A DNA stretch of 64,000 nucleotides. Origin: an uncultured Candidatus Binatia bacterium (GTDB taxonomy: Bacteria; Desulfobacterota; Binatia; UBA9968; JAJDTQ01). Under the pieces are notes generated by a model. It was given only the letters and a program-made list of their open reading frames with translations. It was not told where the DNA came from and ran no database searches. This document shows, piece after piece, positions 1-64,000 of the stretch. The translations under genes and the position numbers were made by a program. Each line of letters opens with the position of its first letter. The stretch's first letter is position 1. The stretch covers positions 896,001 through 960,000 of the forward strand of contig OZ219754.1 of NCBI GenBank assembly GCA_964291295.2, given 5' to 3'.

Positions 1-224
1 GGCACGCTGGCGGCAAAGCCGCCGTCGGTGGATTCCACGGTGAGGTAGTCCAGGTCCGGTGCGGGTTGAAGATGGTCGAGGATGGCCTGAAGCGTCACCG
101 CGCCGCCGACCCGGCCGGGGATCAGCGTGCCGACGTCGGCGACCTGGCCGTCCAGGGCCGCAAGCCGCCGGAAGTCGAGTTCCAGCGCGGGCTTCCCTTC
201 CTGTTCGATGCGCAGACCGCTCAT
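1..224 (-). CDS. Molybdopterin-dependent oxidoreductase-like small protein (partial, runs off left edge)
   Basis: Manual translation MSGLRIEQEGKPALELDFRRLAALDGQVADVGTLIPGRVGGAVTLQAILDHL...YLTVESTDGGFAASV; RBS AGGAGG upstream of ATG at 224; resembles the Oxidored_molyb-like fold. Confidence 0.5.
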   Translation of the reverse strand, partial: MSGLRIEQEGKPALELDFRRLAALDGQVADVGTLIPGRVGGAVTLQAILDHLQPAPDLDYLTVESTDGGFAASV

Positions 225-236
225 GGTTCCCTCCTG

Positions 237-270
237 TGGCCAGCGTACCGTTAACCGCCCGTCTGCTCAA
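237..270 (-). promoter_or_regulatory. Putative sigma70 promoter TTGAGC-N17-TACGCT for the gene at 1..224
   Basis: Minus strand reads TTGAGC agacgggcggttaacgg TACGCT just upstream of the RBS. Confidence 0.4.
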
Positions 271-279
271 GCGTCGCGG
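250..279. repeat. 30-bp imperfect direct repeat, left copy (partner 9891..9920)
   Basis: gttaaccgcccgtctgctcaagcgtcgcgg vs gttacccgcccgtttcctcaagcgtcgcgg, 27/30 identical. Confidence 0.7.
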
Positions 280-337
280 AAGGCGGTGCGGCACGACCCT
301 TGGCGGTTGACGCAGCGGGAAGGAACGCAGCGCCCCC

Positions 338-541
338 TCACCGCTGGTGGCGGATCATGAGCCCTCCCGGACGTGCGCCAGGATCGACCTTGGGTTGCAG
401 GGCAGGCGCCATCAGGTGGGCCAGATGGTGGCGCACGCCCATCGCGGTCATCGCCAGTTGTCGGGCAAGGATGCGCACCGACTGCGGACCGCGGGTTTTC
501 AGGCTGCGCAGGATATGTTCCTGGTTGCGCGCGAGTCGCAC
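338..541 (-). pseudogene. Truncated winged-HTH transcriptional regulator (SufR/ArsR-like N-terminus only)
   Basis: QEHILRSLKTRGPQSVRILARQLAMTAMGVRHHLAHL is an HTH pattern, followed by unrelated sequence and an early stop. Confidence 0.6.
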
Positions 542-641
542 GGCAAGCTCCTGTATGCCTTTTCGTGGTTTATCGGTATGCGGGGCGAAAGGTTTACCTG
601 CGCGGCGGCGCGTCCGGGGCCGGAAGCGGCCGCGCCGCGAA

Positions 642-718
642 TTGCAATCGCCCCCGCGATTCGGTTATAAATCGCGGCACAATATTTCGCCGCGCCAGCG
701 ATGCGGCGGAATATTGGG
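642..718 (+). promoter_or_regulatory. Putative sigma70 promoter (TTGCAA-N18-TATAAA) and 5'UTR hairpin of the autotransporter
   Basis: TTGCAA 642-647, TATAAA 666-671; stem caatatttcgccgc/gcggcggaatattg; RBS AGGAGG at 722-727. Confidence 0.4.
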
Positions 719-734
719 GGCAGGAGGACGAGCC

Positions 735-3700
735 ATGGCCGTAACTGCGACAAATACGCGACAAATACAAGCGCGAAGACGACGGGCGATCTTGCCGCGG
801 CTGTTCTGGCGGGGCGCGAGCGCCTCGCGCGCGAACCCCGTACCCCCCCCCCCCCCCCCGAAAACCGGCTGCGGGGCTGAGCCGGTGAACGCCCTCCGGA
901 GAGCCGGACATGGGCTGAAGGCCGCGTTCACCGCCGGCCTGCTGTTGGCGTTGGCCGCTGTCCTCGCGCCCCAGGACGCAGGGGCGCAAGACTTCACGAT
1001 CACCGTGGGACCGGGCTCCAAACAGGTCACCCTGAACTACCGAACAAGCCGGCCTCCAAGCTCGATCCGGGAATGGGGCTACCAAGTGGGAACCTCCTCG
1101 AGAAATTACCAAAGCAACGTAGCCATTCCCGACTCCGGAGGAAAAAGCTCGGGGTCGCATGTCGTGTCCGGCCTGACCTCGGGGGAAACCTACTACTTCC
1201 GCATACGGACGACCTCTACGGACGGCGCCAACACCTTTGGCAACGAGGTCTCCGTGACGCTGCCGACTGTCACCCTCACGGTGAACGGAAACGATGGATG
1301 GTTCGGTTTCGAGTGGGTGTACGACGGCCCGACTGACGGCGCGGTGAGCTGGCAGCTCGAGTGGATCCGGCTCTCGGACCGAAACGGAGAGGGCCGGTGG
1401 CTTGATTTACCCGGCGGCGTCGCCCTCAGAGCATACAGCTACAGCGCAACCAACGGCGAGACTGGCATCTTCCGGGTTCGGCTGGTGGGTCCGGGCGGGC
1501 GGACCACGATCGCGTCGAGCACCGTCAACAACCAGGGCTGGGTCGAGGCCACGCCGCGGGCGGCGACCCCGACGCTGGTCTCCACTGCGAGCCGGACCTT
1601 GGCAGTGACTCCGGGCGGGACGGTGAATGCGTGCTTCAACCTGCTTTCGGTCACGGCGGGCGACACGACGTATCTGGAGGCGCGCCCCGGCCAGACGGCT
1701 GTCGCCCAGCATGCGGCGCTGTCGCACGGCACCCACGGTGTCCGGATCTCGAGCAATGTCGACGGCGTGCGGACGGAAGTCGGCCAGAACCTGTATCCCT
1801 GCGCCGCGCTGGGCGTCGGCGTCCATACGGTCCGCTGGCACTGGAAGGGCCATGACGGCACGGCGGCGACGGAGGCGTCTACATCCACCACGTTCACCGT
1901 CGTGCAGGTTCCCGACCGGACGAAGGACCTGAGCGCCAACCCGGTTTCCGGCAAACCGGGTGAGATCTTTCTGAGGTGGCGCGATCCGATCGAATCCGGG
2001 ATCACCTGGGAATATCAGTACAAGGAGGGCGCCGGGAGTTACGGTGCGTGGACGGCGGCTTCGCTTCAGTCTACGGGTATCCCGGATACCCTCGGAACCA
2101 CCGTGACGGGCCTGAAGCCCGGCACGACATACACGTTCCAGGTCCGGGCGCGGAATGACGGCGGCGCCGGCGCGGCCTCCGCGGAGGAGAGCGCGACCAC
2201 TGTCGCGCCTTTGGTGCCGGCTGCGCCGACGGGGTTTGCGGCATCTCCGGGGAGCACGAAGGTGTGGCTGACCTGGACCGACCCGGAGGACGCCAGCATC
2301 ACCGGCTGGGAGTATCAGCAGAAGGCGGGGGGCGGGAGTTACGGTTCGTGGACAGCGGTTACGGGTTCGACGGCGACGACGACACACGTCGAAGTGACGG
2401 GTCTGACCAACGACACGGCCTATGCGTTCAAGCTTCGGGCGGTGAGCGATGCCGGCAACGGTACGGCGTCGGCTGAACAGACGGCCACGCCGGGGGCTCA
2501 GGTTGCGGCGGTGCTGACGGGCACGGCGGGCGCCGACGGCGCGCATGATCTCACTTGGACGACGACCTCCGGCGGCCCGCACAGGATCGTCAACAACGCC
2601 AATCACATCGGCCTCTGGTACGCGTATTACCGGGCCAGGGGTAGAACAACATGGGGCGGGCCGAGCTACACGGGCGGCGCCGGCACCCGGAAATGGTCAA
2701 CTTCGGGGTCGCCGCACGGCGCGGTTTTTGAGTATCTCGTCCAGCCGGCCGGGTCTCGCATCATCGCCGGCCTCGGCTCCTTCAACTGGAAAGGCCCGGA
2801 GTCCAATGTGATCGAGCTGACGGTCAACAAGCCGGATTCGCCGGCGCTGACGTTCGCGGATGCGCCGGTGACGGTTTCGCCGGGACAGACGGCGACCTAC
2901 ACGGTGAAGCTGAACCAGGCGTTTGCGGGGACGCTTGCGCTGTCGAGTTCGGCGGCGGGCAAGGCGAGGGTGAGTCCGTCGAGCCTGACGTTCACGACGA
3001 GCAACTACAACGTGGCGCGGGCGGTGACGGTGACCGGGGTGGCGGCGGGGACGGCGACGCTCAACCATGCGTTCACGCTGACGGGGGCCTCGAAGACGTT
3101 CATCCCGGATGCGGGGACGGTGTCGGTAACGGTGGGCTCGGGCGGGGGCCAGGTTCCGGCGAAGCCGACGGTGTTTGCAGCGGCGGCGGGCAACGGGCAG
3201 GCGGTGCTGACGTGGGCCAACCCGAACAACGCGAGCATCACGGGCTACAAGCTGCGCTACGCCAAGACGGGCGACAGGAGCAGCGCGACGTGGACCGCCA
3301 TCCCGGGTTCGGGCGCGACCACCGCGACCCACACGGTGATGGGGCTGGACAACGATGCCGAATACAGCTTCCGGCTGCGCGCGGTGAACGGCGCGGGCGA
3401 CGGTGCCGCCACCGACTGGGTGACGGCGACACCCTCGTCGGCGCCGGCGGCGCTGGCGAAGCCGGTGAAGCCGGTTCTGACGGCGGCGGCGGGCGACGGC
3501 TCGGTCACCCTGAGCTGGAGCGCCCAGACGGATATCGCGAGTTGGGTCTACCAGTACAAGAGCGGGGCCGGCAGCTGGAGCGCGACCCGGACGGTTTCGG
3601 ACGGGAGTGCCACGAGTACGGAGGTGACGGGGCTGACGAACGGGACGGCCTACACGTTCCGGCTGTTCGCCCGGCGCGGCAGCGGCGCCTCGGCCGTTCA

Positions 3701-6700
3701 GTCGGTGTGGTCGGACGAGGTGACGGCGACGCCGGTGGGGGTGGTGGTTTCGAAGTCGGCGCTGACGGTGGCGGAAGGAGCGAGCGGGGCCTACACGGTG
3801 AAGTTGAGCACGGCGCCGTCGTCGGATGTGACGGTGACGGTGGGCGGCGCGTCGGGCGACGTGACGGTGAGTCCGCCGAGCCTGACGTTCACCAGCACCA
3901 GCTACAACACGGCGCAGACGGTGACGGTGAGCGCGGCGCAGGACCCCGACGGGGACACGGACCCGGCGGTGACGCTGTCGCACAGCGCGTCGGGCGGGGG
4001 CTACGGCTCGGTTGCGGTCGACAATGTGGTGGTGACGGTAACGGAGGACGACACGAAGGGGGTGACGGTGTCGTCCGGCGCGCTGACGGTGGTGGAAGGG
4101 GGGACCGGGAGCTACACGGTGAAGCTGGACACGCAGCCGTCGGGAGAGGTGGTGGTGACGGTGGAGGGCGCGTCGGGGGATGTGACGGTGCCGGATTCGC
4201 AGTTGCGGTTTGCTGTGAACAACTGGAGCGAGGCGCAGACGGTGACGGTGAACGCCGCCCTGGATACGGACGCGGACACGGACCCCGACGTGACGTTGAC
4301 CCACGGCGTGTCGGGCGGCGGCTACGGCTCGGTGAGCATCGCAGACGTGGTGGTGAGCGTGACCGAGGCGGTTTCGCTGCCGGCCGCGCCGACGGGCCTC
4401 ACCGCCACGGGGGGCAACGGGCAGGTGGTGCTGACGTGGAGCAACCCGAGCGATGCGAGCATCACCGGCTACGAGCTGAGCCACGGCAAGACGGGCGTCA
4501 GGGGGAGCGCGGCCTGGACCGCGATTTCGAGTGCGGGCGCCACCACGACGACCCACACGGTGACGGGCCTGGACAACGACAGCGAGTACAGCTTCCGGCT
4601 GCGCGCGGTGAACCCTGCGGGCAATGGCGCCGAGACGGGCTGGGTGACGGCGACGCCGCAGACGCCGACGGTGCCCGGCGTGACGGTATCGACCGCTGCG
4701 CTGCGGGTGGCGGAGGGCGGCTCCGGCACGTACACGGTGAGGCTGGACACGGCGCCGTCGAGCGATGTGACGGTGACGGTGGACGGCGCGTCGGGGGACG
4801 TGACGGTAACGGGCACGCCGCTGACCTTCACCCCGAGCGACTGGACCGTCCCGCAGACGGTGACGGTGAACGCGGGGACGGACACGGACACGGACACGGA
4901 CCCCGACGTGACGCTGACGCACGGCGCGTCGGGGGGCGGCTACGGTTCGGTGAGCATCGCCTCGGTGGTGGTGAGCGTGGTGGAGAGCGGCGTGGCGCCG
5001 GCGAAGCCGACGGGCCTTGCCGCTGCGGCGGGCGACGGCTCGGTGACGCTGAGCTGGGCCGACCTGACGAACCCTACGGTCACGAAGTGGCAATACCGGC
5101 AGAAGGCCGTCGGCGGGGCTTGGGGCAAGTGGACGGACATGGACGGCTCCGATGCCGGCACGACCCGCCACGAGGTGAGGGGGTTGACCAACGGCACCGC
5201 CTACCAGTTCGAGGTGCGCGCGGTGAACGCGGCCGGCCCGGGGGCGGGCCCGGATGCGCCGGCGAGCGCGACGCCGGTGGCGGCTTCCGGCGGCGGCGGT
5301 GGCCCGACGGCCCCCCCGCCCCCAACTCCCGCGGCGGTCGGGGTGACGGTGACGCCGACCGCGCTGACGGTGGAGGAGGGGAGCAGCGCCACCTACACGG
5401 TGAAGCTGGACACCGAGCCGTCGGCGGATGTGACGGTGAGGGTGAGCGGCGCGTCGGGCGAGGTGACGGTGACGGGGTCTCCGCTCACCTTCACGCCGGG
5501 CGATTACAGCACGGCGCAGACGATCACGGTGAATGCCGGGGCCGACGACGACACGACCGACGACAGGGCGACGTTGACGCATGCGGCTTCCAGCAGTGAC
5601 CCGGACTACGGGGCGTCGCTTGAGATCGATGACGTCGAGGTGACGGTCACCGACACGACGCCGTTGCCGGTGCTGACGCTGGCGCAGGACCCTGCTGCGG
5701 TGGCCGAAGGAGAGGACATCCGTCTCGTGGTGACCGCCGACCGGGCGCTGACGGGCAGTCTGCGAGTGAGCTTGACGCTGGCGGCGCGCGGTGCCGGCGG
5801 CTTCGATGCCGGGGACGTTCCGGGCGGGCTCGGGCCGAGGCTGTTCGATGCGTTGTTCGGCGCCGCGGGGAGCCGGACGGGAGTGGTGACGATTCCGACG
5901 GCGGCGGATACGGATGTGGAAGGCGCGGAGGGCTACCGGGTGACGCTGAACGATGCGGCGGACTACACGGTGGGGAGCGACGCCACGGCCGCGGGTGTGC
6001 TGCGCGACCGGGCGCCGGAGTCTGCGGCGCGGGCGAACCGGGTGAATGCCGCAGTGCTGCCGCAAGTGGCTGCGGCGGCGATGTCGCAGACGCTGGGGGC
6101 GGTGACGGGGCGCATCGAGGCGGCGGCGTCCGGCAAGTCGGGCGGCTCGATGCAGTTCGGCGCCCTGCCGTCGCCGGTGGAGGATGACCGGGCCGTGCTG
6201 CCGCGTTGGGATCGTTCCGGCCCGACCTTGCGCGAGATGCTGGACGGGGCGTCCTTCACGCTGGCGCCCGGCAGTGCCGCCGGCGAGGCGTTCCCGGCTC
6301 CGCTTGCGGTATGGGGCCGGGGCGAGTGGGTATCGGTGTCGGGTTCGGAGAAGGACGTGTCGTGGGACGGCGGGCTGTGGTCGGCGCAGTTGGGGGCGGA
6401 CCTGCGGGTGCGCCCGGACTTGCTGGCCGGGGCGGCGCTGTCCCATGCGTGGGGCGAACTGGACACGGAGACGAGCGGCGGCGGCGGTCGGGTGAAGGGC
6501 GTGCACGAGACGGTGGTCACGTCGTTCAACCCCTATGCGGCGTGGCTGGCACCGGACGGCTCGACCCTGTGGGCAAGCCTCGGCTACGGCCGGGGCGAGG
6601 TGCGGGTCCGGGAGAAGGGTGCGCCGGTGCGCAGCGCCGGCCTGACGCAGTGGAGTGCGTCTGCGGGCGGTCGGGGCGTACTGGCCGAGGATGCGGCGCT

Positions 6701-7421
6701 GATCGGGGGCGGGGTGACGCGCCTTGCGTTGAAGGGCGAGGGTTCGGCCGCGCGTTTGCGCACGGGGGCCGATGACGGTCTGACGGCGCTGACGGTGAAG
6801 ACGACGCGGCTGCGTCTGCTGCTGGAGGGGTCGTACGAGCACGCGCTGGAGGGCGGTGCGACGCTGACGCCGGTGCTGGAGGCGGGGGTGCGTCATGACG
6901 GGGGCGACGCCGCCGAAGGGGCGGGCCTTGAGGCCGGTGCGAGCGTGACCTGGCGGGACCCGGCGGCGGGTCTGACGGCGGCGTTGCGCGCGCGGCTTCT
7001 GGCGGTGCATGAGGCGGACCGCGACGAGTGGGGGGTGAGCGCGCTGGTGCGCCTCGACCCCGGGGCCGACGGTCGGGGGACGTTCCTGAGCTTCGGTCCC
7101 GCGCACGGGCGAACGGAGAGCGGTCTCGGGCAGTGGTTCGACCACAGCCTGCCCGCGGCCGCATCCGGCGCGGCGCCGGAAGAGGCGCGGAGCCGTCTGG
7201 AGGCCGAGGTGGGCCACGGGTTCGGCCTTACCGGTCCGGGGCCTCTGGCGGTGCTGACGCCCTGGGCCGGGCTGAGTCTGGCGGAGACGGGCGGGCGCAC
7301 GCTGCGGCTCGGCGTGCGCTACCGCCTTGGTACGAGGCTTTCGCTCGGCCTCGAGGGCGCGCACCGGCCGGGCCCGGCTCCCGAAGACAGCCTCCTGCTG
7401 CGCGGCGCGCTCCGCTGGTAG
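735..7421 (+). CDS. Giant autotransporter adhesin with fibronectin type III and Calx-beta/Ig-like repeats
   Basis: Signal peptide ...LLLALAAVLAPQDAGA-Q; about 9 FN3-like units (PxxPTGxxAxxGxGxVxLxW...GLxNxTxYxFxLRAVN); about 5 VTVSxxALTVxEGxxxxYTVKL units; C-terminal beta-barrel (VWGRG...GAD...EAGVRHDGGDA...ALRW). Start ATG735 with RBS; alternative GTG884. Confidence 0.85.
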   Translation: MAVTATNTRQIQARRRRAILPRLFWRGASASRANPVPPPPPPKTGCGAEPVNALRRAGHGLKAAFTAGLLLALAAVLAPQDAGAQDFTITVGPGSKQVTLNYRTSRPPSSIREWGYQVGTSSRNYQSNVAIPDSGGKSSGSHVVSGLTSGETYYFRIRTTSTDGANTFGNEVSVTLPTVTLTVNGNDGWFGFEWVYDGPTDGAVSWQLEWIRLSDRNGEGRWLDLPGGVALRAYSYSATNGETGIFRVRLVGPGGRTTIASSTVNNQGWVEATPRAATPTLVSTASRTLAVTPGGTVNACFNLLSVTAGDTTYLEARPGQTAVAQHAALSHGTHGVRISSNVDGVRTEVGQNLYPCAALGVGVHTVRWHWKGHDGTAATEASTSTTFTVVQVPDRTKDLSANPVSGKPGEIFLRWRDPIESGITWEYQYKEGAGSYGAWTAASLQSTGIPDTLGTTVTGLKPGTTYTFQVRARNDGGAGAASAEESATTVAPLVPAAPTGFAASPGSTKVWLTWTDPEDASITGWEYQQKAGGGSYGSWTAVTGSTATTTHVEVTGLTNDTAYAFKLRAVSDAGNGTASAEQTATPGAQVAAVLTGTAGADGAHDLTWTTTSGGPHRIVNNANHIGLWYAYYRARGRTTWGGPSYTGGAGTRKWSTSGSPHGAVFEYLVQPAGSRIIAGLGSFNWKGPESNVIELTVNKPDSPALTFADAPVTVSPGQTATYTVKLNQAFAGTLALSSSAAGKARVSPSSLTFTTSNYNVARAVTVTGVAAGTATLNHAFTLTGASKTFIPDAGTVSVTVGSGGGQVPAKPTVFAAAAGNGQAVLTWANPNNASITGYKLRYAKTGDRSSATWTAIPGSGATTATHTVMGLDNDAEYSFRLRAVNGAGDGAATDWVTATPSSAPAALAKPVKPVLTAAAGDGSVTLSWSAQTDIASWVYQYKSGAGSWSATRTVSDGSATSTEVTGLTNGTAYTFRLFARRGSGASAVQSVWSDEVTATPVGVVVSKSALTVAEGASGAYTVKLSTAPSSDVTVTVGGASGDVTVSPPSLTFTSTSYNTAQTVTVSAAQDPDGDTDPAVTLSHSASGGGYGSVAVDNVVVTVTEDDTKGVTVSSGALTVVEGGTGSYTVKLDTQPSGEVVVTVEGASGDVTVPDSQLRFAVNNWSEAQTVTVNAALDTDADTDPDVTLTHGVSGGGYGSVSIADVVVSVTEAVSLPAAPTGLTATGGNGQVVLTWSNPSDASITGYELSHGKTGVRGSAAWTAISSAGATTTTHTVTGLDNDSEYSFRLRAVNPAGNGAETGWVTATPQTPTVPGVTVSTAALRVAEGGSGTYTVRLDTAPSSDVTVTVDGASGDVTVTGTPLTFTPSDWTVPQTVTVNAGTDTDTDTDPDVTLTHGASGGGYGSVSIASVVVSVVESGVAPAKPTGLAAAAGDGSVTLSWADLTNPTVTKWQYRQKAVGGAWGKWTDMDGSDAGTTRHEVRGLTNGTAYQFEVRAVNAAGPGAGPDAPASATPVAASGGGGGPTAPPPPTPAAVGVTVTPTALTVEEGSSATYTVKLDTEPSADVTVRVSGASGEVTVTGSPLTFTPGDYSTAQTITVNAGADDDTTDDRATLTHAASSSDPDYGASLEIDDVEVTVTDTTPLPVLTLAQDPAAVAEGEDIRLVVTADRALTGSLRVSLTLAARGAGGFDAGDVPGGLGPRLFDALFGAAGSRTGVVTIPTAADTDVEGAEGYRVTLNDAADYTVGSDATAAGVLRDRAPESAARANRVNAAVLPQVAAAAMSQTLGAVTGRIEAAASGKSGGSMQFGALPSPVEDDRAVLPRWDRSGPTLREMLDGASFTLAPGSAAGEAFPAPLAVWGRGEWVSVSGSEKDVSWDGGLWSAQLGADLRVRPDLLAGAALSHAWGELDTETSGGGGRVKGVHETVVTSFNPYAAWLAPDGSTLWASLGYGRGEVRVREKGAPVRSAGLTQWSASAGGRGVLAEDAALIGGGVTRLALKGEGSAARLRTGADDGLTALTVKTTRLRLLLEGSYEHALEGGATLTPVLEAGVRHDGGDAAEGAGLEAGASVTWRDPAAGLTAALRARLLAVHEADRDEWGVSALVRLDPGADGRGTFLSFGPAHGRTESGLGQWFDHSLPAAASGAAPEEARSRLEAEVGHGFGLTGPGPLAVLTPWAGLSLAETGGRTLRLGVRYRLGTRLSLGLEGAHRPGPAPEDSLLLRGALRW
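843..859 (+). repeat. C17 homopolymer in 5' region of autotransporter
   Basis: 17 consecutive C, encoding PPPPPP in frame from ATG735. Confidence 0.9.
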
Positions 7422-7463
7422 GAAACGCCCGGCGATGACGCGCACCGCCGAAGAGGCGGGCGA

Positions 7464-7691
7464 TCATGGGGCGGCGGTGTCGTCCGCGAGGTTCCCCCGG
7501 AGGCTCCCGGCGACGCGCGCCGCCGACGCCTTCACCGAGTCGCGCGCGAGGTTCGGGTCGCGGGCCGTGGTCTGCACTTTCCGGTGACCGAGCATCCTGC
7601 CGATTATCGGCAGAATCTCGCCAAGCGCGAGAGCCCTGCTGTCACGACCGTGTCTGATCTCACGGACACGAACGTCATCCTCGAATGCCAC
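7464..7691 (-). pseudogene. Tyrosine recombinase/integrase C-terminal remnant
   Basis: DVRVREIRHGRDSRALALGEILPIIGRMLGHRKVQTTARDPNLARDSVKASAARVA matches the HDLRHxxAS...LGH..xxTT.RY pattern, with catalytic His and Tyr lost. Confidence 0.8.
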
Positions 7692-8156
7692 CCCAAGGAT
7701 GCCACCACAAGGGTTGGTGGCGAGCGCTGACGGGCGGCTATTCGGTCGAAACCGTCGAGGACTGCGTGGCGGAAACGCAGACGGGTTTTCAGCGCCGGCG
7801 GCCCGAGCAACGGATCGACATCGTGGAACTGCGCGTGTCGCTGACGGCGGTTCACATTGTCGGGGATCGCCAGCTTGCTGAACCGGGCGTGCGGATATCC
7901 GACATTACGCTGGACCGGGGCGGGGTCTTGCTCCGGGCGCAGGCGGTCCAGCGGGGCGATGCCTGGCTGTCATTCGGGCCGGACAGCGCCAGCCTGCGCT
8001 TCGGGGTCCGGCTCGGATGCCGCGAGCGGCGGGTGTCCCTGGAAAGGCTGCCAAGGTCGCAGGTCACCGGTCAAGTCCGGCACTGAGAGAGGCGTACACA
8101 AGAAGCTGGCACGACAGGACGGTTGGCCAACTGGTTCTTGCGGAGCAATGCGGGGC

Positions 8157-8609
8157 ATGAAGCGGCATCTGACGCAGCGATCGGCCGGTTTGCAAGGGCT
8201 GGCGGCTGTCCTGCTCGTCCTGGCAGCTGGAGCCGGTATTGGCGGGTATCTTTATTTCCAGGGGCGCGGCGACGCCCCCGGGAACGGTTTGCCGATCGTG
8301 TCGGTTACCGTGCCCGAGACCCTCTCGGTGCGGGCGCAACTTGGGCGAAGGACCTACGAAGCCCGCTGCGCCGCATGCCACGGCCGGCATGCGGCGGGAC
8401 AGGACGGAGTCGCCCCGCCGCTGATCCACATCATCTACGAGCCCGGCCATCACGGTGACGAGTCGTTCCAGCGGGCGGTGGCCCGGGGTGTCCGGGCGCA
8501 CCACTGGCGTTTTGGGGACATGCCGCCGATGGACGGTCTTACCCGCCGCGACGTGGCGCCGGTCATCGCCTATGTCCGGGAATTGCAACGGGCCAACGGC
8601 ATCCGATGA
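8157..8609 (+). CDS. Membrane-anchored class I cytochrome c
   Basis: N-terminal TM helix, CAACH heme motif, YEPGHHGD...HHWRFGDMPP with distal Met; start 8148 or 8157. Confidence 0.85.
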   Translation: MKRHLTQRSAGLQGLAAVLLVLAAGAGIGGYLYFQGRGDAPGNGLPIVSVTVPETLSVRAQLGRRTYEARCAACHGRHAAGQDGVAPPLIHIIYEPGHHGDESFQRAVARGVRAHHWRFGDMPPMDGLTRRDVAPVIAYVRELQRANGIR

Positions 8610-8619
8610 GGGAGCGACC

Positions 8620-8850
8620 GTGAGAACGTTCCTCTGGCCGTAATCCTCGCCCGGTGCGGCGGCCCCGGCACTGTCCCATTCCGCCCTCGACGCCACCGCG
8701 CTGGAGGACGACGCCGTGCTGGCGCAGACGCCGCCGCACGTCGTCCTCATCTTCGCCAAACTCATACGCCTGACGCGGGTCCGCGTGACCGATGACGACG
8801 GAGCCGCGAGCGGTCTTGACCTGGGCGGCGGCCCGGCGCCGGGCCGACAA
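8620..8850 (+). pseudogene. copC: CopC copper-resistance protein remnant (frameshifted/truncated)
   Basis: GTG8620 with RBS, early TAA, then AAAPALS-HSALDATALEDDAVLAQTPPHVVLIFAKLIRLTRVRVTD, a CopC-like N-terminus with His1; C-terminal half absent. Confidence 0.6.
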
Positions 8851-9084
8851 TTATCATATACAAGCAGCCAGTTGGTCGTTTGCCGGGGGGAGCCCGGCTT
8901 GAGGACTCGACAGCCTTGCGGACCGCGATGTGCGGCATGACCGCGACCCGGTGACGTTACCCAGAGTCCCCCATAAACGGCCGTACCGGAAATTTGCCCC
9001 GGGCAAGCGCTTCGATTCGGTTTTGGATCGGGGCGGGGTCGGAGGTCCGGTAGGACGGGGCGAACAGGAAATTGAAACTTGCCG

Positions 9085-9588
9085 TCAATTGCTCAGGCCG
9101 AACCGATTCTCCACGGCCAGCATCACCGCCCGCGCGTTTTCGGCTTCGTCCTGGGCTGTCCTCACCTTCCCCGTGAAATCTCCTGCATCGTTGAATTCCA
9201 AGTGTGCCTTCTCGTGGACGAGCTCTCGCCTTGCGCATTGCAGTTGTGCAACCTTCCTCAGTAGTTCTTCGTCCCCGCAATCGAGCAACCTCAATTTGTT
9301 TTCGTAGCTGGAGTGGTCGATTTTCTCCGTGTAGCCCTCTCTGCCGCGTCTCCCGACCATCAGAAGATGCAAGGCAGCTTCCAGCCAGATGCAGGTAAAG
9401 ACAATGGAGATCATCGCCTGTTTGAACGACGACCGCTCAGGATCGAAGGTCTTGACGACAACATTGCTTTTCTCCGGTCCCGGCCGGACATTCACATCCA
9501 TGTCTGCCGACATCGCCCTGCAGGCATCGTCCGCCATGGATCTGTAAACGTCGATATTCGTCAGAGGCAGCCTCGGTGCTGAGATCAT
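9085..9588 (-). CDS. Hypothetical protein with HEPN-like RxxxxH motif
   Basis: 167 aa, lower GC; helical pattern IVFTCIWLEAALH and RRELVH. Confidence 0.55.
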   Translation of the reverse strand: MISAPRLPLTNIDVYRSMADDACRAMSADMDVNVRPGPEKSNVVVKTFDPERSSFKQAMISIVFTCIWLEAALHLLMVGRRGREGYTEKIDHSSYENKLRLLDCGDEELLRKVAQLQCARRELVHEKAHLEFNDAGDFTGKVRTAQDEAENARAVMLAVENRFGLSN

Positions 9589-9890
9589 GTTCCCACTCCT
9601 TCTCGCGCTTTCCCTGCACGACAGTGCACCACATGCTGAAACCGAAGCCGCGAATACATGGCGGAAGGTCGCAAAGTCGCCCGGAACCCTCCCGGATTCG
9701 TCCCCTTCCTGGCGGTGGCGCGAGCCGGTGCTGTTCCCGACGGTTTCGACGATTCTGCGGTGCAGGACGGCGTCCGGATCGATGAGCCGGGTTCGCGATC
9801 CGTTGAGAAAGCTCTGGTGCAGGCTGGTCAGAGGCCAAGCCCGGACAGTGTTGCTTCAGGTGGAACTTGGTCACAACTGGAGATCCCGTC

Positions 9891-9920
9891 GTTACCCGCC
9901 CGTTTCCTCAAGCGTCGCGG
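9891..9920. repeat. 30-bp imperfect direct repeat, right copy (partner 250..279)
   Basis: 27/30 identical to 250..279. Confidence 0.7.
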
Positions 9921-9960
9921 GAGAGCGCTGTGCCGTCCCGACCCGATGCGGCAGCCCGGT

Positions 9961-10398
9961 TCAGGCAGGCATTCCCGTGCACGGGGGGCACACGCCGTAG
10001 AGCACCAAATGGTGGCTTTCGAGGTGGAAGCCCTTGGGCGCCAGTTTCGTCAGTTTGTCGGTAGGACACCCCGGGACGTCGAAGACGCCGTGGCACTCGC
10101 GGCACTGGAAGTGGTGGTGGTGCTCCTTGCCGGTGATCTCGTAGCGGGCCGCCTCTCCGGGGATTTTCACCACAGCGAGCGCGCCGTCGGTCATCATGGT
10201 CTGGAGGGTGCGGTACACCGTGGCGATGCCCAGGCCGGGTGCCTTCACTTGCGCGGCTGCCAGGATGTCCCGTGGATTCAAGGGTCGATTGGCTTCCAGC
10301 AGCACGCGCTGGATGACGCTTCGCTGTCTCGTGCGTCTCTTGGCGCGCGGGCGCGTCAAGGGGTCTGTTTTGCCCGAGCGGCTTGTTCGGCTGATCAT
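9961..10398 (-). CDS. Fur-family transcriptional regulator (probably Zur)
   Basis: RRTRQRSVI, LGIATVYRTL, HHHHFQCRECHG, YGVCPPC; divergent from a metal ABC operon; start ATG10398 inferred. Confidence 0.9.
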   Translation of the reverse strand: MISRTSRSGKTDPLTRPRAKRRTRQRSVIQRVLLEANRPLNPRDILAAAQVKAPGLGIATVYRTLQTMMTDGALAVVKIPGEAARYEITGKEHHHHFQCRECHGVFDVPGCPTDKLTKLAPKGFHLESHHLVLYGVCPPCTGMPA

Positions 10399-10705
10399 TT
10401 GAACCCCCAAGGCCGGTCCCGGCGGGTGTGCCCGTCGGGCCGGCCTCGTCTCACCCATCCCCGCCGGTTCCGGCAACCCCGCCGGTCGGGCCGTGCGCTC
10501 TGTGGAAGGGCAGTCTTCATTATATCGGCCACGGACCTTCAGGTACACCTGACGGCGCCCGGGTCGCCGTCAGCCTCCTGAGCGGTTTCGCCCGGGCCAT
10601 GCGAGCGGGCCGCGCCGCCGGGTCTGCGGCGGCCACTCATGATATTCCATAATCATATACAATAGGCTATTCTCCAACAAACTCGCCTGCTGGTGCATTT
10701 TTTGC

Positions 10706-10740
10706 TTTCTATTGATATTGATAATCTGTTAGCTTATAAA
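10706..10740. promoter_or_regulatory. AT-rich Fur/Zur-box-like operator
   Basis: GATATTGATAATCTGTTAG between the regulator and the uptake operon. Confidence 0.5.
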
Positions 10741-10773
10741 TCAATCCAACGGTGACTGTCGGAAGGAGATCCC

Positions 10774-12249
10774 ATGAGATGTTTCGCGATCAACAGGGTG
10801 GTTCTTGGCTGCACGGCGTTTCTGCTGTCATGCGGGCTTTCGGTCCTTGCGGGGGCGCAGGAGCCGGTGGACGCACTCAAGCAGCAACTGCGGGAAATGC
10901 AGCAGCAGATGAGCGAATTGATGGAGCGTATCGAGGCGGTGGAGCGGGAGAAAGCTGAGACGGAACGCGTCTCTTCGGTCGAGCAATCGGTAAAGGCGAT
11001 TCAGGAGAGTCCGTCGATCCTGAATCCGTCCATCGGCCTGGCCATCGACACGACACTCGAACACCAGGGTGACACGGACGGAGAGTTCAACCTGCGGTCG
11101 GTGGAACTTGGCTTGGCGGCCGAGATCGACCCGTACGCCCGGGCCTATGCGTTCATCACTGCCAACGAGGATGGCGTCGAGATCGAAGAGGCGGCCGTGC
11201 AGACGACATCTCTGCCGGTCAACGTGACCGCCGGCCGTTTCTTCGCCGATTTTGGCCGTCTGGCCCAGTTCCATCAACACGAGCTTCCGTTCGTCAACAC
11301 GCCCTTGTCCCTCACACGGATGGTTGGCGGAGAGTCCCTGGGCACGGGCGTTCAGTGGAAATGGCTCATGCCGACTCCGTTCTTCCTTTCCTTCAGCGGT
11401 GGCGTGTTCAACGAGATCGGGCACGCGCACGGAGCCCACGACCATGGAGGCGACGCCCACGGTGACGAGGAAGAGGGGCACGAGAACCACGACCATCATG
11501 GCGACAATGATGGCGAGGACGAGGACCACGAGGGTGAGGACGAGGACCACGAGGGTGAGGACGAGGACCACGATGGCGAGGACGAGGACCACGAGGGTGA
11601 GGACGAGGACCACGAGGGTGAGGACGAGGACCACGGGGGTGAGGACGAGGACCACGGGGGTGAGGACGAGGACCACGCGGATACCAGTGGGGGTCGGGCC
11701 CTCCGCGACCTGACATACCTGGGCCGGGTGCATACCTTCTTCGATCTGAGCGAAACCTGGAACCTTGAGCTGGGCTCCTCGGTTGCGTTCACGCCGAGGT
11801 CGGAAGCCGGCCAGGAAGACAGCCGGCGCGCGCTCTTCGGGGCCGACGTGACGCTTCGGCATCGGCCGCTCACGCCCGGCGTTTATGAAGGCCTCACCAT
11901 CGCGGGCGAGTGGCTGACCAACAGGCAGGAGTTCCATGATGTCGGAACCATGACCGCCCGCGGCGGCTACGCCTACGCCAACCTGGACTTCAACCCGGAA
12001 TTTCCGGGCAAGTGGAGCTTCGGTCTGTTGCTGGACTCCGCGCCGAACCTGGAGAAACCCTCCGACAAGACGCTGAGCCTGTCGCCGTACATTTCGTGGT
12101 CGCCCAGCGAGTTCAATCGCCTGCGGCTGCAGTACACCCATGGTTGGGATCAGATCAAAGAAACACCGGGCCACGACGGCGCGCAGGTCTATCTCCAGTG
12201 GACCACCGTTATTGGCAGCCATACACATGGTTTTCGCGAGCGGCATTGA
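10774..12249 (+). CDS. Metal-regulated outer-membrane porin/receptor with His/Asp/Glu-rich insert
   Basis: Signal peptide, coiled coil, LNPSIG, ELGLAAEIDPY, GRFFADFGRL..H.HELPFV, WSPSEFNRLRLQY, C-terminal IGSHTHGF. Confidence 0.8.
   Translation: MRCFAINRVVLGCTAFLLSCGLSVLAGAQEPVDALKQQLREMQQQMSELMERIEAVEREKAETERVSSVEQSVKAIQESPSILNPSIGLAIDTTLEHQGDTDGEFNLRSVELGLAAEIDPYARAYAFITANEDGVEIEEAAVQTTSLPVNVTAGRFFADFGRLAQFHQHELPFVNTPLSLTRMVGGESLGTGVQWKWLMPTPFFLSFSGGVFNEIGHAHGAHDHGGDAHGDEEEGHENHDHHGDNDGEDEDHEGEDEDHEGEDEDHDGEDEDHEGEDEDHEGEDEDHGGEDEDHGGEDEDHADTSGGRALRDLTYLGRVHTFFDLSETWNLELGSSVAFTPRSEAGQEDSRRALFGADVTLRHRPLTPGVYEGLTIAGEWLTNRQEFHDVGTMTARGGYAYANLDFNPEFPGKWSFGLLLDSAPNLEKPSDKTLSLSPYISWSPSEFNRLRLQYTHGWDQIKETPGHDGAQVYLQWTTVIGSHTHGFRERH
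11509..11676 (+). repeat. 21-bp tandem repeat x8 encoding (D/E/G)GEDEDH
   Basis: 8 units of gagggtgaggacgaggaccac with first-codon variants. Confidence 0.95.
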
Positions 12250-12329
12250 AGCGAGGCAAGGCGGAATCGCCTTGCCGGCCCCTCGCCGCGGGTCGGGCTG
12301 ATCCGACGAGTTCCTGAAACCAGGGAGAC

Positions 12330-13277
12330 ATGCGCATGATGAACATATTCTTGACGAGCACATTCCAACGATGGTGGCCGCTGCCCGCACTGGCGCTGGC
12401 GCTGGTCATGGGGTTCGCGGTTCCGGCGGCAGCAAGGGAGATCCGCGTGGTGACGACCATCCCGGACCTCGCCGACATCACGCGGCAGATCGGTGGTGAG
12501 CAGGTTGCGGTGCGGAGCCTGACGTTGGGCGCCCGGGACATGCACGGCATCCAGGTGAAGCCAAGCATGGTCAGCCTGCTGAGCCGTGCGGACGCGGTGG
12601 TGCTGATGGGGCTTTCGCTGGAGCATTCCTTCCTGCCGGCCCTGCTCGATGTGGCGGCCAACCCGCGGATCGTGCGCGGCGGGGCGGGTTACATCGACAC
12701 CTCTGCCGGCGTCGTTCCTCTGGGGCCGCCCAAGACGCTCTCGCGCAAGGGCGGCGATGTCCATCCCTTGGGCAATCCCCACTACAATCTCGACCCGGTC
12801 CTGGGCAAGCTCATCGCGCGCAACATCGCCGAGGGCCTGTCCAGGGCGGACTCACGGCGGCGTGCCTTCTTCATGAAGAACCTGCAAGCCTACGAAGCGG
12901 AGCTGGACCGGCGCATCACCGGTTGGCAGCGGAGGGCTGCGGGCCTGAAGGGGGTCCGGTTCGTCAACTACCACGACGACATGGCCTACTTCGCCCGGCG
13001 CTACGGCATGCGGCTCTTCGGCACGCTGGAGTTGGCCCCGGGCATCGGGCCGACGCCGGCACACATCGTTCAACTGGTGGAGCGGATGAAGGCCGCCAAG
13101 GTGCCGCTGGTGCTCTACGGCACCTATCCGAGCCGGGTGCCGAAACGCGTGGCCCGGGAGACCGGCGCCGCTCTGGTGCCCGTGCCCTTGTACGTGGGCG
13201 GTGCCCCGGGGGTGGACACGTACGTCGGGTTGATCGACCACCTCGTCACCCGCCTGTCGCAGGCCGTCGCTCGATGA
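12330..13277 (+). CDS. znuA: Zn/Mn ABC transporter substrate-binding protein
   Basis: VVTTIPDLADI, DMH, DVHPLGNPHYNLDP, YHDD, PGIGPTPAH. Confidence 0.85.
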   Translation: MRMMNIFLTSTFQRWWPLPALALALVMGFAVPAAAREIRVVTTIPDLADITRQIGGEQVAVRSLTLGARDMHGIQVKPSMVSLLSRADAVVLMGLSLEHSFLPALLDVAANPRIVRGGAGYIDTSAGVVPLGPPKTLSRKGGDVHPLGNPHYNLDPVLGKLIARNIAEGLSRADSRRRAFFMKNLQAYEAELDRRITGWQRRAAGLKGVRFVNYHDDMAYFARRYGMRLFGTLELAPGIGPTPAHIVQLVERMKAAKVPLVLYGTYPSRVPKRVARETGAALVPVPLYVGGAPGVDTYVGLIDHLVTRLSQAVAR

Positions 13278-13951
13278 TCGCGGGCGCGGCGTCGGCGCGT
13301 CCGCTTCTGGCGCTCCAACGGGCGCGCCTGGGGTACGGCGGAGAGACGGTGCTCGACCATGTCCACGTGCGCATCGACGCCGGCGAATTCGTCGGGCTGA
13401 CGGGGGCCAACGGCTCCGGCAAGACCACTCTCCTGCGGTCCATGCTGGGGCTGTTGCCGCTGCACGGCGGCAGCGTGGAACGAGAAAACCTGCCGCCCGC
13501 GCGGCTCGGCTACGTGCCCCAGCAACTATCCCTTGACGCCTGGTTCCCGTTGAGCGTGTGGGAGGTGGCGGCCATGGGCGCTTACGGACGCTTGCGTCCC
13601 TGGCGGCGATTTCCCCGGCATGAACGCCAGCGGGTCGATGCGGCCCTGGAACAGGTGGGGCTTGCTTCCCTCCGGCGGGTTCTCTTCTTCCATCTTTCCG
13701 GCGGGCAGCGCCAGCGCGTGCTCATGGCCAGGGCGCTGACGGTGGAGCCGTCGCTGTTGCTGCTCGATGAGCCCTTCGCCGGCGTCGATCGGGCGGCCCG
13801 CGAGGACATCGCGCAGCGACTCGGAGCGATCAACCGGCGCTCGCGTCTGGCCATCGTCCTGTGCAGTCACGACAGCGAACTTCTGGCGCGCGCTTGCGGG
13901 CGCGTGATCCACGTTTCGGACGGGCGCGTGCATGGCAGCGCGCGTGCATGA
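13274..13951 (+). CDS. znuC: Metal ABC transporter ATP-binding protein
   Basis: GANGSGKT, LSGGQRQR, LLLLDEP; ATGA overlap with upstream gene. Confidence 0.9.
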   Translation: MIAGAASARPLLALQRARLGYGGETVLDHVHVRIDAGEFVGLTGANGSGKTTLLRSMLGLLPLHGGSVERENLPPARLGYVPQQLSLDAWFPLSVWEVAAMGAYGRLRPWRRFPRHERQRVDAALEQVGLASLRRVLFFHLSGGQRQRVLMARALTVEPSLLLLDEPFAGVDRAAREDIAQRLGAINRRSRLAIVLCSHDSELLARACGRVIHVSDGRVHGSARA

Positions 13952-13963
13952 GGTCCGTCTGGC

Positions 13964-14875
13964 GTGCTGCAGGCGTTCGCGGAGATACTGGCCCCTTCCT
14001 TCCTGCTCTTCCCGGCGGTGCTGGGAAGCGTGGTCCTCGGACTGGTGTGCCCCGCGGTGGGAGGCTTCCTGGTGCTCCGGCGCAGCGTTCTGCTGGGCTT
14101 GGTGCTGCCTCAGTTGGCGGCTGCGGGCGCGGCGTTCGCCCTGTTTGCGCACGCAGTCGGCCTTGTGCCGCATCCGGGCCACTCCACGGGCCACGCCGGC
14201 CACGCGGGCCAGATGGAGGGCATTCTGGCCTACGGCGGTTCGTTGCTGTTCACCTTCGCGGGCATGGCGCTCCTGGGCCTGACGCACCGGGGCGGCGCCG
14301 GGCGCTCGGAGACGCGGCTGGCCGTGGTCTATGCCTTGGCGGGGTCGCTCACGGTTCTCTTCGTGGCGTTCCACCCCTTTGGCGACGCGGCGATCCTGGG
14401 TCTCGTCAAGGGCGAGGCCGTGGTGCTGTCTTGGGCCGAACTCGCCGGCTTGAGCGCGGTCCATGTGGCGGCGGCGGCGTGCCTTGTACTGTTTCGACGT
14501 GAATTGCTGATGGTGTCGTTCGACCGCGACCTCGCCTTCCTCCTCCGGGGAGGCGTCTCCAGGTGGGACCTGCTCTTCCATCTGACCGCCGGGGTCACCA
14601 TTGCACTGGGCGTCATGATGGCCGGTCCTCTGCTCACCTTCGGCCTGCTGATGCTCCCGCCCATCGCCGCGCGGCCCCTGGTGTCGCGGATGGCGCCGTG
14701 GTTCATCGCATCGTCGCTCGCGGGTGCCGGCATCGGTGTCACCGGCTTCGCTGTCGCCTACCGGTTCGACGTGCCGCTGGGTCCTGCGGTGCTGACCCTG
14801 GGCTGTGGGCTGGTGCTGGCGGTTCACGCCCTGGCGCGGCTGTTGGTACGTCTCATGAAGGGCCTAGCATTTTGA
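13964..14875 (+). CDS. znuB: Metal ABC transporter permease; last ~11 codons supplied by the inserted cassette
   Basis: ABC-3 pattern GGFLVLRR...LPQLAAAG, LLMVSFDRDLA, AGPLLTFGLLMLP. Confidence 0.85.
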   Translation: MLQAFAEILAPSFLLFPAVLGSVVLGLVCPAVGGFLVLRRSVLLGLVLPQLAAAGAAFALFAHAVGLVPHPGHSTGHAGHAGQMEGILAYGGSLLFTFAGMALLGLTHRGGAGRSETRLAVVYALAGSLTVLFVAFHPFGDAAILGLVKGEAVVLSWAELAGLSAVHVAAAACLVLFRRELLMVSFDRDLAFLLRGGVSRWDLLFHLTAGVTIALGVMMAGPLLTFGLLMLPPIAARPLVSRMAPWFIASSLAGAGIGVTGFAVAYRFDVPLGPAVLTLGCGLVLAVHALARLLVRLMKGLAF

Positions 14876-15240
14876 GATTTTGAGGAAGATGGATTGACGG
14901 ATGTGGTCCGGACGAAAGGCCTGGGATTGGCATTGTGGCCAGCCAAGGAGTGCTTGATGGCCACAATCCGTTCCGGGACGCTGCGAAAGACACCGCGGCG
15001 CAGACGTTGGGGAGTCAGCTTTGCGAACCCACTTTCGACGAGATTGAGCCAGGAGGTGCGGGTGGGCGTGAAATGGAGTCGGAATCGCGGGTGAGCAGCC
15101 AGCCACCGGCGCAGCGCTTCATGCCGGTGAGTTCCATGATTGTCCAGGATGATGTGCCGGGTCGGGTCGCGCGGGAAGGCACGGTGGAGGCGCCGCAGGA
15201 ACTTCAGGAACTCCTGATGCCGATACGGACCGATGAAGGC
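14840..15240 (-). pseudogene. IS630-family transposase C-terminal fragment (left arm, copy 1)
   Basis: RHQEFLKFLRRL..HIILDNHGTH..HPRFRLHFTPTRTSWLNLVE..LRRGVFRSV; no N-terminus; frameshift near end. Confidence 0.9.
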
Positions 15241-15301
15241 GCTTCGTCCAGGTACGACCGCCCCCGACCGTGCCGCGGCCGGCCCGCTGGCGGCCACGGT
15301 C

Positions 15302-15589
15302 TCAGCGCCCGGGCGTGGCGGCCAGCACCTCGTCGAGGCTCGCCGCCACCAGCACGGCCTCCGCCCAGGCCTCCAGTTCGGAGGCCGACGCACGGCGAAC
15401 CCGCTCGCCCACCGCGTCCGGCACATCACCGAAGCGCAACGCCAGTTGACGAAGAAGAAGTTCCGCCAAGGCCTGTATCCGGCCTCGTTCGATTCCCTTC
15501 TCCATTCCCTCGGCCCTTCCTTCAGCTCTTCCCCGTTCGATTCCCTGTTCGATTCCCTGTTCGATCCAGGCTTGCGCGACTGTGCCCAT
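15302..15589 (-). CDS. Putative intragenic small protein RpnS (antitoxin), copy 1, 95 aa
   Basis: In-frame ATG (MGTVAQAWIEQG) preceded by GGGAGG at 5-nt spacing. Confidence 0.6.
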   Translation of the reverse strand: MGTVAQAWIEQGIEQGIERGRAEGRAEGMEKGIERGRIQALAELLLRQLALRFGDVPDAVGERVRRASASELEAWAEAVLVAASLDEVLAATPGR

Positions 15590-16315
15590 CAGTGCCTCCC
15601 AACGGTCCGGCTTTGTCCGGCGCAGCGACGCCTCCAGCAAGGGCGGCGTCAGGTTCATGCACTCGGCCATGTAACGCACAATATGACGCTCGAACGCGCT
15701 CCCCGCAACCGGCCCGCCCGTCATCTGGTCCAGAAGATCCGTCGGTATGTCCTCGGCATATACCACCTTGAGTGCCAGAAGCCCGGCCCGCACTTCGGGC
15801 GAGACCGACAACCGCCTTGGCGCAATCTCGCCAAGGTCATGCAGCACATAGGCGAACTCCCTGACGAAAGGCTCCAACTCCCCGGGCGCGTCGATCATCC
15901 CCGGCACCGAGGGCGCCGCGGTCCAGCGGCCCCGACCGTGGTAGAAAACCAGCGGAATGATCGCCGGCAGCCGGTCCCCGGCGGCGCCATTCTCGACCTC
16001 GCGGCGCCAGATGTTGACCATGTATTTCAGGAGTTGGAGCGGCGTGTCCGCGTCGACGCGGCTCTTGTGTTCGAGCAGCACATAGAGCCGCGCATCGTGG
16101 CCGCTCCTCAGTCTCACCCGGAACAGCGCATCGCACTGGGTCCGCGCGGCGTCCTCGTCCACGAAGTGGCCCTCCACCGCCTCGGGCGGGGCCTCGGGGT
16201 CGAGAAGAGCGGCGACTTCTTGCGGCAGGTATTGCGCCAGCAGCGCGGCGGCGCGGGCCGGCTCGGAGACCAGTGCCCGGAACAGCGCATCGTGCGGCGT
16301 CGTCGGAAGGCTCAC
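15302..16315 (-). CDS. Rpn-family (YhgA-like) PD-(D/E)XK nuclease with DUF4351-like tail, copy 1
   Basis: TPHDALF, HFVDE..QCDALF, YVLLEHKS, LLKYMVNIW, IIPLVFYHG, (I/R/M)xE(Q/K/R/G)G repeats, LLLRQLALRFG..LEAWAEAVL. Confidence 0.9.
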   Translation of the reverse strand: MSLPTTPHDALFRALVSEPARAAALLAQYLPQEVAALLDPEAPPEAVEGHFVDEDAARTQCDALFRVRLRSGHDARLYVLLEHKSRVDADTPLQLLKYMVNIWRREVENGAAGDRLPAIIPLVFYHGRGRWTAAPSVPGMIDAPGELEPFVREFAYVLHDLGEIAPRRLSVSPEVRAGLLALKVVYAEDIPTDLLDQMTGGPVAGSAFERHIVRYMAECMNLTPPLLEASLRRTKPDRWEALMGTVAQAWIEQGIEQGIERGRAEGRAEGMEKGIERGRIQALAELLLRQLALRFGDVPDAVGERVRRASASELEAWAEAVLVAASLDEVLAATPGR

Positions 16316-16324
16316 CGGGCGGGT

Positions 16325-16485
16325 TCCCCGGCGTCTTTCGCAGCGTCCCGGAACGGATTGCCGCCATCAAGCACTACCTGGCTTGCCACAATGCCAATCC
16401 CAAGCCTTTCGTCCGGAATACATCCGTCCACTCCATCCTGCGCAAGATCGCAGATTGTAAGGCCATTCATGAGACACACCACTAG
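16325..16485 (+). pseudogene. IS630 3' end fragment (right arm, copy 1)
   Basis: GVFRSVPERIAAIKHYLACHNANPKPFVRNTSVHSILRKIADCKAIHETHH*, inverted relative to the left arm. Confidence 0.85.
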
Positions 16486-17891
16486 GGACATGGCTCCGGC
16501 GCTGACGGGCCGCGTCGCCCGGCGTCGCGGAACGCCTCCTCGGTGCAGGCTGTCAGCAGCCGGTCATGGGCGTGGTCCGGGGCGAAGACGCGGAACTTGA
16601 CGATCTTGGAGGGGATGTAGGCGAACAGCTCGGCCATGGACTCCTTGGTGATGACGCCGGTGGCCGGATCGTAGGTGTGAATCTGCTTCTTTCCCATGGC
16701 CATGGGGTTTTCCGGACGGGAATCCTGGCTCGCGATGTCCACGTGGTACACCAGGCTCCGTTGCGCCTCGGGCAGGGCCGCGCGGATCAGGCTCTCCCAC
16801 CGGGGAACCTCGATGGCGTCGAGCCCGCTCTCCAATTCCGCCGCCGAGAGGGTTCGCTCGCAAGCCAGCCGCCACTTGAGGTCGCGGTCGAGGATGCGGC
16901 CCCATTCGCGTCCCAGGGAGATGCCGAGACGGCGCCAGCGGGACACCTCCTGCAGCAGCGACCCGTCGGTCAGATTCAGGTACGACTCCATGTTGTCCAA
17001 GGGGTTGCCCGGTGCGATGCGGGCCATGGTTTCCGGGAACAACTCCTGGAGGTGCACGTCGATGGCTCGGGTGGTGCGGTGGAAGTAGACGTTCTCATAG
17101 AGGTATTTGCGCGCGTTCAGGAACATGGTGAGGGCGCCCTCGCCGGAACGGTGCAGGGTCAGCCCCTTGGGCGAGATGAAGGTGTAGTGGATGAGCCTTT
17201 CGCGGTCGATGGGGCCCACCGAGACCCCGCACATGTAGGAGTCGCGCGACACGTAGTCGAGGTTGTCGAAGGTGAAGATGCCGTTGGTGAGGGGCTGAAG
17301 GAAGCGCAGCCACAGGGGCCTGGCGGGGTCGTCCGCGGAGTCCTTCTTGATGGGAAAGGCGATGTCGTCGGGGTCGAGCGCTTCTCCGTCGGCAAAGCGC
17401 CCCGACGGGCTGCGGCGGATGCGGCGGATGATGTCGCCGAGATGCTCGCGGATGATGACCTGGGAGATGTCTTCGTGGATCAGGCCGTACTGGCTCAGGA
17501 AGTGGTTGTCGAAAAAATGACAGAAGGGGCCGTGGCCGACATCGTGCAGCAGTCCGGTGACCCGCATGTACTCTTCCACGCAGGCGGCGGAAGGGCACGC
17601 GTCGCCCAGTACCCGGCGCAGCGACGGGTAGAGGCTGCGGGCAAAGGCGCCGGCGAGGTGCATGGCCCCCAGACAGTGCTGGAAACGGCTGTGCTCCGCC
17701 GAGGGATAGACCCAGCGGGCGCTCTGAAGCTGGAATATGTAGCGAAGGCGCTGGAACCAGGGGGAATCGATCAGGTTCTTTTCCGTGACCTCGTCCGGAT
17801 CCTCGGGGACGGTGAAAGGGATGTAACGGTGGATCGGGTCGGCGATGAGGGAGCACCCCGAGTACGCCTCACGCGCCCCGTCGGCGGTCAC
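16482..17891 (-). CDS. HD-domain phosphohydrolase (dNTP triphosphohydrolase-like)
   Basis: IADPIHRYI, FQRLRYIFQL, AEHSRFQH, LLHDVGHGPF, DNLDYVSRD, VYFHRTTR; GTGA overlap with archease. Confidence 0.85.
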   Translation of the reverse strand: MTADGAREAYSGCSLIADPIHRYIPFTVPEDPDEVTEKNLIDSPWFQRLRYIFQLQSARWVYPSAEHSRFQHCLGAMHLAGAFARSLYPSLRRVLGDACPSAACVEEYMRVTGLLHDVGHGPFCHFFDNHFLSQYGLIHEDISQVIIREHLGDIIRRIRRSPSGRFADGEALDPDDIAFPIKKDSADDPARPLWLRFLQPLTNGIFTFDNLDYVSRDSYMCGVSVGPIDRERLIHYTFISPKGLTLHRSGEGALTMFLNARKYLYENVYFHRTTRAIDVHLQELFPETMARIAPGNPLDNMESYLNLTDGSLLQEVSRWRRLGISLGREWGRILDRDLKWRLACERTLSAAELESGLDAIEVPRWESLIRAALPEAQRSLVYHVDIASQDSRPENPMAMGKKQIHTYDPATGVITKESMAELFAYIPSKIVKFRVFAPDHAHDRLLTACTEEAFRDAGRRGPSAPEPCP

Positions 17892-18316
17892 AGCTCGAAA
17901 CCCACCTGCGCGGTCCACTGGGCGCCCATCTTGCCCAAGTGGCTCACGCGCTCGGCCACAGCGCCGATGGCCTCGCGCTCCTCGTGACGGTCGGGATCGA
18001 ACTTCTCGCCCCGCGCCTCGGCATGCACGAAGAATTCGCCGGCCTTGCGCACGTCGAATTCCTTCAACACGTACCCGCTGGCCTGGTACTCGTAGAGCAG
18101 TTCGCGTATCCAGTTGACCATCAGGTCGTCGTTGTCGAGCCCTTCCACCTCAAGGATGACGCTCTCGCGCACCTCCACGGTGTCCGGGTCCACCAACAGG
18201 TCGAACAGCGCAGTTCCGGCGTCCGCGAGAATCTGCGGCAGCGAATCGCCGGAGAGCCGGATGCTCAGCTCCGACGACTTCCGAATCACTCTGTATTTCT
18301 TGTTCCCGTCCGCCAT
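17888..18316 (-). CDS. Archease (SHS2 domain protein)
   Basis: LMVNWIRELLY, AEARGEKFDPDRH, C-terminal WTAQVGFEL. Confidence 0.75.
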   Translation of the reverse strand: MADGNKKYRVIRKSSELSIRLSGDSLPQILADAGTALFDLLVDPDTVEVRESVILEVEGLDNDDLMVNWIRELLYEYQASGYVLKEFDVRKAGEFFVHAEARGEKFDPDRHEEREAIGAVAERVSHLGKMGAQWTAQVGFEL

Positions 18317-18434
18317 CGTCGTGTTACCTTGAGCCCCCCCTGTCCCCGGCCGCCGCTCTTGCCGAAACCGTGGATCCCGGGCCTCCTTCAGTCTCGCACA
18401 AACAGGCGGAGGTGCACAGGGCCGTTGCGGGACG

Positions 18435-19184
18435 TCAGTCCCGGTTGATCAGCGAGGCCGCGAAGCCGGCGCCGAAGCCATTGTCGACGTTCACTACCGT
18501 CACTCCCGCGGCGCAGGAGTTGAGCATGGCCAGCAGCGCCGCCAGGCCGCCGAAGCTGGCGCCGTAGCCGATGCTGGTGGGCACGGCGATGACCGGCCGC
18601 CGGACCAGCCCGGCCACCACGCTGGGCAGGGCGCCTTCCATGCCCGCAACCACGATGAGCAGCGCCGCCTCGGAGAGTTGCCGGTGGTGGCTCAGCAGCC
18701 GGTGCAGGCCGGCGACGCCGACGTCGTAGATCCGTTCCACCCGGTTGTCCATGATCTCGCTGGTCACCGCGGCCTCCTCCGCCACCGGTATGTCGGAGGT
18801 GCCGGCGCACACCACCGCGATGGTCCCCTTGCCCTTGTGCGGGGCCTCCCGGGCGCGCCAGGTGGCGCACCGGGCCTGGCGGTGGAAACGGAAACCCCGG
18901 AGGCGCCGCCGCAGGGCGTCCATCTTGTCCCCGGACAGCCGGGTGATGAGCACGTTCACGCCCCGCTTCCGGATGGCCCGGGCGATCTCGACGATGTCCG
19001 GGACTTCCTTGCCTTCGCCCATGATGACCTCGGGAAACCCCTGCCGCAAGGCCCGGTGATGGTCCACCTTGGCAAACCCCAGATCCTCGAAGGGAAGGTG
19101 ACGGAGCCGCTTCAGCGCCTCCTCGACAGGAACCTGGCCGTGCCGCACGTCTTCCAGGAGAGCTGCGAGTCTCTCTTCGTCCAT
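18435..19184 (-). CDS. larB: Nickel pincer cofactor biosynthesis protein LarB
   Basis: FAKVDHHRALRQGFPEVI, AGTSDIPVAEEA, DVGVAGLHRL, AGMEGALPSV, VNVDNGFGAG. Confidence 0.92.
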   Translation of the reverse strand: MDEERLAALLEDVRHGQVPVEEALKRLRHLPFEDLGFAKVDHHRALRQGFPEVIMGEGKEVPDIVEIARAIRKRGVNVLITRLSGDKMDALRRRLRGFRFHRQARCATWRAREAPHKGKGTIAVVCAGTSDIPVAEEAAVTSEIMDNRVERIYDVGVAGLHRLLSHHRQLSEAALLIVVAGMEGALPSVVAGLVRRPVIAVPTSIGYGASFGGLAALLAMLNSCAAGVTVVNVDNGFGAGFAASLINRD

Positions 19185-19190
19185 GGCGCC

Positions 19191-20183
19191 CTACGCGGAC
19201 CTCCTGAAGTGGTCGTGACCGCCGCCCGTCAGGGGTACGCTTCCGCCCCGCGGGTCCAGCAGCGTGACGCCCCGCTTCCGGGCCACGCACTCGCCGATGC
19301 GGGTGATGGCGACGCCGGTGCGCCGGGCGACCCGCTCCACCCCCGTGCCGGCCCCGCCCGGCGCGGTGAACAGCAGCTCGTAGTCCTCGCCGCCGGCCAG
19401 CGCGCAGGGGAGGTCTTCCGGTCCGGCCACCCGGTTGAAAACCGGCGACAGCGGCACCCGGTCCTGACGCACCACCGCCCCGACGCCGCTGGCCCGGCAG
19501 AGCTGTCCGAGGTCCTGCGCGAGGCCGTCGCTCACGTCCATCATGGCCCGGGCCAGGCCTTCCCTGGCCAGTTGCAGGCCGGTCTCCAGGCGCGCCGCGG
19601 GGTGGTGGTGCCTGCGCACGAGGTAGTTCCGGTCCCGGGCGGAAATCGCGCTCCGGGGCTCGGAAAGCAGCGCCAGCCCCAGCGCGGAGTCTCCCAGGGT
19701 GCCGGTCACGTAGATGTCGTCACCCACCCTGGCGCCGCTTCGGGTGACTGCGCCGTGGGGCGCGAAGCCCGCAAGGAACACGTCGATGACCAGCCGGTCC
19801 GCGGCGCAGGTGTCGCCTCCCACCAGCGCCACCCGATGCTCCGCGGCCGCGGCGTGAATGCCCCGGACCAGCGCGGCCGCCTGGTGCGCGGCCAGGTCCG
19901 GCAGGGCCAGCGACAGCAGGAAATAGGCCGGCCGGCCGCCCATGGCGGCGATGTCGCTCAAGCTGGCGGTCAGGGACTTGTGTCCGAGATCCCGCATCGA
20001 GATCCAGTCGCGGTTGAAGTGGACGTCTTCGATCAGCAGGTCCGAGGTGAACAGCATGGAATCGTCCGGTGTGGCGACCCGGGCAGCGTCGTCGCCGATG
20101 CCCAGCCGCACGCCGCGCGCCCGCGGGGTCTGCTTCCGGATCAGGTCGATGAGCCCGAACTCTCCCAGGTCCCGAAGTCTCAT
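19191..20183 (-). CDS. thiL: Thiamine-monophosphate kinase
   Basis: GEFGLID, GIGDDAA, SLSDIAAMGG, LVGGDT, MMDVSDGL, GGEDYELLFT. Confidence 0.95.
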   Translation of the reverse strand: MRLRDLGEFGLIDLIRKQTPRARGVRLGIGDDAARVATPDDSMLFTSDLLIEDVHFNRDWISMRDLGHKSLTASLSDIAAMGGRPAYFLLSLALPDLAAHQAAALVRGIHAAAAEHRVALVGGDTCAADRLVIDVFLAGFAPHGAVTRSGARVGDDIYVTGTLGDSALGLALLSEPRSAISARDRNYLVRRHHHPAARLETGLQLAREGLARAMMDVSDGLAQDLGQLCRASGVGAVVRQDRVPLSPVFNRVAGPEDLPCALAGGEDYELLFTAPGGAGTGVERVARRTGVAITRIGECVARKRGVTLLDPRGGSVPLTGGGHDHFRRSA

Positions 20184-20202
20184 GGACGGATCGGGAGGAA
20201 CG

Positions 20203-22683
20203 TCAGGCGTTGGCCGGCACCGCTCTGTCCGCGCCGCCCTTGGGTCGGGGGCGCCGGCCGGCTTTCTTGCGCCTTGCCGCGGCAGGGGGCTTCGGCGTGT
20301 CGCCGGACACGCTTTCCGGCTGCTTGTCTCCGAACGCCGCCGCCAGCACGTCGTTCATGTTGCGCGCCAGGATGAAGTGCAGCTTGTTGCGCAAGGGTCG
20401 CGGGATCTCTTCGAGATCCTTCTGGTTCTGGAACGGAATGGCCACGGTCTCGACGCCGGAACGAAAGGCCGCCAGACATTTCTCCTTCAGGCCGCCCACC
20501 GGCAGGACCCGGCCCCGGAGGGTGATCTCCCCGGTCATGGCCACATTCCGGCTCACCGGCCGGCGGGTCAGCGCGGAGATGAGGGCGGTTCCCATGGTGA
20601 TGCCCGCCGAGGGGCCGTCCTTGGGAATGGAGCCGGAGGGTACGTGTATGTGGATGTCCTGCTTCTGGTAGAAGCTCTCTTCGAGGCCCAGGTTCTTGGC
20701 CTGGGCCCGGGCGTAGCTCACCGCGGCCTGGGCCGACTCCCTCATGACGTCACCCAGCTGGCCCGTCAGCGTGAGGTTGCCGCGGCCCTTGGACAGCGAT
20801 GCTTCGACGTGCAGCACCTCGCCGCCGGCGCTGGTCCAGGCGAGACCGGTGGCCACGCCGATCTCGTTCTGGTCCTGGGTTTCGGTCAGGAACCGAGGGG
20901 GGCCGAGGAACCGGTGCAGGTTCCTCCGGGTGATGCGGGTGCGGGCGGTGCGCCCGTCGGCCACCCTGCGCGCCACCTTCCGGCAGATGGCCGCCATCTC
21001 CCGCTCGAGATTCCGGAGCCCCGCCTCCCGCGTGTACTGTTCGATGATCCGCAGTACCGCGTCGTTGGATATCTCCAGCAGATCGCTCGAAATCCCGGCC
21101 TCCTGCAACTGCCGCGGGACCAGGAAACGCCGGGCAATCTCCAGCTTCTCCTCATTGGTATAGCCGGAGAGGTTGATCACCTCCATGCGGTCGCGCAGCG
21201 CCGGCGGGATCGTGTCGAGGAGATTGGCGGTGCAGATGAAGAGCACGCTGGACAGGTCGAACGGGACATTCAGGTAGTGGTCGCTGAATTCGTGGTTCTG
21301 CTCGGGATCGAGCACCTCCAGCAAGGCTGCCGAGGGGTCGCCGCGGAAGTCGTTGCCGAGCTTGTCGAGTTCGTCCAGCATGAATACCGGATTGTGGCTG
21401 CCGGCCTGCTTCATGCCCTGGATGATGCGGCCCGGCAGCGCCCCCACGTAGGTTCTGCGGTGGCCGCGGATCTCCGCCTCGTCGCGGATGCCGCCCAGGG
21501 ACACGCGGACGAAGTTCCGCCCGAGGGCCCGGGCGATGGATTTGCCCAAGGAGGTCTTGCCGACCCCCGGCGGCCCCACGAAGCACAGGATGGGCCCGCG
21601 GATCTTCTTTCTCAGCTTGTTGACCGCGAGATACTCGAGAAAGCGCTCCTTGATCTTCTCCAGGTTGTAGTGGTCCTCGTCCAGAACCTGCTTGGCCTTC
21701 CCGAGGTCGAGATTGTCGTCGGTCTTCACGCTCCAGGGAAGCTCCACCATCCAGTCCAGGTAGGTCCTCACCAGTGAGGACTCGGACGACTCGGGATGCA
21801 TCTGCTCCAGGCGCTTGAGCTGCTTGGCGGCCTCCTTCCGGACCTCGGACGGCATGCCGGCCTTGTCGATCCGGGCCTTGAACTCGTTCATCTCCTCGGT
21901 TTTCTCGTCGCCTTCCCCCAGCTCTTGGTGGATCTGCCTGAGCTGCTCCCGCAGGAAGTATTCCCGCTGGGTCTTGCTCATTTCGTCCTTGGCCTGGTTC
22001 TGGATGCGCGCCTGCATGGTAGCCAGCTCGAGTTCCCGGGTGAGCAGCTCGTTGACCTTCCTGAGCCGGTCCAGCGGCTCGTAGATCTCGAGGATGGCCT
22101 GGCTTTCCTCGATCTGGAGCCGCAGGTTCGAAGCCACCAGGTCCGCCAGCACGCCGGGATCCACCACGTTGTCCGTGACCATGACGATCTCGGGCGGAAG
22201 GTTCTTGAGGTTGAGGATCTGCTCGATCTTCTCCTTGACGCTGCGCATCAGCGCCTCGACCTCGACGGACAACTCGACGATCTGCTGCTCCACCACCTTG
22301 CGGATACGCACCTCGAAGAACGGCTTTTTCCGCACCACCTGTTCGAGGGAGCCCTTGGTGAGTCCCTGTACCAGGATCTTCACGCGTCCGTCGTCGAGCT
22401 TGAGCATGCGCAGGATGGTCGCCACCGTGCCCACGCGGTACAGGTCGTCGGCCCCGGGCTTGTCCTCCGCGGCGTCCTTCTGCACCACGAGAAAGATGTG
22501 GCGGTCACGCGCGAGCGCCTCGTTCACCGCGTTGATGGAGATCTCCCGCCCGACGAACAGGGGTATCATCATGTAGGGATAGATGACGATGTCCCTGATG
22601 GGCAGCAGCGGTACGACGTCGGGGATGTCCTCGATCGGCCGGTCGGCAACGAACTCCGCGGTGTCCTTGTCCGATACGTCCAT
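20203..22683 (-). CDS. lon: ATP-dependent protease La
   Basis: Lon N domain, GPPGVGKTS, LDELDK, PKDGPSAG catalytic Ser. Confidence 0.97.
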   Translation of the reverse strand: MDVSDKDTAEFVADRPIEDIPDVVPLLPIRDIVIYPYMMIPLFVGREISINAVNEALARDRHIFLVVQKDAAEDKPGADDLYRVGTVATILRMLKLDDGRVKILVQGLTKGSLEQVVRKKPFFEVRIRKVVEQQIVELSVEVEALMRSVKEKIEQILNLKNLPPEIVMVTDNVVDPGVLADLVASNLRLQIEESQAILEIYEPLDRLRKVNELLTRELELATMQARIQNQAKDEMSKTQREYFLREQLRQIHQELGEGDEKTEEMNEFKARIDKAGMPSEVRKEAAKQLKRLEQMHPESSESSLVRTYLDWMVELPWSVKTDDNLDLGKAKQVLDEDHYNLEKIKERFLEYLAVNKLRKKIRGPILCFVGPPGVGKTSLGKSIARALGRNFVRVSLGGIRDEAEIRGHRRTYVGALPGRIIQGMKQAGSHNPVFMLDELDKLGNDFRGDPSAALLEVLDPEQNHEFSDHYLNVPFDLSSVLFICTANLLDTIPPALRDRMEVINLSGYTNEEKLEIARRFLVPRQLQEAGISSDLLEISNDAVLRIIEQYTREAGLRNLEREMAAICRKVARRVADGRTARTRITRRNLHRFLGPPRFLTETQDQNEIGVATGLAWTSAGGEVLHVEASLSKGRGNLTLTGQLGDVMRESAQAAVSYARAQAKNLGLEESFYQKQDIHIHVPSGSIPKDGPSAGITMGTALISALTRRPVSRNVAMTGEITLRGRVLPVGGLKEKCLAAFRSGVETVAIPFQNQKDLEEIPRPLRNKLHFILARNMNDVLAAAFGDKQPESVSGDTPKPPAAARRKKAGRRPRPKGGADRAVPANA

Positions 22684-22686
22684 GCG

Positions 22687-23811
22687 TTACCCTCTGTCGT
22701 CGAACAGTTCCCGTACCTTTTCGAAGAAACCCTTGGCGATGGGATGCGCTTCCTCCTGGTCTTCCTGGGCGAAATCCTTGAGCAATTTCTTCTGGCGCGA
22801 GTTGAGCCGGGTCGGGGTTTCCACCAGGACGCGCACGTGTTCGTCGCCCCGGCGGCCGCCGTGAACGTCCTTGATCCCTTTGCCCTTGAGGCGGAAGAGC
22901 GCGTGGGACTGGGTCCCGGAAGGGATCTTCATCTTGACCTTGCCATCCAGCGTGGGCACCTCGATCTCGGCTCCGAGAGCGGCGTCGACGAAGCTGATGG
23001 GCATCTCGCAGATGACGTCGGTGCCGTCACGGGAGAAGATCGCGTGCTCCTGGACGATGATGACCACGTACAGGTCTCCGGGCGGGCCGCCCCGGCCGCC
23101 GTTCTCGCCTTCGCCCCGAAGCTTGAGCCGCGAGCCGGTGTCGACGCCGGCCGGAATCTTGACGTTGATGGTGTGGAATTTCCGCACGAGGCCGGTGCCG
23201 CCGCAGCCGGTGCAAGGGTGGGGGATCACCCGGCCCTGGCCGGCGCACTGGCCGCAGGTGCGGGATACGGTGAAGAAGCCTTGCTGAAAGGCGGTCTGTC
23301 CGCTGCCCTGGCAGGCGGGACAGGTCTGCGGCGACGTGCCCTTCTCGGCACCGCTCCCCTCGCAGGCGTCGCAGGGTCCGTGGCGCGGGATCTTGATCTT
23401 CTTCTCGGTGCCGGAGGCGGCCTGCTCGAAGGTGATCTCGAGGTTGTAGCGGAGGTCGTCGCCCCGCTGCGCCCGTGAAGTGCTCCGGCCCCGGGGCGAG
23501 CCGCCGAAGATGTCGCCGAAGATATCGCCGAAAATGTCCTGGAACCCGTGGGCGAAGTCGAAGCCGCCGGCGAACGGCCCGCTTTCGCCGAACGCGGCAT
23601 GGCCGAACTGGTCGTACCTGGAGCGCTTCTCCGGATCCGAGAGCACCTGGTAGGCCTCGGAGAGCACCTTGAACTTCTCCTCCGCCTCCTTGTCGCCAGG
23701 GTTCCGGTCCGGGTGGTACTGCAGGGCCAGCTTGCGGTACGCTTTCTTGATCTCGTCCTCGCCGGCGTTGCGGCTCAGGCCGAGGATCTCGTAGTAATCC
23801 CTCTTGTCCAA
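22687..23811 (-). CDS. dnaJ: Chaperone DnaJ
   Basis: J domain HPD, G/F region, four CxxCxGxG motifs. Confidence 0.97.
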
Positions 23812-23864
23812 TACGGAGTCCCTTTCGGCACACGGCTCCGAAACCGGCGCACGGTCCCGGAACC

Positions 23865-23890
23865 ATCATCCCCGCGCAAGCGGGAATCCA
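23865..23890. repeat. REP-like palindrome (TCAT.CCCGCG.A.GCGGGAATCCA type)
   Basis: atcatccccgcgcaagcgggaatcca; related copies at 31750 and 47803. Confidence 0.6.
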
Positions 23891-23923
23891 GGCGGGTGTG
23901 GGTGGGTGGCGGAGGGGTGAAGG

Positions 23924-25840
<1,917 letters not shown>

Positions 25841-25877
25841 CTCATTGTCTCCTTGTCGTGCGGTTTCATTGTAAATC

Positions 25878-25902
25878 TAATCATCGGTCTGGTCGGTTTC
25901 AA
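25878..25902 (-). promoter_or_regulatory. Putative heat-shock promoter TTGAAA-N13-TGATTA upstream of dnaK
   Basis: Same motif and spacing upstream of grpE. Confidence 0.6.
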
Positions 25903-25909
25903 CCGGGGT

Positions 25910-26488
25910 TTATTCTTTTGAAATCGAAGCCTTGGCCACACTCACCAGGGACGGCCGCAACAGCCGGTCGGCCAGGTAGTAGCCCGGGTGCACCTCGTCC
26001 ACCACCGTGTTGGCCGGGTGCTCGTCGGTCTCCACCTGGGCGTAGGCCTCGTGCTTCCCGGGGTCGAAGGGTTGTCCCTTGGCCGTGACCCGCGTGACTC
26101 CGTGTTTCTGAAGCGCTTCGAGACAGCCCTTGAGCACCAGTTCGAGGCCGTCCCGCAGCGTGCCTTCGGCCGGAGCGTGCCGGGCCGCCCGCTCAAGGTC
26201 GTCGATCACCGGCAGAAGATCCCGCACCAGGGACTCGTTGGCGTACTGGATGGCGTCCTGCTTCTCACGGGCGACGCGCTTCCTGTAGTTCTCGGTATCG
26301 GCAGCGTTGCGCAGGTAGTGCTCGTGATGGCGGCGTGCTTCCTCCCGCGCGGCCTCCAGTTCGGCCGCCAACCGCTCGACCTCCGACGGCTCCCGCTCCT
26401 CTTCCGCCGCCGGGTCTGCATCGGGCGGGGTTGCCGTTTCCGGGTCTTCCGCCGCCGCTTCGCCCCGATGTCTGCTCTCTCCGTCCAT
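25910..26488 (-). CDS. grpE: Nucleotide exchange factor GrpE
   Basis: ADTENYRKR, LLPVIDDLERA, FDPGKHEA, GYYLADRLLRPSLVSV; ATG26488 inferred. Confidence 0.95.
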   Translation of the reverse strand: MDGESRHRGEAAAEDPETATPPDADPAAEEEREPSEVERLAAELEAAREEARRHHEHYLRNAADTENYRKRVAREKQDAIQYANESLVRDLLPVIDDLERAARHAPAEGTLRDGLELVLKGCLEALQKHGVTRVTAKGQPFDPGKHEAYAQVETDEHPANTVVDEVHPGYYLADRLLRPSLVSVAKASISKE

Positions 26489-26561
26489 GATTGCGTCCGC
26501 TTTCGGCCTATTTCCTGCTTGCGGGCGGAACAGCCCCCACCCCGCGGCGAACGAGTGAAGG

Positions 26562-26586
26562 TAATCACGGCTCCGGACCTTGTCAA
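26562..26586 (-). promoter_or_regulatory. Putative heat-shock promoter TTGACA-N13-TGATTA upstream of grpE
   Basis: Matches the dnaK upstream motif. Confidence 0.6.
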
Positions 26587-26787
26587 GGTAGCCGGAATCG
26601 CCGGCGGACGTCATTTCGGCCCGCGCGCCGCGGCGGGGACGGTGCCGTGCGCGGGTGCCCGGAATGGCCGAAACCGGACGTTTCCGCGGGATTTTTCCGA
26701 TGGCCTGGTGTATAAGGCACCGGATATCGGCGATGGCGTGGCGGGGTCGGGCGGCCGTTGGACGCCGTTCATGTCGGGGGGTGTCGA

Positions 26788-27561
26788 GTGTCGGCGATAC
26801 GGTCGAGCCAGGCCATCGTGCTGCGGTCCTGGGCCTATGGCGAATCGGACAAGATCGTCTCTTTCCTCACGCGGGATTTCGGCAAGATCAGGGGCATCGC
26901 CAAGGGAGCCCGGCGGTCCCGCAAACGATTGCTGAACGTTCTGGAACCGTTCACGCTGGTCCAGTTGCGCTTTCATCAGCGCTCCAGCAGCCCGCTCGTC
27001 TTTGTCCACGCCTGCGAGTGGGTCCATGTGTTCCGGGAACTGACGCGGACCCTGGCCAAGATCGCCCACGCTTCCTATTTCGTGGAAATCACCGATGAAC
27101 TGACGCGGGACGGCGACGACAGCCGGTCGCTGTTCGACCACCTGCGGGACGGGCTGCGGTTCCTGGAGAAGAACGAGGCGTCGGCGGAGTATCTCGTCGC
27201 CTTCGAACTGGCGCTGCTGCGGCTGGCCGGGTTTCAGCCGGCCCTGGAGCATTGCCAGCGCTGCGGCGCCAGGCCCTCGCCCGGTGATGGCCGGGGAGGT
27301 GGCCGCTGGGGGTTCAGCCCGCGGGACGGCGGCGCGCTGTGCCGAAACTGTTGCAGCCTTCGCAAGGAGGCGGTGCCCCTGTCCATGGAGGCCCTCGCCA
27401 TCATGGCCCACTTCCAGCGGCACGGGTGGATGCACGGGAAGACGCCGCCGTTCTCCCGGCCGGCGCTCGGGGAGGCCCGCGAGCTGCTGCCCTTGTTTAT
27501 CCAGTACCAGATTAGTAAGAAGCTCAAGTCCGCGGCTTTCCTGAACGGCTCGTTTCGATAG
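26788..27561 (+). CDS. recO: DNA repair protein RecO
   Basis: AIVLR..YGESDKIV..LT..GKIRGIAKGARRS, LEPF, CxxC...CxxC. Confidence 0.93.
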   Translation: MSAIRSSQAIVLRSWAYGESDKIVSFLTRDFGKIRGIAKGARRSRKRLLNVLEPFTLVQLRFHQRSSSPLVFVHACEWVHVFRELTRTLAKIAHASYFVEITDELTRDGDDSRSLFDHLRDGLRFLEKNEASAEYLVAFELALLRLAGFQPALEHCQRCGARPSPGDGRGGGRWGFSPRDGGALCRNCCSLRKEAVPLSMEALAIMAHFQRHGWMHGKTPPFSRPALGEARELLPLFIQYQISKKLKSAAFLNGSFR

Positions 27562-27621
27562 CCTCCGGGAAGGCCCCGTTTCCACCGCGTCCCGACCACA
27601 GACAGGAGAACCCGAGCACTC

Positions 27622-28944
27622 ATGAACGAACGCGCGACGATGGAAAAAGTCGTCAATCTTTGCAAGCGGAGAGGGTTCATCTTTCCGTCCAGTGAGATTT
27701 ACGGAGGAATCGGCAGCACCTGGGACTACGGGCCGGTGGGGGTGGAGCTCAAGCGCAACGTCAAGGAGGCGTGGTGGAAGGCGGTGGTGACCGGCCGCAA
27801 CGACACGGTGGGCCTGGACGCCTCGATCCTGATGCATCCGCGGGTGTGGGAGGCGTCGGGCCACGTCGCCGGTTTTTCCGATCCACTGGTGGAGTGCCGG
27901 GTATGCCACCTGCGTTTCCGGGAAGACCACGTGGAGGAGGCGGGCAAGTGCCCGGACTGCGGCGGCGGGCTGACGGAGGCGCGTCAGTTCAACCTCATGT
28001 TCAAGACCTTCATGGGACCGGTGGAGGACACCGCCAGCACGGTGTTCCTGCGGCCCGAGACCGCCCAGGGCATCTTCGTCAACTTCACCAATGTGCTGGA
28101 CACCGCACGCCGGAAGATCCCCTTCGGCATCGCGCAGATCGGCAAGAGCTTCCGCAACGAGATCACTCCCGGCAACTTCATCTTCCGCACCCGCGAGTTC
28201 GAGCAGATGGAGATCGAGTACTTCGTCAAGCCGGGCGAGGACGAGGATGCCTTCCGGTCCTGGCAGGAAGCGCGTCTCCAGTGGTACGTGGACAATGGCA
28301 TCCGCGCCGCCAACCTCCGCATCCGCCCCCACGGCAGCGACGAGCTGGCCCATTACGCCAAGGCCTGCGTGGACGTGGAGTACGAGTTCCCGTTCGGCTG
28401 GTCGGAGCTCGAGGGCATCGCCAACCGCAGCGACTTCGACCTGAAGCAGCACATGGAGTACAGCGGCAAGGACATGACCTACTTCGACGAGGTCAGCCGC
28501 AGCCGCTACATCCCCTATGTCATCGAACCTTCCGCTGGCGTGGACCGCCCGCTGCTGGCGTTCCTGGTGGACGCCTACGATGAGGAGGAAGTGGCCGGCG
28601 AACGGCGCATCGTGCTGCGTCTCGATCCGCGCCTGGCGCCCTTCAAGGCCGGCGTCTATCCACTGCTGCGCAAGGACGGACAGCCGGAACGGGCCCAGGA
28701 GATACGGGACATCCTCAAGGAGCGTTTCCCGGTGATCTACGATCAGGCCGGCTCCATCGGCCGGCGCTACCGGCGCCAGGACGAGATCGGCACGCCCTTC
28801 GGCGTCACCGTGGACCACGAGACCATGAAGGACCAGACGGTGACACTGCGGGACCGCGACGCCATGACCCAGGTGCGGATTCCGGTGGACCGGCTGGCGG
28901 ACGAGATTGCCCGCCGTATCGACCCGCGCACGAGGGACCGCTGA
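27622..28944 (+). CDS. glyQS: Glycine-tRNA ligase (alpha2 type)
   Basis: [50 protein letters not shown]. Confidence 0.96.
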
Positions 28945-31658
28945 TGGCCCGCCACGTCTACTCCTTCGGAGCGGGCAAGGCCATGGGCGGGGCCTCCATG
29001 CGCGAGTTCCTGGGAGGCAAGGGCGCCGGCCTGCACGAAATGACCCGCATGGGCGTTCCGGTGCCGCCGGGCTTCACCCTCTCCACCGCCGTCTGCGCTC
29101 ATTTCTACGAAAACGGGGGAGGTTACCCCGAGGGGCTGCGGCAGGAGGTCGCCCGCGCCATGACGCGGGTGGAGAAGATCATGGGCCGGCGCTTCGGCGA
29201 CGGCGACGACCCGTTGCTGGTGTCGGTGCGGTCGGGCGCCCGGGAGTCCATGCCCGGGATGATGGACACGGTGCTGAACCTCGGGCTCAACGACCGGACC
29301 GCGGCGGGTCTGATCCGGCGCACCGGCAACCCGCGGTTCGTCTACGACTCCTATCGCCGTTTCGTGCAGATGTACGGCGACGTGGTGCTGGGCATGAAGC
29401 CCGACAAGGCCGCCCCGCACGACGCGTTCGAAGCCCTGCTGGAGCGCCGGAAGCGCGCCCGGGGGGTTACCGCCGACACCGGCCTCGCGGCCGCGGACCT
29501 GCGCGATCTGGTGGTCCGGTTCAAGGAGGAGGTGAGGCGGCAGCGCGGCGTGCCGTTTCCCGAAGACCCGCTGGAACAGCTCTGGGGCGCCATCGGCGCG
29601 GTATTGGGATCGTGGCACAACGACCGCGCCGCGGCCTACCGGGAGATGTACGATATCCCCGACAGTTGGGGGACGGCGGTCAATGTTCAGGCCATGGTGT
29701 TCGGCAACATGGGCGAGAGTTCCGGCACCGGCGTCGCCTTCACCCGCGATCCGGCGTCCGGGGAGCGGCGGTTCTACGGCGAGTTTCTGATGAACGCCCA
29801 AGGCGAGGATGTGGTGGCGGGTATCCGCACGCCGCAGCCCATCCGCGCACTGGCCAAGGTCCAGCGCCCCGCATACCGCGAGTTGCAGCGCATTGCCGGC
29901 GTCCTGGAAGAGCGCTACCGGGACATGCAGGACCTCGAATTCACCATCGAGGAGGGCAGGCTCTGGTTGCTGCAGACACGGACGGGCAAGCGCACCGGCT
30001 TTGCTGCGGTGCGCATCGCCGTGGACATGGCCAATGCCGGCGTCATCCCCAGGGAAGAGGCGTTGCGGCGCATCGAGCCGGACCATCTGAGCCAGGTGCT
30101 GCGCCCGGTCTTCGACCAGACGGCAAGGGAGACGGCGCAGGCCAGGGGCCGGGTGCTGGCGCGGGGCCTGCCAGCGGGTCCGGGCGCGGCGGCAGGACGG
30201 ATCGTGTTCCACGCCGCCGACGCGGAAGAACGGTGCAACCGGGGGGACAAGGTCATCCTCTGCCGGGTGGAGACCAGCCCGGAAGACATCCGCGGCATCG
30301 AGGCGGCCGAGGGCATTCTCACGGCCCGGGGCGGCATGACCTCGCACGCGGCGCTGGTGGCGCGGCAGCTCGGCACGGTATGCGTGGTGGGCTGTGACGC
30401 CCTGACCATCGACTACCGTGCCGGCGAGGCCCGGATGGGCGGTACAACGCTCAAGGAAGGAGACTGGCTCTCCCTGGACGGCAGCACCGGGGAAGTGATC
30501 CGGGGCCAGCTCCGGACCCACCCTTCGGACGTCCAGCGGGTGTTGCTGGACCGCGAGGCCGCCGCCTCGCCCACCTCACGGCGCTTCGCCAGGCTCATGC
30601 GCTGGGTGGACGGGAACCGCCGGCTCGGGGTCAAGGCCAACGCCGATCTGCCGGAGCAGGCGCGCATCGCCCGGAACTTCGGCGCCGAGGGCATCGGCCT
30701 GTGCCGTACCGAGCACATGTTCTTCGAGGCGCAGCGCATCCACACGGTCCGTGAGATGATCCTGGCCGACGACGAGGAGGGGCGGCGTGCGGCCCTCGAC
30801 AAGCTGCTGCCCATGCAGAAGGGCGACTTCAAGGCGATCCTGGGCATCATGGACAGGCTGCCCGTCACCATCCGCCTGCTGGACCCGCCCCTGCACGAGT
30901 TTCTGCCCCAGACCGGCGCCGACATCGCCGCCCTCGCCAAGGTGTTGTCCATCCGTCCCGGCAAGGTGCGCGAGAAGGTGGAAGCGCTCAGGGAGTTCAA
31001 TCCCATGCTCGGCCACCGGGGCTGCCGGCTGGCCATCTCCTTCCCGGAGATCACCGAGATGCAGACCCGGGCCATCTTCCAGGCAGCCTGCGAGCTGCGC
31101 AAGGAGCGCAGGGATCCGCGCCCCGAGGTGATGATTCCGCTGGTGGGCAGCCTGGAGGAGTTCCGCGCCCAGCGGGAGATCGTGGAACGGGTCGCCCTGG
31201 ACACCATGAAAGGGTACGGCGTCAAGGTGCGTTACGCCGTGGGCACCATGATTGAACTGCCCCGGGCCTGTCTGGTAGCCGATCAGATCGCCCGGGAAGC
31301 GCAATTTTTCTCCTTCGGCACCAACGACCTGACCCAGACCTGCCTGGGCCTTTCCCGGGACGACGCCGGCAGGTTCCTGCCCCGCTACGTGGCCCAGGGG
31401 CTGCTGCCCGAGGATCCGTTCGTGACCATCGACGAGCCCGGGGTGGGCGCGTTGATGGCGCTGGGGGTCGAGAAGGGTCGAAGCTCCCGCCAGGATCTTG
31501 ACGTGGGCATATGCGGCGAACACGGAGGCGACCCCAGGTCGGTGGCCTTCTGCCACGATCTGGGCCTCGACTACGTCAGTTGCTCCCCTTACCGCGTGCC
31601 CATCGCCAAGCTGGCCGCGGCCCAGGCCGCACTCCGGGCAAAGGGCAACGGCCGGTAG
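28944..31658 (+). CDS. ppdK: Pyruvate phosphate dikinase
   Basis: LGGKGA, GGMTSHAA phospho-His, FSFGTNDLTQ, GICGEHGGDP. Confidence 0.97.
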   Translation: MARHVYSFGAGKAMGGASMREFLGGKGAGLHEMTRMGVPVPPGFTLSTAVCAHFYENGGGYPEGLRQEVARAMTRVEKIMGRRFGDGDDPLLVSVRSGARESMPGMMDTVLNLGLNDRTAAGLIRRTGNPRFVYDSYRRFVQMYGDVVLGMKPDKAAPHDAFEALLERRKRARGVTADTGLAAADLRDLVVRFKEEVRRQRGVPFPEDPLEQLWGAIGAVLGSWHNDRAAAYREMYDIPDSWGTAVNVQAMVFGNMGESSGTGVAFTRDPASGERRFYGEFLMNAQGEDVVAGIRTPQPIRALAKVQRPAYRELQRIAGVLEERYRDMQDLEFTIEEGRLWLLQTRTGKRTGFAAVRIAVDMANAGVIPREEALRRIEPDHLSQVLRPVFDQTARETAQARGRVLARGLPAGPGAAAGRIVFHAADAEERCNRGDKVILCRVETSPEDIRGIEAAEGILTARGGMTSHAALVARQLGTVCVVGCDALTIDYRAGEARMGGTTLKEGDWLSLDGSTGEVIRGQLRTHPSDVQRVLLDREAAASPTSRRFARLMRWVDGNRRLGVKANADLPEQARIARNFGAEGIGLCRTEHMFFEAQRIHTVREMILADDEEGRRAALDKLLPMQKGDFKAILGIMDRLPVTIRLLDPPLHEFLPQTGADIAALAKVLSIRPGKVREKVEALREFNPMLGHRGCRLAISFPEITEMQTRAIFQAACELRKERRDPRPEVMIPLVGSLEEFRAQREIVERVALDTMKGYGVKVRYAVGTMIELPRACLVADQIAREAQFFSFGTNDLTQTCLGLSRDDAGRFLPRYVAQGLLPEDPFVTIDEPGVGALMALGVEKGRSSRQDLDVGICGEHGGDPRSVAFCHDLGLDYVSCSPYRVPIAKLAAAQAALRAKGNGR

Positions 31659-31823
31659 TCCGGCCGGGTTCCGCGGACTCCTCCGACTCCTTCTACAGTT
31701 TTCGGCCGGCCGGCCGATTCATCACTCATGGGAACGCGCGGTTCCGCCAGTCCCGCGAAGGCGGGAACGGCGGAGCCGGAGTGGAATGCGAAGCGGCGCG
31801 ACAGGTTCGCGCGGGGGTTCGTC

Positions 31824-33512
31824 ATGGAGCTGTCGCTTGGCGAGTTGATGGTGGGGGCCGGTCTGATCACCCGCGAGGAGCGGGGCCGGGCCGAGGCGGT
31901 TCAACGGCGCACCGGCGTCAACCTGGTGGCGGCGCTGGTCCGGGACGGCGTCGCGGACGAAGGCCGGCTCATGGCGTTCATCGCCCGGCGGTTCGGTCTG
32001 GAAGAGCGGGAGCTGGGGCCGGCGGACGTGGATGAAGGAGCCTTCGACCTGCTGCCGGCACCGCTGCTGCGGAAGCGCGGCGTGCTCCCCTTCGACGCCG
32101 CCGGCCCGATGGTGAGCGTGGCGGTGAGCGACCCCACGGACCGGACCGCGCTGGACGAGATCCGGTTCATGACCGGCCGCGACGTGAAGACCGCGCTGGT
32201 GCGCCCATCGGCCATACGGCACATCCTGGAACAGGGCCCCGGCGGCCACGCGGCGGAGTCGGGCCCGGACCACCGGGCCGCCGCACCGCCCCCGGCGCGG
32301 GCGGAACCGGCGGGAGACACATCGGTGGTGGCGCTGGTGGACTCGCTGATGCGGGATGCGGTGGCGCGCCGCGCCAGCGACATCCACGTCGAGCCCTACG
32401 AAGAGAGCGTCCGGGTCCGCTTCCGCATCGACGGCATCCTGCAGGAGGTCATGACGCCGCCGCACGCCATGAAGCTGGCCCTGACCTCCCGCATCAAGGT
32501 GATGGCCGGGCTCGACATCGCGGAGCATCGGCTGCCTCAGGACGGCCGCCTCAAGCTGGCGGCCGCCGGCGGCGACGTGGACGTGCGGGTCTCCGTACTG
32601 CCGACGCGTTTCGGAGAGAAGGTGGTGCTGCGGCTGCTGCACCGGTCCGACCTGGTGACCAGCCTCGACCGGCTGGGCCTGGAAGCCCGGGACCGGCAAC
32701 GCTTCGACGAGGCCATGAGCAAGCCGGCGGGCATGATCCTGCTCACGGGTCCCACCGGCAGCGGCAAGTCCACCACCCTGTACGGCATGCTGTCGGAGTT
32801 GAACCGGCCGGGGGTGAACATCTCGACCGCGGAGGATCCGGTGGAATACCATCTCGCCGGTGTCAACCAGGTCCAGACCCACGGCGAGATCGGCCTCACG
32901 TTCGCCGCCTGTCTGCGGGCGTTCCTGCGCCAGGATCCCGACATTCTCATGGTGGGCGAGGTCCGCGACGCCGAGACCGCCCGCATCGCCATCAACGCCG
33001 CGCTGACCGGGCATCTGGTTCTGACCACGCTCCATACCAACGACGCTCCGTCCACGGTCCACCGCCTGCTCGACATGGGCGTGGAGCCCTATCTCATCGC
33101 TTCGGCCATCGTCATGGTGGCGGCCCAGCGGCTGCTGCGCCGGGTGTGCGACGCCTGCAAGGAGCGCTCCGCATGGCACTCCGGAATGCGCCAGAGGGTG
33201 GAGGAGGTGCGCGACATCGAGGACTGGCGCGGTGCCGGGTGCCTCGAATGCCACCACACGGGCTACAGTGGCCGGGTGGCCATCTACGAGGTCATGCCGC
33301 TGACCGACGATCTCCGCAGGGCGATCCTGCGCGGCGACTCCGTCACCGAGATCAAGGCCGCGGCCGTCGAGAAGGGCATGCGCACCCTGCGCCAGGCCGC
33401 GGTCCGGAAAGTCCGGCAGGGGGTCACCACCATCGAGGAGGCGCTGCGGGTGACGGAGCCGGACCCCGAGGAGGCGCGGGCGGCGCTCCTGTCGGACCTG
33501 CGCGCCGGGTGA
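31824..33512 (+). CDS. pilB: Type IV pilus assembly ATPase (PilB/GspE family)
   Basis: ASDIHVEP, GPTGSGKST, RQDPDILMVGEVRD, TGHLVLTTLH, CxxC pairs; start 31824 or 31728. Confidence 0.9.
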   Translation: MELSLGELMVGAGLITREERGRAEAVQRRTGVNLVAALVRDGVADEGRLMAFIARRFGLEERELGPADVDEGAFDLLPAPLLRKRGVLPFDAAGPMVSVAVSDPTDRTALDEIRFMTGRDVKTALVRPSAIRHILEQGPGGHAAESGPDHRAAAPPPARAEPAGDTSVVALVDSLMRDAVARRASDIHVEPYEESVRVRFRIDGILQEVMTPPHAMKLALTSRIKVMAGLDIAEHRLPQDGRLKLAAAGGDVDVRVSVLPTRFGEKVVLRLLHRSDLVTSLDRLGLEARDRQRFDEAMSKPAGMILLTGPTGSGKSTTLYGMLSELNRPGVNISTAEDPVEYHLAGVNQVQTHGEIGLTFAACLRAFLRQDPDILMVGEVRDAETARIAINAALTGHLVLTTLHTNDAPSTVHRLLDMGVEPYLIASAIVMVAAQRLLRRVCDACKERSAWHSGMRQRVEEVRDIEDWRGAGCLECHHTGYSGRVAIYEVMPLTDDLRRAILRGDSVTEIKAAAVEKGMRTLRQAAVRKVRQGVTTIEEALRVTEPDPEEARAALLSDLRAG

Positions 33513-33516
33513 TTGC

Positions 33517-34737
33517 GTGGCGCTCTACCGGTGGCGGGGCCGAAACCGCCAGGGCAGGCTCCTGACAGGTGAACTGGAGGCGGTGGACCGCGCCGCGGTG
33601 ACGGCCGAGTTGCGCCGGCGCGGGATCCTGCCGCTGGCCTCCGGCATATGGGAAAAGGGCGAGGGGCTGCGGCGGGAGATCGTCCTGCCGGGACTCGCGC
33701 CCAGGGTGCGCGCCGACGACATCGTCGTGCTGACGCGGAACTTCGGCGTCATGATCGAAGCCGGCGTGCCCGTGGTGGACTGTCTGCGGGTGCTGGCCGA
33801 ACAGACCGGGAACGGGGTGGTGAAAGAGGCGCTGGGGGCGGTGCGGCGGGATGTTTCCAACGGCATGACCTTGACCGACGCCATGTCGCGGCACCCCAGG
33901 CTGTTCGACACCGTGTTCGTGCGCATGGTGGCCGCCGGCGAGCACGGCGGCGTCCTGCCGGAGATCCTCGCCCGTCTGGCGCTTTTCATCGAGCGGTCCA
34001 CGCGGCTCAAGCGCAAGGTCAGGACCGCCATGCTCTACCCCGCCACCGTCACCGCGGTGGCCGTGGTGGTGGTGGCGGTTCTTCTCTTCTACGTGATTCC
34101 GGTCTTCGCGGACGTCTACCGGAGCATGGGGCAGGTTCTTCCCCCCTTGACGGAACTCACCATCGCCCTGAGCCGCTGGTCCTACGAACATGCCCTGTCC
34201 ATCCTTGTCGGCCTGCTGGCCGTTCCCGCGGCGATTCACGCGGCCGGCCGCACGGAGAGGGGCCGCCGGGGGCTCCACCGGTGGCTCCTGAGGCTGCCGC
34301 TCCTCGGCGACCTGCTGTGCAAGTCGGCCATCGCCCGTTTCAGCCATAACACCGGCCTGCTGCTCCAGTCCGGCGTGGTGCTGCTGGACAGCCTGACCGT
34401 CACGGCCGGGACCACCGGCAACAAGGTCCTGGAGCAGGCCATCCTGGAGGCCCGGGACGGTTTGGAGAAGGGCCGGACGCTGTCGGAGCTGCTGGCGGCC
34501 ACCGGCCTGTTCCCGGCGCTGGTCTGTCACATGGTCGCGGTGGGAGAAAGCGTCGGCACGCTCGACGCGATGCTCAACCGGGTGGCGGCCTATTACGAGG
34601 AAGAGGTGGACCGGGCGGTGGTGCGGCTGACCGCGCTGATGGAGCCGGCGTTGATGATCGTTCTGGGAGTGGTGCTTGGCGGCATCGTCATCTCCATGTA
34701 CCTGCCGATCTTCCAGATCGGCGGCATGGTGCCATGA
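33517..34737 (+). CDS. pilC: Type IV pilus platform protein (PilC/GspF family)
   Basis: MVAAGEHGG.LPEIL, AMLYPA, MVAVGESVGTLDAML, ALMEP, SMYLPIF. Confidence 0.92.
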   Translation: MALYRWRGRNRQGRLLTGELEAVDRAAVTAELRRRGILPLASGIWEKGEGLRREIVLPGLAPRVRADDIVVLTRNFGVMIEAGVPVVDCLRVLAEQTGNGVVKEALGAVRRDVSNGMTLTDAMSRHPRLFDTVFVRMVAAGEHGGVLPEILARLALFIERSTRLKRKVRTAMLYPATVTAVAVVVVAVLLFYVIPVFADVYRSMGQVLPPLTELTIALSRWSYEHALSILVGLLAVPAAIHAAGRTERGRRGLHRWLLRLPLLGDLLCKSAIARFSHNTGLLLQSGVVLLDSLTVTAGTTGNKVLEQAILEARDGLEKGRTLSELLAATGLFPALVCHMVAVGESVGTLDAMLNRVAAYYEEEVDRAVVRLTALMEPALMIVLGVVLGGIVISMYLPIFQIGGMVP

Positions 34738-35315
34738 GGGTTGTTCGTATGGATGCGGATGGTTGCGCAGAGAATGTCGGGGCAGGCCCCGCCGGAGCGT
34801 GCCGGGCGAAAACGCGGCGGCACGATGCCAAGCACGATGCCGGACACGACGCCGGGCACGATGCCAGGAACGATACCGGGCACGGCATCAGGAACGAGAC
34901 CGGGAACGAGACGCGGCGGCACGAAGGCCGGAGTCCCGCCAGGGGCGCCGGGTTTACCCTGATCGAACTGCTGGTGGTGGTCACCGTCATCGGGATTCTC
35001 GCTGCGGTGGCGATTCCGCAGTTCGGCGGCTACCGGCGCCGGGGCTTCGACGCCGACGCCCAGGCCAATGTCAGGAACATGGCCCTGGCTCAGGAGGTCT
35101 ACCATATGGAAAACAACACCTATACGTCCAATGTCGCGGATCTGGCCACCTTCGGCTACACGCGGAGCGCCAACATCACCGCGGCTGTCACCAGCGCCGA
35201 TGATTCGACGTTCACGGCCACCGCCACGGTAACCGAAGGCTGCGCCGACAACACCGGAGTCGCCACCTACGATCGGGCCACGGGCCGGGTCACGCTGGTG
35301 AAATGCACGCCGTGA
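34734..35315 (+). CDS. Type IV pilin-like protein with long repeat-containing leader
   Basis: G/FTLIELLVVVTVIGILAAVAIPQF prepilin motif at residues 73-74; C-terminal Cys pair. Confidence 0.85.
   Translation: MRVVRMDADGCAENVGAGPAGACRAKTRRHDAKHDAGHDAGHDARNDTGHGIRNETGNETRRHEGRSPARGAGFTLIELLVVVTVIGILAAVAIPQFGGYRRRGFDADAQANVRNMALAQEVYHMENNTYTSNVADLATFGYTRSANITAAVTSADDSTFTATATVTEGCADNTGVATYDRATGRVTLVKCTP
34821..34916 (+). repeat. Degenerate 12-bp tandem repeat x8 in pilin leader
   Basis: HDAK HDAG HDAG HDAR NDTG HGIR NETG NETR. Confidence 0.8.
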
Positions 35316-35339
35316 CCGTGGGACCGTCGGCTCGAAAAC

Positions 35340-35437
35340 ATGGAACGAAGGCGATGGAACGAAGGCGATGGAACGAAGGCGATGGAACGAAGGCGATGGA
35401 ACGAAGGCGATGGAACAAAGTCGATGGGACGAAGGCG
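35340..35437. repeat. 14-bp tandem repeat ATGGAACGAAGGCG x7 (5 perfect, 2 degenerate)
   Basis: Direct reading; no spacers. Confidence 0.95.
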
Positions 35438-35491
35438 CCGGGACCAACGCGAATGGGACGAACGCACGCACGGTGGACCTGCCGCCGGCGC

Positions 35492-35734
35492 CTACTGCGG
35501 GTCGGGCCGCGATTCGGCTGCCGGGGCCGGGGTGGGGAGGGGCTCCTTGTCTTCCTTGATGAAGTCGAAGAGCAGGCGCGGGACGGCGTTGCAGCTTGTG
35601 CAGCGGGGCGTTTTCGGCTGCGTGCCGTCCGGGTAGATCATGTTCTTGAGATAGAACGGCTTCTCGGTGCCCACGTAACCGTCGTAATAGAACGCGATCT
35701 TGCCGCACTCGCTGCATTGGAGGTACTTTGCCAT
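35492..35734 (-). CDS. Small zinc-ribbon protein
   Basis: 80 aa, CSEC...CTSC, plausible codon usage. Confidence 0.65.
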   Translation of the reverse strand: MAKYLQCSECGKIAFYYDGYVGTEKPFYLKNMIYPDGTQPKTPRCTSCNAVPRLLFDFIKEDKEPLPTPAPAAESRPDPQ

Positions 35735-35812
35735 TTCGGGTCTTTCCGCGTTTACGGGGTTCTGTTCCGAGGCTCCTGTTCCGAGGCCCTTGCGCCGAAG
35801 TCACCCGTCGCC

Positions 35813-36889
35813 CTATGCCTCGAAGGTTGCCGTGACCTCCTGGTGGCCATCACCCTCTGTATAGCGCTCCTCCCGGTAGAGGCCAAGAGCCTTCATCACC
35901 GGGGTGTCGTGTATGGCGAACAGGATGGATTCGCCGCCGGTTTCATTGGCGTGCTCGTGCCACGCCCACGGAGGCACCACGAAGAAGTCTCCCGGCTCCC
36001 AGTCGAACCGCTGGCCGTTGATGACCGACCAACCCTTGCCGGCAAAGGCCAGATAGACCGAGCTCTGCACCTGCCGGTGGGCTTGCGTGCGGACGCCGGG
36101 CCGCACCATCTGGATGGTGCAACTCATGGTGGGCAGCACCGGCCCCCCGGTGCTCGGATTCAGGTACTCGAAGCAGACATCGTCATGGGGGCTTGCCGGT
36201 CCCTCGCCGGCGCGTTGAAGCGCCTCGCGGGTCGGTTCCCATTTGAAGTTCAACAGCGGGGAGCGCGGCTCCGGCGGTTTCTCCCAAGTGGGGCGGAGGT
36301 GCGCGCCGCCGAACGTCCGCTCCGACTCGTTGACGGCGGTGACGGGAAAGCGGTGGTCGGGGTACATCTCGAAAAAGGTCGCGTCCAGGTCCCCCACCAG
36401 CGGCACATCGAGTCCATCCATCCAGATCATGGGTTCGTCGGACTCGCAGCCGTGGTCGTGCCAGTCCCAGTTCGGTGTCAGCACGAGGTCGCCCCGGCTC
36501 ATCACGCACTTGTCGCCGTTCAGGTTGGTGTAGGTGCGGTCCCCTTCGATGATGAAGCGGATGGCCGAGGGGGAGTGGCGGTGACACGGCGCGACCTCTC
36601 CCGGCTTGACGATCTGAACCGCGGCCCACAGAGTTCGCGTGGCCGCGTACTTCCCGCCCAGGCCCGGGTTCACCAGCCCCAGGACGCGGCGCTCGCCGCC
36701 CCGCTCGATGGGCACGAGGTCCCCGGCTTCGCGCGCCAGCCGGCGGAGGTCCGCCCAGCGCCACAGATGCGCCTTCACCGGCGACCGCGGTTCCGCAGGC
36801 AGCAGGCTTTGCGTGATGTTCCACAGCGGCACCAAGTGCCTGCGCTCGACTTCCCGGTAAAATGCCTCGGCCGCCGTGTTCGTGCTCAT
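35813..36889 (-). CDS. Gentisate 1,2-dioxygenase-family cupin
   Basis: GERRVLGLVNPGL, APCHRHSPSAIRF, LVLTPNWDWHDH, WMDGLDVPL, VPPWAWHEH; ATG36889 inferred. Confidence 0.9.
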   Translation of the reverse strand: MSTNTAAEAFYREVERRHLVPLWNITQSLLPAEPRSPVKAHLWRWADLRRLAREAGDLVPIERGGERRVLGLVNPGLGGKYAATRTLWAAVQIVKPGEVAPCHRHSPSAIRFIIEGDRTYTNLNGDKCVMSRGDLVLTPNWDWHDHGCESDEPMIWMDGLDVPLVGDLDATFFEMYPDHRFPVTAVNESERTFGGAHLRPTWEKPPEPRSPLLNFKWEPTREALQRAGEGPASPHDDVCFEYLNPSTGGPVLPTMSCTIQMVRPGVRTQAHRQVQSSVYLAFAGKGWSVINGQRFDWEPGDFFVVPPWAWHEHANETGGESILFAIHDTPVMKALGLYREERYTEGDGHQEVTATFEA

Positions 36890-37229
36890 GGGCACCACAC
36901 TATCACAGAGGGGGCGGGAGTGGCATTCCCGCAGGCCACGCCCGGGGAGTGCATCTCCGGGTCCCGCCCGCTTGCCGGTGACGGCGCATCCATGAGTTCG
37001 CGTCCCGGCGAGAGCCGGTTTGATGTGGTTCGACAGGATCGATCCGAATCGGTAGAATGGTGTGCATGTTGATGGGTCAACGGGGTGGCGGCGCGCGCCA
37101 GCCGGCGATGCGGACGGCGCATACGAATCTTTCGCGAAGTGAGGGCCATCTGTTTGAAGGCCGGCTGTTCTGTCAGCGATCGAACCGCGTGCTCGACGGC
37201 ACCGGTCCCGGCGGGTTTGTCGAGGAGCC

Positions 37230-39338
37230 GTGCAGGAACGGGAGCGGGTGGCCGAGTCCGGCGCCGGTCCTTTGTTTTCGGATGCCGCCGCCGTTCCATT
37301 GCGCGGGACCGGACTCGGAACGGGGGGGCGCGTGGCCGGCGGACTGACGATAGCGGAAGAGGTTCTTCTGCTCATCCTGGACAGCGAAAAGGGCGACATC
37401 CAGTCGTCGCTTCCGGCGCACTCCCGCGACCTCGTGATGGCCGGGGCGGCGCTCATGGATCTGACGCTGGAGAACCGTCTCGATACCGACCTCGAGCGTC
37501 TGGTGGTGGTGGACCCCACGCCCGTGGGCGATGACCTGCTCGACCCGATCCTGTCCGACATCACGGCAGGGACCGAGGTTCGCGACACCGCCTACTGGCT
37601 TGAGCGGATCGCCGGGCGCGGCGACGAGATCCGCCGCAAGACCATCGACCGGCTGGTGGGGCGCGGAATTCTGGAAGCCGAGAGCAACGGTCTGGTCTTT
37701 CTTTCGCGCCTGGTCGCGCGCGCGCGCCGCTATCCGGTGGCGGGCGAGAAGACCATCGAGGAAGTCCAGTTCCGGATCATGCGAACGATATTCAGCGAGG
37801 ACATTCCCGATCCCCGCGATATCGTCATCATCAGCCTGGCCTCGGCCTGCGGGGTTTTCGAGAGCCTTCTTTCCCGGGAAGAACTGGCCGATGTGCGCGG
37901 CCGCATCGACCAGATCGCGAAGCTCGATCTGATCGGCCGGGAGGTGGCGGCGGCCGTCGGGCGGATCAAGCCACAGGCACCGGTGGAGACCGCGGCCCGT
38001 CCTCACGAAGAGATTCCACAGGCGTCGGGACTGCCGCTGGTGGGCAACACTTTCGACTTGTCGGGCGACATCGGGGCATTTCTCGCCAGTGGATACCGCA
38101 AGTACGGCCCGATTTTCCGCGTCCGGGCTTTCAACCGGCGCTTTATCGTATTCGTCGGCCCCGAGGCCGTCGCGTTCATGACCAGGATCGGGAACACGCA
38201 CCTTCGCTCCTTCGAGATCTGGCGCGACTTCGTTTTTTCCATGGGCTCCGCTCACTCGGTGTTGAGCATGGACGGGCGCGAGCATCTTCAGATGCGCAAG
38301 TTTCTGGCCAAAGGGTACGCACCCAAAATCATCGAGACCAGGATGGATGAATGCGTCGACGTCACCCGTCGCCTTGTCTCCGAGTGGCCCCTTGACCGGC
38401 CGCTCGCGGCCCAGAAGGCGATGCAGACAATCGTCGGCGAGGTGATGTGTCAACTGCTGACGAGCGTTTCTCCGCGAGAACATCTGGACGATCTGATCTT
38501 CTACCTGGAAACGAATCTGAAGGTTCACCTTCTGCACAGCCGGCCACGGCTGATGATGTGTTCGCCCCGCTACCGGCGCGCCCGGCGGAGCGTGATGGAT
38601 CTGTATGCCAAGACCCTCGACGCGCACCGGCCGGAGCAGCGCGCAGGGAAACCGCCGGATTTTGTCGACGAGATTCTGGCCATGAACCGGGAAGATCCAC
38701 AGTTCCTTCCCGAGACCGACTACCTGATGACCGTTCTCGGAACCTATATTGCCGGCCTTGACACCGTCGCGAGTGTCTGTTCGTACATGCTCCACGCCCT
38801 GTTGACGTACCCGGATCTGCTGGAAAAAATGAGGGCCGAAGTCGACGCCCTGTTCGACCGGGGAATGCCCGGCGAGGAGAACCTGCGCGCCCTCGACGTC
38901 ACGCACCGCATCGTACTCGAGACGCTGCGCCTGTATCCTGTCATCCCGGCGGTCACGCGCACCGTGTCCAATTCGTTCGAGTTCGGCGGCTATCGGGTTC
39001 CGGCCGGAGCGCAGGTCATCGTCGGCAGTTCCGTCGGGCACCGCTTGCCGGAGTGTTTTTCGGATCCGGAACGTTTCGACATCGAACGTTACCGGCGGGA
39101 CCCCCCGGAACACCGGAAACCGGGCGTGTACGCTCCCTTCGGCCTGGGCAGGCACCGTTGCCTGGGCAGCGGTTTTGCCGAGGTGCAGCTCATGCTCACC
39201 ATGGCAACCATCATCCACGAGGTTGAAATCGCGCCCGAGCAACCCGACCACCGCCTCAAGATCCAATACAGTCCGATCCCCCATCCCGATGCTTCGTTCC
39301 GATTTCGGGTGACAAACAAGCGGAGGCATGTCGCATGA
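37230..39338 (+). CDS. GPP34/GOLPH3-family domain fused to cytochrome P450
   Basis: N-terminal LTIAEEVLLLILD...AGAALMDL.LENR..D...LV.RGIL...RYP; P450 AGLDT, ETLR, PERF, FGLGRHRCLG; start uncertain (GTG37230 or GTG37332). Confidence 0.85.
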   Translation: MQERERVAESGAGPLFSDAAAVPLRGTGLGTGGRVAGGLTIAEEVLLLILDSEKGDIQSSLPAHSRDLVMAGAALMDLTLENRLDTDLERLVVVDPTPVGDDLLDPILSDITAGTEVRDTAYWLERIAGRGDEIRRKTIDRLVGRGILEAESNGLVFLSRLVARARRYPVAGEKTIEEVQFRIMRTIFSEDIPDPRDIVIISLASACGVFESLLSREELADVRGRIDQIAKLDLIGREVAAAVGRIKPQAPVETAARPHEEIPQASGLPLVGNTFDLSGDIGAFLASGYRKYGPIFRVRAFNRRFIVFVGPEAVAFMTRIGNTHLRSFEIWRDFVFSMGSAHSVLSMDGREHLQMRKFLAKGYAPKIIETRMDECVDVTRRLVSEWPLDRPLAAQKAMQTIVGEVMCQLLTSVSPREHLDDLIFYLETNLKVHLLHSRPRLMMCSPRYRRARRSVMDLYAKTLDAHRPEQRAGKPPDFVDEILAMNREDPQFLPETDYLMTVLGTYIAGLDTVASVCSYMLHALLTYPDLLEKMRAEVDALFDRGMPGEENLRALDVTHRIVLETLRLYPVIPAVTRTVSNSFEFGGYRVPAGAQVIVGSSVGHRLPECFSDPERFDIERYRRDPPEHRKPGVYAPFGLGRHRCLGSGFAEVQLMLTMATIIHEVEIAPEQPDHRLKIQYSPIPHPDASFRFRVTNKRRHVA

Positions 39339-40627
39339 CGGACCGTTCGCTGCTCCGCAACCACCCGGAAGAAATATCCGCTGAATGGATGCAGGCGGCG
39401 CTGACGGCCGGCGGAAAATTCGCCTCGCCGCGGATCGAGGCCGTCGAGGTCGATCCAATGGAAGCGGTGACCAATGCGTTGGGAACCCTTGTGCGCTGCC
39501 GCCTGTCCGTCCGCGCCGACTCGTCTCCGGTGCCTGAAAGCGTCATCGTCAAGCTGCCGACGGCCAACCCGAAGTTCATGAAGCTCGCCAAGTGGCTGTT
39601 GCTGCACAAGAGGGAGTACGAATACTACTACCGTTTGGCGCCGCACTCGCCCATGCGGTCGCCGGCCCTCTACTACGGCGCGTACGACGCACGCAGCCAC
39701 CGCTTCGTGCTGATCATGGAAGATCTGCGCCCGATGGAGACGGTGCCGCAGGCAAGGGGTGTCGAGGGCGCGCAGGTGCACCTGGCGATCCGGGAACTCG
39801 CCGGCATGCACGGCCATTTCTGGGACGCCGTCGACCGACCCGACCTTTCCTACCTCTATGACAACTTCAATTCCCGATATGGGCGGATCATGCAGGCCGC
39901 CTACCTTGCCTTCGTTCTTCCCACCCTCGAACGCTTCGGCAACCTCTTCTCGCCCCGCATGCGCCGCTTTTCCGAAGCGCTGGGGCCGCGCATCACCACC
40001 CACTACACGAGCCTCGCGTCCGGTCCGAAAACACTGGTCCATGGCGACTACCGGGCGGAGAACATGTTTTTCGATGCCGCGGCAAAGGACAACTTCGCGG
40101 TGATCGACTGGCAGGGCTGCGGTGCGGGCGGCGGCCTCTACGACGTGGCCTATTTCCTGGCGTCCAGCGTTTCCGTGGACACCCGCCGGCGGATGGAACG
40201 CGAGGTGCTGGAGGAATACCACGACATCGTCTGCCGCATGGGGGGGAGGGGCCGGAACTACACGTTCGAGGATTGTTGGCGCAGCTACCGGCAGAACATG
40301 CTCAACGCCTTTGTACCATGCGTTCTGGGATGCGGCAGTCTGGACGTGATGTCCGACCCCCGGCGCGTCGAACTGGCGACCGCCCTGCTGAGCCGTGCGA
40401 TCGCGGCCATCGAGGATCTTGACGCCGACGAATTCCTGCCGACGCGCGAACGGATCCTGACCCCTGGCTACACCTTCTCGGCCCTGTCCCGCCTGGGCTA
40501 CGGCGCCTACCGCATGGCGCGGCGCCTGCGCCGGAAGAAGGCCTCGTCGAGCGACCGCTCCGCCACCGGTGATGCGGACCGCGGCCCCGCTGCTCCCAAA
40601 CCCCCTGACAGGACCGATGACGACTGA
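39335..40627 (+). CDS. APH/choline kinase-like phosphotransferase (ecdysteroid-kinase-like/DUF1679)
   Basis: SVIVKLP, REYEYY, LIMEDL, LVHGDYRAENMFF, VIDWQ, YDVAYFL. Confidence 0.85.
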   Translation: MTDRSLLRNHPEEISAEWMQAALTAGGKFASPRIEAVEVDPMEAVTNALGTLVRCRLSVRADSSPVPESVIVKLPTANPKFMKLAKWLLLHKREYEYYYRLAPHSPMRSPALYYGAYDARSHRFVLIMEDLRPMETVPQARGVEGAQVHLAIRELAGMHGHFWDAVDRPDLSYLYDNFNSRYGRIMQAAYLAFVLPTLERFGNLFSPRMRRFSEALGPRITTHYTSLASGPKTLVHGDYRAENMFFDAAAKDNFAVIDWQGCGAGGGLYDVAYFLASSVSVDTRRRMEREVLEEYHDIVCRMGGRGRNYTFEDCWRSYRQNMLNAFVPCVLGCGSLDVMSDPRRVELATALLSRAIAAIEDLDADEFLPTRERILTPGYTFSALSRLGYGAYRMARRLRRKKASSSDRSATGDADRGPAAPKPPDRTDDD

Positions 40628-42251
40628 GGCCGCCGCGGGTCCGGAAAGGGAAGCGCCAGCGCCCTCGCCAGCGGATACCGACTTCGCGGCCCTCCCCGGG
40701 CGTTCGGTGACGCTGTCCATGGTGTGCGTGCTGCTTGCCATGTTTCTGGCAGCGCTGAGCCAGACCGTGGTGGCTACGCTGCTGCCCCTGATGGTGGCCG
40801 ACATGGGCGGGTTCGAGCGCTACGCCTGGGCCGTGACCGCCTACATCGTCGCCGCAACCGTCGTCTACCCCATCGCCGGTCGGCTGAGCGACATTCACGG
40901 ACGCAAGCGCTCCCTGATCGCCGGCCTGGCGGTCTTCATGGTCGGCTCCGCACTGGTGGGCCTCAGCGCTTCGATGACCCAGGTCATCGCGTTCCGGGCC
41001 ATCCAGGGGATTGGCGGCGGTATCGTCATGACCTGCTGCTACGTCGCCATCGCCGACCTGTTCCCTCCCGAAGACCGGGGCAAGTATCACGGTCTGATCG
41101 GCGCCGCCTATGGCGTCGCCTCCGTCGCCGGACCGATCCTGGGCGGGGTCGTTGTCGAGCGTCTTTCCTGGCAGTGGGCGTTCGTCCTGATCGCCTTGGC
41201 CGGCATCCCGATCCTGGCATTGACGGCGCGGATCTATCCCGCCCACCACCGCACTCAGGATAGTCCCCGACTCGACCTTGCCGGCATGGCGGCCCTGGTC
41301 CTCGCCGTCGTTCCCCTCCTTCTTGCCCTCTCTTCGGGAGGAGTCCAGTACGCTTGGGACACGCCGCTGATCGTCGGTCTGCTCGCCTTCGGGGTGGCCA
41401 TGAGCGGCGCCTTCGTGGTGATTGAAGCGCGCACGTCCGCGCCCATCATGCCGTTGGGAATCTATGCGAACCGGGTAGTGAGCCTGGCCGTGGTGGTGAC
41501 GCTGCTCACCAGCCTGGGACTCTACGGAGGCGTGCTGTTCCTGCCGTTGTTCTTCCAGGTGGTGCTGGGGGTGTCGGCGACCGCCAGCGGCACTCTCCTG
41601 GTTCCCATGCTGCTCGGCATGGTCGCCGGCGGTATCGTCTCGGGACAACTGCTGTCAAGAGCCGGCGGACACTACCGCATGCAGGTTCTGGCCAGCTCCG
41701 GACTCATGGCGGTGGGCATGTATCTGCTTTCCACCATGAACGAGGCGACCAGCCTGGTGGCGTCGGTATGCTACATCTCCATCGCCGGACTCGGCTTCGG
41801 TGGCACCGTGGCCACTCTCTCGGTCGCGGTGCAGAATTCCGTCCCATTCGCTCTAGTGGGCGCGGCCACCGCGGCCCTGCAGTTCTTCCGGTCGCTGGGC
41901 GGCATGCTGGGTCTCGCCGTACTGGGCGCGGTGATGGCGCGGAGCTTCTACCTGACGCTCGACTCGACCCTCCCCGACCCGGTCAGGGAGGCGCTCCCGC
42001 AGGGCGGACTGGAGGCCCTCCGAAACCGTCCGGCCGCGCTGGACGACCGATTCGCCACCGAGTCCCTGACGGCGTACTTCGCGGAAGCCGGACCGGACGG
42101 CCACGCCCTCGCGGCCCTGCTGCACGATGCTTCGGTCGCGGCGCTGTCGGGCGCGCTGAACGATGTGTTCTCCATCGTCGCCGCAGTGACAGTCCTGTCA
42201 TTCGTCGGCGCAATCCTCTTCCGCGTGCCCCCCCTGGGCCGGCTGCCGTAG
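40617..42251 (+). CDS. MFS drug-resistance exporter (DHA2, EmrB/QacA-like)
   Basis: GRLSDIHGRK motif A, RAIQGIGGG, many TM helices; overlaps kinase stop. Confidence 0.9.
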   Translation: MTTEAAAGPEREAPAPSPADTDFAALPGRSVTLSMVCVLLAMFLAALSQTVVATLLPLMVADMGGFERYAWAVTAYIVAATVVYPIAGRLSDIHGRKRSLIAGLAVFMVGSALVGLSASMTQVIAFRAIQGIGGGIVMTCCYVAIADLFPPEDRGKYHGLIGAAYGVASVAGPILGGVVVERLSWQWAFVLIALAGIPILALTARIYPAHHRTQDSPRLDLAGMAALVLAVVPLLLALSSGGVQYAWDTPLIVGLLAFGVAMSGAFVVIEARTSAPIMPLGIYANRVVSLAVVVTLLTSLGLYGGVLFLPLFFQVVLGVSATASGTLLVPMLLGMVAGGIVSGQLLSRAGGHYRMQVLASSGLMAVGMYLLSTMNEATSLVASVCYISIAGLGFGGTVATLSVAVQNSVPFALVGAATAALQFFRSLGGMLGLAVLGAVMARSFYLTLDSTLPDPVREALPQGGLEALRNRPAALDDRFATESLTAYFAEAGPDGHALAALLHDASVAALSGALNDVFSIVAAVTVLSFVGAILFRVPPLGRLP

Positions 42252-42377
42252 CGGCGCCGGGATGCCCGTGGTTGGCGGCCCACGGCGGTGGAGGGCAGGC
42301 AACACGGTGACCTGCGGGAGCGGGTAACCGGAAACGGCATTTCAACCGTCGCTCGGGCGACAGAAGGAGGCATTGTC

Positions 42378-42962
42378 ATGGCAATCCGGCTTTTCAACTC
42401 CAGGACCTCGATGTTCTGCGAGAAGATCCGCGTGGTCCTGAGCATGAAGAACGTTCCCTACGACGTGGTGGACGTCCGGGCCGACGAGCGCAAGTCGTTG
42501 ATCGCCTTCTCCAACCAGCGGAAGGTCCCCACCATGGACTTCGACGGCCAGTGCATCCAGGACTCCACCCTGCTGGCCAGGTATCTGGAGGAGAAGCACC
42601 CCGAGCCCACCATCTATCCGGACAACCCCTCGGACAAGGGGTTGTGCCTGATGCTCGAGGACTGGGCCGACGAGGATCTCAACGGCGCGGTCATGCGTTT
42701 CCGCAGGGCAAAGGACGAAGAGGAGGTCAGGCAGGCCGAGAAGGCGCTGGCGGTCCATCTGGAGAATCTCGATCTGCTCTATTCCGGGCGGGACTACCTG
42801 TTCGGCCGCATGACCTTGGCCGATATCTCCATCTACGTGCAACTCCACTACCTCTACACCTCCCTGGACCGCGAGATCGACTCCCGCTACACCCATGTGC
42901 ACGCCTTCCTGGAGCGCATGATGAAGGCCACGGGGGTGTCGTCCATCAAGGAGGTGGCGTAG
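42378..42962 (+). CDS. Glutathione S-transferase family protein
   Basis: SMFCEKIR, KVPT, IQDS, MTLADISIY; RBS AAGGAGG. Confidence 0.88.
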   Translation: MAIRLFNSRTSMFCEKIRVVLSMKNVPYDVVDVRADERKSLIAFSNQRKVPTMDFDGQCIQDSTLLARYLEEKHPEPTIYPDNPSDKGLCLMLEDWADEDLNGAVMRFRRAKDEEEVRQAEKALAVHLENLDLLYSGRDYLFGRMTLADISIYVQLHYLYTSLDREIDSRYTHVHAFLERMMKATGVSSIKEVA

Positions 42963-42964
42963 GC

Positions 42965-43384
42965 TCAGATCCGGCCCCAGCGGATGCACCGCAGCACCCG
43001 GATGCGGATGACGGGCCGTTCATCCAGGGCCATGGAGCGGTACTGCGGATATTTTCGGCGCAGCAGCCGCACCGCCTTCCGGTGGGTCTCGCCGCGCGTC
43101 AGGATCGTTGCCCTGCCCTGGATGATGATGTGGGCCAGCCGGGACCAGTCCTCGTCGTCGTAACGGTGCACCACCACCGATACCCGGGGGTTGACGCGGA
43201 TATTGCGCACCCGCTTCAGTTCCCGCACCGCCGCGGCCTTGGGCTTCTCGTCGATGGGAGAGTAGAGGCACGTGCCGTCGAAGGCGAAGCAGAAGGGCAC
43301 GCCGAGGGGCTGGCCCTGCCCGTCGGCCGTGGCCAGATGACCTGTCCGGGCCTGACGGATGAACGCCGCCTCCCCGCGGGTCAT
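42965..43384 (-). CDS. PPOX-class F420-dependent oxidoreductase (TIGR03668-like)
   Basis: GHLATAD, IDEKPK, LKRVRNI..NPRVS, YDDEDWSRL, LRRKYPQY. Confidence 0.85.
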   Translation of the reverse strand: MTRGEAAFIRQARTGHLATADGQGQPLGVPFCFAFDGTCLYSPIDEKPKAAAVRELKRVRNIRVNPRVSVVVHRYDDEDWSRLAHIIIQGRATILTRGETHRKAVRLLRRKYPQYRSMALDERPVIRIRVLRCIRWGRI

Positions 43385-43396
43385 TCCCTTACCCCG

Positions 43397-43495
43397 CCGC
43401 GGTTGCCGCGAAGGCGGCCATCGGTGAAGGGGGCGGCGCGGCGGAATCCGCGGATCCTGGCCGCACTCGCATCGCCGCCTTCGCGGCAACCACGG
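43397..43495. repeat. Inverted pair of 22-bp REP-like units (BIME/MITE-like hairpin)
   Basis: ccgcggttgccgcgaaggcggc / gccgccttcgcggcaaccacgg, 1 mismatch. Confidence 0.75.
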
Positions 43496-43514
43496 CTCTG
43501 CCGGTGCCGGCCCA

Positions 43515-44510
43515 CTACAGCTTGTAATCCCCCAGCAGCGTCGGTGCGAACAACTCTTCCACCGCCGGGGCCTTGTCGCCCAGCAGGCCCTGCTCGCCCA
43601 TGTAGCGGATCAGCGCCTCGATGACATGGCGGTTGGGCTCGATGCCGTAGGGCCACCAGTCGTTGCCGAAGACGTCCCGCAGCAACGCGATCTCGGCCTG
43701 GAGCCAAGGCAGCGTGCAGGCCATGGTGTTGTCGATGTGCATGCGCGCGAAGGCGTCGTCCTTGGCGCGGCAGAAGGCCGCGTAGAGGCTCCGGGCCACC
43801 CAGGGATTGGCCTCGAACACGTCCTTGCGGATGCAGACGGTGTGCATGATGGGGAAGATCTTCGTGCGCCGGTAGTAGTCGATCTCCACGGACTTGAAGT
43901 CGGGGAACAGGCGGCGGATGTGCGGTGCTCCGGCGGCGTGGCACGACGGGATGCGGGCGGTGACAAGGGCGTCGATCTCGCCCTTGTCCAGCATGTCGTT
44001 CAGGGTGCGGTCGTTGGGTATGGGCCGGACCTTGATCTCCGGCGGCAGCCGCAACTCGATGCGCTCCTTTCGCCCCGGGACTTCCTGGCCGCCGGTGAAC
44101 CACTCGAGGTCGCTCGCCTTGATGCCGTGGTCGTCGCTCAGGAAGCCGCGGATCCACACCGCCGCGGTGATGGAGTATTCCGGCACGCCGACGCGCCTGC
44201 CGCGCAGATCCTCGGGCTTGTCCAGCCCCCGGTCGGTGTTGATGAACACGCAGGAATGGCGGAAATAGCGGGACGGGAACACCGGGATGGCCGTGAACGG
44301 GCTTTCGCCCCGGGAGGTCATGGTGATGTAGTTGGCCAGCGACATCTCCGAGGCGTGGAACTCCTGGTGGTGGCCCATGCGCCAGAAAATCTCCTCCGCC
44401 TGCATCGGGAGATAGTTGAGGGCGATCCCGTCGGGTTCGAGGGAGCCGTCCTGCAGCGTCTTGGTGCGGTCGTAGTCGCCGCACGCCAGTGTCAGAGGCA
44501 GTTTCGCCAT
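43515..44510 (-). CDS. 4,5-dihydroxyphthalate decarboxylase-like / substrate-binding-fold protein
   Basis: LTLACGDYDRT, IPVFPSRYFRHS, GVPEYSITAAVWIRG, IFPIMH, WPYG.EPN. Confidence 0.85.
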   Translation of the reverse strand: MAKLPLTLACGDYDRTKTLQDGSLEPDGIALNYLPMQAEEIFWRMGHHQEFHASEMSLANYITMTSRGESPFTAIPVFPSRYFRHSCVFINTDRGLDKPEDLRGRRVGVPEYSITAAVWIRGFLSDDHGIKASDLEWFTGGQEVPGRKERIELRLPPEIKVRPIPNDRTLNDMLDKGEIDALVTARIPSCHAAGAPHIRRLFPDFKSVEIDYYRRTKIFPIMHTVCIRKDVFEANPWVARSLYAAFCRAKDDAFARMHIDNTMACTLPWLQAEIALLRDVFGNDWWPYGIEPNRHVIEALIRYMGEQGLLGDKAPAVEELFAPTLLGDYKL

Positions 44511-44609
44511 GGCAGTGTTCCTTGTACGCTCGTCCGCCGGAGCCGGCGGCACCCGGGCGAAGGCTTCTTCGCTTTCCGCCTGTAACTTCCTGTTCATGTA
44601 ACTTCCCGC

Positions 44610-45911
44610 CTATGTCTCCACCTTGTGGATCACCAGGCCGGTGACGAGCTTGGGAAAGAAGTAGGTGGACTTCTGGGGCATCTTGTCGCCCTTGAGGGAG
44701 ACGCCGATCATGTCGCCGGCGCTGGGAGGGTTGAGAAGGAATGCGGCCTCGCAGCCGCCGCGCTCCACTTGGGCCAGCGCCTCCTCCGCGTCGTGGGTAT
44801 ACGCCACCGCCTCCGTGTTCACCGCGTCGCGCGTGGAAACGCCCAGAATGTGCTCCAGCAGCAGCACATGCAGCGTGGTGACGTCCAGGCTGCGCAGTTC
44901 GGGGCTCATGTCGGGCGCCAACCGCCGCATCGTCTCCCCGTCCCTGAGCCGCAGCACAAGATGACGCGGGTGGTCCCGGAAGGAGGCGCCCAGGAGCCGC
45001 TGGCCGCCTTCGGGGTGTTCCAGGGTGTCCAGGAACCGCCGCCGCCCCGCGCCGTCCCGGGAGAATGCCTCCAGGTGGAAATGCGGCTGCAGCCTTGCTT
45101 CCAGATCCCGGAGCGGTGCGCCCGGCAGTTCCCGCACCAGCCGGTGCGTGGGCAATATCACCACGCCCTCTTCCTCCAGGTTGGCGAAGTACATCATCAC
45201 CCGGTGGTATCCTTCATTGCCGGCGGCGTCCGGCCGCTCCGCCATGCGCCGGCTGCGGTAGCGGGAGGCGGCCTCGTAACGATGGTGTCCGTCGGCGATG
45301 AAGACCTCCTTCCGGCTCAATGCGTCCCGCATCAGGGCGATGAGGCCCGGGTCGGTCACCGCCCAGAGCCGGGAGGTGCCGAACTCTCCCAGTTCCGCCT
45401 CCACCTTGGGCCGGCGCGAGCGCACGTGCTCGTGCAGGGCTTGGGTCAGGGTGGGCCGGGGGTCGGTGTACAGGCCCAGGATGGCGCTGAACTGCGCGTC
45501 GCAGGCGAGCATCAGCCTGAGGCGGTCCTCCCGGGGTTCGGCAAGGGTGTTCTCGTGGCCGTGGATGCCGCCGCCGAAGTCTTCGATGGCGGCCAGCGCG
45601 ATGAAGCCGCGCCGTTCCCGCCGGACCCCGCCGCGCAGGCGGTATTCCTGGCTCAGGTAGTAGATGGCCGGCTCGTCTTCCGCCACCAGGGTGCCCTCCG
45701 CCTGCCATTCCCGGAACCGCTCGGGCACGGTCTCGTAAGGGTCGGCGTCGCGGCAGAAGTCGATGCGCACGACGTTGCGCGGCGAGCGGTCGTACAACTC
45801 CGCCTGCAGTTCGGGAGAGATGACATCGTAGGGCGGCGCCACCACGCTGGAAAAATCGTCGATCTTCCCGGGGTGGTAGGTCAGCCCCCGGAAGGGAAAG
45901 ATCTTGGCCAT
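44610..45911 (-). CDS. DUF1015 family protein
   Basis: [37 protein letters not shown]. Confidence 0.9.
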
Positions 45912-45922
45912 GGTCTTCGGCC

Positions 45923-46435
45923 CTACCCCTTCAGCTTTTCCTGCAGGTTCCGGTCCTTGGCCTCGACCCCGGCGGCCAGCTCTTCCTTGAAGCGGACGAG
46001 CCGGGCGGCCAGTTCCGGATCCTTCCGGGCGATGATCTGGGCCGCGAAGATGCCGGCGTTGGCGGCACCGCCCTTGCCGATGGCCATGGTGGCCACGGGC
46101 ACCCCGGCCGGCATCTGCACCGTCGCCAGCAGTGCGTCCATGCCGTCCAGCGCCGACGCGCTCAGCGGCACGCCGATGACCGGCAGGGTGGTGGCCGCCG
46201 CCGCCACCCCGGCCAGGTGGGCGGCCGCGCCGGCGCCGACGATGAAGGCCTCGATGCCCCGGTCCGCCGCCCCGCTGGCGTAGGCGTGGGTCCGCGCCGG
46301 CGAGCGGTGCGCCGACGATATGTGCATCTCGTAGGGGATGCCGAAGGATTCAAGCCGCGCCGCGGCCTCCTTCATGACCTCCACATCGGAATCGCTTCCC
46401 ATCAGAATCGCCACTTTCGGAGTCTGCTCCGCCAC
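45923..46435 (-). CDS. purE: PurE (AIR carboxylase/N5-CAIR mutase)
   Basis: [29 protein letters not shown]. Confidence 0.96.
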
Positions 46436-46495
46436 GTGTGTTTCCTCCTTCGTGTCTGTGCCCGAATCGGTTCGCCCCGCCGGCGTGCGCCCGCC

Positions 46496-47776
46496 TCAAC
46501 CTCGATCCAGCGCGCGCCGGGCAATGTCCCGGCGGCAGTGCATGCCGTCCCAGTTGACCCTGTCCACCCCGCCGTAGGCCTCGCGGGCGGCCGCAGCCAA
46601 GGTGTCGCCAAGTGCGGTCACGCCCAGAACCCGCCCGCCGTTCGTGAGCCAGCGCTCTCCGTCGCGTTTTGTCCCGGCATGGAACGCGTGTCCTTTGTGC
46701 CACGACGCCAGCCCGCCGGACCCGTCGAGCCCGTCTATTTCCATACCGGTTCCGTACTCGCCGGGGTAGCCCCCGGCGGCCAGCACCACGCACACCGCCG
46801 CCTGGTCCGACCACCGGGCGGTCACCTCCCGGAGCCTGCCCTCGGCGGTGGCCAGGAGAAGCGACGGGAGGTCGCTCTGGAGCCGCATCATGATGGGCTG
46901 GCATTCGGGGTCGCCGAAGCGGGCGTTGAACTCCAGTACTTGGGGGCCGTCGCCGGTGATCATGAGCCCGGCGTAGAGCACGCCGCGGTACACCAGGCCG
47001 CGGCGCTCGAGCCCCGCCGCCAGCGGTTTCAGCACCCGCTCCACCACCGCCTCGTGCACGGCCGCGTCCACCACCGGCGCCGGTGAGCAGGCGCCCATGC
47101 CGCCGGTGTTGGGCCCCTCGTCGTTGTCGAAGACGCGCTTGTGGTCCTGGGCCGACGCCAGCGGAAGAAAGTCGCGGCCGTCCATCAGGGCCATGAACGA
47201 GGCTTCCTCACCCACCATCTGTTCCTCGATGACCACCCGGTCGCCGGCTGCGCCGAAGACCTTGCGGCCCATGATGCCGTCGAGGGCGGCTTCGGCTTCC
47301 GCGCGGCCGGAGCACAGGATGACGCCCTTGCCGGCCGCCAGCCCGTCCGCCTTCACCACGCACGGCCGGTCCCGCGCCACGTAACGGCGCGCCTCGCCCA
47401 GGTCCGAGAAGACCTCGCAGGCCGCGGTGGGGATGCCGTTCTCCAGCATCAACTCCTTGGCAAAGGCCTTGCTGCCCTCCAGCCGCGCCGCGTCCCGGCC
47501 AGGCCCGAACACCCTGAGGCCCCTGGCCGCGAACATGTCGCCGATGCCCAGCACCAGCGGCTGCTCCGGTCCCACGACGGTGAGGTCGATGGCTTCGCGG
47601 GCGGCGAACTCCGCCAGCTTGTGGATCTCGCCGGCGCCGATGTCCACCCGTTCGGCCAGCCGGCCCATGCCGTCGTTGCCGGGCGCACAGTAGAGCCGGT
47701 CCACGTGCGGGCTTTGACGCAGCTTCCAGACCAGGGCGTGTTCCCGCCCGCCGCTGCCGACCACCAGAATCTTCAT
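46496..47776 (-). CDS. purD: Phosphoribosylamine-glycine ligase
   Basis: GSGGREHAL, KADGLAAGKGV, GPNTGGMG, EFNARFGDPE. Confidence 0.97.
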   Translation of the reverse strand: MKILVVGSGGREHALVWKLRQSPHVDRLYCAPGNDGMGRLAERVDIGAGEIHKLAEFAAREAIDLTVVGPEQPLVLGIGDMFAARGLRVFGPGRDAARLEGSKAFAKELMLENGIPTAACEVFSDLGEARRYVARDRPCVVKADGLAAGKGVILCSGRAEAEAALDGIMGRKVFGAAGDRVVIEEQMVGEEASFMALMDGRDFLPLASAQDHKRVFDNDEGPNTGGMGACSPAPVVDAAVHEAVVERVLKPLAAGLERRGLVYRGVLYAGLMITGDGPQVLEFNARFGDPECQPIMMRLQSDLPSLLLATAEGRLREVTARWSDQAAVCVVLAAGGYPGEYGTGMEIDGLDGSGGLASWHKGHAFHAGTKRDGERWLTNGGRVLGVTALGDTLAAAAREAYGGVDRVNWDGMHCRRDIARRALDRG

Positions 47777-47802
47777 GGTCCGGGCGGGCTGCATGCCGCA
47801 CT

Positions 47803-47827
47803 GTCATTCCCGCGCGAGCGGGAAACC
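47803..47827. repeat. REP-like palindrome
   Basis: gtcattcccgcgcgagcgggaaacc. Confidence 0.6.
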
Positions 47828-48064
47828 GGGGGAGGCGGTGCCGGGGAAGTGGTTGCCGCCGCCGTCGGTCCGGTGCCTGCGGCGCAGGACGTTTCGGCGG
47901 CTGACAGGCGGGAGAGCATGTCCGGATTTTCGTCCATTGCGTCCAAAATGCCGGAAACGTGCAGCCTGGTCCCGTTATCGGACACGAAAAGGGCACCCGG
48001 TGGAACTCTGGTGGATCTCTGTCCCACGAAACTGTCCCACGAAAACTCTCTGCGGCGCAGGCTC

Positions 48065-48465
48065 CTGGTGGTACGTCTCATGAATGGCCTTGCATTTCGA
48101 GATTTTGAGGAAGATGGATTGACGGAAGTGGTCCGGACGAAAGGCTTGGGATTGGCATTGTGGCAAGCCAAGTAGTGCTTGATGGCCACAATCAGTTCCG
48201 GGACGCTGCGAAAGACACTGCGGCGCAGACGTTGGTGAGTCAGCTTTGCGAACCCACTTTCGACGAGATTGAGCCAGGAGGTACGGGTGGGCGTGAAATG
48301 GAGTCGGAATCGCGGGTGAGCAGCCAGCCAAAGGCGCAGCGCTTCATGCTTGTGAGTTCCATGGTTGTCCAGGATGATGTGCAGGGTCCGGTCGCGCGGG
48401 AAGGCACGGTGGAGGCGCCGCAGGAACTTCAGGAACTCCGGATGCCGATACGGACCGATGAAGGC
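48065..48465 (-). pseudogene. IS630 transposase C-terminal fragment (left arm, copy 2)
   Basis: LHIILDNHGTHKH, HFTPTRTSWLNLVE, AIKHYLACHNANPKPFV; same frameshift as copy 1. Confidence 0.9.
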
Positions 48466-48526
48466 GCTGCGTCCAGGTACGACCGACCCCGACCGTGCCG
48501 GGGCCTGCCCGCTGGCGGCTACGGTC

Positions 48527-48874
48527 TCAGCGCCCGGGCGTGGCGGCCAGCACCTCGTCGAGGCTCGTTGCCACCAGCACGGCCTCCGCCCAAGCCTCCA
48601 GTTCGGAGGCCGACGCACGGCGAACCCGCTCGCCGACCGCATCCGGCACATCACCGAAGCGCAACGCCAGTTGACGAAGAAGAAGTTCCGCCAAGGCCTG
48701 TATCCGGCCTCGTTCGATTCCCTTCTCCATTCCCTCGGCCCTTCCTTCAGCCCTTCCCTCGGCTCTTCCCTCAGCTCTTCCCTCAGCTCTTCCCTTTTCG
48801 ATTCCCTTTTCGATTCCCTTTTCGATTCCCTGTTCGATTCCCTGTTCGATCCAGGCTTGCGCGACTGTGCCCAT
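48527..48874 (-). CDS. Putative intragenic RpnS, copy 2, 115 aa
   Basis: GGGAGG-5 nt-ATG conserved in frame. Confidence 0.6.
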   Translation of the reverse strand: MGTVAQAWIEQGIEQGIEKGIEKGIEKGRAEGRAEGRAEGRAEGRAEGMEKGIERGRIQALAELLLRQLALRFGDVPDAVGERVRRASASELEAWAEAVLVATSLDEVLAATPGR

Positions 48875-49600
48875 CAGCGCCTCCCAACGGTCCGGCTTTG
48901 TCCGGCGCAGCGACGCCTCCAGCAAGGGCGGCGTCAGGTTCATGCACTCGGCCATGTAACGCACAATATGACGCTCGAACGCGCTCCCTGCAACCGGCCC
49001 GCCCGTCATCTGGTCCAGAAGATCCGTCGGTATGTCCTCGGCATATACCACCTTGAGTGCCAGAAGCCCGGCCCGCACTTCGGGCGAGACCGACAACCGC
49101 CTTGGCGCAATCTCGCCAAGGTCATGCAGCACATAGGCGAACTCCCTGACGAAAGGCTCCAACTCCCCGGGCGCGTCGATCATCCCCGGCACCGAGGGCG
49201 CCGCGGTCCAGCGGCCCCGACCGTGGTAGAAAACCAGCGGAATGATCGCTGGCAGCCGGTCCCCCGCGGCGCCATTCTCGACCTCGCGGCGCCAGATGTT
49301 GACCATGTATTTCAGGAGTTGGAGCGGCGTGTCCGCGTCGACGCGGCTCTTGTGTTCGAGCAGTACATAGAGCCGCGCATCGTGGCCGCTCCTCAGTCTC
49401 ACCCGGAACAGCGCATCGCATTGGGTCCGCGCGGCGTCCTCGTCGACGAAGTGGCCCTCCACCGCCTCGGGCGGAGCCTCGGGGTCGAGGAGAGCGGCGA
49501 CTTCTTGCGGCAGGTATTGCGCCAGCAGCGCGGCGGCGCGGGCCGGCTCGGAGACCAGTGCCCGGAACAGCGCATCGTGGGGCGTCGTCGGAAGGCTCAC
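48527..49600 (-). CDS. Rpn-family nuclease, copy 2
   Basis: Same protein as copy 1 apart from the repeat tract (five more 4-aa units) and one A/T change. Confidence 0.9.
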   Translation of the reverse strand: MSLPTTPHDALFRALVSEPARAAALLAQYLPQEVAALLDPEAPPEAVEGHFVDEDAARTQCDALFRVRLRSGHDARLYVLLEHKSRVDADTPLQLLKYMVNIWRREVENGAAGDRLPAIIPLVFYHGRGRWTAAPSVPGMIDAPGELEPFVREFAYVLHDLGEIAPRRLSVSPEVRAGLLALKVVYAEDIPTDLLDQMTGGPVAGSAFERHIVRYMAECMNLTPPLLEASLRRTKPDRWEALMGTVAQAWIEQGIEQGIEKGIEKGIEKGRAEGRAEGRAEGRAEGRAEGMEKGIERGRIQALAELLLRQLALRFGDVPDAVGERVRRASASELEAWAEAVLVATSLDEVLAATPGR

Positions 49601-49609
49601 CGGGCAGGT

Positions 49610-49770
49610 TCCCCGGCGTCTTTCGCAGCGTCCCGGAACGGATTGCCGCCATCAAGCACTACTTGGCTTGCCACAATGCCAACCCCAGACCTTTCGTCCG
49701 GAACACCCCCGTCAATGCCATCCTCCTCAAAATCTCAAAATGCAACGCCATTCATGAGACGTACCACTAG
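49610..49770 (+). pseudogene. IS630 3' end fragment (right arm, copy 2)
   Basis: [51 protein letters not shown]. Confidence 0.85.
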
Positions 49771-51341
49771 TGCCTGAAGTGCCGGATGCCGGTGAACACC
49801 ATGGCCAGGCCGTGCTCGTTGGCGGCGGCGATGACCTCGTCGTCACGGATGGAGCCACCGGGCTGGATGACCGCGCGGGCGCCCGCCTCGGCGGCCGCGT
49901 CCACGCCGTCCCGGAAGGGATAGAAGGCATCCGACGCCACCACGGAACCGGCGAGATCCAGGCCGTGGGTCCTGGCCCGGGTGACGGCCAGATTGGCGGA
50001 ATCCACCCGGCTCATCTGGCCGGCGCCGACGCCGAGCAACTGGTCGCCGGAGGTGAACACGATGGCGTTGGATTTCACGTGGTGGCACACGCGCCAGGCG
50101 AAACCCAGGGCCTTGAACTCGTCGTCGTCGGGCCGCCGCTCGGTCACCACCCGGCATTCCCGCACGTCCATGGGCTTGTGGTCCCAGTCCTGCAGCAGCA
50201 CGCCGCCGCGCACCCGCCGCAAGTCGAGGCTCCGGTCGGTGTCCGGGGTCATGTCGATCTCCAGCAGGCGGATGTTGAGCAGCCGCCGGGCGGAGGAGAG
50301 GATGGCCCGGGCCTCGGGCGTGAAGGAGGGCGCGATGACGATCTCGAGGAATATCCGCTTCAGTTCTTCCGCCGTTTCCGCGTCCACCGGGCGGTTCAGC
50401 GCGATGACGCCTCCGAAGATGGATACCGGGTCGCCCGCCCGGGCCTTGCGGAAAGCGTCCGCCAGCGAGACGTTGGAGGTGGCCAGACCGCACGGATTGG
50501 TGTGCTTGATGGCCACGGCCGCGGTCTCGGGAAAGTCCAGGATCGTGCGCAGGGCGGCGTCGGCGTCCAGGATGTTGTTGAACGAGAGCTGCTTGCCCTG
50601 GACCTGTGCGGCCCGGGTCACGGACGGGCCGGTGGAATCCGTCTGGCTGTAGAAAGCGGCGCTCTGGTGGGGGTTCTCGCCGTAGCGCAGCTCCTGCTGC
50701 TTCGAGAACTGGAGGTTGAGCTTCGCGCCCCAGGCGCCGGGTTTCTTTTCTTCGTCGAGCCGTCCCAGGTAGTTGGAGATAGCGCCGTCGTAGCGGGCGG
50801 TATGGTGGAACGCTCGGCACGCCAGACCGAACCGCGTGTCCGGCGACAGTTCGCCGCCCTTGGCCGCGAGTTCGTCGGCCACCGTCCCGTAGTCCGCAGG
50901 CTCCACCACCACCGCCACGTGCGGGTGGTTCTTGGCCGCGGCCCGGATCATGGCGGGGCCGCCGATGTCGATCTGCTCGACAATCTCCTCGAACGGCGCC
51001 TGCCGTGCCGCGGCGGCCTCGAACGGGTACAGGTTCACCACCACCATGTCGATGGGGTCGATGCCCAGTTCCGCCATCTGCGCCTGGTGCCCGGGTCTGC
51101 CCCGCAGCGCCAGGATGCCGCCGTGGATCTTGGGATGGAGCGTCTTGACCCGGCCGTCCATGATCTCCGGAAACCCCGTCACGTCCGCCACGTCGGTGAC
51201 GTCGATGTCGTTCTCCCGCAGCAATGCGGCGGTCCCGCCCGTGGACAGGATCTCGATGCCGAACCCCGCCAGCCGTGCGGCGAAGTCGGTGAGGCCGTCC
51301 TTGTCGGACACGCTTATCAACGCTCTCCTTATCTTGCCCAC
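49767..51341 (-). CDS. purH: Bifunctional AICAR transformylase/IMP cyclohydrolase
   Basis: [44 protein letters not shown]; GTG51341. Confidence 0.97.
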
Positions 51342-52579
51342 CGTGGCCCCGTTCCCCCCTTTTCCAGGTGATGCGAACCTTGAACGGCCTCCATCACCGG
51401 GGCGGCGGCACGCGACGACCGGGCCTGACGCCGGTACGCGTTCGCCGGTTCTCCCTGGCTCCAGGTGTAGTGACGTGGAATGCGAGGGCTGATGGAGGTG
51501 AGGATCTCGTAGGAGATCGTGTCCGCCCAGCCCGCCATCTCTTCGGCGGAGATGACCTCCCGGCCCTGCGCGCCCAGGAGGACAACCTCGTCGCCCGGTC
51601 GAACCTCGGCTATATCGGTGACGTCGGCCATTGTCAAATTCATGGTGACGCGGCCCGCAACCGGCGCCCGCCGGCCGCGGATCAGCACCGAAGCCCTGTT
51701 CGACAGGCACCGTTTGTAGCCGTCCGCATAACCCACCGGAAGGGTCGCGATGACGCTTTCGCGCTTGGTGACGAAGGTGCCGCCGTAGCTCACGGGCGAA
51801 CGCCGGGGGAGGGTTCTGAGTTGCAGCACCCGGGTCTTCCACGCGAGCGCCGGCGCAAGACGGACGTGGTCCGCCAGGGGCGGATGGGAGAAGAGGCCGT
51901 AGAGCATGCCGCCCGGCCGGACCATGTTGAAATGGGCCTCGGGCAGCGCCATGACGGCGGCGCTGTTGGCCATGTGGGCAAGGGCCGGCCGGTGCCCGGC
52001 CGCGCGCATGTGTTCCAGCGCCCGCCGGAAGGCGCGCAGGGGTCCTCGGGACGCCGGCTCCTCGGCCTCGGCGAAGTGGGACATGACGCCCTGGAGCCGG
52101 ACGGCCTTGAGGCCGGCCAGCGCCGGCAGCCATTCCTTGATGGCGTCGGGCCGGAGCCCCAGCCGGCCCATGCCGGTGTCCAGCTTGAGATGAACGGGAA
52201 TCGCGACACCCCGCTGGACGCCGAAACCTTCCAGGTGCCTTAGCAGATCGAGACTGGAAACGACGGGATTCAGGGAATATCGGACCAGGTCGGCGGCATC
52301 ATCGGGCTCGAGGCTCGCGAGCACCAGGACCGCGGCCTCGACCCCGGCCTCCCGCAGCCGGACGGCTTCGGTGACGGTGGCGACGCCGAGGCGCCGGACC
52401 CCGCCGGCGCACAGGGCGCGGGCGGCTTCAATGTCGCCGTGGCCATAGGCGTCGGCCTTCACCACCGCGAGTATCTCCACGGCGGAGCCCACCAGGCGGC
52501 GCACCGTGCGCAGGTTGGCGCGCAGGGCGGACAGATCGACGACGCAGCAGGTTTCCGCGGGTTTGTCGGGGGCGGACAC
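51329..52579 (-). CDS. alr: Alanine racemase (with ~45-aa C-terminal read-through)
   Basis: AVVKADAYGHG, KLDTGMGRLG, MVRPG, GYADG, ISYEILT. Confidence 0.94.
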   Translation of the reverse strand: MSAPDKPAETCCVVDLSALRANLRTVRRLVGSAVEILAVVKADAYGHGDIEAARALCAGGVRRLGVATVTEAVRLREAGVEAAVLVLASLEPDDAADLVRYSLNPVVSSLDLLRHLEGFGVQRGVAIPVHLKLDTGMGRLGLRPDAIKEWLPALAGLKAVRLQGVMSHFAEAEEPASRGPLRAFRRALEHMRAAGHRPALAHMANSAAVMALPEAHFNMVRPGGMLYGLFSHPPLADHVRLAPALAWKTRVLQLRTLPRRSPVSYGGTFVTKRESVIATLPVGYADGYKRCLSNRASVLIRGRRAPVAGRVTMNLTMADVTDIAEVRPGDEVVLLGAQGREVISAEEMAGWADTISYEILTSISPRIPRHYTWSQGEPANAYRRQARSSRAAAPVMEAVQGSHHLEKGGTGPRWAR

Positions 52580-52587
52580 TCGTCGGG

Positions 52588-52917
52588 TCAGGATACCCTG
52601 GCGCCCGGAGCGATCCGTTGCTCGGGTGCAAGGATGACGAGTTGGTCGCCGGCCGTGGCGGCCAGGATCATGCCCTGGCTCTCGATGCCCCGGAGCCGCG
52701 CGGGCTTCAGGTTCGCCACCACCACGAGTTGCCGGCCGATCAATTCCTCCGGGCGGTAGTGGCCGCGAATGCCCGCCACCAGTTGGCGCTGTTCCGAGCC
52801 CAAGTCCACCTTGAGCACCATGAGCCGGTCGGCGTCGGGATGCGGTTCGGCGGCCGTCACCGTGCCGATGCGCAGATCCACGGCGCGGAAGTCGTCGATG
52901 GTGATCATGTTCTCCAT
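52588..52917 (-). CDS. Stand-alone tRNA-binding OB-fold protein (MetG C-terminal/CsaA-like)
   Basis: [40 protein letters not shown]. Confidence 0.9.
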
Positions 52918-53083
52918 GGGTTCGATCAGGCGGTCCGTTGGTGCCGATCAGGTGCCGATCAGGTGCCGATCAGGCGACCCTGTTGGTGCCAGGATAGCAA
53001 AACGCCAGGCCGCAAGCCAGTTGCGGGTCGATATCGGCGGTGCTTTCCGGCGGCCCGGCCCTTGCAAACCATGCCGATACCGG

Positions 53084-53110
53084 CTACTAATCATAATCAT
53101 TACCAATACC
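53084..53110. promoter_or_regulatory. PerR/Fur-box-like operator upstream of rubrerythrin
   Basis: CTACTAATCATAATCATTACCAATACC directly before the RBS. Confidence 0.6.
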
Positions 53111-53126
53111 AACAAGGAGGCAACCT

Positions 53127-53570
53127 ATGGCAGGCATCAATGGCACCAAGAGCCACGAGAACCTGAAGAACGCCTTTGCTGGCGAGTCTCAGGCCAACCG
53201 CCGTTATCTCTACTTCGCGCGGCAGGCGGACATCGAGGGATACCCCGACATGGGCGGGCTGTTCCGCGACACCTCCGAGGCGGAGACGGGACACGCGTTC
53301 GGCCATCTGGACTTCCTGAAGGAAGTCGGCGATCCGTGTACCGGTGTTCCCATCGGCACTACCGAGAAGAATCTGAAGTCCGCGGTGGAGGGCGAGACCT
53401 ACGAATACACCGAGATGTATCCCGGCTTCGCCAGGACGGCCCGCGACGAGGGTCTGGAGGAGCTGGCCGAGTGGTTCGAGACCCTCGCCAAGGCCGAAAA
53501 GTCCCATGCCGGCCGTTTCAACAAGGGACTGCAGGCGGTCGCCGGCAAGGACCCGGCGGACGCGAGCTGA
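53127..53570 (+). CDS. rbr: Rubrerythrin (short form, no rubredoxin domain)
   Basis: [34 protein letters not shown]. Confidence 0.94.
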
Positions 53571-53712
53571 AGCGGCGGCCCGTCGGGCCGCGATCCTGCC
53601 GCTCCGGACCCTTGGGATATCTCCCGCGCGGTCCCGAGCGGCAGCCTCCGGTCCAGCCTCCGATCCAGACGCCGGTACAACCCACGGTCCAACCCCGGAT
53701 CTCTTTCGCAAC

Positions 53713-54285
53713 ATGGAAAAGGTTACCCTGAACGACATCGTCGGCGCCCATGCCTATGAACGGAAGCGCGATGCCTTCCGGCGCGAGATCATCGGTCTCA
53801 AGAAGCGCCGGCGGGTGGCGGTGGGTGACAAGGTCTCACTGGTGTTCGAGAACCGGGCCACGGTGATCTTTCAGATACAGGAGATGCTGCGGGCGGAGGG
53901 CATCCGCGACCTGGACAAGATCCGTGAGGAGATCGACGTCTACAACGAACTCATCCCGGATGCCGGCGAGCTCCGGGCAACCCTCTTCCTGGAGATCGAG
54001 GAACAGACCAACCTTCGCGACGAGCTGCTGAAGTTTCTCGGCATCGACGAACGGGTCTTCTTCAGGATCGGCGGCGGCCACCTGGTCCGCGCCAGCTTCG
54101 AGGAGGGCCGCAGCAAGGAGGACAAGATCAGCGCGGTGCAGTATGTGACCTTCGGCTTCACCGCGGACGAAGCCGACGCGCTGCGCCACCGGGATGCTGC
54201 CATCGTGGTGGATCACGAGAACTACCACGCCGAGGCCCCGTTGACCGCGGCCACCCGGGCGGAGCTGCTGGCGGACCTGGATTAG
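53713..54285 (+). CDS. DUF3501 family protein
   Basis: [45 protein letters not shown]. Confidence 0.9.
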
Positions 54286-54309
54286 GGTTCCAGGGAAGGC
54301 TGCCGGGGA

Positions 54310-54690
54310 ATGTCCAGGTCCACGAGACGGACGCGACAGCTTCAGGTCATCTGGGACGTCCTCAAGGGCGAGTTGTCCCATCCCACCGCAGATCAGGTCT
54401 ACGAGCGGGTGCGCCGGGAGATTCCCAACATCAGCTTGGGCACGGTCTACCGCAATCTCCAGAAGCTGGCCGCCGACGGCAGGCTGCAGATCCTCAACAT
54501 CGAGCGCACGCAACACTTCGACGCGATCCTTGGCAAGCATCCTCATTTCATTTGCGAAACGTGTGGAAAGGTCTATGATGTCACCCTTGACCGGAGGGAA
54601 GAAGCTGCCCCCGTTCTCTTGCCCGACACCGGCTTTACGGTAACCTCCCACCAGCTTTCTCTCTACGGGACTTGCGAGACATGCTCATGA
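54310..54690 (+). CDS. perR: Fur-family peroxide regulator PerR-like
   Basis: SHPTADQVY, ISLGTVYRNL, HPHFICETCG, YGTCETC. Confidence 0.85.
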   Translation: MSRSTRRTRQLQVIWDVLKGELSHPTADQVYERVRREIPNISLGTVYRNLQKLAADGRLQILNIERTQHFDAILGKHPHFICETCGKVYDVTLDRREEAAPVLLPDTGFTVTSHQLSLYGTCETCS

Positions 54691-54729
54691 CGCCCGCGGG
54701 CGGCCCCGCGCGGCCATTGGGGGGACGCC

Positions 54730-55602
54730 ATGTCAAGACACGCTTCGACAGGTGGTGCGACAGGTCTCGTGCTGGGGTTGGCGGTGCTGCTGAGTGCGCA
54801 GGCCGCCGGTGCCATCTGCAATCCCAATCTGGTCCGCACCCTGGACCGGGACTCGCAGCTGGCGCGCGCAACGCGGTTCGCCAGGGTATCCACCGGACCG
54901 GACATCGGCCTCGGGCAGTATAGCGTCCGGTGGTTCGGCCACTCGAGCTTCGCCATCCGCTCCGGCACCGGCACCCGGGTGGTGGCCGATCCCAACTTCG
55001 ACGTCACACCGGGGATCGCCGCCGATGCGGTGACGGTGAGCAACGACCACTACACCCACAACAACGTCGAGGCGGTGCGCGGCGATCCCCTGGTGCTGCG
55101 GGGCATCACCCTGGATCAGCGCTGGCAGGCGGTACGCAGGAAGGTCAAGGACATCCTGGTGGTAAACCTTCCCAGCGCACGGAATTACGACCTCACCCGC
55201 ATTGCCAACTCGATCTTCGTCTACGAAATGGGCAGCCTCTGCATCGCCCACCTGGGCAACATCGGCCACCTGCTCACGGAGAGGCAGCAGACGTTGCTGC
55301 GCCGGGTGGACCTCATGATGATCCCCATTGATGCGCGCAACAATCTGGGCTTCGAGGACTTGGTCAAGGTCATTGAACAGGTGAAGCCGCCCATCGTGTT
55401 GCCGATGCACTACGATGACCCGCACCAGTCCCGGTACTTCGCCTCCTTCGTGGAGGACCGCTATCCGGTCCGCTGGCAACCCGAATCCCGCCTCGTACTG
55501 ACGCGCCGGATGTTGCCCGAGAGCACCGAACTCTTCGTCCTGCCCCATCCCAACCCGTACGCCGCGAGGCGCCGCTGGTACGATTGGGGTGACGACCCGT
55601 AG
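54730..55602 (+). CDS. Exported MBL-fold metallo-hydrolase
   Basis: Signal peptide, WFGHSSF, ADAVTVSNDHYTHN, AHLGNIGH, VLPMHY. Confidence 0.8.
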   Translation: MSRHASTGGATGLVLGLAVLLSAQAAGAICNPNLVRTLDRDSQLARATRFARVSTGPDIGLGQYSVRWFGHSSFAIRSGTGTRVVADPNFDVTPGIAADAVTVSNDHYTHNNVEAVRGDPLVLRGITLDQRWQAVRRKVKDILVVNLPSARNYDLTRIANSIFVYEMGSLCIAHLGNIGHLLTERQQTLLRRVDLMMIPIDARNNLGFEDLVKVIEQVKPPIVLPMHYDDPHQSRYFASFVEDRYPVRWQPESRLVLTRRMLPESTELFVLPHPNPYAARRRWYDWGDDP

Positions 55603-55803
55603 AGACTGGGGTGACGACCCGCGGCGTTCGACCGGTTCGCCCTCCCCGCGGGCCGCGCCGCCTTGAGGTGCGCCGCTTTGGTTTCCCGCGGCCGATGTGA
55701 TACCCGTTGACACCTTCCGCCCCGCCCCCGAGACCATCCTCTGGCTCCAAGGGGGCCGGGCGTTCACTCGTCCGAAGGAGGCACTTGTCCGAAGGAGGCA
55801 CAC

Positions 55804-56019
55804 GTGGCAGCAGAGTCCGGCATTGGCGCGGTCAAGGGAAAGATCAAGGCGTTGAGGGAAGAGAAGGTTCAGGTGGAAGACTCCGGCAAGCGGGAGATCC
55901 TGCGCCAGAAGATTCGCCGGCTGAAGAAGAAGACGCGCAAGCTGTCACGGCAGGCCAGTCTCCGGGCACAGGAGGCCGCTGCCGCTCCGGAAACCCCGGC
56001 GGGCGAAACGCCGGCATAG
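55804..56019 (+). CDS. Small basic hypothetical protein
   Basis: GTG after AAGGAGG; K/R-rich helical hairpin. Confidence 0.55.
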   Translation: MAAESGIGAVKGKIKALREEKVQVEDSGKREILRQKIRRLKKKTRKLSRQASLRAQEAAAAPETPAGETPA

Positions 56020-56170
56020 GCGGCTGAAGCCGTCCGGCGTTGTCCAAACTGCAGGGGCGGCGTCGTGATCCGGTTTCGCCCCGCTCATCCGAAACCGGCG
56101 GGAACTTCGGGGTCCGAACTTCGGGGTCGGAGCCTCGTGCCGGCGCGGCGCCCCCGCACCGGGCGGCGGC

Positions 56171-57448
56171 CTACGACGGCTCCTTCGGGTTGAAGAACGC
56201 CTTGGTGCCGCGGGCTTCCACCGCGTTGCCGATGCGTTGGAGGGCGTGGACGTAGGCGGCGGTGCGCATGCTGACCTTCTTGTCCCGGGCCACTTCCAGC
56301 ACCCGCCGGGTCTCCAGCTCCATGATGGCCTTGAGCTTCGCGTGCACCTCTTCCACCGGCCAGTAGTAGGCCGCCTTGTTCTGCACCCACTCGAAATAGG
56401 AGACCGTGACCCCGCCCGCGTTGGCGAGGATGTCGGGTATGACCACCACGCCGCGTTCGTCGAGGATGGCGTCCCCGGCCGGCGTCACCGGGCCGTTGGC
56501 GAGTTCCAGGATCACCGGTGCCTTGATGCGGGCCGCGTTGGCCCCGGTGATCTGGCTCTCCACCGCCGCCGGGATCAGCACGTCGCACTCCGTCTCCAGC
56601 AGTTCCGCGTTGTCGAGCTGCCGCGCGGTGCCGCGGGTGGGCGCGCCGGCAACGCTCCGGGTGCGATTCTTGTGCTCCATCACCTGGTAGGGATTCATGC
56701 CGTCGGGATCGTGGATGGCGGCGGTGGAGTCCGACAGGCCGACGATCCTGTAGCCGTCGTCGTGGAGCAGGCGCGCGCAGTGGAACGAGGCATTGCCGAA
56801 GCCCTGAAGCACGATCCGGGACTTTTCCGGGCTTATTCCGAAATCGTCCTTCAGTTGGCGCAGCACGTAGTAGCCGCCGCGCCCGGTGGCGTCGTCGCGC
56901 CCCAGCGAGCCGCCCAGGGCCACCGGTTTGCCGGTGATGATGGCCGGGCTGGGATGGCCGGAAATGGTGCCGTACTCGTCCGCCATCCAGGCCATGACGA
57001 TGCCGTTGGTGTACATGTCCGGGGCGGGGATGTCGCGCTCGGGTCCGATGAAACGGGAGAAGGCCTCCACGTAGGAGCGGCTCAGCCGCTCCAGTTCGGC
57101 CCGGGAAAGCTGCTTGACGTCCACCGACACGCCGCCCTTGGCGCCGCCGAAGGGGAGGTTCACGACGGCGCACTTGAAGGTCATCCAGAACGCCAGCGTC
57201 ATCACCTCGTCCACGTTCACCGCCGGATGGAAGCGGATGCCGCCCTTGGTGGGTCCGCGGGTGTCGTCATAGCGGCAGCGCCACGCCTTGAATGCCTTGC
57301 GCGAGCCGTCGTCCATGCGCACCAGCAGGGTGGCGGCCAGGGTCTCCCTGGGATAGCGCAGCTGGTCGATGATCTCGCGCTCGATCTCCAGATGGCGGGC
57401 GGCGTCTTCGAGACGCTCCCGGGCGGTGGAAAAAAGATCGGTAGCCAT
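56171..57448 (-). CDS. gdhA: Glu/Leu/Phe/Val dehydrogenase (glutamate dehydrogenase)
   Basis: GPTKGGIRFHP, LPFGGAKGG, DIPAPD, QGFGN, ANAGGVTVSYFEW; ATG57448 inferred. Confidence 0.93.
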   Translation of the reverse strand: MATDLFSTARERLEDAARHLEIEREIIDQLRYPRETLAATLLVRMDDGSRKAFKAWRCRYDDTRGPTKGGIRFHPAVNVDEVMTLAFWMTFKCAVVNLPFGGAKGGVSVDVKQLSRAELERLSRSYVEAFSRFIGPERDIPAPDMYTNGIVMAWMADEYGTISGHPSPAIITGKPVALGGSLGRDDATGRGGYYVLRQLKDDFGISPEKSRIVLQGFGNASFHCARLLHDDGYRIVGLSDSTAAIHDPDGMNPYQVMEHKNRTRSVAGAPTRGTARQLDNAELLETECDVLIPAAVESQITGANAARIKAPVILELANGPVTPAGDAILDERGVVVIPDILANAGGVTVSYFEWVQNKAAYYWPVEEVHAKLKAIMELETRRVLEVARDKKVSMRTAAYVHALQRIGNAVEARGTKAFFNPKEPS

Positions 57449-57683
57449 GACGTTCGCTCCTTCCCGGCGGTTGAAAGACGGCATCCGTCAACCCATCGCC
57501 CCTCTGGAAACCATCTCAGGAAACAGTAATCAGCAAGTAATCAGTAAAGCAGAAAAAACGAAAAAGCCGAAAAAAGTGGAGCACGAAAAAAAGTGGAGCC
57601 CGCGAAAAATCAAAAGTCGAGACCGCGAGAAGTGGATCCCGCGATAAGTCGAGACCGCGAGAACGTGATGGCCCCCTTGATGC

Positions 57684-57710
57684 GATATTGGTAACGATGG
57701 TTCTCATTTT
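57684..57710. promoter_or_regulatory. Fur-box-like AT-rich site between gdh and radical SAM gene
   Basis: GATATTGGTAACGATGGTTCTCATT. Confidence 0.35.
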
Positions 57711-57807
57711 TGTATTTTCAATTCGGTGTACGCGGAGTATACTTGCCAAGACTGCAAAGACTCAGGACGAGACACAACAACGACGCGACGACCTTTGGAG
57801 GTGAGCC

Positions 57808-64000: not shown

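Follow-up and report, generated by a model that had tools for sequence, protein, structure and literature searches.

An rpn nuclease gene framed by two IS630 right ends occurs as a nine-copy cassette in a Candidatus Binatia genome

Genes of the rpn family are widespread, often present in several copies per genome, and were long mis-annotated as transposases. Mobile insertion cassettes have MIC231 of Bacillus cereus as their type example, and a laboratory composite transposon of IS630 was reportedly described by Tenzen and Ohtsubo in 1991. The published account of rpn genes holds that neither inverted repeats nor target duplications accompany them and that their spread is probably by 'hitchhiking', through means not known (PMC10400941). 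Mobile insertion cassettes are described as carrying IS-type terminal inverted repeats and a passenger gene, having no transposase and depending on a cognate transposase in trans (PMC3129680, PMC4133298), and MITEs are given as elements below about 300 bp that are non-coding (PMC4133298). A published table gives IS630 a 2-bp duplication in CTAG (PMC2577343), and Tn630-NC1 of Nitrosomonas communis is described as the first natural IS630 composite, a 6.5-kb element reported as one copy, in which two degenerate but full-length IS copies of 888 bp bracket four cargo genes (PMC11544213). The cassette analysed here contrasts with the published statement of rpn genes without inverted repeats or target duplications (PMC10400941). 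The literature searched, in which most subscription journals were not covered, yielded no description of an IS630-ended rpn cassette; the first-pass annotation went too far in knowing of no description of the architecture, since mobile insertion cassettes (PMC3129680, PMC4133298) and Tn630-NC1 (PMC11544213) are published.

The window, that is, the whole stretch of 64,000 nucleotides that was analysed, from an uncultured Candidatus Binatia bacterium, holds two copies with the following features:

14843..16482 (C1 910843-912482), no strand: cassette copy 1, 1640 bp, from TTGGTACGTCTCATG to CATGAGACACACCAC, by alignments
14843..15252, minus strand: left arm of copy 1, an inverted IS630 3' fragment of about 400 bp with a decayed C-terminal DDE_3 transposase part and a 1-bp deletion
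15302..16315, minus strand: rpn of copy 1, 337 aa, GTG start, with PD-(D/E)XK nuclease domain, repeat tract and DUF4351 tail
15302..15589, minus strand: candidate nested RpnS frame of copy 1, 95 aa, ATG at 15587-15589, GGGAGG upstream with a 5-nt spacer
15485..15568, minus strand: repeat tract of copy 1, seven 12-bp (four-residue) units
16333..16482, plus strand: right arm of copy 1, the terminal 150 bp of the IS630 3' end, forward, by arm alignment
16483..16484, no strand: right-hand TA of the target duplication of copy 1; the left-hand position 14841-14842 is now TG
48068..49767 (C1 944068-945767), no strand: cassette copy 2, 1700 bp, by alignments
48068..48477, minus strand: left arm of copy 2, an inverted IS630 3' fragment, by arm alignment and tblastn
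48527..49600, minus strand: rpn of copy 2, 357 aa; its 12 repeat units lie at 48710-48853
49618..49767, plus strand: right arm of copy 2, 150 bp, by arm alignment
49768..49769, no strand: right-hand TA of the target duplication of copy 2, within the CTAG containing the stop codon of purH; the left-hand position 48066-48067 is now TG

Pairwise alignment joins the two window copies from GGTACGTCTCATGAA to CCACTAG, with no similarity past either border. The unit that had been placed at 14840..16485 and 48065..49770 is real, with exact limits at 14843-16482 and 48068-49767, but the genome holds nine full copies of it and not two. The difference in length between the window copies corresponds to a 60-bp change in the 12-bp tandem repeat inside rpn, and copy 2 is inserted between purH (identified by Pfam) and purD, co-oriented with both genes. 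The layout of each copy is an inverted IS630 3' fragment of about 400 bp, an rpn gene and an IS630 3' fragment of 150 bp. Just as had been read from the letters, the arms are opposite-facing fragments of the same IS630 3' end, with one PF04754 open reading frame between them and no transposase frame: the left arm of copy 1 matches PF13358 (DDE_3) with an E-value of 1e-13 over profile positions 57-140 of 146 on the minus strand, and matches the arm protein by tblastn at 14893-15249, while a transposase gene is absent from every cassette copy, with 3' remnants only. Both arms are the right (3') end of IS630, the transposase frame reads outward, as in a Tn630-type composite, and its TAG stop codon is completed by the flanking TA. 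The terminal inverted repeats of about 27 bp (GTGGTGTGTCTCATGAATGGCCTTGCA) are near-identical, and the two ends are alike in 9/9 copies; they match the ends of an IS630-family element, and the arms encode the DDE_3 C-terminus. The cassette begins with G and ends with C, so that CTAG is rebuilt on both sides and the stop codons of neighbouring genes that use CTAG survive. In copy 2, the terminal 45 bp or so of the right arm are of the 'X' sequence type found in left arms. Full copies measure 1607-1722 bp and their rpn genes 321-357 codons, which rules out a MITE (about 30-300 bp, non-coding). A Tn630-type composite with two complete IS630 components is ruled out as well, both components being 3' fragments of about 400 and 150 bp.

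Across the whole genome we find the nine full copies, one progenitor-like variant (C1 740890-742716) and several fragments, among them a solo end (C1 2796862-2797045); three decayed rpn pieces without arms are also present. Sites are named by their C1 position in kb, 910k being window copy 1 and 944k window copy 2, at the purH site. The other copies share 91.5-97% identity with a window copy over long aligned segments of these 1.6-kb repeats, and chance resemblance is excluded. The outer borders are IS630 termini in all nine full copies, and homology ends exactly there, in agreement with the check set by the first-pass annotation, for which homology beyond the IS630 ends would have refuted its reading. 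The flanks are unrelated among the nine copies, whereas outer and inner boundaries are identical, including the inner break of the right arm at GTCTTTCGC (9/9). The identity of the inner junctions in all nine implies that the unit was copied as a whole, as had been proposed from two copies. The 1-bp deletion (GTCAA-TCC) noticed in both left arms of the window is also real; it occurs in four of the nine left arms (885k, 910k, 944k and 3211k) and not in the other five. A DNA search of 60 relatives returned no cassette (0/60), no rpn lies beside an IS630 element among the IS630 loci listed from genome contigs (0/44), neither arms nor terminal motif occur at rpn among the metagenome rpn loci listed (0/38), and no arms were found at 28 rpn loci of same-genus genomes. 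Within this sample (60 relatives, with 44 IS630 and 38 metagenome rpn loci listed), the cassette is known from one genome lineage only.

We propose that the cassette is very probably a non-autonomous IS630-derived mobile insertion cassette that once moved in trans and is now orphaned. Every structural prediction of the first-pass annotation was borne out. The earlier idea of a two-right-end non-autonomous element moved in trans holds for the architecture; the movement itself would belong to the past, and a helper was not found. At its origin, a resident rpn gene would have been caught between two truncated IS630 copies, and a deletion at an 8-bp microhomology would then have produced the short right arm. 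This order of events is suggested by the variant at C1 740.9-742.7 kb, where some 130 bp of the native sequence upstream of rpn survive, with a 440-bp IS630 3' fragment after them; the same upstream sequence is common to the arm-less paralogs at 136k and 448k, and all nine copies have lost it by deletion. The cassette's right junction equals a deletion between GGCGTCTT and GGTGTCTT with 8 bp of microhomology, and would be accounted for by such a deletion in an ancestor resembling this variant. An IS630 transposase acting in trans would have recognised both right ends, and the cassette would have inserted into TA, preferably within CTAG, with duplication of the TA. It would have spread in this way to at least nine sites, after which the helper transposase would have been lost, leaving the family orphaned and probably immobile; the arms would then have decayed, rpn would have been kept by purifying selection, and the copies would have come to differ from one another in how many four-residue repeats they carry and in what order.

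The search for the helper bears directly on this reading. Among the matches listed, the nearest intact IS630 lies at locus L037 of a Vicinamibacterales genome, with 72% amino acid identity over the C-terminal 113 residues. This TA-flanked element (2254-3390) has IRL and IRR related to the cassette ends, 22 of 27 bases of the cassette terminal repeat matching its IRR when compared by eye, and its TAG stop codon is likewise made with the flanking TA. An intact IS630 with a cassette-type end, which the first-pass annotation had suggested looking for, does not occur in the genome by Pfam DDE_3, by the terminal motif with up to 2 mismatches, or by tblastn with the arm protein or the full L037 transposase. 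The searches returned 3' relics only (C1 742276-742713 and 2796862-2797045), which show that a matching IS was once resident. By tblastn, nothing in the genome outside cassettes and relics resembles the arm protein at more than 42% identity, and the N-terminal 172 residues of the L037 transposase match nothing, the 5' half being nowhere in the genome. The present genome thus offers no cognate transposase in trans. It does contain one intact IS630-family element (C1 2583297-2584423), whose inverted repeats are intact and whose open frame spans 334 codons, and it could be argued that the cassette is still mobile through this divergent transposase, or that a plasmid or phage outside the sample supplies a helper. 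Run X3, from a related strain in the same study, also shows cassette words at a summed depth far above that of the flanks, a quantity that is not copy number. Such continuing mobility is nevertheless very unlikely: the resident element has ends (TACACAGCGACTTAAG...) that bear no relation to those of the cassette, its transposase has no detectable similarity to the arm protein at E 1e-3, the arms have diverged by about 9-10% between copies, which points to old insertions, and the assembly, three contigs with a completeness of 99%, contains no further DDE_3 match.

The orphaned-cassette reading is corroborated by the target sites. TA is found at 14 of the 18 junctions (right 8/9, left 6/9) and on both sides in 5/9 copies. 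The CTA at 16482-16484 of copy 1 doubles as the stop codon of an HD-domain gene (16482-17918, minus strand). At the 3439k site, four of five relatives are uninterrupted with one TA (gcgcTAgcc), where this genome reads gcgcTA[element]TAgcc; at 3211k, a single ctccTAgaag is present in 2/5 relatives, and at the purH site CTAG stands exactly at the position of the right junction in 9/11. Exact empty sites were rebuilt at two of the nine sites and for one side of a third, and this empty-site evidence establishes TA duplication at two sites. Those at 885k, 910k, 1535k, 1829k (right side), 2340k and 2800k were not recoverable from the five nearest genomes because one flank is not conserved or not adjacent and intergenic DNA is too diverged (the nearest genomes have about 87-89% identity in genes). 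Eleven cassette junctions lie within CTAG, a word 27-fold depleted in the genome (424 observed against 11611 expected). Duplication of TA with a preference for CTAG is thus found in the cassette itself, and the target assigned to IS630 at the outset, TA within CTAG, is borne out by the empty sites in relatives. In related genomes, IS630-derived MITEs sit at the very same CTAG sites. TA is missing at four junctions, namely TG on the left at 910k, 944k and 3211k, and no TA on the right at 1829k. The change from TA to TG at 944k, 3211k and the solo end yields CCTGG/CCAGG, and a vsr gene is present in the genome; these junctions fit a putative very-short-patch-type conversion, an account that does not cover the left junction at 910k, where two changes are needed.

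These same sites weigh against the proposal that segmental duplication, or homologous or illegitimate recombination possibly promoted by Rpn itself, spread the copies, with the IS630 pieces as passive debris. Recombination has precedents around rpn: overproduced Rpn proteins are reported to promote RecA-independent recombination (PMC5350276), Zhong et al. describe rpn units with variable ends and without target duplications (PMC10400941), and in two relatives (G005 and G012) a distant rpn family forms repeated units, each about 1.1 kb long and sharply bounded, that have no inverted repeats. In the cassettes, the arm sequences are mosaic between copies, showing that they have undergone recombination or gene conversion. 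As the means of spread, duplication or recombination is highly improbable, given that 9/9 copies end at the same bases, which are IS630 termini, that TA is duplicated where relatives have one TA, that the sites are CTAG although this word is 27-fold depleted here, and that flanking homology between sites is absent. The chance of an assembly artefact, in which a repeat was collapsed or mis-joined, is negligible, for although assemblers are well known to err at 1.6-kb repeats, the nine copies all differ from one another in substitutions and repeat array, synteny with relatives holds in the flanks, and contigs from X1, X2 and X3 (runs of one study) cross both junctions of the purH-site copy, the left by 25-38 nt and the right by 27 nt. 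One X1 contig also joins 47589 to 49769 (side 38), with the intervening sequence not given; this joint might, weakly, reflect a cassette-free allele of a co-occurring relative.

After insertion, the cargo and the vehicle had different fates. Identity over 36 pairs is 90.5% for the left arm and 91.2% for the right arm, against 97.4% for rpn, whose dN/dS is 0.097 (246 codons, 28 pairs): rpn has been under purifying selection while the arms decayed. The rpn tree, with the 136k paralog as outgroup, is star-like with supports of 11-83 and gives no copy order, and the 740k variant is therefore not placed at its base. The rpn of copy 1 matches PF04754 with an E-value of 5e-43 (147 bits against a gathering cut-off of 21) and DUF4351 with 6e-8 in Pfam. 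Its catalytic residues D9, D62, E82 and K84 are kept in 8/8 intact cassette copies and in the 740k variant; they are equated with D11, D63, E82 and Q84 of RpnA by position rather than by alignment, and RpnA mutants at these residues are listed in PMC5350276. Orthology to RpnA (NCBIfam NF007361) is not supported, with a score of 51.5 bits against an equivalog cut-off of 583. The eight intact copies contain 3, 5, 7, 8, 9, 10, 12 and 12 repeat units, and every array differs in order or number. The motif TGGGAGGCxCTGATG (GGGAGG-N5-ATG) is present in 10/10 copies, the repeats beginning about eight residues downstream of the predicted start, where a distance of 8-20 residues was looked for. An RpnS fold would be a three-helix bundle whose first helix is long; the candidate RpnS is modelled as three helices (4-53, 58-66 and 69-91) with a mean pLDDT of 89; a PDB relative was found neither by sequence nor by Foldseek (best E 1.7), and the best VIA-align hit (Z 7.1) is generic helical. 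PADLOC returned no match, and a promoter scan returned 0 promoter-like sites in the cassette. Expression of rpn may come from read-through of host genes; several copies follow immediately on host genes that stop at a CTAG, a position that would allow such transcription. A defence function of the rpn copies is conceivable.

We tentatively suggest, as a possibility with somewhat less than even prospects, that an IS630-derived vehicle multiplied a self-contained RpnL/RpnS nuclease-antitoxin gene whose copies diversified, under purifying selection, into mutually non-interchangeable variants. If true, a mobile-element shell would have built a paralogous defence repertoire, and hitchhiking on IS ends would be one real route to the transposon-like multi-copy distribution of rpn. 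The genome offers a case of rpn hitchhiking that can be dissected, with defined ends, TA duplications and a traceable origin from a resident gene. Its nine copies record the aftermath, in which the cargo was kept and diversified and the vehicle decayed, and their repeat variants provide a ready panel on whether repeat number sets RpnL-RpnS specificity. CTAG stop codons act as recurrent and harmless landing sites in a GC-rich, CTAG-poor genome.

Compared with known systems, the cassette resembles mobile insertion cassettes in its IS-type ends, its passenger gene and its want of a transposase. It differs from the MIC231 type in deriving from IS630 and not from IS231/IS4, in having rpn as passenger, in having no cognate IS left in the genome, and in that both ends are the right end, with 400- and 150-bp remnants of the transposase gene. 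With Tn630-NC1 it shares inverted IS630 components reading outward, outer ends that are both 3' and TA flanks, the cargo of Tn630-NC1 including a toxin-antitoxin pair; its own components, unlike those of Tn630-NC1, are cut to 3' stubs around one cargo gene in 1.6-1.7 kb, and it is amplified nine-fold. Like IS630 proper as tabulated (PMC2577343), to which its arms are only distantly related, the cassette has TA inside 5'-CTAG-3' as its target and a duplication of 2 bp. IS630-derived MITEs are similarly non-autonomous, with the same family of ends and a TA target, but the cassette is 1.6-1.7 kb long and has a selected gene. To these systems the cassette adds a natural two-right-end IS630 element. 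Its single-gene cargo, a PD-(D/E)XK nuclease of putative RpnL/RpnS type, resembles published rpn/RpnS genes (PMC10400941; PMC5350276) in PF04754, the D/E-x-K residues, four-residue repeats that vary in number within a C-terminal tail, and multiple copies per genome, and the internal methionine with a Shine-Dalgarno sequence about eight residues before the repeats, the candidate start here, fits in position the RpnS of PMC10400941. The cassette Rpn is only remotely similar to E. coli RpnA, reaching 51 bits where the NCBIfam RpnA model requires 583, and, unlike the published rpn genes, its nine copies are bounded by defined inverted ends with TA duplications.

The two stretches of the window reported in the first-pass annotation as one repeated unit share an alignment that runs from GGTACGTCTCATGAA to CCACTAG; beyond these limits they are unrelated. 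The unit, hereafter the cassette, has the following parts:

Window 14843-16482: cassette copy 1 (910k, named, like the other copies, by position in kb on the contig, C1)
Window 48068-49767: cassette copy 2 (944k)
Left arm, ~400 bp: C-terminal portion of a DDE_3 (IS630-type) transposase, coded on the minus strand
Spacer, ~50 bp: between left arm and rpn
rpn, minus strand: the single gene of each cassette (PF04754, E 5e-43; DUF4351, E 6e-8)
Right arm, 150 bp: end of that transposase gene, facing the opposite way to the left arm

The Pfam match of the left arm (PF13358, E 1e-13) covers profile positions 57-140 of 146. Both arms read outward to the terminus ...CATGAGAC(A/G)(C/T)ACCAC, the transposase stop TAG being completed by the flanking TA; the first base of the cassette is G and the last C. 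A search of the unit for a transposase gene found none, and Pfam together with arm alignment upholds its description as two opposed IS630 3' ends without an intact transposase. A blastn search of the 3.70-Mb genome (G000, with the window at C1:896001-960000) with the cassette returned 51 matches, comprising (C1 coordinates):

~885.9, 910.8, 944.1, 1535.2, 1829.1, 2340.2, 2800.1, 3211.6 and 3439.6 kb: nine full copies
740.9-742.7 kb: one variant (740k)
2796862-2797045: one solo end
135.5-136.7, 448.8-449.0 and 3468.0-3468.5 kb: decayed rpn pieces without arms

The genome's 12 PF04754 matches all fall within the cassette's rpn family. The full copies measure 1607-1722 bp, differing mainly through a 12-bp repeat within rpn. 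All nine share the same outer ends and the same two inner junctions, which argues for a single origin of the unit and for copying as a whole, the latter as had been proposed. The 1-bp deletion cited for that proposal is real in both left arms of the window but occurs in only four of the nine left arms genome-wide, and marks a subfamily. Three sequencing runs of one study contain cassette sequence, with contigs spanning both purH-site junctions, including those of a diverged strain. In the run of that strain (X3), contig words across the cassette (window 48107-49722) are 20-100 times as deep as those of the flanks; the strain may carry many more copies, although summed contig depth does not equal copy number. 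The 885k (G000:C1:885860-887466) and 910k cassettes lie ~23 kb apart in inverted orientation, with nearly identical left arms, and in the related genome G006 the two sequences that flank the 885k copy are separated by ~14 kb; the segment between the 885k and 910k cassettes could have been inverted through recombination between them.

For IS630, PMC2577343 (Table 1 and its reference 60) lists a 2-bp duplication in CTAG, and the proposed TA-within-CTAG target is confirmed by single TAs at vacant sites in relatives. At the 3439k site, four of the five genomes of the same genus are continuous with one TA (e.g. gcgcTAgcc), and the genome under study reads gcgcTA[element]TAgcc. The fifth carries a different insertion of ~560 bp at the same TA (G012, locus L095, G012:C1:4640118-4644588, locus positions ~953-1514, starting GTGTACTGTCTCAAATAAAACG), so that one CTAG would have received two independent IS630/Tc1-like insertions. 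The 3211k site reads as a single ctccTAgaag in two of five genomes and holds unrelated insertions in three. Copy 2 lies between purH and purD (Pfam); the purH stop codon falls inside the CTAG at its right end, and CTAG occupies the exact place in 9/11 relatives. At the remaining sites, divergence of the intergenic DNA prevents rebuilding of the pre-insertion site. TA adjoins eight of nine right ends and six of nine left ends (both in five copies), and the three left junctions without TA all read TG. In this genome of 66% G+C, CTAG is 27-fold under-represented (424 observed, 11611 expected) and TA 2.3-fold; despite this rarity, 11 cassette junctions lie within CTAG. Flanking stop codons survive because the cassette restores CTAG on both sides: at 8 of the 18 junctions, spread over six of the nine copies, a long flanking frame has the junction TA in its stop codon, and Pfam confirmed two such genes, purH and an HD-domain gene. 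The solo end, like two of the three TG junctions, reads CCTGG/CCAGG. As this is the expected product of very-short-patch-type conversion of CTAGG, and a Vsr-family endonuclease gene is present (C1:2462480-2462692, 97 bits), we infer such conversion there; the 910k TG junction falls outside this explanation.

At the 1829k-equivalent site of G014 (L189), a MITE-like element (~250 bp; inverted ends CTAG|TGTCCTGTCCGGTTAATTC) sits at the stop codon of a gene, and a related sequence lies at the purH CTAG, just before the stop, in G006 (L014); CTAG stop codons seem to be repeated landing sites for IS630-type elements in the genus. Left of copy 1, an ABC-3 permease gene (window 13964-14875, plus strand) runs into the left arm and ends there; the cassette supplies its final 11 codons (LVRLMKGLAF and the stop), which replace the C-terminal residues of its relatives.

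The cognate helper is missing from the present genome. Pfam gives few DDE_3 matches beyond the cassettes, the closest relative of the arm protein beyond cassettes and relics (3' transposase remnants elsewhere) is itself a fragment at 42% identity (tblastn), and the terminal motif is confined to cassette ends, the 740k variant, the solo end and one diverged relic. The nearest intact relative among the matches listed from 185,579 species genomes is a Vicinamibacterales element (L037; 72% identity over 113 residues), TA-flanked, with ends GTGGTATGTCCCT... and GTGGTGTGTCCCT... and a transposase stop likewise within the flanking TA. Its full transposase matches the genome under study only from residue 173 onward (tblastn), hence no 5' half survives. 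The L037 element (OY762226.1) is bracketed by two inverted 142-bp units (locus positions 2110-2251 and 3393-3534) with the same terminus, GTGGTGTGTC, and has the appearance of an IS that landed in, or next to, MITE-like derivatives of its own family. The one intact IS630-family element of the genome under study (C1 2583297-2584423) has ends unrelated to the cassette's; they are perfect over ~20 bp (TACACAGCGACTTAAGTAAT) and TA-flanked, and a decayed relative lies at C1 ~555.3-556.4 kb.

The origin of the cassette may be reflected in the 740k variant, a progenitor-like arrangement (C1 740.9-742.7 kb) composed of:

Part 1: 120 bp from the inner side of the left arm
Part 2: rpn
Part 3: ~130 bp homologous to the upstream region of the arm-less paralogs 136k and 448k
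Part 4: a 440-bp IS630 3' fragment, exceeding both cassette arms in length

In each of the nine cassettes, the change from native upstream DNA to IS630 falls precisely at GGCGTCTT; at the corresponding point the IS630 fragment reads GGTGTCTT. A deletion across this GGCGTCTT/GGTGTCTT microhomology in a 740k-like ancestor is the somewhat favoured source of the right junction, a grading kept modest because the rpn tree is star-like with low support. The native rpn upstream region is, in consequence, missing from all nine cassettes. A promoter scan found no promoter-like sites in the cassette. In five of nine copies a gene terminates at the right junction, pointing into rpn, and in copy 2 rpn has the same orientation as purH and purD, between which it lies, an arrangement that makes transcription by read-through a plausible prediction.

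Once dispersed, rpn has remained more uniform than the arms, with identities over 36 copy pairs of 97.4%, against 90.5% (left arm) and 91.2% (right arm). Its nuclease part shows a dN of 0.0048 and a dS of 0.0497 (ratio 0.097; 246 codons, 8 intact copies, 28 pairs), and D9, D62, E82 and K84 are present in all eight intact copies; the ninth (3439k) is frameshifted. The arm termini (~45 bp) are of two sequence types, X left and Y right in five copies, X/X in 944k, Y/Y in 885k and 3439k, and mixed in 2800k, which indicates that the arms have exchanged sequence. The repeat arrays of the intact copies all differ, with 3, 7, 12, 12, 9, 10, 8 and 5 four-residue units (GIEQ, GIEK, GRAE, GMEK...), and an internal ATG preceded by GGGAGG lies ~8 residues ahead of the repeats in 10/10 copies. 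The cassette gene thus resembles RpnL/RpnS in its four-residue repeats and candidate internal start; in the account of that system, repeat number decides which RpnS blocks which RpnL (PMC10400941).

A DNA search did not find the cassette in 60 relatives, 27 of them of the same genus. Genes of the rpn family occur in 17 of these 27 at 38% identity or less, and IS630 arms are absent from all 28 same-genus rpn loci examined. In two of these genomes, G005 (L104/L122) and G012 (L105/L123), a distant rpn family (~30% identity to the cassette Rpn) recurs as ~1.1 kb units with sharp ends and no inverted repeats; the family has ten matches in G005 and eight in G020. Among the metagenome matches listed, the closest rpn reaches 66-69% identity and IS630 arms accompany 0/38 loci.

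The ends, the TA sites and the nine copies support the initial reading of a non-autonomous, two-right-end IS630 unit that spreads rpn. No account of an IS630-ended rpn cassette was found in the literature searched, subscription journals being largely outside its scope. The cassette offers a worked example and a test bed for Rpn biology, and illustrates the 'hitchhiking' of rpn suggested in PMC10400941. According to section 5 of that source, rpn genes have neither inverted repeats nor target duplications, a picture from which the cassette departs. By function, the unit belongs to the established class of mobile insertion cassettes (PMC3129680, PMC4133298). Its two-right-end layout matches that of Tn630-NC1, recently described as two IS630 copies reading outward (PMC11544213), from which it differs in that its IS components are cut to stubs and in that it has been amplified.
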